Assembly (NCBI GenBank): GCA_030264375.1
Contig: JASCQW010000098.1
Location: 25,807,285-25,871,187 of the forward strand
Source: Carcharhinus longimanus
Lineage: Eukaryota
DNA: 63,903 nt
Reading direction: 5' to 3'
Positions within the stretch are counted from its first letter, which is position 1; every line of letters starts with the position of its first letter. The notes under the pieces are model-generated. The model ran no database searches, was not told the DNA's origin, and worked only from the letters and a program-made list of their open reading frames with translations. A program made the translations under genes and the position numbers. Positions 1 through 63,903 of the stretch are shown in pieces.

Positions 1-929
1 AAAGGAGGTGCACCAGATTGATTCCGGGGATGAAGGGGTTGATGTATGAGGAGAGATTAAACAGGTTCATAGAATCCTAGAATCTTATGGTACAGAAGGA
101 GGCCATTCACCCCACTGAGTCTGCATAGACCACAATCCCACCCATGCCCCATCCCATGTATTTACCCTGATGCTAAGGGGCAATTAATTTAGCATCACCA
201 ATGCACCTAACATCTTTGGATTGTGGGACGAAACCAGAGGACCTGGAGGAAACTCATGTAGACACGGAGAGAACTTGCAGACTCCCACAGTGATCCAAGC
301 TGGGAATCAAACCCGGGTCCCTGGTACTGTGAGACAACAGTGCTTGCTAATCACTATGTCATCATGCCGCCCTTGGGCTTGTACTCGCTGGAGTTTAGAA
401 GGATGAGTGGGGATCTGATCGAGGTATATAAAATTTTAAAAGGGATTAACAAAGTAAATGTAGACCAAATGTCTCTTCCTATGGGGTAATCTAGGTATAG
501 GTTGTGAGGCGGTAAATTTAAAACTGAGATGAGGAGAAACTTCTCGTAGAACATAGTGAATTTGTGGAACTCACTGCCCCATAGCACGGTGGAGTCTGAA
601 TTGTTGAATGATTTCAAGAGATAGATAAACATAATTCGAATGAAAAGGGAAAGACGGATATGGGGAATGGGGGGAGATGGATTTGAGACCAGCCATGATC
701 TAATTGAATGGTGGGGCAGGCTTGATGCGCTGAACTTGCCTACTTCTGCTCACACTTCNNNNNNNNNNNNNNNNNNNNNNNNNNNNNNNNNNNNNNNNNN
801 NNNNNNNNNNNNNNNNNNNNNNNNNNNNNNNNNNNNNNNNNNNNNNNNNNNNNNNNNNCTTATTGAATGGCGGGGCAGGCTCGAAGGGCTAGATGGCCTA
901 CTCCTGCTCCTATTTCTTATGTTCTTATG
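1..929 (+). mobile_element. CR1-clade LINE, 3' fragment (interrupted by a SINE and a gap)
   Basis: Degenerate RT C-terminus (YEERLNRLGLYSLEFRRM-like), ending in the shark CR1 tail ctcctgctcctatttcttatgttcttatg. Confidence 0.85.
68..372 (-). mobile_element. HE1-like tRNA/V-domain SINE nested in CR1
   Basis: tRNA-like head (rc of ...atgccgccc), V-domain, and catagaatc tail; the CR1 sequence resumes at ttgggcttgtactcg. Confidence 0.85.
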
Positions 930-2146
930 AGGTCAGGTAGCGATGGATCATGAAGGCATTTGTGATGAGGGGCCATGTTGAGAACCCTGATTGGGGACAG
1001 GCATGCCATGGGTCAGGCAGAGGGACCCACTGAGAGGGCCCCAACAACCTGTGTCAGGGAAAGGTGGAGGTATATGCGCCAATGAGAGAGGGAATCTGTG
1101 GGGGGAGGAAGGGATCCTCCCAGTGTACTCTGAGATCAGGGCAACACTTGCAAAATGGCACCCAAGTGATCAAGGGCCGCTGTTATGAAATAGACTGGAT
1201 CTCCCTTTCTGAGAAAGGACAGCTAACCACTCAAAAAGGAATACCTTGCCCCATAATCTGTAAAGAGTGAGTGTGAAGTGGTATGATCTGCTCTTCAACA
1301 GCGTTTAGTGGTTAAATCAAAATAACTTCTTGGCACTCGCTGTTCCTGGATTACGCATATGCACTTAATCACTCAGACGTGCACCTAGACTTCAAAACCA
1401 ACTGAGCCAGGAACTGAATGCTGCCTATTCCAGGTCTGTTAGTTTAAACCAGTGGAGAGGAACAGCTAGCACATATATTATGCTACACAGCACAGAACCC
1501 GCTTTCCCATCTGACTCCGGGTCTGTAGCCAACTATGTTCATTCCACAATGCAGAAGGCTTCTTCATGTGAATGTATTGGGGTTTGCACAGAATGTTTGA
1601 ATTAGTCAAACCATTCCTGCAGGTCAGATAGTGGATGTGAAGTTAGGGTGTAACAGCAGATAATGGAAGGCCTTACCACACGCTGGACTAGAAAGATCAT
1701 TTGCGCCAACTAGTTGAGTTTAAATAAAATGTTTCTCCTTTAAAGTTGTAGCCTTGACCTTGGGTCCTTGATCCTGTATAAATGAATTTTTGACCTCCAC
1801 ATGAAACAAAAAGCATAATATTCCAAACTAACTAACCCACTAGAGTATAAAATAATCAAGGAAAACAAATTACTATTGCAGAACCTAAGATAAAGGACCT
1901 TCAAAACTGACTATCTTCCACTAGAATACCTTCTTCAAGCATACTGTAGAATCAGAGCAGCAGACTGGTCAACCTGATACTGAATCACCTTCTCTTCTGA
2001 ATATTCTACCAGCAGCAGTCTAAAGCTAGTCGTATACAGGAAAGATTATTAAAAGGACCTTCCTCAATTTTCTTCTCCTGGTAGCTGAAGAGCTTCTTCC
2101 AGAGTTGCAGTGCAGTTTTCACCTAACAAAAGGCACCAGAGACATA

Positions 2147-2261
2147 GGGCGAAATTTTCCCGTACCACTTAGCACGGGAATCGTAGCGGGTGGGACTGAA
2201 CCATGCAAAAGTCCATAGACTTTTCCAGTTTTGGGAGAAGCGAGGGCAGAAAATCCCACCC
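2147..2261. mobile_element. Harbinger-type MITE
   Basis: Termini gggcgaaattttcc / agaaaatcccaccc with 3-bp TSD ATA; related copy at ~61263-61385. Confidence 0.6.
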
Positions 2262-2600
2262 ATAGAATGACAGAATCCCTGCAGTGCAGAAAGAGGCTAT
2301 TCTGCCTATCACATCTGCATCAACTCTCTAAAAGAGCATCTTACCTAGGCCCATCCCTCTCATCCTCGTAACCTCTCACAATTACCATGGCTAATCCAGC
2401 TAACCTACACATCCTTGAACACCTAGGAGCAATTTACCACGGCCATTCCACTTACCTTGCACATCTTTGGACAGTAGGAGGAAATTGACGTAGACATGAG
2501 GAGAACGTGCAAATTCCATCTGACATTTAAAGCTGGAATTGAACCAGGGTACCTGCTACCGTGAGGCACCAGTATTAACTGTTGCACCACCATGCCACCC
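2262..2600 (-). mobile_element. HE1-like SINE
   Basis: Same head, V-domain and tail as the other HE1 copies. Confidence 0.85.
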
Positions 2601-3579
2601 ATTCAATTTTTGGCCAATCCAAGAAAAATGCAAAGAACAGCCCAATTGCTTTGCATTGACCTTTTGTAACTTCACAAAAACCTTTGACTCTGTCAGCCAG
2701 AGACATAATGAGTATCCTCCTCGAGTTTGGCTATCTTTTGAAATTTGTCACCTTCCTCTGCCTACTCTTTGATGGCATGCAAGTCATGAGCCTCACTGAT
2801 AGAATCACAGACTGTGGTCAAACAGAGCTATATTATCACACCAGTCCTCTTCTGCAACTTCCTTGTGGCAACACTCCAGCAAATTACCTGCAGGCATGGA
2901 GATAATTTACAGAACAGATGGAAAACTGTTTAAATATGCAGACAGAACATAGAACTCAAGAGGGGTAGGCCAGCCTATCAAGCCTGCTCCACCATTCAAA
3001 AGATAATTGATCAGATTGTGATCTCAACTCCATTTCCTTTCTTCTCCTCAAATTCTTGAATTCCTTGAATATCAAAAATCTATCTAACTCAGCTTTGAAT
3101 AAATTGAGAAGTATGAGAAAATGGGCTTTTCACAACACTTGGAAAACTAAGAAACTCTTCCAACCAGTTCCTACAGCAGAATACCTTCCACCATCAATGA
3201 AGAATAAGATCAAAAATGAGATTCTGAAAAATGAAGACTATTTCCATATCGTGGAAGCCTCCTCACAATGAAAATCACAACAGAAATTGGCAGAATTCAT
3301 TACTTCCAACATGTCAACTCAGCCTTCATCCAACTTAAGAAAACAAAGATTTTGAGGACATGCATCTCAAATCTGAGACTAAGGAATAGTCTACCAGGCA
3401 CTCCTATCTGCTTTGGAGACATGGACATCTTACAGCGGGTACCTCAAAACCACTGGAGAGATGGAGGCAATATCCAGTAGCAAGATAGGCAGCCCAACAG
3501 CTTCCTTTTCTCCTAAGCCAGCATGCCTACCATCAAGGCGCTAATTACTCAAAACCATTTTATTTGAGAAAAACACGTT

Positions 3580-4590
3580 GGGCGCGATTTTCCTTCCCCA
3601 CTACACTGGATGAGCAATACAACGAGACAGGAAATATAAGCAGGAGTCAGAAAAATCGAATTTTCACCTGGCAACCAGCAGCCAGCAGGTCACAAATCTC
3701 CCAGGCTATTTTTTTTTTGCGTAATCAGCCTTTTGCCAAAGAATGGCACGGGGCTGATATAAACATTCATTCCTTAATTTAAATCATTTTAGCGAGCTTC
3801 GGACAGCAATGTCCGGCCTCAGCTGGCTCTCTCACCTTGCCAATGAATGTTCTCACCAGCAGGGGTCACAGCTGGCCCCCAGCAATAGGGACCAGATGTG
3901 ATGGCCACACTGGTCGAGCCAGTGGCCATTGAGGCCTCCAGGAAGATAGGGACAGGGTGGCAGTGGCTGTTAGGTTGTGTCAGCCTGGGACCCTGGCATT
4001 GCCCACCAGGCACCCTGCCACAGCCAAGAGATGGGGCCTGATAGGACATGGGCTCATAGGGGCAGCGGCAAATGGAGGGAAAGGGGGAACTCTGCATTCG
4101 GGTGGAGGCTTATGCTAGCACTGGCCAAAAGGAGGCCGGTGATTGGGGTGGGGCGAATGTCAACCAATCTCCCAATATGTCCGATGGCCCTCTGAGCACT
4201 GTGCTGCTGGCCTCTCCAGAGGATTTGGACTCTGCCCCCCACCCCACCACTCCCCCACCCCCTTTTACTGACATGAATCATCTGATGGCTTCTGTATTGC
4301 ACAGGCTGCTGCAAATTCATGAATCTCAGTTCACCCAACACTTTGATTTTGGGGGGAAAATCATCCCCTACATTTGCACCACTCCCTGCCACCCGTTCCC
4401 CCTGGAGTCCCCAATTGCACCCCCTTCACTCCAGCAGGGTAGGAGATGTTATCAGGCCCAGAGAATTGTGCACCAGGCCAATAATCACATTTAAAATATA
4501 TTAAAAACAGGTTTAAAAGACATACCTCTCTTCCTGCCAGTTTCCAACTGCGCCTGGGACCAGGGCACCAGGCTCTCAAAACAACTGCAA
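3580..4590. mobile_element. Non-autonomous Harbinger-type element (partial)
   Basis: Starts with TIR-like gggcgcgattttcc; shares the block ccaataatcacatttaaa..acctctctt with 5067-6585. Confidence 0.5.
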
Positions 4591-5066
4591 TCATCAGAAT
4601 TCAGTCATGGGAAAAGACTCCCAGTAAGACTGTGGAAACGCTTCAGGGATTTCCTCAAAGAATCTCTGAAGAGATCATACAACTCTACCAACTCAAGTGA
4701 GGCCTTGGTCTGTGATCGACCAAAAATGAAGAAGGTTCATTTAGAAAAGAACAGAACATGGAAAGACTTTCTTGAAGAACATTAAGACAAAATCAAATTG
4801 TCAGACAGTACGCACAAACCTGCAAACAACTCATCACCTTAACCCTTCAAGCACCACCTGCCACGTGTAAGACAGAGGCTGCAATCCATCACCCAACACA
4901 GAACCCAACAAATCAGAGTGAAAGCAAGTCATAATATACCCAAGGCACTACCAAAGGAGTAGGGTCAAATTGCAGAGATCTTGAGTTATGCAGTAAACCA
5001 GATCAAATTGCACATTCCATACAAACTCAGATGTGTTTTGTCCAAGGAGACCAAACCAGAAATCTG

Positions 5067-6585
5067 GGGCCCAATTCTCCCATAAGTGCGGAATTGGCTA
5101 GACAACTGGTTTAAATCACTTCTTTACAGCTCAACTTCAGACCCGAATCTCCCACACTCTGTGCAATGTAGAGGTCACAATTGTGAATCTCATTAAAAGC
5201 TTTGGGGGCGGGGAGTGCTATTCATGCCAGAATCTGACAGTTCCGGAATTCTGCACATGCGCAGTGGCCCCAAACTGTCAGCACTCCCATTTGCTGGCCA
5301 GGGCTGCCCCCACAGCCTGATCATGGCCTGCACAAGCATTCCTGGGCCATATCCGACACCCCGCCCTGAAGTGACCCAATCTCCATCCACCCCCACCCAC
5401 CCAGCAATGGTGAACCCCCCAACTTCATCCCTGGCAGAACCCATGGGTGGAGGCACCCCTATGGGAGGCAGNNNNNNNNNNNNNNNNNNNNNNNNNNNNN
5501 NNNNNNNNNNNNNNNNNNNNNNNNNNNNNNNNNNNNNNNNNNNNNNNNNNNNNNNNNNNNNNNNNNNNNNNNNNNNNNNNNNNNNNNNNNNNNNNNNNNN
5601 NNNNNNNNNNNNNNNNNNNNNNNNNNNNNNNNNNNNNNNNNNNNNNNNNNNNNNNNNNNNNNNNNNNNNNNNNNNNNNNNNNNNNNNNNNNNNNNNNNNN
5701 NNNNNNNNNNNNNNNNNNNNNNNNNNNNNNNNNNNNNNNNNNNNNNNNNNNNNNNNNNNNNNNNNNNNNNNNNNNNNNNNNNNNNNNNNNNNNNNNNNNN
5801 NNNNNNNNNNNNNNNNNNNNNNNNNNNNNNNNNNNNNNNNNNNNNNNNNNNNNNNNNNNNNNNNNNNNNNNNNNNNNNNNNNNNNNNNNNNNNNNNNNNN
5901 NNNNNNNNNNNNNNNNNNNNNNNNNNNNNNNNNNNNNNNNNNNNNNNNNNNNNNNNNNNNNNNNNNNNNNNNNNNNNNNNNNNNNNNNNNNNNNNNNNNN
6001 NNNNNNNNNNNNNNNNNNNNNNNNNNNNNNNNNNNNNNNNNNNNNNNNNNNNNNNNNNNNNNNNNNNNNNNNNNNNNNNNNNNNNNNNNNNNNNNNNNNN
6101 NNNNNNNNNNNNNNNNNNNNNNNNNNNNNNNNNNNNNNNNNNNNNNNNNNNNNNNNNNNNNNNNNNNNNNNNNNNNNNNNNNNNNNNNNNNNNNNNNNNN
6201 NNNNNNNNNNNNNNNNNNNNNNNNNNNNNNNNCACTAGACCTCACGCACAATAGGCTCCACCCCATTGCCCCACCCACAATAGGCTCCACTCCTCCACTG
6301 CCCAACCCCATGGGGGGCTCCCAATTGCCCCCCTTCACTCCGGCAGAGTGGAGAATTCCGTGCTGGGCCCAATAATCACATTTAAAATACATTAAAAACA
6401 GATTTAAATGACTTACCTCTCTTCGCACTGGTTTCCAGCATGGTTCCGACTGCACCTGTTCTCCGGCTTTAGGAGACGCGCATGCATTGGGAATGCATAC
6501 ACGAATCCAGCAAAATGGCTCACATATGATTCTCCCATCCCGATGCGCTAAAAAACTTGCACGTTGGGATGGAAGAATCCTCTCC
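5067..6585. mobile_element. Non-autonomous Harbinger-type element (contains gap)
   Basis: TIR-like gggcccaattctcc / ggaagaatcctctcc with 3-bp TSD CTG. Confidence 0.55.
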
Positions 6586-6752
6586 CTGGTTCCATTAACT
6601 TGCATTATGAATTGAGAATACCGGATAGCCTTCCCAGAGATGAGGTGCTCAAAGCTAAATACAGTACTTCAGATAAGGTCTAATCAGATAATCAGAGCAG
6701 ATAACGACTTCCAGTCTCCTTTATCAGTGGCTAACAATGAGTCTTGGGCTAC

Positions 6753-7610
6753 AAGAACATGTAGATGGAATGGTCAAATGGGCAGATAAGTGGCAGATGG
6801 AATTTAACTCTGAGAATGTGAGATGATACACTTTGAAAGGAGTAATTTGACAAGAAAATACCCAATGAATGTAGAACACTAAGAAATTATGTGAAACAAA
6901 GAGGCCTTGGTGTGTTTGTCTACAGATCTCTGAAAGTAGAAGGGAATGTGAGTAGGGTGGTGACAAAGGCATTTGGGACATTTGCCTTTATCAATCGAGG
7001 CACGGATTACAAAAGCAGGGGAGTCATGTTGGAGTTGTACGGAACTTGCGGGGACAAAGCTGGAGTATTGTGTGCAGTTCTGCTCAACACATTATCGGAA
7101 GGATGTGATTGCACTGGAGGGGCGCAGACGAGATTCACCAGGATGCTGCATGGAATGGAAAATTTAAGTTGTGAAGAAAGGTTGCATAAGCTTGGGTTGT
7201 TTTTGTTGGAGCAGAAAAGATTGATGGCCAACCTGATTGAGGTGTATAAGATTATGAAAAACATGAACAAAGTAGATAAGGAACAGCTGCTCCCCTTAGT
7301 TGAACAGTTAGTCACAGGGGACATAGGTTCAAGGTGAGGGGCCGGAGGTTTAGGGGAAATGCGACGAAAAACCTTTTTACTCAGAGGGTGATGACGGTCT
7401 GAAATGAGCTGCCTAGGAGAGCGGTAGAGGCAGGTTGCCTCACATCCTTTAAAAAGTATCTGGATGAACACATGGCACATCATAACATTCAAAGCTATGG
7501 ACCAATTGCTGGCAGATGTGATTAGGTGGGACTTCAGATGTTTCTAATTGTTGGTGCATATTCAATAGGCTGAAGGGCCTCTTCTGCGCCGTATGGTTCT
7601 ATGATTCTAT
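6753..7610 (+). mobile_element. CR1 LINE, 3' fragment
   Basis: ORFs with LEYCVQF, YRKDVIALEG and EERLHKLGLFLLEQKRL; tail ctatgattctat. Confidence 0.9.
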
Positions 7611-8019
7611 CTAAAAGGCAATAATCCATTAACCTTAAATTAATTTTTGTACGTGTTCTTGGTGATATTTGCATTTGCACCCATAAATCTCTGCTCATTT
7701 ACAGGTCTAACTTCACCATTTAGAAAATACTCTGATCTATTTTTGGTATGGGAAAGGAGTTAGTGATTTATATGAATAGAGGTTGAGGTGGTGACAGTCC
7801 TTGAGAATGTTCAATAGCATGGTGGAATTAGGTTGTCGAAAGTGGACACAGGGATAAAGTGAGCTTGGAGGAGGTACAAGGAGAGATTAGTAGACACATA
7901 CTCCTTTTTTAGGGAGGCATTTGAGAGAAAAGAGGTAAAGGTAGGAGATGCAGCAAAGACAGCTAAACAGACAGTGTCAATCATAATGACAAATGAAGTC
8001 AGTGGATAACTAGCAGGTC

Positions 8020-8580
8020 CCAGCTGTGGTTCAGTGATAGCACTGCCTTCAGAAGAATGGAGAGGTTCAAGGCCCACTCCAAAGACTGAAAATATAATCC
8101 AGGTTGGCATGGATATGTAGCACTGAGGGAATGCTGGAATGTCAGAGACATCATTCTTTTGAATGACACATTAAACTGAGGCTTTGCTTGTCCTCTTGTA
8201 TGAGTGTAATATGTTCACTGGCACTATTTTGAAGAACCAAAGAATCCATAGAATCTCTACAGTGCAGAAGGAGGCCATTCAGCCCACTGAGTCTGCACTA
8301 ACTCCATGAGAGAGCATCTGATCCAGCCCCCGGTTGCCTATGAAGCTCTAGCAATCTGGCTTTAAATGGTCTAAACTGATGCTTAAAATTTATTACTGAG
8401 GAGTGCTACATTGTTGGAGATGAAATTTTAAACAAGAGCCCCATCTGCCTTTGAAAGTGGTTAAAAGATCTCATGAAGAGCAGCAGAGTAATTCTTCATG
8501 TCGTGACCAAGATGCACATCTCAACTAATTACATTAAAACTGTTGCTTAATTGCATTGCTGATTGTGGTTGTAATCTTTA
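8020..8580 (+). mobile_element. Two decayed Deu-domain SINE fragments (SacSINE/AmnSINE-like)
   Basis: tactgagggagtgct...ttaaactgagg...ggcactattttgaagaa resembles the Deu core; the pattern repeats at 8393-8580. Confidence 0.6.
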
Positions 8581-8976
8581 GAACTAGGTCATTCAAGAGC
8601 AAAACCATAAATTATTTGTAGTTTAAAATTCAAATAGTCATTCTTTTTTCCTTCAGAGCCATAGCTGATCAACTAGTCTCAGTGATGATCATAAAATTAC
8701 CTGATTAGTGAGCCATTGGGAATTACAACGTCCTTTAGAAAAGGAAATCTTGTGTCCTTACTCAGCCTGGTCTATGTTACTCCAGAACCACACCAATGTG
8801 GTTCCTCTTCACTATTAATTTGAAATACCATGCAAACTATTCAGTTATATCAAACTGCTCCATAACAGTGGAACAAGAATAAAACCAGACAGCAGATTTC
8901 CACTGAAACTTCAACTGCACACCCCACTGGGTTAACCCTTGCTAACATCTGGCAGCTTGTGCTAAAATTGGGAGAT

Positions 8977-9265
8977 TTTTAAAGTTTATTTATTAGTCAC
9001 AAATGAGGCTTATATTAACACTGCAACAAAGTTACTCTGAAATTCCCCTAGTCGCCACACTCAGGTGCCTGTTCAGGTCAATACACCTAACCAGCACGTC
9101 TTTCAGACTGTGGAAGGAAACTGCAGCATCCGGAGGAAACCCACAGAGAAATGGCAAGAACATGCAAACTCCATACAGACAGTGACCCAAACTGGGAATC
9201 GAACCTGGCTGGGTCCCTGGCACTGTAAGGCAGCAGTGCTAACCACTGTGCTACTGTGCCAACCA
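8977..9265 (-). mobile_element. tRNA/V-domain SINE (second tail type)
   Basis: tRNA head and V-domain with the aaagtttatttattagtcac tail; same family as 21485-21760. Confidence 0.8.
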
Positions 9266-9606
9266 TATCTGTCCCACAGACTAGCTAATGAATAGCCAGA
9301 CATAATCATCCTCATTGAATCATATCTTAACAGCCAATATCTCAGACTCATTCATCGCTCTCCATGGAAAATCCTTTACCACCAACAGTACAGGCCAACC
9401 AGAGGGAATGGTCAGGTGGTAGACCTTTGGGAGGGAGTGACATTGGAAGTCCTCAACAATGACTCTAGACACCATGAAGTCTCAAGGCATCATGATAAAC
9501 ATGATTANNNNNNNNNNNNNNNNNNNNNNNNNNNNNNNNNNNNNNNNNNNNNNNNNNNNNNNNNNNNNNNNNNNNNNNNNNNNNNNNNNNNNNNNNNNNN
9601 NNNNNN

Positions 9607-9925
9607 NCACCACGACAGCTCAGTGACTATCACTGTTTGCTGTGCAGATACATGGATTTGGGCCAGTGTCTGTGGGAGTTTGCGTATTCTCCCTGTGGTT
9701 GCGTGGGTTTCCTCCAGGTGCTCCGGTTTCCTCCCACACCCCAAAGATGTGCTTTTAGGCTGACTGGTGTAACAAATTGTCCCTAAATTATTCTCCCCTT
9801 AACCTGGTTTCCAATGGAGGTACCATAAGCACAGACATGGGTCAAGGGTGGAGGAGGAAAAACACATTGTTAAGATGGCAGCGTGGGCTCGTTCGGCCGA
9901 AGGGCCTGTTTCCCATGCTGTTGTT
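9607..9925 (+). mobile_element. V-domain SINE (older subfamily)
   Basis: V core tgggtttcctccaggtgctccggtttcctcccacac. Confidence 0.75.
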
Positions 9926-10104
9926 TTTTGTTCTTTGAGCAGCTAAAAACTGGGCATCTGAGACACACTGTGGGCCATGAGCAGATCTAATCTCATAGCC
10001 CAGCATTTCCCTCATTCTAACGTGACTATTTAAATCAGGGACCAATCCTGGTTCAATGAGGAATGTGGGATGGTAGTCAAGAGCAGCACAAGAGATGTGA
10101 GATG

Positions 10105-11119
10105 TGTTGTAAAACAATGCTTAGTGGAAAATAGCTATGAACATACTGGCTAGAAATTCCCTGAGTTGTTCAAAAGACTAAAGCCACATTTTAAGTACTT
10201 GAGATCACAGTCAATATGACTGCACAATAGCATCACTATCTTTTACATTCCAAAGCCATTATATGGAACAAACCTGTCTGCAAAGCCTCACCAGGAATAA
10301 CTACCTTGAAGGATTATAAATGGAGGCCATTTCTAATCACCTCATTACTTAATTGGTTGAAGGCAAATAATTAGATATAAATCAATTGTACAATGAGCCC
10401 TAACTTAGATGGGAATGCCCACCCATGATTTAATCAAGTTACAACTGGAATACTCTAGACATAACCATATTTGGGTCATGGGACAGTCATTGAGAGGGTC
10501 ACATGACAAGCAAACCCTGTGTCTGTTCAAGTATCTGTTTTCTCTGTAGGTGAGCATAAGATGTTGAAGGAGCAAGCAGGTTCACCCTCCCTCTCAGTCT
10601 CTCTCCAGCCAGCTTGCAAGTTTGGAACCATGTCAGCTAATTTTGACTATTCATGTGCTCTAGAGATTTTAAAAAAAGAACTCAGCCCTGCAACTCATAT
10701 TCAGAAGAATAAATAAATCATGCACCTTCATCTTTAAATTGCCCTTACGCCAACCCAAAAGGACAAGTTCAGCCTGAAGCCAGACAAGTCACAAGCTTCA
10801 ATAACCTCTTGGATGCTAAATTACTTAGTCTATCTTCCCATTCTAATCTATTTGTGTGTGTATATTTTTGTGTGAGAGATAATCACAGTGCCTTTATTTC
10901 ACATAAACCAGGTTAAGGACAATAAACACAATTCTCTTTTTCTTTTTAAGAACACAGAGGAAACCTACCTGCATATGTCTGTTGTAGTCACAGAGTGGAC
11001 ATAGTTAAACACTCACTGAACTGATGAGCACATCCTTTTTTTTCCCAAAACCTGTTGTGGTCAAATGAGGAGTGGGGAAAGAGGATAGTCATTCAACCCG
11101 TCCTCATGTGATCATAAAA
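10105..11119 (+). mobile_element. Probable solo LTR
   Basis: Starts tgttgt and ends ..cataaaa; 4-bp TSD GATG; internal aataaa; the LINE resumes right after it. Confidence 0.45.
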
Positions 11120-11666
11120 GATGCCACCCTGATGAAGTTACAACATAGAACTACTTGCATGCTAAACAGTAGAAGCAGCATTTGATAGAGCAAAGCAATC
11201 CTACAACTAACGTATGTTAAAAGTTCTATAATGCTACTACATGCAGTCATGAATGGTGAACAATTAAACAACTAATCAGAATGTGATTCTCCACAAACAT
11301 CTCCATCCATAATTATGAGGCAGCACAGCACTTCAGTGCCAAATACAAGATTGACGCATTTGCAACCAACTTCAGCCAGAGTCAAACTATTGAACCAATA
11401 GTTTCTTCCCAAGGTGCCATCACAGAAAGCAGTCTTCAGCCAATGTGATTCACTCCACATAATTTCAAGGAACTGAAGACACTGCATAAAGGGTTATTTA
11501 CTTTGAAACATCCTGACTGTAATACCATTTCAGAAAGAGTTGTTCCCCTATGCAAACTGTTCCAGTATGTCTGCTAGATATTTGCACTATAGCCAATGTA
11601 GAAAATGTCAAGATATGTCCTGTCCACAAGAAGGACTAATCAGTCCTTTGAGCAACCAGGCTAAAG

Positions 11667-11940
11667 GGTAGCATGGTGCCACAGTGGTTAGCACTGCTGC
11701 CTCACAGCACAAGGGACCCGGGTTCAATTCCAGCCTCAGGTGACTGTGTGTGGAATTTGCACTTCCTCCCTGTGTCTGGGTGGGTTTCCTCTAGGTGATC
11801 CCGTTTCCTTCCACACTTCATAGATGTGCATGTTAGGTCAACTGGCTATCTAAATTGAACCTAGAGTGGGAGGATTGTGGTCAGCACAGATTTGTTGAAC
11901 CAAATGGCCTCCTCCAGAATGTAGGGATTCTATGATTCTA
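11667..11940 (+). mobile_element. HE1-like SINE
   Basis: A box cagtggttagc, B box ggttcaattcc, V-domain, tail ggattctatgattcta. Confidence 0.85.
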
Positions 11941-14259
11941 ATCCAATCTGGTCAATAATTATCACAATCAGTCTACTCTCAACCAGCAAAATGATGGGCA
12001 GTAGCATTGATGCATTATCCATCAGCATTTGCAAAACAAAAACCTGCTCACCAATGTTTCGTGATTTCCACCATGTACTCTGCTCCAGACTTCTTGGTCA
12101 AAACATGGACCAAAGAGCTGAACTCATGAAGTGAGACAGAAGTGACTGTCTTTGACATCAGGCAGTATCTGATCCAATGTGACATCAAGGAGCTCTGACA
12201 AAATTGATATCAATGGGAATCAGTGAGAGAACTCTCCACTGGTTAAACTAATACCTAGTACAAAGGAAGGTGATTGTAGTTGTTGAGGCCAATCATTTTA
12301 GTCCCAGGGCATTGCTGCAAGCATTACTCCAGAAAATGTCCCAGACACAACCACCTTCAGCTGCTTCTATGACCTTCCCTCAGTCATAAGGTCAGTAATG
12401 TGATGTTTGCTAATAACTGTATTCCTGGAACCAATCATGTCTGCACTGATAAGTGACAAGTAATGCAAGTCACACAAGCTTTAAGCAAAGACCATCTCAT
12501 GTAATATAATCATCTAAGGTTCACAATCATTGCAAGAACGTTTTGTGGACTTATTTTTGACCTGAAACTGAATCAGTCATGTAAATCCTGTTTTTATATG
12601 GGCAGGTCAGAAAAGCCAGGAATTCTGCAGCGAGTAATTCTCTAAAACCCGTCCATCATCATCTGTGAAGGCACAAGTGAGGACTATTGATTCCAATTAC
12701 CTGTATGAATGTAGCTCCTCCAATACCCAAGAAACTCAACATCATCCGAAAAAAAACAGCTCACTGATGGACACCCCTTTCACCACCAGTGTACAGCAGC
12801 AGTCCATACCACCTACAAGATGCACTGCAGCAACTCACCAAAGTACTTCAACGTGTTTTCTACCACCTAGGCAAAGAAAAGGACAGCAGACGCATATGAA
12901 TCATCACCTACAAGTTCCTCTCTATGTAACATACCATCCTAACTTGGAAATATATTGCCATACTTCATTTTCATTGGGTCAAAACCCTGGAACTCCATCC
13001 CTAATAGAACTCGGGTGTGCCTATATAAGCAGACTGCAACAGTGCAATAAGGCAACTCACCACCATTTTCAAGGGCAATTAGGGACGTGCTGCAAATGCT
13101 GGTCTTGAGGACGACACTTGTATTGCATGAATAAAGCAAGTTCTCACTATAAGTTGTGTTTGTGTCCCTGATAATTGCAATTTTAAGTGAATCGGCTTTG
13201 TGAATCGTGGTTTCCATCCATCAGACATTTCTTGCCTGGAAAAAACACTAGAAAAGCTGAAATACTATAATATACATGTGCTGCTCATTCCTAACTGAAA
13301 TAACTTGCAAAATAAATTCTTAAATACAAAATAAACCCTGCAAAATTTCAAATTAGGTAACACACACCAGTCTCTCTCTTTTAGACAAGTCCCTTGGCTT
13401 TGTGGGTGACCTGCTCCCACTCTGGCTTGATGTGTTGGGAAGACGTTTTACTTCTTCAGAGATGCTTTGAGGACACTCCTAAAGAATTTCAAAACAGATG
13501 ACTGAGTAATTTAAAGTCTTGATGCTCTGCATGTTGGCTTGGGGGAAGACCTGGCTATTGCACCACAGAAGGTAACTCAAGCACTCTAGCAATATTGACT
13601 GTTCATTCTTCAGCCTCAAGATATTTTAAAACATTCAATTTCAACTGGTGGGCTGATTGCTTTTTTTTTTGCAGCATCAGCCATGCTACAACCACTTACT
13701 GGGTGTTTCTTGCTCATGTTTAAAAGTAATTTAAAAGTCTCACCCATGATAAAACTCCAAGGTTTAATTATTCTTCTTAGGCAGTCACTTGCAGTTCAGG
13801 ATGACTTTAAATTTAATAAAGTCTGGCTTCAAATGCTTCTTTTTTTTAAAAAAAGTAGATTGATGTTGCCTTAAATACCACACTATTAACAATGGCACTG
13901 ACCCAGCAGGACCTGATGATGCATGGAGGGAGCTGACGTACACCACATGATGATGTGTGAAATGAGATTGCACCATGGGCGGCAATAACACATGCTGTGC
14001 GATAATGCATGGGATGCAATGATGTGAGAAAAAAAACTTTATACCGAAAATCAAAATTTATAATGGGGAAATGGGGCTTAAAACATCTACTTTATAGCAA
14101 ATCAACTTAAACCGAGGTATCTTAAAATGGGGACTTACTGTACCAAAAACCGTGTTGGTTAGGACTACTCATCTGAAAGTTGGAAATAAGCCTAATCTCC
14201 TGACATTGGTTAGCCTTGCAATAAAATTTGCATCCTAGTTTCAAACTCAACCAATTTGT

Positions 14260-15140
14260 GCAATTGAGAATGTGCAGTACAAACAGATCATTCAATCCAA
14301 CTATGGCCCAACAAGCCTCTTCCCGACTTCTTTATCTAGCTTTGTCAACATAACCTTTTATTCTTTTCTTTCTGATGATTATGTAGCTTCTTCATAAATA
14401 CATTTATGCTGTACACTTCAATTACTCATGGTAGCAAGTAAGATGTATTAATTACTCTTAATGGTTAATTCCTCCTTAATTTCCTACTGGATTCATTACT
14501 TACAATCCTTAATTTTGGACTTTCTATTCGTGGAAACATTTCTCTATCAAATCTTAAGATCTTTAAAACCTCAATTTGCACATTCCCCAGCACCTCTATA
14601 ACTTTTTGCAACATGGATTGTGCACAATATACCAAGTGTGGTCTAACAAAGATCTGGTATAAGTTTAAAATAACTTTTATTTTGTTATTGTCAATGTGTA
14701 TATAGACTCAAATTGTTGCTATTGAAATCCATTTCCCAATTATATACCCATTTCCAAATTGATTATTTCTGTATGATCAGTGATCCTCAGTATTAGCAAC
14801 ACTGAATTTGATGCCACCTACAAATTTTCCAATCATTTGATTAGAGTACAAATTAATGGTAAATGGTGAACAATAGTCCCAACACCAGGCTCAGTGGAAC
14901 AGCATTTCCTATCTTTTGCCAGTCTAAGTTCAATACTCTGAACTGTTGTTGTATCCAGCTCATCAATCCTGCTACTTGCCCTAACTCTATTACCTGACTG
15001 AAGTCATGACCCCATTAAGAGGTACCTTATTAAAAGACTTCAAGATCTAAAGACTGTACTGTCTTAGTTTGCTATTACTTCCAAGAACTCAGTAAGGTTT
15101 GTCAAGCATGGCCCTTCCTCTGAAATCCATGCTGACTTGT
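14260..15140 (-). mobile_element. Highly decayed CR1 fragment
   Basis: Reverse-complemented CR1 landmarks: cacaatataccaagtgtggtctaac, gtggaacagc, gaaatccatgctgac. Confidence 0.55.
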
Positions 15141-17317
15141 TTGTGAGGTTTGCTCATCACAGCTTGAAATGGACCAATAGTTCTCAGGACTTGTTACATT
15201 AAATATATAAATCATGCTAGCTGCTTGCCAGCTCTATTCCCTTAAATTTTGTGATGTATCTAATAATAATGGCTTTACTATATCTTCCCAGCTTCTGTTT
15301 GCATACATGAATGCAAACCACCAGAATGCAAGACACTTGACTAGTACACTTACTTTATCCATGCCACACCCCCACCCCCTGCTCTCATCTTAAAATGTAT
15401 TGTTCCCTTCTAATACCATGCCCATCTTGTTTGCCTCAATATTTATCCAGGGATTTTCTGCTCCCATTTAAGGTGACCGTTATGGCAGGTGAAAGCAGGA
15501 AGTTCCAAGTGATCTCAGAAATCAGGTTTACATTGGCATGAAAACAGTTCATGCTCATCAGCGCCTCCTGCTGTTGGCAAGTCTTATTTCCCACTTCTGA
15601 ACATCGGGATCATAATTTCCGTTAACTTGAATGTAATTATAATCACTGCTTGCAGGAATCATCCCACCATGCTGGACGAGGCAAGTCAGCATGTAGTCAC
15701 AAAGATGTGTTTCACAAAGGTACATAATTGACGTGCAACTGGAAGCATGCATTTCCCTCCTCCATGCAACGATCTTGTCTTGAGCAGCGTGCATGTAATT
15801 CAGTGTCAGGCTTTGTTGGTAGGGGATATGTCAAAAGTCTGATACTATCAGACCAGCAGTAAGNNNNNGGTGTCTTCTCAGCAGCTCAGGACAAGGGTAG
15901 GCTTGATGAGTGGAAAGATGTCTCATACAGGTTCAGAGGCTTTAGGGTGAAGACAGGCTTGTTGGAGGGGGGAATATTTTCATTTGTACAACAAATAATT
16001 GTTACCAAATATTAACCATATTAAAGAAGCTTTTTTCCAATTTACAACAATCAACTTGGGAACTCAAAAAAAACACAACTGATGTTCAGCCACCATGCAA
16101 CGTCTGAGGTGTCAGGGTGAAGGCAGACTTAGCAAAGGGAGGGGGAAATGCTACGGTGCTAGGGGCGGGGGGGAATACGTTTAACAGTTTAAGCAGCCTC
16201 ACACTATTGAGGGCTGAAGTGGAAACGGGGGATAGACCACATCACTTCAGAATACCAATGTACTAACAGACAGATAAGCACTACAAGAGAAATGTGATCA
16301 AGGATACAGGAGGAGTGAGAGGTCTACGAGAGAGGGTAATCTTAAATGTTCATTTCCTTGGTGACAAAGTCAGGTTTCATTCTCACATAGGGTGGGTGCA
16401 AGCTGATTTGGCATTGAGAACTATCCACCACCACTATTTTGCCATCAAATGTGATTGTGCTCATGAAAAGTATCAAAACCATGCTGCTGGTGACACTGCA
16501 GGTGCCTTGGATGCCAGTTGACTTGAAATCGGTGGAGGTACAATTAAAATGCCATCCAACAAAACTATGCATTCCTACATGAGCAAACAGGCACAGCTGA
16601 GATGTTATTGGTCTCTCAGTGATATTGCTGGAAATTATGAATGGAGCCTGTGAAGTGGCACTAAGTGATCTCCTGGGTTTAACTCCTTGCCAACAGCGTG
16701 GTAATCTCCATATTGTTGTGGGAAAGTAAGTGGAATTGAACGAACACATAAGCTTTTGAAACATATTGCATTAGTGGTGTTTGATAGATGGTTCTAAGAA
16801 CACAAGACTCAAACCATGCTTCACGTTGTGCATTTATGGTGTATATCCCTGTATATCCCATATACTGTAATCTCATAGTAATGTGCATGAGGATGCCAAT
16901 GCCGGGACTGAAAGCAGCACATTCAGGCATGAGCCAAATTAACCTCATCTCAGAAGCTCTTGATTTGGGGAGGGGGAAGTCACCTGGTTATGCACGCCTC
17001 AGTGTAGGTAGATCGTTTATATGGCAAGCAGTTGGCAGTATGGAAACCAGGACATTTAATCCACAGGTGTTTGAGTTATTGACAAAAGTATTGCAGGCAA
17101 GTTCTGACTCCCATGTATTTATCATGTATACTGAGAGGAGGCCACCAGGTAGATGGAGCCTTCATTATTGCAGACAGAAAGGAGAGAAACAAAGGAGGAG
17201 GCTGGTTTGCCAAAGGCAGGAGTAAAACCCTGAAGAGCAAGGATCAGCAGTGCCCCTTCTAGGCACAGGGGTTTAGGTAGGCAGAAACATTATGCCTGGA
17301 CGCCTCATGCTTGGTCA

Positions 17318-17869
17318 GTGGCTGTGAAAGTCACAGCCACACTCAATGTTTTTACCACTGGCTCCTTCCAGTGTTCAGCTGGGGACGTCTGCAGAATCTC
17401 TCAGGCATCCACACGCAAAAGCACCAATGTCCTTTTTTCCAAGACCCACAATTACATCTACTTTGACAGAGATGAAGCACCCCAGGACACCACAGCACTG
17501 ACCTTTGCTGAGATTTCCAGGTTTCACCAAGTGCTGGGTGCCACTATCAAAGTGGCTAGCAAAGCTTCCTGGGAACAGGCCCCGCAATACATAAACACTC
17601 AGGACGCCTCTGCTGTTTGTAACACTCGTCAATGGTGTGCAGTTAAAACAAACAAATTCTACAAATCTGCAACAGATACTCAGAAAGTGTCCACAACTCG
17701 TATCTTGAATAAATCACAGACCCCGGAAGTCTTTGGAGGGACCATCCAAGGCTGGCTCCTCAAGGGCAAAAGGTACCCGCAAAGAACACAATTGACAATG
17801 CCTGTGCAGTGGCTTCAGACTTCCTCAGAGAGAAGGTACAATAAGGTTATGCTGCTGCCTGGGTATTGA
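17318..17869 (+). pseudogene. Harbinger (HARBI1-like) DDE transposase remnant within a decayed element (~15446-17870)
   Basis: VKVTATLNVFTTGSFQ..GDVCRISQAS, FHQVLGA, QYIN, GWLLKGKRYP, ERRYN. Confidence 0.8.
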
Positions 17870-18244
17870 GCAAGACTACCACAGGAAAGAGACCCTTCAG
17901 CCCATTGCATCTGCCCCAACACTCCGGCTCTATTCCCGTAACCCCATGTATGTACCTTAACATTAAAGGGGGAATTTAGCATGGCCAATCAATCCAACCT
18001 GCACATCTTTAGCCTCTTCAAACGAGAAGACTTTCAAAGGGGATGATAGCTATACTGTGGCAATCATCCATGCCAATGGGGGGCGTGGGGAGGGGTCAGA
18101 AATGGGCTGTGTTCAAAGGAAGGTGATGTGCTTTGAATAAAGGCAAGAAATATACCCAACACAGACAGCTGACTGTGTGTGCCTGCCATCAAGCTTTGAT
18201 TAGATCATTGGTATCCACACACCAAGTGCCCCTATGTGCTGATT

Positions 18245-19200
18245 TTGATTTGATCTAGTCACATGCATTAGCATACAGTGAAAAGCACTGTCTGTATAAT
18301 GTGAGAAACAAAACTAACCATTCAGAGAAGTGAGTGCAGAATGTAGCGTTACAGACATAGCTAGGGTGTAGAGAAAGATCAACTTAAATGCAAGGTAGGT
18401 CCATTCAAAAGTCTGGTGGCAGCAGTGAAGAAGCTGTTTTTGTGTTAGTTGGTACATGACCTCAGACTTTTGAATAGACTTACTTTACATTAAGTTGATC
18501 TTTCTCTACCTTGGCTATGACTGTAACACTACACTCTGCACTCTTATTTCCTTTTCTATGGTATGCTTTGTCTGCACATCAGGCAAGAAACAATACTTTT
18601 CACTGTATGTTAATACATGTGACAATAATAAATCAAATTTAAAAATCAAATCCCATCCCCTCCAGAAGAATGAACGTCCAGGGTGCATAGGGCTTAATTA
18701 TACTTGCCGAGTTGGCAGTAAGTGTAGACAGAGTCGATGGATGGGAGGCTGATTTGTGTGATAGGTTGGTTACATTCATGGTCTTTTGTAGTTTCTTGTC
18801 GTTTTGGGTGGAACAGGAGCCATACCAAGCTGTGATACAACCAGAAAGAATGCTTTCCATGGTGCATCTGTAGAAACTGGAGTCATAGCTGACGTGCCAA
18901 ATTTCCTCAGTCAGAGAGAGGCATTGGTGGGCTTTCCTAACTATAGTGTTGGCATGGGCGGGGAGGGGTGGGGGGTGGGTGGTTGGAAAACAGGACACCA
19001 AAGAATTTGAGATTTTCAACCCTTTCTACTTTGGCCCCACTGGGATATGCTATGTTTCCCGATGTTGTTGGCACACAAGTTCACCAAATTGAATTCTTGT
19101 ATGCTGTTTGAGATCTGACCCACTATGGTGATGTCATCAGCAAACTTGAAAATTGAGTTGAAGGGGTGGATAATGAGGTGAGTCATCTGAAAAAAAGGAG
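18245..19200 (-). mobile_element. Rex1/Babar LINE fragments (includes a short + strand tail at 18490-18645)
   Basis: KFADDITIVG; FYRCTMESILSGCITAWYGSC; tail gatttgatttg. Confidence 0.75.
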
Positions 19201-19209
19201 CAGCACCCA

Positions 19210-20670
19210 TAAAACTCTGATATCAAATAAACCTGCTGGACTTTAACATAGTATTGAGGCTTCTTACTTTGCCCACAGTCCAATGCCAGCATCTTCACAA
19301 GTATAGTAGGAGGCTCAGAACAGCTTTGTGGGCACTGGTGTTATGATTGTGGAGATTTTATCTATCCCAATGTCACAGATGATGGGTCTGGCCATGCTGC
19401 AGTGGTGATGTGGAGATGCCGGTGTTGGACTGGGGTAAATACAGTAAGACGTCTCAACATATCATTGATGAAGACGAACATCTCGCTGGGGCCATCCCCA
19501 CACCCCCACTTCTTGCCTTCAAAACAACCACACAACCTCAAACAGACCACTGTTCGCAGCAAACTACCCAGCCTTTAGGACAGTGACCACACCACCACAC
19601 AACCCTGCCACAGCAACCTCTGCAAGACATGCCAGATCATTGACATGGATGACACCACAAATGAGAACACCATTCACCAGGTACACGGCCCATACACTTG
19701 CAACTTGGCCAATGTCCCAAAGCATGATACATTGGGGAGACCATGCAGATGCTTCAACAACGGATGAATGAACATTGCTCAACAATCACCAGGCAAGACC
19801 TGTTCCCTTCCTGTTGGCGAACACTGCAGTAGTCACAGGCATTTGGCCTCTGACCTTCGGTTAAGTGTTCTCCAAGGTGACCTTCATGGCGCATGACAGC
19901 GCAGAGACTGATAGCCAAGTTCCACACACGAGGCTGGCCTCAGCCAGAATCCTGGGTTCATGTTGCACTATTTGTAACCCCCATTATTNNNNNNNNNNNN
20001 NNNNNNNNNNNNNNNNNNNNNNNNNNNNNNNNNNNNNNNNNNNNNNNNNNNNNNNNNNNNNNNNNNNNNNNNNNNNNNNNNNNNNNNNTGGCTATCAGTC
20101 TCTGCTCAGCGACTCTGCGCTGTCATGTGTTGTGAAGGCTGACTTGGCGAACGCTTACCCGAAGATCAGAGGTCGAATGCCCATGACCGCTGAAGCATTG
20201 GCGAACACTTCAGTGGTGATGGGCATTCAGCCTCTGACCTTCGGCTAAGTGTTCGCCAAGGCAGCCTTCATGACACACAACAGGGCAGTGTCGCTGAGCA
20301 GAGACTGATGGCCAAGTTCCGCACACGCGAGGATGGTCTCAACCGGGTCTTGGTTCATGTCGCACTATTTGTAACCCCCATCACTTGTCTGGGTTTGCAA
20401 AACCTCACTTACTGTACTGTCTGGAGATAATACACATCTCTTTAACCTATGCCTAATGCTCTTTCCACTCATTGTCTGCAACTTTAAGACTTGAATAGCA
20501 GGTAGGTTGTAAAGACTTGCATTCTAATCAGTATTCTGTAAACTGTGTGTGCTCTTATATGCTGAGGCCAGAACTCACCATTCACCTGATGAAGGGGCAA
20601 ACCCCAAAAGCTTGTGAGTTTACTATCAAATAAATTGGTTAGACTTTAACCTGGTGTTGTGAGAATTCAT
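19210..20670 (+). mobile_element. Penelope-like element (GIY-YIG region), partial tandem with inverted pieces
   Basis: PPLLAFKQPHNLKQT.VRSKL and PCHSNLCKTC motifs; terminal module aaataaa..ggactttaacctggtgttgtgaga. Confidence 0.8.
20583..20617 (+). ncRNA. Degenerate minimal hammerhead ribozyme of the PLE
   Basis: CTGATGA-a-gggg/caaa/cccc-AAAA (canonical GAAA) at the position expected in a PLE pseudo-LTR. Confidence 0.5.
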
Positions 20671-21484
20671 GCTGCAATGGAACACTCCAGGTAGCTGGAC
20701 TATGCTGTAGCACTAGTTCCCCAAAGAAAAATTATACGTTTGACTGCAAACCCACCAAGCAGTGAACTACATGTAATGCCCTAGAAACCCTATATGAAAA
20801 GGTGATAAGTTTCTTGAGTAGATGGTCAAGATCATTTGACAGAATGCCTTGCCACTATTTTCTAACAAGCATCAATACAGAATTTGGATAGGTGGTAAGA
20901 AAGGCCCTTCCTGTCAAATCCTTCCTACATGCCCAGTCTCACTCCATCTGCACATTGCACTACTCTTGACTGTATTGAAGAACATCAGTGCAGCACACTG
21001 TATATAGAATACTTGATTATTGTACTGAGAGTCACTAAATATCTGCATGTTCTTCCAGCTATTTTACGAAGTACATTTGTGAAAGATACTTTCAAGTTCT
21101 GCTGCGTACGTTGATCCCTTCCTTACCCTCATGCTTAAGTTTCTCCTTGCTGTACCCATTTCTTCTTGCATGTGATTTTCCTGCAGATTTGCTTCATTGT
21201 CCACTAGAAATTACCCCAGTTGCATATTTTTCTTCCAATTCTAAAAAAGTGCCTCAACTTCTCAGAACTCCCTTTCCAACATGCACCTGGCTTTTTCTGT
21301 ATTTATGAATATTAAGCATTTAATTCTCCATTATGAAGTCATTTTCCATTATTGAAAGATTGCTGTTTTGCTTGTAGGTAACCACCCTTTTTCCAGCATA
21401 GTTTACAAGCACATTCTAAATCTTGTCTGTATTTCTTGGGGGTCTCAATACTGTCAAGTCCTTAGTACCAGTTTTTAAACCCTG

Positions 21485-21760
21485 GACAGCAGTGGCCAGT
21501 ACTGCTGCATCAGTGCCTGGGGCTCAGGTTTGATTTCTGGCTTGGGTCACCATGTAGTTGCACGTTTGCTTTATGCCTGCATAGATTTCCTCTGGGTAGT
21601 TTGGTTTCCACCCCATTCAAAAGATGGGCTAATGTGCAACGGTTAAATTATTCTCCCTCAGTGTACCCAAACAGGTACTGTAAACGTGGCAACTAGGGGG
21701 TTTTCACAGTAACGCCATCGCACTTTCAGTGCAAGTCTACATGCAATTAATTTATACTTT
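21485..21760 (+). mobile_element. Decayed tRNA/V-domain SINE
   Basis: V core plus tail gtggcaactagggggttttcacagtaac. Confidence 0.7.
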
Positions 21761-24700
21761 CTACAATATTTTGTCACTCATTTCTCCACTAATTTAGTTT
21801 CCATCCTCAAGTGAACCTTGGCAGAACATCTGTCCCAGCCAGGTTGAAGTGCAACTTGTACTTTTCAGATAAGGATTTGGAGCAGGAGGCACCAGCCAGT
21901 TAACACCAACATCACCCAATCCCCTATGTCAAATTACTCAATTGTTATGGTTTCCTTCAATTCAACTTAAAAAAAGGGATGCTGTTCCCAGATCAGAATG
22001 TTGGGGTTAAACAGAAGTGGTCAAGAGCTTCAAGTTGAGGCTCAGATCACCAACCTATCCTGGTCCATCCTTGCTGACACTAACAAAAGTTCAAGAAAGC
22101 CCACCAATGTGTCTACTTTGAGGCCAAAAAATTCAGTACATCTACTCAACTCAATGTTTACAGATGTAGCATGGAAAGCATTCTCTGGTTGTATCACATC
22201 ACAACCACAACTTTTGTATGTGCCTACCTTGTTGATCTTTGTATTGTTACCGTCATAGCTAGGGTATAGACAGTGTATTCTTTGCTCTAAATGTTTGTAT
22301 AGTGCACAAGAAATACATGTGACAATAAATCAAAACTGAGTTGCAAGACCCTAAACTGGCTCTTAAGTCAGAGACCAAATTAACTAACGACTTAACCCAA
22401 GGAAGGATTTTTGTTCTTGTGTAATCATTCACTTACATGCAATAAAAAATGAGCTGAAGTTCAGAAAGGTAAAGCTTGGTTTAAGTTCTTCCCTCCCAGG
22501 TGGTAGTTAGAGATTTAAATGGGATCTGTTCAGGATTTTTGTTGAATGGCTTCTCAAACTAAACACTGAAAGCTAAACTCATTTCTTCACTGAAGATTTG
22601 ACACATTCTAAAGCATTTGCAATTTGCCAGCCTTGCCCTGAAATAATTCATCCACTGCATATTTCCAAGATTTTGTCCAGTACAGTCTTTGATGGATGTC
22701 TAGACTATAGGCAATTAGTCTCTCAAGTTAGGGCATACACTAGGGGTAATGTGACCCAGTCAAGAACAAGCATGGTGCTAGTGCCAGAGTAGATTCTAGA
22801 GTTGGAAGTGTGAACACTGCAAGTCTTCACTGCTTGTAAACCATTACTTAGTTGTATACTAACTGGTGGTCACTAGTCCTTCCAATTCACTGGTTAAAGT
22901 GTAGGACAGTAAGATTCTGCTGCAAATAGTCTGCCATTTAACTTTGACCCTGTGACTAAGACCCTGGTTGATCTGTGACCTAATGTGCAAATCCACATTT
23001 AACTTCAGGGCCATGTTAAATTTGGTCATACAAATCTGGCTCATTAATGCAATCCCTGGGGCTGTCACATTCTACCCAAATACAAATTTAGTGGGCTACT
23101 CATTCTGAAATTCAAGGTTCATGGTGGGAGATGAGGGATGTCTGAAGTAGGTTCTTTATTTGGAGTGGTTGGGGTGTGGGATGGACTGCCTGCTGTGATA
23201 GTGGAGTCAGATACTTTAGGAACTTAAGTTATTGGATAGGCACATGGAGCATACCAGAATGATAGCAAGTGGGATAGCCTGATCTTGGGTTTGGATAAAG
23301 CTCAGCACAACAGAAGGCTGAAGGGCCTGTGCTATGTTTTAAAATTTAGATTAACAAAACTTTTCAGTCAAATTGCAACTTCCTGTAGTTAAGTGGTTCC
23401 TCAGACATCCTCACCAAGGCCAACACAAACTGCTATTAGGTGAGATAACCCAAAAGCTTGCAATGAAATTTCTAGTGCTTCTATTCAAATTTACTTCACT
23501 CTAGTTACATTGTCCTCATCCAAGTAGAAAACTTGAAATGGCTTCCATTGCCTCTCCTTGGCTATCTGCTANNNNNNNNNNNNNNNNNNNNNNNNNNNNN
23601 NNNNNNNNNNNNNNNNNNNNNNNNNNNNNNNNNNNNNNNNNNNNNNNNNNNNNNNNNNNNNNNNNNNNNNNGCTACTTTGCCTTTGTTTTCAGTTGGAGG
23701 GATTAGAGCTTCTAATCCAACTGCCCAATTTATGTTGACTAGACTTTGGAAAAATTAGCTTCACTCCCCACAAATTGACTCAAGGTCTGTTCAGTTTCAA
23801 CCTCAAAATTCCAGGCCATTTCCAGACACCTATGGAGCCAAGTCAAATCAATCCAAATCAGTGAGCAGCCAAAACAATTTGGTCACTTGTGATAATAGCC
23901 CAAGTACCTTCATGTCAACTTTTAACAACTCAATTCTATAAATTCCTTCTTAAATGTCCATACTTAGTATACCTTTTTGCTTATCCATGGAGTGCAATAT
24001 GTGATACCTCTGGATTCTCTCATCAACCCCCCCCATTCTTCAGATGTTTTATAATCTGTCATTGGCCTTCAGAGTAAAGAAAGACTGTTCTATTGCAAAA
24101 GATGCTCCCTTGGCTCATTTCCCAGAATTCTCACTTGTTACATCTTACTCACTTTTGCTAGTTCTTTTCAGTTCAATGATAGTATAGGATCTGTTTAATG
24201 TATTTAGCAATCTCAGGTTTAGTCACCACTACTGGCAAAATATCTGGGTGGCACAAATTAAAAACCAATGGAGGACTTCCTCAAACAAAAATCTCTCCAA
24301 ACCACTGAATAGAAACAAAAGCTGGAAAAGGGCAGTGGACAATGTAAAAAGTCTCAGACAAAACAATAGCTTTGTACAGTAAAAATTATGCCATTGAATT
24401 CAATTAATATCTGCTTAGATCAGATCCAAGATTTCTATCTTACAAGTTGCCCAAACATTTAGTCCTTTCTAAGAGCACATCTTCCTACTCTACAGCATTG
24501 CAGTCCCAAAACTTTTATTTAAACTCTACCCAAATCTTAATTTGCAAAAACTGTGCCAGTCCAATTTCTTTCCTCAAGACACTGCTATATTCAAAAGGCA
24601 TTTAAATGTACTCAACTAAACAGTGCTGTTAAAAGCCTATTAAAAGATATGGTGCAATTGCATTCCCCCAATGTTGAGGCTTATTTTGTCTTACGTTTTG

Positions 24701-26485
24701 GATCAAGCCTCTTGATCTGAGCATCTTTGGCTACTTGTATGCCAGTTTAACTCTAGGACCACATTGCACAACTCCCAAAATCAAGCCCAGAAGAGAGTTA
24801 ACTGCCAAAATGACATGAATTCCAAGGATTTTAAATGTGTGGCCTCAAAGCAAATACTGGTTTGCAATCTCATTGAATGCAATTACAATTAAAACTGATC
24901 AAATGCTTGTACTTATGAACACCAGTGTTGCACAGAAATCCACAAGTGTCTTTTAAACAGCATGGTATCACCTAAGATATTGCATGACTGAAAGAGCCAC
25001 TTATGAATTCAAAACACCAGTTCTCTAGAACTAGTCTTGTAAATAGTGGGTAAAGTTTTTTGATTTGACTTTTTCAAAAGTTGCATACTAATGGTCTTAC
25101 TGAACTTCAGTTATTACAAACTTGCCCACTTAATGGTACTAAACAAATACACAATTACACAAGTAGACAGTGATAGCATAGTTTTATTGTATTTAGTCAA
25201 GAGGGCATACATGTCAATGAGAACTAATGAAGTCCAAATGAAATGACCGATCAAGTAGGAATGCCCAGGTATTTCACATCTTAAGTGGAGGGAGGTGTAT
25301 TTTAATATGACAAGCCTTCCCAGCATCTTATTTCTTCAAAGTCACATGTCTACAAAAACTGATGCAGACCTACTGTATCCAATCATACCTTGTGTTAAGA
25401 CTCACAGCAATTAATGATAAAGAATTTTTGTACAAAAAGCTGTCAGCAAGGCAGTTAAATTACACAACTTGGAGTATAAAGCAAATTTTAACCCTAGTCA
25501 TCTATAAGTGTATAATTGCATTAAATGGATGAAAAGCCAGCCATTAAGATTTTGGCTCTGAATTCAGACAACCTCCAAATGTGGCCAAAAGCAAACAGTT
25601 TTACTTGAACTATTACCTTTAAGATTCATCCCAGCATGCACAATTGACAAGGGGGGTAGAAAAGGCAAAGAATGTTGCGATGCCTGGCCTTCAAAGTGGC
25701 CCAATACTGCATCAGTCAAGTTTCATTCATGTGGATTGAGTGGTGTCATTATTCACCTGTGGAATTCAAAACAAGCCAACCAGGAAGTAGGGAGGCTCAG
25801 CAAGCATGGTCATAAAGCTCAAATGAGGGAAAACTGTCATATGCATTCCTACTACTTATCAACCCAAAACAGTCACTTTGCAAGTGGAACAGGGCAACTT
25901 CACACCCCAGTTAGCATCTCAAATGCTTGCATCCAACAATAATAAATGTGCTTTGCAATTCAATTAGATTCCCTACTCAGTAATTCCATACTTGAGATGC
26001 AACTGATTGGTGATTTTGGCCTGCAGGCCAAATCACCAATTTCTCCAAATCTCTCCATCCACAAGCATAGAAAGATGAGATTGTTGCTCCAATATTGGAT
26101 CACCCAGGATAGCAGTCTGCTTGGTTAACACCAAAATACCCCTTGCTAGACAGTACATTGTGCCAGATGATACACCAAACTCCACAGTCCCATGAACCCC
26201 ACTAATTAAGAGCAGTAATGGGACCACCCACAAGTCATTCTTATCTGGCAGAGAGAGCATCAAAACAATAGCATTAATTCAAGCAGCTCCCATCACTGGG
26301 CAACAAGCTATAATCCCAAAATCAAAGACTAGGCAACTTACCTAGAGAAAATAGTCTTTAAATACCCTTCAATGAAATGTAACTGCAAACACTTTAGGTT
26401 CAGCTATTTGACACTGAAGTTGTTCTTGGTTGTCTTCTTGCTTCCAGAAGCTTGCTGCTATTTCCAACTATGCCCACCATCCTTA

Positions 26486-26545
26486 ACAGGCCGGGACAAG
26501 TGCAATACCAAGTGCATTTGTCAGCATTGCAATAAATCCCAACCT
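26486..26545 (-). ncRNA. MIR92A1: pre-miR-92a
   Basis: Mature UAUUGCACUUGUCCCGGCCUGU at 26486-26507; 5p arm AGGUUGGGAUUUAUUGCAAUGCU. Confidence 0.98.
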
Positions 26546-26607
26546 ATGCAGGACAGGGTTGCATGTAGAGAAGATACATGAATACTAGTTGTATTTTACT
26601 TCTATAG

Positions 26608-26669
26608 TCAGTTTTGCATGGATTTGCACAGCAATATTTACTAACAGCTGGATGCAAACCTGCAAAACT
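26608..26669 (-). ncRNA. MIR19B1: pre-miR-19b
   Basis: Mature UGUGCAAAUCCAUGCAAAACUGA at 26608-26630; 5p arm AGUUUUGCAGGUUUGCAUCCAGC. Confidence 0.98.
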
Positions 26670-26727
26670 AACTAGAGAAGCTTTCCACGGTTAAAATTTA
26701 TACAGCTGTAGTCTGTTAGCTAGTAGT

Positions 26728-26786
26728 ACTCAAGTGCTTATATTGCAGTAGATTACTACAACACTACCTGCACTATAAGCACTTTA
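26728..26786 (-). ncRNA. MIR20A: pre-miR-20a
   Basis: Mature UAAAGUGCUUAUAGUGCAGGUAG at 26764-26786 with a complementary 3p arm. Confidence 0.98.
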
Positions 26787-26853
26787 ATACTTCTTGAGCT
26801 TTAAGCCTCAAACAGCAAGGATTCAGACCACTTACAGCCAACCCAGTCCACCA

Positions 26854-26911
26854 TCAGTTTTGCATAGATTTGCACAACTAATTTCTTCTTGTGGTGCAAC
26901 CATGCAAAACT
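26854..26911 (-). ncRNA. MIR19A: pre-miR-19a
   Basis: Mature UGUGCAAAUCUAUGCAAAACUGA at 26854-26876 with a complementary 5p arm. Confidence 0.98.
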
Positions 26912-26981
26912 GGTCGAGAACTGCAATACTAAAGATTCAAGAAAAGAATTAGTACACCCAAGCTGATCAGAGTTACTTATG

Positions 26982-27045
26982 CCAGAAGGAGCACTTAGGG
27001 CAGTAGATTCTACTCTACTTCACTATCTGCACTAGATGCACCTTA
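26982..27045 (-). ncRNA. MIR18A: pre-miR-18a
   Basis: Mature UAAGGUGCAUCUAGUGCAGAUAG at 27023-27045; 3p arm ACUGCCCUAAGUGCUCCUUCUGG. Confidence 0.98.
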
Positions 27046-27130
27046 ACACAAGAGACTTTACTAAAGACAAAGTAGCAAGCAAAATATTCTGAAAATGTCA
27101 GGTTCAAGGAGGGGTTACTGTCAATATAAT

Positions 27131-27188
27131 GCTTGAAGTGCCTCCACTGCAGTAGATTTTAGACACTACCTGCACTGTAAGCACTTTG
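27131..27188 (-). ncRNA. MIR17: pre-miR-17
   Basis: Mature CAAAGUGCUUACAGUGCAGGUAG at 27166-27188; 3p arm ACUGCAGUGGAGGCACUUCAAGC. Confidence 0.98.
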
Positions 27189-27869
27189 ACATTACTTCTG
27201 ACCTGGGCCACAGCAGCAAATAATTCCAGGTTCTTTCAGCCATTTCACACCTGCAGAAAAACAACAGTTAGTTGGCTGCAAAACCATTACAAAAAGTATA
27301 ACTTACTTCTCAAATACATGGGCTGCACTGGAATTCATACCAACAGGAGACTGAAGTCATAGGGGTCAGCTAATTTGAATGAAGCATTCATTCACCATTT
27401 TGGAATTCAACCCATGTAGTATAAAAGCAAATTTGAGGGATTTTTGAGATTAAACAATCTCAAAGGGAATCAATAGTCAAGCCTGGCTTTTGCATCCTTA
27501 AGGAAATTACAGTACAAATTCAATATTGAACTGATATGCGAGAGATCATTCCCCCAAATTGCTCTGATGTCCTCTTTTCTACTGCATGACTAATCATGCA
27601 ACCAGTTTCACTATCAGGTGAAATCATTTTTTCCTGTATTAGATTTGCAAGTCCCATATCATCCATGCTGGTTGGACACAATTTAGCCAGTGAAACATCT
27701 GCATTTTATAATGTTTTATTGAAATGCTGGTAGTAAGCCAGGCTATGTGTAAACACTTAAGTGTTAAAGAACCACACAAGTTGATCATGTCCTTACACAA
27801 GGCCATAACACTGAATAGCACAAAATGCAGAAAGAAATTTTTTCCAATATTAGAAGGCCAATTAAAAGG

Positions 27870-28065
27870 GGCAACTTTTAAAAATGTGCAGGTTAGGTAG
27901 ATTGGCTAGGTTAAAATTGCCCATTAGTGTTTTGGGACGCTTAGGTTAGAGGAATTAGTGGGTAAATGTGTAGGGGTATGGGAATAGGGCCTGGGTGGGA
28001 TAGTGGTTGGTGCAGACTCAATGGGCCAAAGGGCCTGTTTCTGCACTGTAGGGTTCTATGTTCTA
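27870..28065 (+). mobile_element. 5'-truncated HE1-like SINE, antisense within the host transcript
   Basis: gatgtgcaggttagg-like V end and tail ctgcactgtagggttctatgttcta. Confidence 0.8.
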
Positions 28066-28479
28066 ACTCAAACCTGTCGATTTCTTCCATTATAATGGAT
28101 TGAAAGTAGGTGTTCATTCTGCACAAGTTTTATAAAGACAAGCAGGATGTAGTTGGCATTTTTTTTTGCATCAGCTAGTGTGTAGAGCAGATAAACTGAA
28201 GTTAATCTAGATTTAACATGGAATTTCCATGCACTAATACTTCCTTAGTGGCAAGAACTTGAAACTACAAAATGAAGTGGGTGAAGCTGGCAAAATAGAT
28301 AGATGCCTTTAAGTAAGGGCTAGAATGAAATCCATCAGTAAGCAGTACAGAAGTAAAGTAGTGGCGTTTATGCTGTAGTGGTGCAACAAATGCAAGTGAA
28401 AGATAGGCATACAGCAGACCTATGTACCTCAAACAATAACCAAGTTACATGTTCTCTCCCACATTTGGGGGGGAAGATT

Positions 28480-30620
28480 GTACTGTCTCTGCTCCACACC
28501 GCCAGGCATGGGAAGACATGCAACCTGTGCTCTCGCCGCTTCTGCTCCACGCTACCGGACGGGTGGTGGGGGGAATGTGCCGACGGTGCACCACACTGCC
28601 GGGCAGGGAACAGGCTGTACCCCATGCAGAGGACAGGGTGTGCGGCAGCTGCTCCCACACCGCCGAGCGGGGGGGGAGGGGAGGCTGTACCCCACTCTGT
28701 TGGGACGGGGGTGGGCTGGGCGAGGGGAGGCTATGTCGCCGCTGCCCCACGCTGCCGCCACATTTCGCAGGAGCCGCCACTCGACGTCGCGGGTCAACGG
28801 TCGGTCAGAAATGACGCATTCGCCTAACCTCGAGCACATTTTCTTCATCGCGGTAGCTTGATGAAAAATGCCGGACGACCACAGGTGACGGAAAAAACAG
28901 AATAGCGGCATCAAATCATTGAAAACCCGCGTACAAAAAAAAAAGAGGAGACCCCCGACCCGCGAGGCCCGACGCAAAAACCCCGCTCCAAACTGAAAGG
29001 CCGGAGGCCTACACGCATGGTGCACGGCGCATGCGTATATACTCTTCCCCCTCCTCGCATAACATGGCGCCGCTGAGGCTAGAAACCTTTTTCTAAAAAA
29101 AATGAAAAAGACTCAGACGGCGGGGAGCCCTAAAAAAACCAGAGCCGCGCTCACCTGGCCACCGCCGACGATCGCGGAGCCCAGGAGCACGACCCCCCGT
29201 TCAACTCCCCCTCCCCCTGCAGAGCTGCGCGCGCCGCACACGCGCCTGCCGCTCCAACCGTTCAGATTCAAATTTTTCAAGAACCCCCAACACGCGGCCG
29301 GGAGCCAGGCGAACCCCGCGGGGCGGGCTTTGTGGGGGGGGGGGGGGGGGGGAAGGAAGGTAGCGCGTACCCCCCCATAGTCCACTGGACGGAGGTGGGG
29401 GAAAGAAACACTTACACACCACTCCCGCTGCTCCGCCTCCGGAGCTGCGCGGCCTAGGCCCACTCAGACATGTGGCTTTTTGTTCTGAAGCAATTCAGGA
29501 GGGGAGGGTTGGAATAGGATTTTGTTTTTTCCCCAGGACCAACGCCGCCACCAACCGCCCAACCCAGAGGCCGGCCCGAAATGAGACACCGACCGAAGCA
29601 ATGTGAAGAGGCAGCAAGCGAGCCATCGGCTCCGAGAGACAGAAGCCCTGAGACCCTCCCCTCCCCCCGCCTCTCCCAGGCTTTTGTGACCCAGTTCATG
29701 GAGGCGGCCCGACCCCCATCGCGCTAACTCCGCACCGACCGCCGTCTCCCCCTCGCAAACCGGGCTGAAATCTAACTCAATGCGAAAAATATATTTTCTA
29801 AAATGCCAGCGGGATACACTACTATAGTTAGCAGCGGCACCCAACTTGAGGGAGGGGGCGGAAAAAAAACCACACGCGCGAGTAACCGACGCACAAGACG
29901 AACAGCCAGGCCCCAGGCTGCAAGGAAAACCCGGAGAGGAGCGGCCCACGAAAGGAGAGAAAGCCGAAAGCGAGAGAGAATGGGGAGGGGAAGGGGAAAA
30001 AAAAGAAAAACGAACCCCCCAACCGACCGGACGGGCCCACCGCACGCAAGCCCTTCCTTCACTCACACTCGGTGCGGCCGACGACCCGGCGCTGCAGCTC
30101 GGCTCCGGGGGCGGGGATGGGGGAAGAAGAAGAGGAGGGGGAAGAGAGAGAGAGAGAGAGAGAAGGAAAGCAGCCGGATGGTTTCTGGTCCACGGAGAGC
30201 AGCGAGAAGAGGTGAGTCCCTCCCGGGCCCCGCTGCTCACGGCGACCTCCTTGAGGGAGCCGGAGCGCGGAGACGGTTGAAACTGCTGCGATTTCTCGAA
30301 AGTGGCGCGAATGCAGCACCATGTGGGTGAATGAAGGGCGGTTCCCGCTTCAACGTAAATATACTACACACAGGCTCATTAGCATGTGCCGAGTGTCAAT
30401 CAGAGCCGCTGCTATGCCAACCGCGCAAAAAAACTATCTGCCTGCCTGCAAGTAGCCCCAACCAACTCCAAACTAACTTTAGTTTATTTCAACCTATTTA
30501 TATTTTGCTTTAAATTTCTCCTTCCCTGTGAATCGGCAGCGACGATCAACAGTCATTAATTAATCCAGTTTATTGAATCGGACCCGTTACAGGAGAAATC
30601 GCAAATCGATCGGATTAATT
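28480..30620. promoter_or_regulatory. CpG island
   Basis: Abrupt GC- and CpG-rich stretch in a CpG-depleted background, with no TE signature. Confidence 0.9.
30300..30432 (-). promoter_or_regulatory. Core promoter of the miR-17~92 host gene
   Basis: Minus strand: TATATTTA (30363-30356) is 31 nt upstream of Inr TCATTC (+1 = 30332). E2F-like TTCGCGCC (30311-30304), GCGGGAA and TTTTGCGCGG; E-box CATGTG at 30320-30325. Confidence 0.75.
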
Positions 30621-32919
30621 GGGGGACAAAAACTCTTGTTTGCCTGCCGTTTGCGCTTTTATCTTTTAACCTCAGATACATTTTCGGTTAACTCAAACAA
30701 AAGTTCAACAATCGCCCGTGAGAGCTTAGGGGTAACTAGGGTAAATTTACTGGAGGTGACTTTAAAGAAACGCTGGTTGCCCTCGTGCTCTGAGTCCTCC
30801 CCCCCCCCCCCCAAATAAAACATTTACACGTGCCCGCCTTTTTTTAAGGCACTGCCACAACATTGAAGGAACGTAAACATAAAAGTGTACATTTCAACTA
30901 AGCGAATGAAAATGTCAAGTTGGTTAATAACAATCTTAATGTAAAATTAATTGCATTCATGGAACACGATTAACATTTCTCTAGGATTATCAATGTACAA
31001 ATAGACATTTTATGAAGGCTCTGGAAATTAATAGCATTTAACACATTTCAAAAGAAAAGGCACTTATATATATTTTAGATGTACGGCACCGGCATTGAGT
31101 GATAATGAAAGGTAAAATATGCACCTTTTAATACTCAATGAATCACTGAACGTGCATGGTGATCATTACCAATTAGATGCTATTATCAATATATTTTGAT
31201 TCTATGTTGAGCTGAAGTTACGTTTAAACTGGGAAACAATTCACCTGTTTTGGACAAGATTAAACAGCATTTTGATTCATCGTCCATAGTATCATTCGTT
31301 GAACATTATCAACTATTGATGTCAGCAGGTAATAAGAAAATACCGTTTTTTCAATTTTTTCATCAGTTGAGCAAAGTGTCTTTACCATTTTGGTCCCAAG
31401 ATATAATAACTGTAAAATCAAATTGCATAGTAACAAAGATTACATTTTTTACAGCAGCAGTATGACATTTTAATATTCAAACAGTGGCAAAAAAGATCAT
31501 AAAATATCTACTCAAAGATAACAAAAAGTATTCAGAAACTATAATAAAGAACATCATATTTTCAAAATTACATGACTGATCAACTTTATTTTTTGAAGAA
31601 GTGACAGAAAGATTAGACTGAAGTGTTGTCTAATATATTTCGGACTTTCAAAAGGTATTTGATAAGGTACCACACAGTAGACTTCAATCTAAAGTTAAAG
31701 CGTGTGGAACAAGTAACAAAATCAAGGGAAGAGGTCAGGAATGGCCACCATCAAGTGACAGGAGGTTGGGAAGGGTCACTGTCAAGTGAGAGGAATTTGG
31801 GAAGGCCGCCATTGAGTGAGAGGAGATCAGGAAAGGCCATCCTCAAGTAAAAGGATGCTGGGAGGTTTGGCCAAGTGTGAATTGTGGACACATGCTGCAG
31901 CTGCTTTACCTTATTCACTTCAACCGGGTCTGAGGAAAGAACCCACTGCCACAATGCACAATCAAAACAGAACAATCCACACTTAAGGCAAGCAAGAAAG
32001 GAGAGATTAGGAAATTTGGCATGTTGTATTCAGCCAATGATTGCTGCTGTTCTGGCAGTATCCAAAACAGCCAATCTGGCACATAAACCATCATTCCGAT
32101 TGAAAGGCTACTAGTCAAGATTGTTATTGTTCTGGCAGTAAGCCCAGGGCCTCTTTGAGCACAAGCCCTGGTGTTTTGCACCTTGTGCACCCCCTCATTT
32201 GGGCGGAATGGATAGCAAGCTGGCTATATAACAAAGCAGAGAAAGGAGCTAAGAGTACTTACTCAGATTGGCAAAAAGTGGGAAATGATGTTCCACAAGG
32301 ATATGACATATTCACCATGTACGTAGAGAAATTGGATTGAGGAATTGGGAGAATACTTTCCCAATTTAAGGGTAACACCAAATAGATGGAATAGTTTATA
32401 CTGATGAAGACCGTGAGAAAATTTAAGAGGATGTTAATAAATTTACAAAATAGGTGTATAATTTTCAGTCCAATTTCTGTTTAGGTAAATTGGAGGTGGT
32501 GCATTTCGGTACATAAAATAGGGAAGTAACATATCACTCATAAATTAAGAGTCTAAATGGGATAGAGAGTCAAAGGGCTCTGAGGGTGCAAATCAGTAAA
32601 AGTAACAACACAGGTAAATAAGACCATTTAAAGCAAACCAAGCACTGGGATTTATTTCTAGAGGGATAGAGTTGTAAAGAGAATTTAAATTTACATTGAA
32701 CCTTGGTTACACTGCATTTAGAGTACAATGTACAGTTCTGGTTTATAAAAAGAATGTAGCGACACTGGGAAAATGCAAAAAAGATCAACAAGGATGATAT
32801 TGGAACTGAGAGGTTATACCTTCTTCAGTTCTCTGGCTGAAGGCAGGTGTGTCCTACGGTGCCACAACCTCCACCATGGGTCAGGCAAGGAGGCAGGATC
32901 TGAATCCACCCCGTGCCAG

Positions 32920-33203
32920 AATCATAGAATCCCTACGGTCCATCAAGGCTGTACCGATCACAGTCCCACCCAGACTCTATTCATGTGACCCCACCGACTT
33001 ACTCTGCTAATCTCCTGACACAAAGATCAATTTAACAGGATCAATCAACCTAACCGACACATCTTTGGACTGTGGGAGGAAACCCACAAAGACACAGTGA
33101 GAGTGTGCAAACTCCACACAAACAGTGACCCAAGGCCAGAGTTGAACATGGGACACTGACGCTGTGAGGCAGCAGTGCTAACCACTGTGTCACCGTGCCG
33201 CCT
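32920..33203 (-). mobile_element. HE1-like SINE (a second, split copy lies at 33235-33810)
   Basis: Complete head, V-domain and tail. Confidence 0.85.
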
Positions 33204-33339
33204 GACCTGAATAAGGTTCGAAACTAATTATACAATCATAGAATCCCTGCAGTGCAGAAGGAGCCATTCGGCCCATCAATTCTGCACCGACCAGAATCCC
33301 ACTCAGGCCCTACTCCCATAATCCCACATATTTACCCTG

Positions 33340-33742
33340 ATTTGATTTCATTTGATTTTATTATTGTCACATGTATTAGCATACAGTGCAAAGTATTGTT
33401 TTGTGTGCACTATACAGACAAAGTACACCATTCTTAGAGAAGGAAACGAGAGACTGCAGAATGTAGTATTACAGTCATAGCTAGGATGTAGAGAAGGTCA
33501 GCTTAATGCGAGGTAAGTCCATTCAAAAGTTTGATGGCAGCAGGGAAGAAGCTGTTCTTGAGTCGGTACATGACCTCAGAATTTTGTACCTTTTTCCTGA
33601 CAAAAGAAGTTGGAAGAGAGTATGTCGGGGATGCATGGAGTTCTTAATTATGCTGGGTGCTTTGCTGAGGCAGCGGGAAGTGTAGTCAGAGTCAGTGGAT
33701 GGGAGACTGGTTTGCGTGATGGATTGGGCTACATTCACGACC
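33340..33742 (-). mobile_element. Rex1/Babar 3' fragment
   Basis: YTSRCLSKAPSIIKNSMHPRHTLFQLLLSGKRY; same tail as 18245-18480. Confidence 0.8.
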
Positions 33743-35497
33743 TGTTATTAATCCCCCTGACACTAGAGTCAATTTAGCATGGCCAGTCAACCAAACCCAC
33801 ACATATTTGGGATCTTTGGATTTAATGGTTGCCATAAATCTGATCCACACCAACTGTCCTGCCAACTGAGTCAACCAGCCGTCCAAGCAGCCCAAGTTGT
33901 GGCAACATGAATTTCTACATTCATGTTGTACACTAGAGCTGTGTATACTGATAGTAGAGGCTCCAATTTTCTATCCATCATATGGCTGACCGGAATGTCT
34001 CCAATTCTTAACCTTAGGTTGGAAGGATTCACTACATATAAAAAAAAAGACTTAGACAGGACTTCATAAAGATCTTTATGGGAGATGTTTCCACTTCTGA
34101 AGACAAACAAAACTAGGGGCTGTATAAGCAAGACTAAATAAATCCAATATAGAATTCAAGGAGAAATGTGGTTAGAATGTAGAACATGTTACTGCAAGGG
34201 GTAGTAAAGTGACTGACATAGATGCATTAAGCAGAAGTCAGATAAACACGTGGGGGAGAAATAAATAAAAGTAATGCTAATTACATTGGAGGAGGTGAAA
34301 GGAGGCTCAAGTAGACCTTAAAGACCTATATGAACCTTTTTGATCTTTTTTCTTGCTCAACATTTTACGTAAGTAATAAAGGTAAAATGCTTACCCCATT
34401 GAAATCAGCCACATTGAGAACTAATAATAAGCCTATGAGAATTCTCTGTACAAGATTCTTTTTTGAAAATGTTGTCTAGGTTAGGGAGAAATGGAACATG
34501 GTATTATATTTTCACCAATAATCAGTAATTATACTTGGCATTACCAATATCTTTGCACATAAATGCACACCCACATATTCTTCATTTGTGACGTTTTTTT
34601 AAAAACCTTTTTAAGATTAGTATTTCATAATCTTGCAGACACCATGATTTTCAGCAGTAATATTAAACATATGTGTTAAAACAAAGCTGCCATAAGAAAA
34701 TGTATGAATATAGTTGAAACATTTTTATTGTTTTACTGCCTATCTTGGCCAACTGACATTTGTGCCCAGCTGTTAATGAAAAACAAATTAAGCAATAATG
34801 GATCCACAGGAGTACAATCAATTGTAATTGAAATTAAAACACTCAGTTCAAGTCCTCCAATCAAGCTGTCTGTTCTTAATTCACTATTTATTCCACAATG
34901 ATAAGTTTACTACTCTTTTTCAGGTATAATCACAGCCTTGCCTTAGGTGTTCTCTTGGGTACACTGATACACTCCACTAAGAGGTCTGAGCATCTTTTTG
35001 GGTATACTCATGCAAACCAATATCTAGCCAGATGATAGCATAACACAGGATTGTAATAATATCTCAATGATCTATGTTAGATACTTGTGTATTTCTTATA
35101 TGTTCCATAAACACCTCTAAAATCTCTTGAAGGTAAACTGAAAAAATATTTGATAAGACAAGGTCAGTTATTAATTATTACACAGCTTCATTTTACAGCA
35201 AGTGAATGGATGGAGCAATAGTTGGGATTGGGATTAGTTCAATCAGTATAACTTGTCTAATTTATTAGTACAGATTAATCAACATTCTAATAATAAAGTA
35301 GCTCTGTTTACAACCATGTGTTTGAACCTTTGAATCTTTGTTTAGAAATCTGACTTTATGTCCCTATCTATCTATTATGATAAAATTATTTCTAATAATG
35401 TCTTATTTCACTGTTTTCACAACCAGAACCAAATGTTGGCCGGTCCTCCACCAATTACTCTCATCTCGAGGCATCCCAGCACAATTTATTTCTATTT

Positions 35498-35602
35498 TTT
35501 GCATTCGTTCTTGAGATGTGAGCATTGCTGACAAGGGCAGCATTAATTGCCCATTCCTGATTGCCCTTGAGGGGATGGTGGTGAGCTGCTACCTTGAACT
35601 GC
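35498..35602 (-). mobile_element. CR1/LF-SINE-type 3' tail
   Basis: rc reads gcagctcaccaccatcccctcaagggcaatcaggaatgggcaattaatgctg. Confidence 0.65.
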
Positions 35603-36495
35603 ATGCAGACTGTTACTGTTGCTGCTAATCCTATTCCTTGTCTGAGATCCAAAATAAAGTGACATAAGCAGCACCCATGCTGAACTGATGTTTGACAAAA
35701 AGTGAAAATGAGATGTACTCAACTCAGAAGATGTAAAGGTGACCTCCAAAGTAATGGCATGCACCTTCCAAGTAGAGAAAGCACATATTCAGAAGAAATC
35801 CTTCAAGCTAAGGTCTTTCACCTGAGCAAGGAAAAATAACTTAAATAATGTTTCGCCTGTCATTTGTTCAGGCCCCTCATTCCCACTTTCTTGATCTTGT
35901 TGGTGAGTTCCATGAAGTCTAAAAATCTGTGTCTGCACACAGTTAAGGTTCAAATCCGATAAAACAGCCCTTTGTGATCACTTGACATGTTACAATTAGA
36001 AACCCGCTTCTCCCATGAGAGTTTCCCACACACAGCCAAAAATGCTGACCTTAAAGGTAGACATCGATGGGTTGCTGCAGGCTTCTTGACAGGCTATCAA
36101 TTCCAGCTCATTTAACCAGCCACCAGCTCCCAAAACCCACTCTTTTCCAGGTTAAACTTTCCTCCTTATTGTCCAGAATTCAAATTATGAATGTTGTCAG
36201 GTTTAAAATACAGTTTCCATACATGTGTGTTTATGCATGATGTGTGGTAAATAAGGTGAGTGAACCATGAGTGCAGATACTCACATGGAACTATAATATT
36301 GGAGTGATAACAGGGCTCTGTGTCAAAAGTCAGGACTGGATACCAAATATTCCAAGAGACAAGGGCTGGAATCTTCCAAGCCCTCCTGCAGCAAGAAGCT
36401 CGGAACCCAGGAGAACCTAATTCAACAGGAGGCCTAAAACTAGTTTCCCAACAGCATTTGCAATTAAGGAAGGAATTTTTCCTCACAAATTCTAA

Positions 36496-37738
36496 GGGTG
36501 TGATCTTACAAAAGACCGAATGAATGAGAAAATGGGAGAGTTTCAGACCTGTTTTTTGAGTGAGTTTAAAAATGCAATGTTATAACACTGACACTTTTAT
36601 TTGGACAAAAGTGTGATTCTCACCAGAGGGCAGAATCTAAGCTCACCAGTGAAGTTGGCTGCACTGGGAGAACTCCAGCCATTCCCAACCACCCCTCCCC
36701 CTCCCTGTGGACATCACCCCACCTCAACATTTGCAGCTGTGTAACCTCTATGGCAATATTGATCGCCAACATAGCGTTATTGGGACCCTGCTGATGGGTA
36801 CCCCTTTACAGCCTCCTTGTCAGCCCGCCCTGCANNNNNNNNNNNNNNNNNNNNNNNNNNNNNNNNNNNNNNNNNNNNNNNNNNNNNNNNNNNNNNNNNN
36901 NNNNNNNNNNNNNNNNNNNNNNNNNNNNNNNNNNNNNNNNNNNNNNNNNNNNNNNNNNNNNNNNNNNNNNNNNNNNNNNNNNNNNNNNNNNNNNNNNNNN
37001 NNNNNNNNNNNNNNNNNNNNNNNNNNNNNNNNNNNNNNNNNNNNNNNNNNNNNNNNNNNNNNNNNNNNNNNNNNNNNNNNNNNNNNNNNNNNNNNNNNNN
37101 NNNNNNNNNNNNNNNNNNNTCATCCCCCCCATGCATGCCCATCTCCATCCTCTCACCCCCTTCTGCAGAGCTCATCTCCCTTGCAGTAGTCCCCTCTTTC
37201 CTTCCCCACTTACAGATCTTCCCACCCTTGCAGAACTCCCCCCCACAGAACTCCTCTCATGCCTCCCCCCTTGCAGAGCTCCCACTTCCTTCCCCCACCT
37301 ACAGAGTTGCCTTCTCCCCTGTAGAGCTCCCCCATTGCACCCTCTCACCTTGCAAAGCACCACACCCCTGTGGAGCTCCCTCTTTGCCTCCCTCAAATGC
37401 AGAGCTCCCTCCCCACCTTTTCAGGGCTACCTCCCTGGCCTCCTATCCCTCCTTGCCTCCAGCCCTGCAGAGCACCTCGCTCTTGCTTCCCGCCTGCTGA
37501 ACTCCCCCAACCCTGCAGAGCTCCCCGCCCCTGCAGAGCTCCTCCTTGCCCCTCCCAATGTCGTCTAGGACTTGCTAATGACATGCTAAACATGCCATTA
37601 ATTAGCGATGGCAAAACAGAGCCTATACAACTGCATGAGGTGAAAAATTGGGTGTGAATCCAATTTTTGGTTTCTCACACAATCTTACCGGCTTGCTGCG
37701 TCAATCGACCAATGCAGTGAGCCAATAACATCACACTC
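36496..37738. mobile_element. Non-autonomous Harbinger-type element with an internal minisatellite
   Basis: TIR gggtgtgatctta / taacatcacactc; flanks taa / caa. Confidence 0.6.
37160..37555. repeat. C-rich degenerate tandem repeat (core tgcagagctc)
   Basis: About 12 visible copies separated by C-tracts; abuts a gap. Confidence 0.85.
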
Positions 37739-40489
37739 CAAGTGCCATAAAAATCTGAAAACAGGACTGTTCCACACTGATTCTTGGGCAGGTTCAGCAC
37801 TGCAATCATCTCACACTGGGAGCTAGGCACCACAAGTAGTGGGTGGAGTATAAGTACACCAGAGACGCCAACATCTGTGCTTGGGCATCATTGCATAAGG
37901 TGCCCTGATCACAGGTGAACTAGAAGATTCATCCCACCTGTCCCTACCCCCTCATGGACATCAAACCCCTGACTCCACTATTCACCCTTATCATTGGTGA
38001 TGGTGTCACCCCCACTGGTTNNNNNNNNNNNNNNNNNNNNNNNNNNNNNNNNNNNNNNNNNNNNNNNNNNNNNNNNNNNNNNNNNNNNNNNNNNNNAGCT
38101 CCCCTCTGCATAAGGCCCTCCCACATATCATAGATCCATCCCCACTCTGGCCACACCCCAACCCAGGCCCCACTCCCTTTGCACTGCCGCAGCAAACTTA
38201 ATGGTGCCCAACCAGGCACTTTCAGGATGCCAGCCAGGCACTGCCAGATTGACTGCCCGATGGACACTCCCCAGCCATGTTCTCCATCACCCAGGGGCTT
38301 GAATAGCCTCCAATCCCAAGTGTGGCCTAGCACCTGGTCGTTGCCACTTATTTTCAGTGGTACAAAGTCTTACCAGCAAGGAAGAGAGCAGCCATGAGGG
38401 TGGAAGCAGCCATCCCAAATGCATAAAATACATTTGTATTAAAGCAATTGTATGCTAATAGACTTTGCACCCTTTCTGAGTGCATTCCCACCAGCAGAAC
38501 CAATCTGGGAAGATGCGAAACCAGTTCGCATCTGGCGTGAACTGGACTTTTGACATTGCACGCATTCTTCCTGGCAAGTCGTGCTGATCTACCAGCGCAC
38601 AAGCCAGTAATTCGCACCTTACGTTCTTGGGACTTTAACACAGGTCAAGCTTCCCAATAATCAATGTTTGTAAGCCCTGCTACATGTATTTGTATGTTAT
38701 GCATGCATGTTAAAAGGCTAGCTCACCTGAATTAAGAGCCCCCTCCAAGCTAAGTTCTCTGCCAGCAAGAAATTCAAAAGTTTACATTTATGACTACGTA
38801 TAAGTGATATGCACTTGCGCGAGGTAGATTATTCATGATTACCGATGAGTAGCCATGGCATTTTTCTCTTTGGCTAGCATCTGTAAATATCAGCCTATGC
38901 TCGAGACCAGGTGGTGGTAGTACAAATTGTGTGGGGATGACCAAGGGAGGAAAGAAGGCAGGCAGACTTAACAGGATTGGTGGAACAGTGGCTGGACCAG
39001 GTGAAAGGAATAGCAGAAAAGGGTGGAGCAGTGGACGGATAAGACAGACAAGGTTGGTGAGGTTGTCTGCAGAGAGATAGTGCAGGTTGTCCATTGTCAA
39101 AAGAGGCAGGCTTATGTGCTGAAGTGGGTATTGGCCATGCTTTTAGTTATGGAAGGAGCTGCCTGGGTGGTGATAAAGGCAGAGAAAACATCAAAAGTAT
39201 GATGCCGTGAATGTCGAGCTTTGGGTTCTGAGGGTTAAGATTAAGATACTTGGAAGCCGAGGGTAAGGTCATGGTGACGGTGATGGGGGAGAGGAGGAAC
39301 TGGGAAGGTGGCAGTGGCAGGGTCACAGTCAGGTGCCATATGGTATCATGGGGTCAGTCAAGGAAAGTCGGATTAACAGGGGCTTCAGGGACAGAAGGGG
39401 TCAGAGTCAGAATGTGTATCTGCTCTTGGATGGTTAAGGGCTTAATAAGGAAAGCAGAGATTGAGGCACAAAGCAATGTAAGGTCAAGGGTAACGGAGGA
39501 AGGTGCAAGGTGAAAAGGAGCATATGAAGGTGTTGGTGAGGAAGATGATGGGAGCTTTTTGGGTGAGTAGAATGGGCTGGATCTTCACCAATATAAGACG
39601 CACATCACTGTTTTACTTGCTATATCACAATGCAGTCCCACGGTGACAGCCAGGACTCAATGGGATGAGTGTCTTCAGCAATGGCTAGTGTTACTGGTAT
39701 ACTTAGTCTGCCAACTAAAGGAGCACCCTGATAACCACTAGTCAACTTGGTACAGGGCCATGCTTAGGTGTGTTCTTATCTCTATGGTCAAAGCCCCAAG
39801 ACAGCTGCATTCCTCCATAACTCATGGGTCTCATTGCAGCATAATTCCAGGGAAGTCTGGAGCAATGATGGAGTTTGATCGGAAGGCAATCTCCTGTTGA
39901 CTGAGGCAGGGACATCCAAAATGACAGAGGAAAGCGGAGCTCCACATGTCCCAGGTGAGGGATGGTCCCAATCTGCCAGTTAGAGTCTGGAGGCACGTGG
40001 ATAGATAATAATGGTGGATAAGGAGGTGAATGTTATGTCTCCAATACCAAGTGCAAAGTTTATTAAAAGTGTCAAGAGTTTTGGAGGGTATCTAAATACT
40101 GTTTGAGTAAGGGTGCACATTATTTTAATGACCCCAATTCAGTGACATATATCCATGCACATGGATGTCTGAATGAGAGGAGCACTCATCTGTGGTCCTC
40201 CAATATAGGCTGGAGAGTGGTAATGGAGAGGGTTTGCAGGGGTAGATTGATGTTAGGTACCAGCCTCACGTTAACGGAATTAGTCAGGAATGGAGGGAAA
40301 ATTTCAAAGTGTGATGACTACATGGGTCACAGTGTTGACAAAGCACCTCATGCATACCGGATAAATATTGAAGGCAACATTGCTGCTTTGCTAGCAATGG
40401 TAAAACTGACAAGGAACTGGCACAGAGTGGCCTAGTGCCAGGAACAGTAAAGCCAAAGTAATAAGAAGCAGCAGCTGCAGAAGCCACTC

Positions 40490-41280
40490 TCATCATCTCT
40501 GTCCTAAACTGTCTAACACAGTAAGAAGACTCACAACACCAGGTTAAAGTCCAACCGGTTTAAACTGGCTGGACTTTAACCTGGTGTTGTGAGACTTCTT
40601 ACTGTGTTTACTCCAGTCCAATGCCAGCATCTCTACATCTAAAGTGTCTACCCATTATCCTCAGACTGTGACCCCTGGTTCTGGACACCTCCATCATCTG
40701 GAATGTCCTCCTTGCATCTATACTGTCTAGTTCTGTTAGAATTTTGTAGGTTTCTATGAGATTCCCTCTCATTCTTATGAACTTCAATGAATACAATCCT
40801 AACTGACTCAATCTCCCCTCATACATCAGTTCTGCCATCCCAAGAATCAGTCTGATAAACCTTTTATGCAATCCCTCTCGAACAAGAACATCCTGCTGCA
40901 GATAAGGAGTCCAAAACTGCACACAATATTTCAGGTCTGGCCTCATCCAGACCCTGCATAACTCTGTACTTGAATCCTCTTGCTATGAAGGCCAACATAC
41001 CATTTGACTTTTTTACTGCCTGCTGCACCTGAGTGACTAATGAACGAGATACCCCAGGTCTCACTGCTCATTTCCCTCACCTAGTTTATGGTCAATCAGA
41101 TAGTAATCTGCCTTCCCATTTTTGCTACCAAAGTGGATAACCTCATATTTTCTCAAATTATGCTGTGTCTGTCAATCATTTGCCCACTCACTCAACTGTC
41201 CAAATCACAGTAAAGGATCTCTGCATCCTCCTCACCTCCCACCCAACTTTGTGCCACCTGCAAATTTGGAGATATTATAG
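40490..41280 (-). mobile_element. CR1 fragment
   Basis: RPDLKYCVQFWTPYLQQDV, LGLYSLKFIRMRGNLIETYKIL. Confidence 0.9.
40516..40638. mobile_element. Penelope-derived palindromic micro-insertion
   Basis: PLE terminal module in both orientations; 12-bp TSD ctaaa(c/g)tgtcta. Confidence 0.8.
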
Positions 41281-42834
41281 CCTCATTTAAATCAGTAATA
41301 CAGGTACCTGGAGCGGAGAAGAAAAATAATTAATGGACGCTTAAACAGGTTCACTTATTAAAACAATATCTCAATGCCAATGCATCTAACAAATTCAGAC
41401 TGGAGGCAGCCCCAGTGACTTTCTGGTGGGAGGACTGGTGGGAGCTGTGGTTTGGGGGTGGATTCCAGTCTTGCCTTCAGCATCCACAAGTTCATACTCT
41501 TCCCAGCCTAGTCCAATGGCTTTCTCTTCAAATGTGGTGAGGAATCTGAAGTCTTGGCCCCTCCGCTGTTGTGAGTTCGCTTGTTCTCTAGCCAGACAGA
41601 AGGATTGAATGGCAACCTAATCAGTACATGACCAGTTTGGAACAAACATACCAATGTTAGCTCCTGAGCGCTCCCCGGTAAATGACTTACAAGCAGATGC
41701 CTTGCAACTGATAAAACATTGAGGGAATGAAATGGCTGCCACACATTCAGTGCACATGCTGCCGAATCCTGCAGTCTAAACCTCTTTCTGACAATCCCCT
41801 GTATTTGCACACTTACATTGCCTGATGACCTAATCACTTTGAAGTGAGTAGACTTCATTTACCATGGTGGAGGGCATCAGTTCATTCATCCTCTTACTGC
41901 TGGGTGGTTGTTTTGTGGACCCACATGGGTGCTAACCTGCACTGCAATTTCAGTCCAAGCTGCCATACTCAGATGGAGGATCTCCTGGCATCTCTGGAAA
42001 ATGGAACCTCCCAATCTTCCTGGACAGCCTGGAGGAGAATCTGCAGGGAAGCATCACTGAACCATGGGGCCATGTGTTGTCTGCTCTGGGAATTCTAGAT
42101 GAATAATCTAGAGCTCCTGGCTTGCAGTGAGTGAACAGCTGTACAATAGCCCTTTAAATTTGGTGGCAGGATATTAAACCACCTGAGGTAAAGATGGAGA
42201 CAGCAACTTCCTACCTGCCCCCACTGCAAGATTCTCCAAGCTTCTCATGTATGCATATGTAATGTATATGTATGTAATGTAATGTATATGAACAACACAA
42301 GATCATGCATGGCCAACCGTCCTGCCCCCATGCGCAATTCACTCATTTCTGCCACCAAACCTAATACAGAAGATGCCACCCAAGTTGTTCATAAAATATA
42401 AGGAAGGAAAGAAAAGAGGAGGAGGAGGAGTGGTATTGATTAAAAAGAGAGGATGTCACAGGAACGTCAAGGACAGAATCAATTTAGTTAGAGCTAAGAA
42501 ACGATAAACATACTATCACATTGCCAGGTGTATTCTTTAGGCCACCACCTATGGGAAAGATGCAGAGAAGCAGATTTCCTTGAAAATTACAGGGAGTTGC
42601 AAGGATTATCGGTCAGAATTTTGCACACACTGTGTGCCTGGACATTGGTGCAGCACTGCCAATGCAGGTGGGAGCTGGGTCTAATGGGGACCAAAAGGGG
42701 GAGAGGAGGTGGGTTTAAAAACTGCACATGCAGCTCCCTGAAGTTGTTGAGAACTCTCTGGGAGCTGTCCACTAGAGTCTAAAATCTAGTAGCATATATG
42801 GCCTCAGCAGTTGCTGAGTGGGTCAAGCAGGCGG

Positions 42835-44430
42835 GGCACTCTGCCCCATGATTCTCTGAGTGCCTGCACATTCTTGAGGAGGCCATGAGTCTGGACATGA
42901 TGTTCTTATCCTGCAGGATGGCAAGAGGAAGCCACTTCACCAGATGAAGAAGGCCTGGATTGAGCTGGCTGCCCAGGTGAGTGGGCATGATGTAGTATAT
43001 TACACATGGATCCAGCGCTGTGAAAAGTTCAATCATCTTCTGCAATCTGCAAGGGTGATACTGACTTTGCATGGAATTGTGTATAGATGTCTTGGAGGGT
43101 AGCATTTCATCATGGCACTCAGGTTGTGAGATGAAGTGTGCCAAATGGCACATATTCCTGTGCCATCCAAGGCTGGAAGATGTATCTGCTTTAATTGTGT
43201 GTATAGAAGAGTAAGGTATGCTGGCTGACCTGTGGCTTGGTGGAGGGCAGGAGAAAATGGTCAGTGAGGAGACAAGTCTGGTATGGTGTTGCATGTAGAG
43301 GCTGGACTAACGAATGCACAGGAGAAGAACAGCCATAATGTGCTGGAGCACACACAAACACCAACATCTTAATCCTCTCCAGGATTGAGATAGATGCCCA
43401 GGACATGGAATGTGAGCAAGGAGCAAATTCCACAGGTCATGGAGAAGCAGGGGTCTCAGAGGATGGTAAGAGTCCAATGGACAGATAAAAGATTGAGGGA
43501 GTGAGCAAGAAATGTAGGGTTGTGGCATCTGCAGTAAGAAGTTAAAATCCTGAGTACCCATTGATGGTCCAATCACAATGCATCAGAGAGCAGTTGTCCT
43601 TTGTAATAAGCAACCATTGTGTACGCACTGTCATCTGATAATGATGCTTGCAACTGACATATTCTATTCCTCCCTTAGATGTGCCATTCTCACAGTGCAC
43701 CACACATCCAAGGACCCTTCTTGATCCTGAGAAGGAGTCGCTAACTCGTGTGCCCATGTCAAATCCTCTCTTTCAAGCAACCATACAGGCATGTTGATAG
43801 GCAATAGCGGGTCACCTCAGTTGGTAGTGTACAGTGGTAAAGGCACAGTACACTGAAGTGAGGAGCTGACAGAGGCAGAAAGTGCCAAGGGTGCAAGCAG
43901 TCAGAAGACTGCTGGAGACCAGGACCATGTTAAATCCAAGACTGGTGATGAAGCCTCGGGATTGGACATCAAACAGCAGATGCAGCAGTATGTGCATGAA
44001 GATCGTCAGTGACCCCTGAAGGTCTGCATGTCATGATCTCTGTCTTGGAGGAGTCCATGCTTAGCACGAACTTTGAATCAGAGCTCCAAGCACGCTACTT
44101 CTTCCATTGAGAGAGTGGAGACTGTCATGGAAAGGCAGCCCCAGCAACAAAATCATGGCTTTCTGGAGCTGCACTCAGAGCTGCAAGTTCACACATTGGC
44201 AGCGATCTTAGTAGGTAATGCTGGTGGATGAGCTTAACGTTGCTCATGCTGATCCAAATGAAGGCAGCAGCTCTTCTGCCCCTCTATCAGTGCCTGTGGC
44301 ATCTGATAGGCTTCAAAGACTGAGGGGTACCCAGCCATAAGGAGCTGGACACTCGTTACCAGGCAGTGTCTGCACAGGCTGTGCTGGCTAGACAACATCT
44401 ACCAAGGTCATTACTCCAATGCTTGTGCCA
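42835..44430 (+). pseudogene. Harbinger Myb/SANT-like DNA-binding gene remnant (spliced)
   Basis: DGKRKPLHQMKKAWIELAAQV..TWIQRCEKFNHLLQSAR, then a donor; acceptor cacag|GAGAAG (EKNSHN). Confidence 0.65.
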
Positions 44431-44849
44431 GTGAATGGGGGGCGGTGGCAGCAGTGTTGGGCACACCAAGACACATCACTCATTAGCGGAACTGTAGGCA
44501 CTGTAAACATAGTTGTCTTCACTGGTGATATAACTTTAGTTGGTATGTCCTATATTCAAAATATGTTATGGCCATTATTTAAAGACATTGGGGTGAATTG
44601 ATCTGCTTGTCATGACAATTGTGGTGAGCAAGGGGCAGATCATGGAGAGGTCCATTGACCTTGGACAGCATTTTCTGGTTTCAGGGTGAGCATGGCCAGA
44701 AAATTCCACCCACCATGTGTCATGTCCTGAATGTGCTTCATGGTTTTCATTGGTGCTGAACATTGGAGTGGCTTGTGACATATGGAAAACATTGCAAATT
44801 TTACTTCAGGGGTAGTAACTTGACATAAGCTCACAGGATGGCTTCATCA

Positions 44850-46100
44850 GGAGCAATCATTAAAGACGCCTTCATCCCTTGCCCTCATCTTCAAGCCATG
44901 CCTTGGACACTTGGATACCAGAGAATCCTTGGTTAATTTGCCACCTAGAAGGTTCCTCACTTCTGCATCCATGTCCTCATTCTGGGGCTCCTCTGCGTCC
45001 TTATCAGACCCATCATTTGAGTCGTCCTCTGTGGCCGACACGTACTCTAATGCGTCTCCCCCCTTGACAGAGCCAGAGTGTGCAGAGTGCTGAGCACAAC
45101 AACAAAAGTGAAACCCTTCTGGAGGATGTTGCAGTGCTGATCCTGATTAGTCCAGGCAGCAGAACCTTGTCTTGAGCAGCCTAATGGTCCCTTCAATTAT
45201 TGCCCTTGTAGAGGGATGCCTTTTATTGTACCTCTTCTCAGCTTTGTCCTTGGATGCCAAATTAGTGTTATGAGCCACCTTTTCAGTGGGTAGCCTTTGT
45301 CACCCAGGAACCAACTGAGCTGGAGTGATTAAAAGCTTTGGCACCTGGGAGAGTCACAGGATGTACACATCATGAGGGCTGCCAGGATCTCTGGCACAGA
45401 TTGAAAAATCTGTGTTTTGTATACACAAACAATCTGGATATTCATGGAGTGGAACCCATTTGTATTGACGAAAGCACCTAGCTCACCTGCCAGCACCTTT
45501 TATGGCCAAATGTATGACATTTCTGGCACGCAGGATGTCAGGAAACCCAACAATTGCAGTGAAGCCTCTGACTTGCTTAGCCTCGCTGGCATCATTAGCC
45601 AGAAATGAATGAAGTTCATGACCTTTCTGAATAGCGTGTCAGTGACCAACTTGATGCACCTGTGGGCAATAGACTGGGAAACACAGAATAGATCTCCCAT
45701 TGACTTTTGGAAATAACCAAAGACGTAAAAGTTCAGGGCCAGTGTAATCATAAGGGCCTCAGGCATTGTGTGCCACCTGCACAGTTTGAGACGATCTCTG
45801 GGCCTACTATCTGGCATATGGAAGTAATAATGTCACTAGAGAGACAGTATTTCCTTCGGTACTGGACCTCAGACATGTTAAGGTAATTGGAGTGCTGCTT
45901 GTAAACAATGCTTGCAGGATAATGGCATCTTCTGTGGATCATTCTGCCTTGCAGTTCCTGCTGGACCCCTGGCTCCACCTCTCTTCCCACCCATCACTCT
46001 CTGGGATGCTGCCTGCAAACATCAGCCCTCTTCTTCCTTCTGGCCCTCTCCTCCTCTTCAGAGGAGGTCTCTCCAGCAGAGTAGACAATCCTCATTTGCT
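44850..46100 (-). pseudogene. Harbinger DDE transposase remnant
   Basis: ITLALNFYVFGYFQKSMGDLFCVSQSIAHRCIKLVT; FVNTNGFHSMNIQIVC; WFLGDKGYPL; acidic C-tail. Confidence 0.85.
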
Positions 46101-49100
46101 GGAATATAGATGCCACAGAATTGTGTACTGAAGATTGCACTTACAGAATCACAGAATACTACAGTGCAGAAGAGGCCCTTCAGCCCATCAAGTCTGCACC
46201 GACACACAAAATGCCCAATCTTCCCCACTTAATCCCACTTGTCAGCACTTATAGAATCACAGAATTTAGCAGGAAGTCGCTAAGAAAGCTTGCAAGCCAG
46301 AGTCTTCCTGAAAACAAGATCTATCAGTGATCTATCAGAAAACCACTTGCAAACAATTCTCATCTAAACTCCTAATCTACCCATAATGCCACAGCTTTGG
46401 TTGATTTTTATCCCTCCCTGGATTGAATTTGAATTAAAAACAGGATGACCTTCTGCCCATGTGTCCCATGTGCCAACCGCAAAATCCATGTAAAATTTAC
46501 ATGAGCCATGTAAAATTCAAGACAAATGCTTTTTTAATGGGCTGAATTGACCTTTTAATTGTCAGCGGGCATGTGCACTTGCTGAACATAATGTGGCGCA
46601 ATGAAATGATGACATTGGGATGCTCACCCAACATCTTGTAGATTGACTCCACGCATGCCCTGTGACTGATATTCTGGCCATTGAGTAGTTATAATAGAGG
46701 ATTTTAATTATCCTCATATAAACTGGGATAGTAACAGTGTAAAAGGCAGAGAGGGGCAAGAGTTACCACAGGATATTCAGGAGAATTTTCTGCATCAGTA
46801 TGTTTCTAGTCCAATGAAGAAGGAGGCATTGCTAGATCACGTTCCAGGGAATGAGGTAGGTAAGATGGATCAAATGCCATTTGGAAATATGTCTCAGATG
46901 ATGGCCATTATATAAGGTTTAGGTTGGTTATGGACAAAGTCAAGGAGCAAACCAGGATAAGAGTGATTAATTTGGGGAAAGAACAACTTCAGCAAAGTGA
47001 GAACCAATCCAGCCTAGCTGAAACAGAATCAAAGATTGCCAAGAAAAATTGTAATTGAGCAATAAGCCTTGAAAGAGGGGATTGCTCATGTACAATCAAT
47101 GTACCTTTCCATGAGGAGTAAAGATAGGGAAAGTAAGTCAGCTGCTACATGAATGTCGAAAGACAGTAAATTGAAACAGAAAAAGGTTGCATATGACTAA
47201 TATCAATTGGATAACATTGAATCGGTGGAGTGAAAAAAACAAGTAAGAAAAACAGACAGAATATGAGATGTGAATGGCACCTAAAATGAAAGGAAATCCA
47301 AAAGTCTGTTATAGTCATATACATGGGAAAACAGTGATAAAGAAAGGAAGAGGCCTATTATGAACTTAAAAGGAATGTATGCATGGAGGCAGAGGGCATG
47401 ACTGAGGTACTAAATGAACACTTCATTTGTCTAATCAAGTAAGAAGCTATTTCCCAAAGTAAAGTGAAAATAGGTAGCTGAGACTGCCATTGGAATCACT
47501 CGATCACACTGAAGCCCTACTGAATACCCTGTCGCCTTCCCACAGCACCTTTCAATGCAAGGTGGCATGCTGGCACTGTAGTTAGCACTGCTGCCTCACA
47601 GCACCAGGAACATAAGAACATAAGAAATAGGAGCAGGAGTAGGCCATCTGGCCCTTCGAGCCTGCCCCACCATTCAATAAGATCNNNNNNNNNNNNNNNN
47701 NNNNNNNNNNNNNNNNNNNNNNNNNNNNNNNNNNNNNNNNNNNNNNNNNNNNNNNNNNNNNNNNNNNNNNNNNNNNNNNNNNNNACTCCTCTTCTCGCCC
47801 ACTACTCTTAGCTACTCTAAATTCCTCCGCTTTTAATTTAACACTTTCGGGTTCAATTTCAGTGTCGGTCATTGTCTATGTGGAGATTGCACATTCTCTC
47901 CATGTCTGTGTGGGTTTTCTCCGGATACTCAAATGCCACAACCCGAGATAAAATAAATATAAACTTAGAAAAAGAAATTAATACTAGGCAGTCAACATGG
48001 TTTTGTCAATGGTAAGTCATGTCTAACAAATTTATCTGAGTTTTTCAGCAAGGTGACTCAGGCAGTGGGTGAGGATAGTGCCATGGATGTTGTATATTTG
48101 CACTGTCAGGAAACATTTGATATGGTGCCACACGGCAGATTGGTTAGCAAATTAAAAACGTATGGGATTGATGGGCCTATGGCAGCATGGATTAAAAGTT
48201 GGCTAAGAGGTAGGAAACATAAGTTAAATATAGATGGGCATTTGTCAGACTGAAGACAAGTTGAAACTGGTGTTCCTCAGGGATCAGTGTTGGAACCCTT
48301 GCTTTTTCTGATTGATACAAATGATTTAGAGATGGATGTTGAGGGCAAAATCTCCAAATTTGCAGATAATGCTAAGCCAGGGAGAATAGTGAATTGTGAG
48401 GATGATCCTCAGTGACATCAGAGGAAAAATGACAAGTTGGCCAAATGGGCAGATAACTAGCAGATAAAATTAAATGCAGCAAAATGTGAGACAATGCATT
48501 TTGGCAGACAAAACATGGGGAGACAATACAGGCTCAATGATACAACTCTGAGGAATGTACAAGAGCAAAGGGACACTGGGGTTCAAGTGCTTAATTCTCT
48601 GAAGGTGGTCAGGCAAATTGAACCAGTTGTTAAGAAGGCTTAAAGGATCCTTGGGTTTACAAATAAGAGGCATAGAATACAAAAGCAAGGATGTGATGTC
48701 ACACTTCTACAAATTATTGGTCAGACCACATTAGGACTATTGTGTTCAGTTCTGGGCACCTTATTTAAGGAACGATGTTAAAGCCCTAGAGAGAGTGCAA
48801 AGGAGATTTATTAGAATGACACCAGGAATGAGGAATTTTAAATACAAGGAAAGGTTAGAGAAATAGGGTTTTCAGAGAAGATTAAGATGTGACTTTTTGA
48901 TGCATTCAAAATTATGAACATTTTTGACAAGGGTAAGGAAGACATTCTGGTATGTCAGTGACTAAGGGTTCACAATTTCAAGATAGTCAACAGGAGAACT
49001 AGGAATGAGATCAGGCTAAACTTCTTTACTCAGAGAATTGTTGGGATCTGGAATGCCCTGCTGGGGAGAGTGGTGGAGGCAGATGCCATAGGAGGTTTCA

Positions 49101-50919
49101 AAAGCAAGTTGGATACATATTTGAAATTTAGAGAGCTACGGAGAAGAAGACTGAGAGAAGACTGGAAAAGAAGAAGACTGGAGAAGGGGACTAGCTTGAT
49201 AGCTCTTTCAGGAGCTAGGGCAGACATAATGGGCCGAATGGCTTCCTTCTGTGCTGTAAAATTCTATGATTCCACAAATAACCTAAACAAACTAGATAGC
49301 AGAGGCATTACTACATATATGTAATAATTCATTAGAAAAGGGTATAGTGTCAAAGGGCTAGTGAACAGCTAATATAATTCCTAGAGTTTAAAATGGGACA
49401 GAAAATGCACGGTATTTATAGAATAGTCATTTTAAAATCTGTGATTTTAATAATAAAATCCCAACCAAAGGAAATAATAGAAGTATATCTGAAAAATAAA
49501 AATATGATAATAAATAATCAAGATTTCAAAAGGTAACATCTTATTGGCCAACCCCCTTGAGTTTTTTGAGGCAGTTATAGAGTACAGACAATGGTCATGC
49601 AGTTGAGGTAATTTATCTTTTCAAAAAGATTTTCAAAAGACTTTCATTAAGGTGGCCCTTAATAGATTAATTAATAAGTTTGGACAATGTGGAGTCAGGG
49701 GACAAGTCACAGAATAGTCTTCTAACTTGTTTCAAGATGGAAAGTAGATAGTGGGAGTAAAGGGAAAGCGGTAAGCAGTGTTACACAAGAATCAACGATG
49801 GGATCACAGCTGTTCACAATTTGCATTTACAATTTGGACTTTGGAATCAAAAACACAGTTTCTAAGATTTCAGATGACACTAACTTGGAGGCTGATCAAT
49901 AAAGAGGAAGACTGCAACAAATTACAAGAGGACATTATTAAATGTACAGAATGGGCAAGTAATTGGCAAATTAATTTGAACACAGATAAATGTGAATTAG
50001 TACATTTTGGTAGGAAGGTCACTTATTACTTGGAAAGTGCAAGTCTAAATGGGATTGAGGAACAAAGTGATCTCAATACAAATACAGAAGTCAATAAAAT
50101 TTGCCCCACATAGCAAGGTCACAAAAAAAAACAAACCAATAACGAGGCTACATTTCTAAACCAGTAGAATTAAAACATAGAGATGTTTAACTGTATTAAA
50201 CCTTTGTTCAACGACACAGAATACTGTATACCATCCTGAACCCCATATTATTAAAAGGGTCTAGAGGCACTGGAGTGGATGTAGGGAAGATTGACAAAGA
50301 TGCTAGTAAAATATGTGGGTGTATATATCAAGAAAGGATTGACAGGCTGGAGTTTTTTGTCTTGAAAGAAGAAGCCTGAGATATAACCTAATAGAGTTTA
50401 TTTTTAATTACTAAAGGTTTTGATAGTGTGGTTGCAGACAGAATTGGACCAGAACTTCCATGGGCTGGCATCACCGTTACGCTATCAAAACCTTTTGCCA
50501 ATTACTTGCCCATTCTGTACATTTAATAATGTCCTCTTGTAATTTATTTCAGTCTTTCTCATTATTAATCAGCCCCCAAGTTGGTGTCATTTGAAATCTT
50601 AGAAACTGTGTTTTTGATTCCAAAATCCAAATTGTAAATGTAAATTGTGAACAGTTGTGATCCCATCGCTGATTCTCGTGTAACACCGCTTACCACTTTT
50701 CCTTTACTCCCACCCTGGTACTTTATATTTAACTCAGTCTGCAGCTGCAGACTTCTCAACCAGACATCAGATCCAAGCCTGACGAGAAATGTGCAGAGTA
50801 CCTGGTTCCCGAATCCTTCCAGTGCACAGCAGTAGCAGATCCCTTTTTAAGGCAATAGCAGCCGTAAGCCAGGTAAGTTTTAAGGACTGAGCCACATTGA
50901 GAAGCCAGGGAGAAAGTAG

Positions 50920-51415
50920 GTGTTAGGATGGTCAGGCTTTAGGCCAGAATGAGGGCAGCATCAGGTGGTTAGGGGGTATCGGGGCAATTGAGTGATCAGG
51001 GGAGGTTGGTGGGGTGGTCAGGCAGAGGGTAGTCAGGGTGTCAGGGGTTTGGGAGGGTGGTCACTGAGTAGCAAGATATTTGAAGTAGGTGGGAGAGTAT
51101 TTGGGGTTTAGGCGGTTCGGGAGGGAAGCCAATGTGTCAAGAGGGTAGACAGGGTTTTGGATGGAGAGGCAGGGTGTTGGGAGTTTAGTCAGTTGTCAGG
51201 CAGGTAGTTGGTATGTTGTGAAGTTTGTCTGTGTGTTAGGAAGGTAGGCAGGGTGTCGGGAGGGGGATCAGGCAGTTGGGAGCATAGGTGGGGGTTGCTT
51301 GGGTCATTGGTGTCTTGGAAAGGTAGTTAGTGTGTCGGGAGGGTAGCCAGGGTGTCAGAAGGGGGTCAGGGTGTTGAGAGAGTAGTCAAGTATCAAAATG
51401 ATAGTTGTGGGTGGA
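50920..51415. repeat. G-rich degenerate repeat (gggtgtcgggagggtag-like)
   Basis: Recurrent GGG tracts in a ~20-nt unit; probably internal to a Harbinger derivative. Confidence 0.6.
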
Positions 51416-51439
51416 AATTAAAGATTGAGGGTAGAGAGG

Positions 51440-54400
51440 GTTCATAATTTTCCCTGAAAATGTCAAAGTACAGTATCGGTGTTAAAGACTGGTATTCAAC
51501 CTGCCAGTCTCAATGGTGGGTTGAACGCCAGATGTGATTCAGGCATCATTAATTATTTATCCATGGGGTTCTTGTCTTATTACGGGCAGGTGACCTGATT
51601 CACCCGCCCCGCCGTGATGTCAGAGCTCCTCAACTCTAGGCACACTGTTAGCATTCTCCCAGCTGCAGAAAGCTCCACGTAACAGATTGACATGCAGCAA
51701 CTACATTTGGCAACACCTCATTGAAGCACCTGTTGAACACAGTGGAGGCCCACTGCAATGTCTTCTTGCTCACTCTGGCCGTAGGAGTTCCATTACAATC
51801 ACCAATTGAGCTTGGGAGGTGGTCACAACACTGATCAGTGCCAATACCCTGCAATAAAAGTCAGCCAACCAAAGCAGGAAGAGAATGAATGATCTCTGTT
51901 CCACCAGGGTAAGTAAACATCTGAGCACTTCCAACTCACACACTCAAGAGTCACCATTTTCAAGGATCTCACTCACTATCACCTCAAGGGATATCACCAC
52001 TCAGTTTCACAAACACCCTCACATCTCCGTATGCCTCTCTGCAGCTTGTCTTCTTATCCTGTCAATGACACCACTCACATCTGTGCATTTGCATGTATCT
52101 TACACTCTCTCAGTCTGACTTCATGCAGGACAAGCTGACTCACAATAAGAAAGAGAAGACCCATACTGGTGTAGGCTTTGCCTAGATCAGGGTTTTGTCA
52201 GACTTTGAAAACAGAACCATCCTACTTGATGTGAACATGGACTGTGCCTGTACTGACAGTGAGGTTGACAACACAAACACAATTGAGGATCTGCAGTAGA
52301 ACANNNNNNNNNNNNNNNNNNNGTGAGTGATTTCTTCTGCTTCACAGTTCCCTGCCATGCACTAATTATCTATCCTTTCTTTCATTGGCACCTCAGGAAA
52401 TCTTCTGAGATCAGCCAGAAGCCAGGCCATTGACTCCAGCCCCAACAAGACCTTAGATTAGGATTCTAAGAAAAGCAACATTGTAGACCCATCACAGCAC
52501 TCAACATTTGCTCCACCAATACAGAGATGCACACCTCAGTGGGATCTACTGATATTGTGGCATCAGGCTCACAGGCTCTGATGAATACAGCACACACTCT
52601 GATCCACAGCAGGTGGAAGCAGGGACATTCCAAGTTGCTGACACTCGGAGGATTACTGCAAGTCGGGAAACGGATGAGTCGGACCAGATAATGAACCTCT
52701 GGACTTGGTCCTAAATGTTGGACCTCCAAAGATACGGGAACATCCAAAAGGGATGTCAGCTGCACTTCTCAGATTACAAGGCACAATGGAGGAGTCTGTC
52801 TGCGTGCAGTCCAAAGTGATCATGCCAACATGGCATTACACTGAGATGAACACTGGCTATGTGGTGCTGCCATGGAGAACTTGGTCCAGGACATTGGGTC
52901 TCCACTGCTCCTTCACTGAGGAACTTGCTGGCATCCATAAATGTCAATGCAAGAGGGCTGTGGAGCATTTCAATCTCACTCCAGTTGCCCGTCTTTCACA
53001 AGCAGTAAGCCAGCGATCCTCAGGCACCCATAGGGAGGAGGACCAGCAGCTTGACACCCCGAGGACATCCACCTAGGTGACTCCTGGAGTGCCCAGCCAG
53101 TACAAACCCTTCTTCCTGTGATCCCATCAGTTCCAGCTCCATAGCCCATAGCAGGGCACCCAAAGTAGACCAGGGGCCTCCAGATCTCAGCCCTTCAGAG
53201 GATGCCTGCCAATACCAGCACAGACAACAGAGTGTTGCAGCCAGAGGCTGCCTCCACCTCTGCTGTGGATGCACTGGGGGCACCAAGACAGAGCCACCGG
53301 GTAAGAAAAGTGAAGAAGATACTGTTGCACACCTGGGCACAGATGTTAACTGCTTGTATATACTGTTCACAAATGTAAATACATTTGCAATCATTTCATG
53401 TGTCTTTGTCTATATCTCCTTCTTATGATGAACTGCGTTCAGGACAATCAGGTGTGAACCTTGCTTCAGTCTTCACAAACTAATGGAAATTGCCTGTGTC
53501 CTGAGCCCCTCTTCTGTGCAGTGAGTTACCATTTGACCACGGTGAATGTCCCATTTCCACATCACTCTCCACTTCAGTGATGCCTGCTCCTTCATGCGAA
53601 GTGTTTTTGCTGCAAGAAACAAACACATGCATCACAGAATCCTGTATGCTTTATTGGCTCCATGCCATTGAGGCCAAGGTATCCCCCTATCACATCTGCA
53701 ATTTTGAAACGAGGTGGTGCAATGTTTAAGGGAAGAGATGATCATGCTTGCAAAAGGCTCCTGTACTCTCATCTGCCTGCTGTCTCTCAGCAATGCCTCG
53801 ATGATACAAGCCTCGTCAAAGAACCTATGTGTGTTGCTATCAGCTAAACAGGTGCCAACGTTCATAGGTGCCAATATGCTGATCTCAGCTAAAGTTGAGG
53901 CATTTTATCACATCAAGTTGATGAAGAAGTGGTACACTCATATGCAGGCATTGAGACACCCAACCTTGAGCGTCTGCAACACTGAAGTTGTGACTATTGC
54001 AGGAGAAGGTCTCTTCACTAAATTTGGTGAACAGTGATGTTCTTCCCACTGCCTTGACTCTTCAACAGGTTAGTGGTGTAAGTTCCAAATGGTGATTTCT
54101 GATGGCCACAACAACCTTTAAGTATACACTGGAATTGCACATTGTCTTTTCATAATGTGCCATAGAGTAATATGATAGGAGCGAGTATGTGATGAACCAG
54201 AATAAGGCTCCTCATTAGCAAAGACCCATGCCCTAGAGGGCTTCACATTGTCTGATCATCTTGTAGCTCACTGGGCAAGCACTAACCGTAAGGACATACT
54301 ACTTGTGTATCAGAGGACACATGCATCCAAGTATCTGGCCATATTATTCTTAGGTGTCCCGCCTCCTGTGTGGAGTTGGGATTAATGTATTTCAAGAACC

Positions 54401-56100
54401 CATCTGAAACTGCTGGATGTAAATGTTATTTCACAGCATGTGCTGCAGACAACTGAGGCATATTTAAGGGAGTCACACCAACATTTCATTGGCTTCTTTG
54501 TCCCAAGTGTAATGTTTAAGTTTCACCATTGATGTAACACATTGTGCGTGGCTGCCTGGTCACAATGGATCTCATTAAGGAGTCTTTCCAGATGGAGGGT
54601 TTGTAGTCAATGTCCCACTCATGATAGTACAAATGGCTATGCATGTTGTAGGGTGCTATTGCAACTAGGAAGCTGGATAAATGTGTGAGGATGCAGGACT
54701 TTCTAATGCCTGATGTTAGGATGACCTCCTTGAGGTAGCAGCACCTCATGTTAGGATGGACACATGCCCGTGAGGCATACTTGTTATTCAAAGGATCAGG
54801 GCAATATGAGTGAGCTGTGATATAATGTAGTGTCATCTGGAAGCACATGGCAGAAATTTGAGGAGTAGCAATGATCATGTTCATGCTGTCCCTTGATGGA
54901 GGAGACTTGTCCAGGAGGGTCTTCAATGCATCTTGTAACTCTCCTCCTTGAATCTGCTGGCAATGAGTGCCTAACAAATATGCCAGTTTCTCTTTACCTG
55001 CCTTCTTGACTTCCAGGAATCATTACCATCAAGAAGTCTTTGCAGGAGACATGGAGCACCCCCAACTCCTCATTTGTCAGGTCATCCTACCTTTGTAGCA
55101 TCAGGTTGTGTAGAACACAAAAAGCCACACTGATAGTCATACCCTCTGGGGAGCGTACTGGAGTGCTCTGCCAGATCTGTCCAGGCATTGTAATTTGCTT
55201 TTCAGGATCCCTAGGGTGTGTCTGGGTTGTGACATTAGCCTTGTCATACCTCCTCTCAGCAAGTGTCTGAGGCCACCACATGAATGTTATCACAGGCAAA
55301 TCCTTTTTGCAGATAAATTCTTGTTACTGAGGAGTTAACCTTGCATCCTGTATGGCCTCTAGAAGATGTAAAGGATCTGAGACCTACTGAGGATGTATTC
55401 GTTGATGCTTCAGGGGTATCTGGCACAAACCTGCATGAGACATTTGTTATCACCAGACACTCACTGAACCTTGAGCAAGTGAAAGCCTTTGCGATTGATG
55501 TACTGGGCTGTTTGTTGCTGGGGAGCTTTTAGAGCCTCAAAGATATAGTCACCCTGCAATTGTGGAAATCCAGAAATATCAGGAAAAGCCCAGTGCCCAG
55601 CTTGCCTGATCTCTGTTGACATTGACAAAATTGTGGGCAAAGATAGCAGCTGTGACCCCCTAAATGTATTTGTGGGTGAAGGTTTGCCAAATTCTGCAGA
55701 TACAGATGTCCCCAATGGAGTCCTGGAAGAAGTCATTGTTGAGTATGATGGTGACTTTCCCTGCGACTGGCAGTAAATGCCCTCCAAGTCCTCAAGACAC
55801 AAAATTCTGTAGCAGATGGCATATGTGAGTGACCAGATCGCTTGGCATGAGCTGGTATGGGCAACACTGGTTCTCACTCATCTGCAGGTAGAACTTGTGA
55901 CATCTATACGCCCTTGCTCCAGCAAGACACCTACAAATGACAGCTCTCAGGGGACCATCTTCTGTATCTGGAGGATGCCCTGTTGCTTGTTGGTCTTGGA
56001 GGTTCAGCTCCTTCTCTCGGCAAACTAGGTGCCTTCATCTCCTTCGTCTCTCCTGCCTGTAAGCCGTTATGCAGGCAGCAATAACACTAGCCACCATTTT
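51440..56100. mobile_element. Second decayed two-gene Harbinger (Myb + ~51660-53320; transposase - ~54900-56050)
   Basis: RKRMNDL..|gtaagt and cag|DKLTHNKKEKTHTG; QYINRKGFHLLKVQ, QVCARYP, AFCVLHNL; ends not resolved. Confidence 0.75.
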
Positions 56101-56224
56101 CCTAATGATCTTCTTACTGCAGTATTAATGAGGGAGACAAAAGATTCAGCATTTGTATCCAAAAGTCTCTACTGTAATGCAAACTTCTCCAATACATCGT
56201 CACTAACTGTCCCAGGTTCCCAAG

Positions 56225-56493
56225 TCTTCATGTCTTTCTTCACAGTAAACATAGAAGAGAAATATTCATTGAGAACTTTGCCCATCTCCTGCAGTTCCGC
56301 ACATGTGTGTCCACTTTGGATCTATTTTCTTTCTAGCTCTTTTTCCTTTAATACACTTAAAGTATCCCTTTGGATTCATCTTAATCCTCACAGCCAAAGC
56401 TACTTCATACTCCCTTTTTGCTCTTCTAATTTCCTTCTTGACTGTACTTCTGTATCACCTGTACACCTCCAGAGAATCCCTTGATTCCAGCTA
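56225..56493 (-). mobile_element. CR1 ORF2 fragment (target of the R2 insertion)
   Basis: KKEIRRAKREYEVALAVRIKMNPKGYFKCIKGK. Confidence 0.8.
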
Positions 56494-56778
56494 TTTTAAT
56501 ACACTCAATGAGTGCCTTATTCGAGTCTTTACGTCGCTCGGCGACGGTTTGGACTACCTCTGGCGAAACCACATTCAAGGGCTCGCTGATCTTAATTGAG
56601 GAACGTGAGCTGTTGTCTAAGCTAGAGATGTTATAACTAGCTAACTAGTGTCATCCCGATCTAATAGGGACCTACTGATGAGCCATTTTGTTGGTACCGA
56701 GTGCACAAGAACCCTCATAATGACGAGGGTGGAAATTTAGAGGGTTATTTATGCCAGATTAATGGGAATCCAATTACA

Positions 56779-56976
56779 GGACAATTTATTGTCGCCAATC
56801 AGCCTACCCTGCATGTTTTTGGAATGTGGGAGGAAACCGGAGTGCCTGGGGAAAACCCACGAAAACACAGGGAGAATGTGCAAACTCCCACAGACATTAA
56901 CCCAGGTCGGAATTCATTCCTGGATCTCTGTTACTGCCCAGCACACAGTGCTAACCACTGAGCTGACGTGTTGCCC
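56779..56976 (-). mobile_element. tRNA/V-domain SINE head embedded in the R2 3' UTR, same orientation
   Basis: gggcaacacg..cagtggttagcact (A box), ggaatgaattcc (degenerate B box), V core ctccggtttcctcccaca; no LINE-derived SINE tail. Confidence 0.85.
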
Positions 56977-57273
56977 ATTGACCAGTCCAGAAGTAGCACG
57001 CACTAACGGCCGTGACGCACTGGGCGCCTCTCGCATCAACACCCAAGAACCATCCAAGTATGACCTGCCGAGTGTACGCCCCTTGTTGGTTAACAAGGTG
57101 GACTGCAACACCTGTGGATGGAATTAGGTGTTAATCAATGAAATACAAATAGACAGTACACAGACAGTACAAACAAGTATCAAAGTCCACCATGTAAGTT
57201 CATATGGCCTCCATGTGGGCTATAAGCCCGGTGGTCTGACCAGTGGCCATCTTGTCCAATGGTCTCGTGCCTC

Positions 57274-60200
57274 TCACCTGTCGTTGAAGATCCCCAGTAG
57301 CTCCAATGTTAGCGACAAGGTGAGCCTTGAAATTTGTTGGGCGAATGATTGGAATCTCTTTATTCCCAGGAAGGACATGAGGCTGTTGTTCTTTTCCAGC
57401 CACTTCCCCCGGGCACCAACAACAAATCCAAAGAATTGGTGATTCAGGCACCCAGTTAGTTTTTCACCCTCTGGTCCGAGGCGTTGGTATTTTAGGCACT
57501 TTTCCTGCCACGCCGTCTCCAGACTGCCGCAATTGTCTTCGAACCGGACTGTCACATCTACCACTGCCACCTTCTGGTCTTTCTCCCTCTCGAAGACGAT
57601 GTTGGGTTTCCAGAGGGTGCCGTCCTTGGCAATCAGTCGTGATTCCAGGTAGGATGTCCAGCCGTATTTTCCGACACAGTTGCGCAGCTGTTCTAGGATC
57701 TTATTGTGGCGCTTAATCCGGCAGTTCTTTACAAACGGGCACCGTCCAGAAATGTGGCTCAGGGTTTCTAAACCTGCCTCACACCTTCGGCAGGATTTAG
57801 TAACAAAGGGATTCCCTCTTGACAGGGTCACCCTTGTCGGGTACAGATTGTATCTGAGTAGTACATTGTTTATGAGGCGATGGGATTTAAGCTGCTATGT
57901 AGCCTTCATCCAACTGTTTGAGATTTTATCATTATTGTAATAGTGTGTACCAATGCCTTGTGAGGGTAGCTGTTTCCACTCACAGAACTCCCATTCCCTC
58001 CACCCCTGCATACTTGTTTACTGGTTTCTTGTGGCCTGCCTCTTCCGCATTGAGTATGGGTAATGCGGCTCTGATCGTGTTCAACTCTGCTTCGTCACTG
58101 CTGCCCTCTTTGCTGGCATGAAGTCCTCGATCTCTCTCAATGCCCTGAGAGACCGCAGTCCTTCGATGTTCTCGCCAATGTTCTGTTCGCAGAACTGGAA
58201 AGAGGCGCGAATGACTCGGTCAGTTGAGGCAGACAGCGATTCCCATTTCCGGATCACCGCAGATGGTATTTGGATCTCCAGCTTGGGAATCCCCAGACCT
58301 CCATTCCAAACCCGTGAATAGAGGATGCTGTCTGTTGTATGGGGTGGAAGGTGCAGGAACTGCTTGACAGCATTGCAGATCAATTGGTCCAGTTTTATAA
58401 GCGTGTTCTGGGACGCTTCCGATCGGATCAAATGAAAGTATAGCCTCGGGATGACGTGGACCGTAAGCAGCTCTACTCGTTGCCTCGGCCTGAGAGCTGC
58501 TGCCTGTAAGCTGGAAATCCAGGCCTTTAGTCTCTCTTCCCACACACCTTCTTCTACGCCAGCCCATGGATCGATTCGGGCTCCCAGGTATTTCTCAGCC
58601 TCTCCTGGGGGGATGTATGCTATATCTTCCTTCCGAATCTGCCAGTTTTTGCACTGATGATATATGAAGGTCTTCCTCTTACAGGCAAAGTGGAAGCCTT
58701 TGGTCTTATTGGTGTTGACAGTCAGGCCAGTCGAGTCGCAAAAAGACTGGAGAATCTTCAGGTTACGGGTCATCCCGACGTATGAATCGCTTAGAAGTGC
58801 GATGTCATCAGCGAAAGCTAGGGCTGAGCAGTCGACTCTTGCTCCATCTAGCGTCATGCTGACACCAGATCCCGCTTCCTCGAGGCTACATAGGATCCAT
58901 GGATCCTCGAGGATCCATTGCAATGTTAAATAGTATGGGGGAGAGTGGGTCTCCCTGCTTGACACCCCTCTCAATTTTTATTGGTGCAGTCTTGGATTTG
59001 TTGCCCTCGACCACAGTTGTATTGCCAGTGTAGAGGTCCTGAATAAGCTCTACAAAGGCCTTTGGCAGCTTGGTTCTTTGCAATGATTTTATGAGTAGCT
59101 TGTGCCCCACCGAATCAAATGCTTTCGCCAGGTCCACAAAAACAACGGCCAGGTCCTTGTGATTTCTCTTAGCTCCCTTCATGATGTTTTGCAACACTGC
59201 GATGTTCTCGTTGCATCCGGGAGTGGCTGCTAAAAACCCCTTCTGCCGTGGGTTTATTTCGACTGTTTCACTCAGTCTTTTTGCCATGATCTTTGTAAAT
59301 AGGCGTAGCAGCATTGGACCAATTGTAATAGGGCACCAGTTGTCTGTTTTTTAGGCGGCCCGTATCCTCACACTTGGGTATAAGGACTGTCCGCCTCTGT
59401 TTCGTACAGTTCGGGATCTTTCTAGAGGCCAACCACAGTGTGAAGAGGCGAGATATGCGGGTGTCATACGTCTCATGGATATCACGGATGTCCTCCAACC
59501 TTTTGACCATCCGGACCCGGTGCACTTTCCTCCTTAATACCCTTGATGGCTTGGGTAACCTCTTCTGTAGTGATTGGCTTCATCAAGTCTCCGTTGTCTA
59601 TTCTCCCGCTGTATGCAGCGAATTTGTTGATGTTCGCTTTATTATTCTGGCTGGAGAGTTTCTGCCGATAGCTTGCCTCCAGTTCCGTTATGGATAATGG
59701 ACAGGTGCTCTGTGCTGGCGCGCCCATAATCTGTCGGGTCAGCTGGCGCCTGTTGTTCTTGTAGAGCAGTTGTGTAGCTCTAAAAACGGATTTTTGTCTT
59801 GCCCATCTCTTTCTGGCCCCGCTGTTAACCCCGTGCCATTCTTTCCGGTTGTCTTTTACCGATATCTTTGCCATCGGACTGTTCTTCGTCTGTCTGCCTG
59901 TCTCACCTCCCATCAGAAGGTCCGTGATACTCTCAACTATCCCCACTGCTAAGGCATGATTGTCTGCACTGTTCTTCGCCTTCAGGAGCTCCTCCGCCCT
60001 GACCAGGTGTTCGTCCATGTCCCTATGTTTAGGAACTCGGGCCGGAGGTTTCACAGTGATACTTACGTGAGGGACTGGGCTCCCGACAACTGCCTCAACT
60101 GGTTCCTGTTCTTGCTCGGAATCCAGCTGTGCCTCCACACCCTCCTGTGGTGCAGTTTTGCGTGCCATTGCAAGCTGCCTGCGCTTGTCTGAGATTTGCT

Positions 60201-60658
60201 TGGCCGTTTTGGATGTTAAAATACTACCGATCTCTTTATTAATGAACCAGGCACCAGCAAATCTCTTTTCAAGCTCTTCGAGGAGTGATTCCTCCTCCTC
60301 GGACCAAACGCTTTTTTGTCTACCCCGTTTGGTGGTGGTGGTTTTGGGCAGTGCTTTCTTCGCGCGTTTTTCATTGCGAAGAACCGGATGACGGTGTCTC
60401 ACATGTTGGCTGAGCCCACTCTATTGTGAAGGACAATTCACAAGCACTGCACTGGTATTGCCCGATTGTCACGGCTCGACCCTCACCCTGACATTTCGGG
60501 TAGTGGCAGGCAATAGAGTGGAACTCCCCAGACTTACCGCATCGAGAACATTTGGTCTTAATGTTCTTTGTCTTATGCACTGTTTTGAGGTGGTCTCTAA
60601 ACGCACCGACCGTGGGGAGTATGGTATTACAGGGCTTGCAATACAACGCATCAGTGGG
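57274..60658 (-). pseudogene. R2 ORF (several frameshifts, at least one stop)
   Basis: CKPC..H..H, CSRC..H..C and CSAC..H..H fingers; WSEEE..KTAKQISDKRR (Myb); APGPDG, VDLAKAFDSV, GVKQGDPLSPILFN, AFADD, KYLG; CRRC..ETLSHI..C, RHN, KPNIV, VDVTV, K..KY. Confidence 0.93.
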
Positions 60659-61262
60659 NNNNNNNNNNNNNNNNNNNNNNNNNNNNNNNNNNNNNNNNNN
60701 NNNNNNNNNNNNNNNNNNNNNNNNNNNNNNNNNNNNNNNNNNNNNNNNNNNNNNNNNNAGCAAACTATCAGATTAACAAGCAGTGCAAAATTCCAAGGTG
60801 GCCTGAATCTGGCCCTTCCCTCATTGGCCTTTGAAAGTCCTGCTTTGAGAGTCTGCAATGGATATATCATAAAGGGGTGATAGATTGATGTTGAGAAGCA
60901 AAGTCTCACTATGCATCTATTATTGTTTCATTCAATAACTTAGTGCCTGTATACTTCTCTCCCAATGTGGCCTCCAGATTAATCCCAGGAGGTAATGTTT
61001 AGGCCTTATAATTGTTAGGTTGTGGGGGATGCAACGTACTACCACAAATATAGCGATCATCTTGAGAGTGTAATGCAGAGATCCCCCAAGGAATCTAGAC
61101 AACAAAATCTCTAAATGTGGTTGAAAGCTCTTTGACCTCATTTGGTGAGGTGAAAAAAGGGGGTCTGAAGACATGTGTGAAGGGTCATCCCATGTCTCTT
61201 AGCAGTCATCCTATTCTGCCTAGGAAGCCCCAAAGACAGCAATGTTACAGAATAATAATAGT

Positions 61263-61385
61263 CGCCAGAATTCTTCCACTCCACCCACCACGGAATCAGA
61301 GTGGACGAGGAGTGAACAATGGAAATGTCCGTTGACCTCGGGCAGGATTTTCCAGTCTCAGGTCAAGCGAGGCCATAAGATGTGT
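61263..61385. mobile_element. MITE related to 2147-2261
   Basis: Shared blocks cacg(g)gaatc, gtcc.t.gac, ttttccagt and aagcgagg. Confidence 0.5.
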
Positions 61386-62239
61386 CTTATGGGCCAGTGT
61401 GTCTGCTTCCAGGATAGCAGGCATTCATCCGAGATTAATTTTTTGGTGTAATCAGACTCCAATTGACAGAATGATAGCGCTTGCACTTCAGGTATTACTC
61501 CCCATTGGCATAGGCTCTTACAGAGCCAATGTGTGTGCAGTAAAAATCACTATCCTAGCAAACTCACTTGCCCACTCTTGGTATTTCCTCCTCATGGAGA
61601 AGAGGATGAAGTATCTTCTCACATCAAGTGCCTTTATTCATCTTCTGTGGATGACAAACTGCAACATATTGCTCATATCTCTAACTCCTGCATGGAAAGA
61701 ACTGGTTGAGAAGAATGAAAAGGACATGGCCATCTACACCATCACTGGAAGGACCATCCTTTCCCTGATTTGAGGCTCCAGGTCTTTGTGAAAGAGTTGA
61801 TACAACTCCTCACAGAGTTTCCGCTCTCTAACTCCTCCTCAACCTTTCCTGCTCAAGATCACATGGCACTGCAACTACTGCTCCGTTCTTATGCAAACAT
61901 GTAATTATCTGCCTTCCGTGTTCAGCAGAACCTTGAAATTCCTTGAGCAACTCCTGTGTGTTTCCACCAATTCTGCTTGAGCAAAAGAAAATCGAAAGCA
62001 CCTCAGCTGCAATTTGTTATGTAGCCCTTTAAATAGCCCCAGGAAGGAGTCAATCTTGCTTGCTAATGCTTGTTGTTTCAAGAGTGATTAAGAAAAGCAT
62101 CCCCTATGACTGAAGAAGTTGAAACGACAAGATCATGATCTGACTGATGCATTGTATGCATGTTAAAATTGGGCAATGTGTGTGCAGAGAAGGCTTTCCT
62201 TATTCACTCTTGAAACAACAAATAAATATGATGGGTTAT

Positions 62240-62436
62240 TATAGAATCATAGAATACCTACAGTGAAGAAGTGGAGAACTATAATGCAGAAGGAGGCCAT
62301 TTAGCCCATTGAACCTGTACTGACCACAATCCCACCCAAGCCCTATTCCCATAACGGCACATATTTACCCTGCTAATCCCCTGACACTGGGGTTAATTTA
62401 GCATGGCCAATCAGCCTAACCCCCACATCTTTGGAT
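62240..62436 (-). mobile_element. 5'-truncated HE1-like SINE
   Basis: Tail atagaatcatagaat and 3' body. Confidence 0.8.
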
Positions 62437-63903
62437 TTTCTGTTCAGCTACAATTGGGGCTACATAAATGAATGTCACACTTGCTGTTGCTGTCCTCATA
62501 CAAGAATTGTGAATTATTTACCCCTACAGTTATCACAGGTTTAATTTAATGTACCACTACAGGACAGGTAAAAAGGAGTTTGCTGAGCAACAATAACCCA
62601 ATCATATTTATAATTTCTAAATCAGCAGCAACAATGAAATGCAGGAACAGTAGTAATGAATATCTTAGGGATTTAAACTTCCTTTTTGTGTGTAACAATC
62701 ATATTTAAAATTAATAATCATTCCTCAATATTGTTTGGTACAAGATCCAGAGAGAGAAATTTTGTGTGTGTCGCACTCCTTCTTGCAATACCAGGCAAAC
62801 TTAACTCTTGGGGCAGATAGTACAATGGACTGTAACCTGTGTGGCATTTTTCACTATATCATGCGCAGGCAGCAGCACATGGCACTGTTTCACAGGTGAA
62901 TCAGTATAAATCTGTGTAGTGTTACTAAGACAAACAAATTTCACACCCCAAAATTCCAGTAGGCAGAAGTAGGTCAATTAGAAAAGTGAATCAAGTTCTG
63001 TAAGACCTAAAACCTGTGCTTAGTTGAATTAGGTTTCCAAGGTTATTTGGCACTTATAAGTATACGAGAGAACATTACAATAGCCATCTATATTTTGGCC
63101 CAGAAATTCAGCCATACAGAGCACTCTTTCCAGTAATAATGGCCCTATTGATCCCCAATATAGTGAGAGAAAGCATATGCACATTTTCAGCTGGAAGTGT
63201 GTCACCTGCCAACACCGGAATGCAGCCTTATTTATTGGTCATGCCTGAAACAGGCATTAGGACCTTTGCATGTGCAACTAAAAGGCCTAGGGCTTAAAGC
63301 TGTTTTCTCCTATCATTGGATGTAGGGATCAGAATTTGCAATTAGCCCGCGCAAGTCCTGTTGAGGCAAATAGCACAGGAAATTCAGCAACATGCCTGGC
63401 TAACATCATATTCCAGCTAGTCTACATCTCTTAAAGGCAACAAGTTCCCTGATACAGCCTTGGATGCTGAAGTCATGAGGTTAACAGGAGGAAAAGGGCA
63501 TATTTCTATCAAGGGGCCAAGAAGCCTTTAAGGTTGAAAAAAAAAGGGAGAAGTGCCAAGGTTGTCAATTACAGTGACTGGCCCTAGGGATCTGGCCAAT
63601 TGAAGTCTTTGATGGGTGGCTTATAATAGAACACTAGTGAAAATGCACAGAAGATACTTGGTTCATTGCTAGGCCCTGATTGATCCAGGCAGCAGAATTG
63701 CTGCTTGAGAATATCAGTGCTCTGTTCCATGACATCCACATTCATAGGGGGTGATGCTACCAAAAATATTCCAAGTGCCAAATGAGTGTGAAAACGAATC
63801 GGCCTCACACCTATTTTTTGGGTAAGCTCCCATATGCTATCTTATGAATCTTAACAAAGAAGAGATCCCAGATGTATTTCTTGCCAGTAGAAGGAGTGGA
63901 CAG

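Follow-up and report, generated by a model that had tools for sequence, protein, structure and literature searches.

We found, in the last 282 nt of the 3' UTR of an R2 element from the shark Carcharhinus longimanus, five exact antisense matches of at least 10 nt to the rDNA lying downstream of the R2 insertion site, with targets at +80, +668, +675, +721 and +1143 from that site. Shuffled sequences gave a mean of 0.23 such antisense matches, none of 2000 shuffles reaching five, and the same 282 nt contained no match of at least 10 nt in the sense orientation and none to the 1.2 kb upstream of the site. No other tile among the 226 of the window (the whole stretch of 63,903 nucleotides that was analysed) held more than two antisense matches. 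We give an even chance to the reading that the five or six blocks found in the last 225 nt are candidate cis duplexes: in copies inserted in the rDNA they would pair with the read-through tail of the element's own transcript, sequestering the orphan 28S half and shielding the RNA 3' end.

A dead R2 copy and its relatives in the genome

The window is vertebrate DNA, with a six-member microRNA cluster of the miR-17/19/92 type on the minus strand (26477-27198; Rfam search), and the features of the R2 copy are collected in Table 1. The 5' part of this copy is missing, with an N gap above 60660, and its remnants comprise three N-terminal zinc fingers, a Myb domain, a reverse transcriptase (RT), a CCHC motif and a restriction-like endonuclease (RLE), the ORF ending in a stop codon at 57274-57276. 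Pfam scored RVT_1 with E 1.3e-07, zf-RVT with E 0.007 (below cut-off) and Myb weakly, with E 0.07; the three C/H zinc-finger motifs, spread over two frames, and the endonuclease-type motif in the C-terminal translation were recognised by eye. Frameshifts and stops leave no single intact ORF in the window copy, which is a dead member of its family. It lies outside the rDNA, in LINE-like surroundings that we take to be CR1, and its 28S-like flank measures just 4 nt, so that it is unable to form a cis duplex itself. The SINE-like insert within its 3' UTR is presumably a V-SINE, and the terminal core constitutes a putative protein-binding end.

Table 1. Features of the R2 copy and its surroundings (positions in the window)
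Feature	Position	Strand	Basis or remark
R2 copy, lineage A, dispersed and broken	56494-60660	minus	protein domains; 3'-end matches in own genome
ORF remnants with frameshifts and stops	57274..60660	minus	Pfam matches and translations by eye
3' UTR, 780 nt	56494..57273	minus	
SINE-like insert within 3' UTR	56776..56960 (bounds approximate)	not assigned	present in most full-length copies
Block E, antisense to +1126..+1166, continuing past the end of mature 28S (+1141) into the 3' ETS	56680..56715	minus	
Block D, 11 bp antisense to 28S +721..+731	56671..56681	minus	
Block C, 10 bp antisense to 28S +668..+677	56661..56670	minus	weakly preserved among other copies
Block F, antisense to 28S about +1116..+1124, 7-10 bp depending on copy	56651..56657	minus	
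Block B, 13 bp and one G.U, antisense to 28S +674..+687 (loosely +669..+694)	56599..56612	minus	
Block A, antisense to 28S +70..+102	56554..56585	minus	
Terminal core, ~60 nt, hairpins, without blocks	56494..56553	minus	similar end in a published shark R2
4-nt flank identical to 28S +1..+4, in LINE-like host DNA	56490..56493	minus	off-target insertion

The shark's own genome gave 40 scored matches to the 3' end of the R2 copy, and the last base of the element, 56494, is an end common to 27 of 30 genomic places. Three copies (L006, L132, L135) show upstream 28S, then R2, then 28S from +1, and in two others (L032, L134) the R2 end is followed directly by 28S from +1. All five sit, within dispersed rDNA scraps, where R2 canonically inserts in 28S, which identifies the family as a true R2; among the copies found in the assembly, none lay within a whole rDNA unit. 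The original prediction had assumed an R2 transcribed together with the rRNA; in the window copy, lying outside the rDNA, no cis duplex can arise. Nine of the 27 dispersed copies with an intact 3' end (L002, L003, L005, L009, L013, two copies in L020/L024, L023 and L025) share a single homologous insertion site, within a LINE ORF, a recurrent secondary target used across different R2 and host subfamilies; we assume that this LINE is CR1.

Four of the same 27 copies carry 23-29 nt of 28S. These tails were rejected as proof of read-through, because L006, L131, L132 and L135 also carry upstream 28S and because uninserted 28S scraps stop at the same place, +24..+29. The 28S scraps around the R2 site (L031, L036, L037, L006, L131-L133, L135), R2-bearing or not, end at +24..+38, and the ends of dispersed scraps fall in or just past a hairpin; the search pattern biases uninserted scraps toward ends at +23 or beyond. 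A single locus, L032:1439-1575, joins ~50 nt of R2 end to 85 nt of 28S with no upstream 28S and is a possible retrocopy of read-through RNA. Four contig sets aligned to the UTR repeated the variants known from the assembly copies and contributed one loose end of 11 letters leading into 28S; contigs cannot show RNA ends. Two 5.8S matches together with 500 N in an rDNA contig (L142:4059-4212 and 6639-6792) are probably an assembly artefact.

Antisense blocks and their targets

Positions in 28S refer to the genome's own 28S (L033), located by pattern scan, with the R2 site between 1500 and 1501. The original prediction concerned a single antisense segment, block A, proposed to form an 11+6 bp duplex with 28S. 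The plus strand reads as predicted there, the distances to the element end (61-92 nt) agree, and the segment pairs with the shark's own 28S over +70..+98 and more loosely to +102. Both helices are found in this 28S, 11 bp at +80..+90 and 6 bp at +93..+98, flanked by 3 bp (+76..+78) and by 4 bp with a G.U (+70..+74), and the duplex energy is -39.0 kcal/mol with the pairing extended loosely to +102. Scored against +1..+200 the segment reached 32, and none of 1000 shuffles (mean 17.1, maximum 30) was at or above this value. Its target presumably lies near the R1 site. The segment is therefore real, but as the only one of its kind it was understated, given the four further exact antisense matches of at least 10 nt, among them that of block E, which scores best of all the blocks. 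In other copies block E reaches up to 20 perfect bp. Block F alone is too short for significance; its target adjoins that of block E.

Against 10 kb of upstream rDNA, in which 18S, 5.8S and the 5' part of 28S are included, 3 matches were obtained for the window copy, approximately the number expected by chance. For 21 near-full copies (of 33 aligned rows), antisense matches of at least 11 nt numbered 52 in the 1.2 kb downstream and 7 in the 10 kb upstream, and sense matches 0 and 9, respectively, these being counts from related and not independent copies. By Rfam the mature 28S ends at +1141, where several dispersed 28S pseudogenes also stop, and the pairing of block E continues over +1142..+1164, some 23 nt of the 3' ETS; its target is thus precursor RNA, since the 3' ETS exists only there. 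Two-strand folding gave gains of -14.2, -21.7 and -39.6 kcal/mol for three target regions and of -1.3 and -5.1 kcal/mol for two controls. The cis duplex originally proposed for a read-through transcript gains support from targets that are downstream only, one of them in the 3' ETS, from these folds, which favour pairing, and from the RNA-level changes in the hairpin of a relative, L048, described below.

The same targets bear on whether the blocks could instead pair in trans with nascent pre-rRNA from intact, active rDNA, either tethering the R2 particle in the nucleolus near open targets or recruiting ribosomes to an uncapped RNA. A target in the 3' ETS, present only on nascent or unprocessed transcripts, is compatible with this, several short guides to helices far apart are reminiscent of chaperone snoRNAs like snR190 (PMC8536666), and pairing exclusively in cis would bury the primer-pairing bases of L048. 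For a tether, however, 18S, 5.8S or the 5' part of 28S would do equally well, and matches to the 10 kb upstream are at chance; moreover, avian donors without blocks insert as well or better (PMC12180492, PMC12222951). On balance we judge pairing in trans to be unlikely. More improbable still is that the blocks serve as RNA guides to DNA, which in target-primed reverse transcription (TPRT) would pair with top-strand sequence downstream of the nick, as the original prediction had also suggested. Any block antisense to 28S is by its nature complementary to the top strand, and block A falls within 100 bp of the nick, but the targets from +670 to +1166 are far from it (up to 1.16 kb), the family also inserts at sites without such targets downstream, and avian UTRs of 98 or 67-68 nt (Gf-98, Gf-68 and a 67-nt UTR), from which the avian blocks are absent, allow both TPRT and insertion (PMC12180492, PMC12222951).

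As regards the structure of the targets, the Rfam structure line pairs +47..+57 with a strand upstream of the R2 site, and the partner of +62..+79 lies outside the stretch aligned, presumably also upstream of the site. Both +47..+57 and +62..+79 would then be left without these partners. Blocks B-D are directed to a helix cluster and a long-range strand, which we take to be the peptidyl-transferase domain and its root. No Rfam family of box C/D or H/ACA snoRNAs matched here at gathering scores. A hammerhead ribozyme on the plus strand was considered and rejected, as Rfam gave no match and inspection by eye found stems I and III unclosed; both core-like words coincide with the 28S matches that belong to blocks A and D.

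Variation among copies was assessed in 17 of 33 aligned rows, counting variants common to at least 3 of the 17. Shared variants comprised 6 wobble-keeping and 10 pair-breaking transitions and 11 transversions, the blocks were no better conserved than the spacers (23/104 vs 31/118 variable columns), and the +83 pair is broken in 12 of 17 rows. An older subfamily (L030, L034) retains block A only. Judged from these alignments, the lack of wobble bias and of extra block conservation within the window's family would count against function, and is compatible with the blocks being neutral, decaying relics of snap-back or template-switch captures of downstream rDNA. Blocks also turn over between subfamilies, most of the junction clusters described below have none, and snap-back copying of nearby rDNA occurs at 5' junctions in PRINT (PMC11371274); a snap-back origin would favour downstream-only targets as well, a point against the functional reading. 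On the other hand, blocks persist as islands amid variable spacers in passerines, parrots and a kingfisher, and (by eye) in three sharks, two related junctions, L053 and L054, keep both blocks in diverged UTRs, and the changes in L048 are one-sided. Neutral relics are the foremost of the alternatives, and we still consider them unlikely.

About 180 nt from its end, the older-subfamily copy L030 matches 28S near +717 in the sense orientation over 14 nt; with respect to this place younger copies have antisense block D farther upstream. A second R2 family is represented by a single match in the assembly (L040:1237-1882), with a UTR resembling those of published killifish-type R2s; it has a block of its own to +48..+98 (p 0.03).

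Antisense blocks in other R2 elements

We lean slightly towards the view that many R2 lineages, in sharks, birds, bony fish, moths and other invertebrates, have repeatedly gained an antisense-guide 3' UTR module that would disarm the dead 28S half and set the template 3' end, a 3' counterpart of the 5' ribozyme; full-length avian insertion UTRs carry blocks against 28S that is shared across vertebrates.

R2-28S junctions were sought by scanning for 28S +1..+27 after non-28S letters, which yielded 77 metagenome loci; 5 loci (28S duplications or near-empty junctions) and 3 that were too short were dropped, and 69 loci in 44 clusters were kept, 31 with an R2 protein match. Exact antisense matches of at least 12 nt to downstream 28S occurred in 6 of the 44 clusters, with control values of 2 (sense), 1 (reverse), 0 (complement) and 0 (upstream 28S), and of 0/34 for ORF controls. 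With G.U allowed, 12 clusters matched +1..+110 at p<=0.05, vs 3-4 in three controls, and the other 32 of 44 had no match there even at this threshold. This bin is the only one of 21 that stands out, with 7/44 clusters at p<=0.02 (0-4 in the other 20 bins). Because L053 and L054 are relatives, the seven hits correspond to six lineages, and two of the seven (L082, L111) overlap a palindromic hairpin. Sense matches were also enriched near the junction (5/16, p 0.015). Genome contigs supplied further junctions, 1 of 6 scored; L047 and L049 match the reference 28S, and since their own flanks leave 28S at about +40 they were scored against the reference only. In L092 a strong sense match to 28S +1..+110 lies inside the last 350 nt (z 10.6). 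Animal R2-28S junctions in a bacterial endosymbiont genome bin (L136, L138, L139, L141) are host contamination.

Both blocks are retained in L053 and L054 although their UTRs have otherwise diverged. In L048, an inverted copy of 28S occupies the last 100 nt before the junction, UTR -22..-96 pairing with +1..+75 in a 75-nt hairpin. The changes in it are 10 A-to-G, 1 C-to-T and 3 transversions, that is, 11 wobble-keeping and 0 pair-breaking transitions (p 1.6e-4), and the block matches a host-specific base at +59. The hairpin covers +1..+5, so it would compete with primer pairing. Pooled over L048, L053 and L054, A-to-G changes avoid a 5' G (Fisher p 0.027). Avoidance of a 5' G is the preference of double-strand RNA editing. 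Whether wobble selection or double-stranded RNA editing acted in L048, either would imply that the duplex formed as RNA, and L048 is the cleanest system for testing the antisense-block model. Such a hairpin also raises the idea that the duplexes are substrates of RNase III, Dicer or editing enzymes, the cut in the tail making the template end or yielding small RNAs against inserted units. The 75-nt hairpin is long enough for this and its changes are editing-like, but the window blocks measure 10-35 bp and are scattered, and cutting both strands would destroy the UTR. Nor are 28S tails of 23-41 nt proof of a cut site, four such copies having upstream 28S and uninserted scraps ending alike. We hold this explanation to be very unlikely. 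As to whether such complementarity recurs, with covariation, in other R2 3' UTRs, a check proposed with the original prediction, 7 of 44 junction clusters match +1..+110 and L048 has pairing-keeping changes (11 vs 0), whereas the window's family shows 6 vs 10 and most R2s show no block.

Published R2 3' UTRs in Table S2 of PMC13188248, which covers 330 R2s and whose cells hold up to 400 characters as available, were compared by eye. Block A has homologs in two other sharks, with different substitutions: Stegostoma preserves 7+5+7 bp of it, and in the UTR of Chiloscyllium punctatum, compared with the L033 28S, 11 nt match +94..+104 perfectly, 20 nt match +74..+93 save for one wobble and one mismatch, and 15/16 match +636..+651. 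Degenerate matches of B and D were seen in Squalus, and Callorhinchus has a 10-nt match near +51..+60. In Agelaius, 17 perfect nt are directed to +60..+76 and 15 to +555..+569; in Helicoverpa, 15 bp to +52..+66. Gambusia and Simpsonichthys have the UTR type of L040 and retain differing parts of +48..+70. The GeFo UTR used in PRINT carries two blocks, also identified by eye, one of 12 nt to +58..+69 and the other of 11 nt near +560. Counted over Table S2, a 9-mer antisense to +61..+69 occurs at least 17 times vs 0 for its reverse, and a 10-mer antisense to +559..+568 at least 24 times vs 0; among the matches listed, bird 3' UTRs account for 4/5 and 8/8, respectively. Within the same cells of up to 400 characters, a 9-mer antisense to +52..+60 showed no excess (2 vs 2), and no match was obtained for any of three motifs particular to blocks A, B and D.

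Proposed mechanism and comparison with known systems

We infer a function for the antisense module as follows. Once its 5' end had self-cleaved, an R2 transcript would still be followed by as much as 1141 nt of 28S, plus ETS, and the blocks could pair in cis with this trailing rRNA, taking over strands whose upstream partners are lost. Root helices for a dead pre-60S would thereby be broken, potentially preventing both particle assembly and its surveillance, and the duplexes may act as roadblocks at which 3'-5' trimming stalls. Two functions named in the original prediction, 3'-end processing and a block on folding of the interrupted 28S, would both fall within this reading. In the window's family, pairing of block A would leave +1..+69 looped out and free for primer pairing. 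The blocks may have originated as snap-back or template-switch copies of downstream rDNA, later eroded to short islands. Pairing in cis fits the observation that avian UTRs trimmed below the blocks work with 4-5-nt tails (PMC12180492, PMC12222951), and, compared on tail tolerance alone, it fits medaka R2, where a native 100-nt tail is tolerated and a vector tail is not (PMC6530143, PMC6795142).

The R2 element is of a known kind, and the antisense module appears undescribed. The available text of the R2 literature consulted (PMC13188248, PMC12222951, PMC12203849, PMC11371274, PMC12180492, PMC11194090, PMC5035012) contains no report of antisense blocks to downstream rRNA, and an earlier mention is possible, for example in UTR alignment figures, supplements or subscription papers. 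The handling of the R2 RNA 3' end is stated to be open in PMC11194090 and PMC12222951. Mutations and compensating changes can be placed at exact positions in the blocks, which also predict the locations of native ends and crosslinks; the module recurs across lineages and is cheap to test. If the reading is true, it would account for the conservation of parts of avian UTRs that engineered templates with short tails can do without, and the blocks of the GeFo UTR, which could pair with host rRNA, would be relevant to PRINT template design.

With lineage A R2s (R2Tg, GeFo and the shark R2s of PMC13188248) the element shares three zinc fingers, Myb, RT, RLE and, in family copies, the canonical 28S site, and the end of the window copy is like the terminal structured core of a published shark R2; unlike them, the window copy is broken and off-target. 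The available literature on this lineage treats the 3' UTR as a protein-binding structure and makes no mention there of antisense blocks to downstream rRNA. The fish R2s of Kojima 2016 (PMC5035012) likewise have rRNA-derived sequence in the 3' UTR that was proposed to base-pair: it corresponds to the 110-130 bp of upstream 28S whose place the element takes, and its suggested partner is the 28S gene. The available text implies that this sequence is sense and upstream, whereas the window copy has several blocks, all antisense to downstream sequence and extending as far as the 3' ETS; a sense copy of upstream 28S of that type was not found here, with one 10-nt sense match in the 10 kb upstream and none downstream. 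The chaperones of the snR190 type (PMC8536666) resemble the module in their short antisense pairing to large-subunit pre-rRNA, which affects folding of the peptidyl-transferase region. Unlike them, the block module lies in a transposon mRNA, has no snoRNA match and is predicted to hinder assembly. Finally, the 3' homology tails of R2 templates, R4-R100 (PMC11371274, PMC6530143, PMC12222951), also concern the 28S that follows R2 in the transcript, and the values for zebrafish are 98% for a 4-nt tail by itself, 12% when vector follows it and 96% when vector follows a native tail of 100 nt (PMC6530143). Tail pairing joins tail RNA to primer DNA, whereas the antisense blocks would pair UTR RNA with tail RNA.
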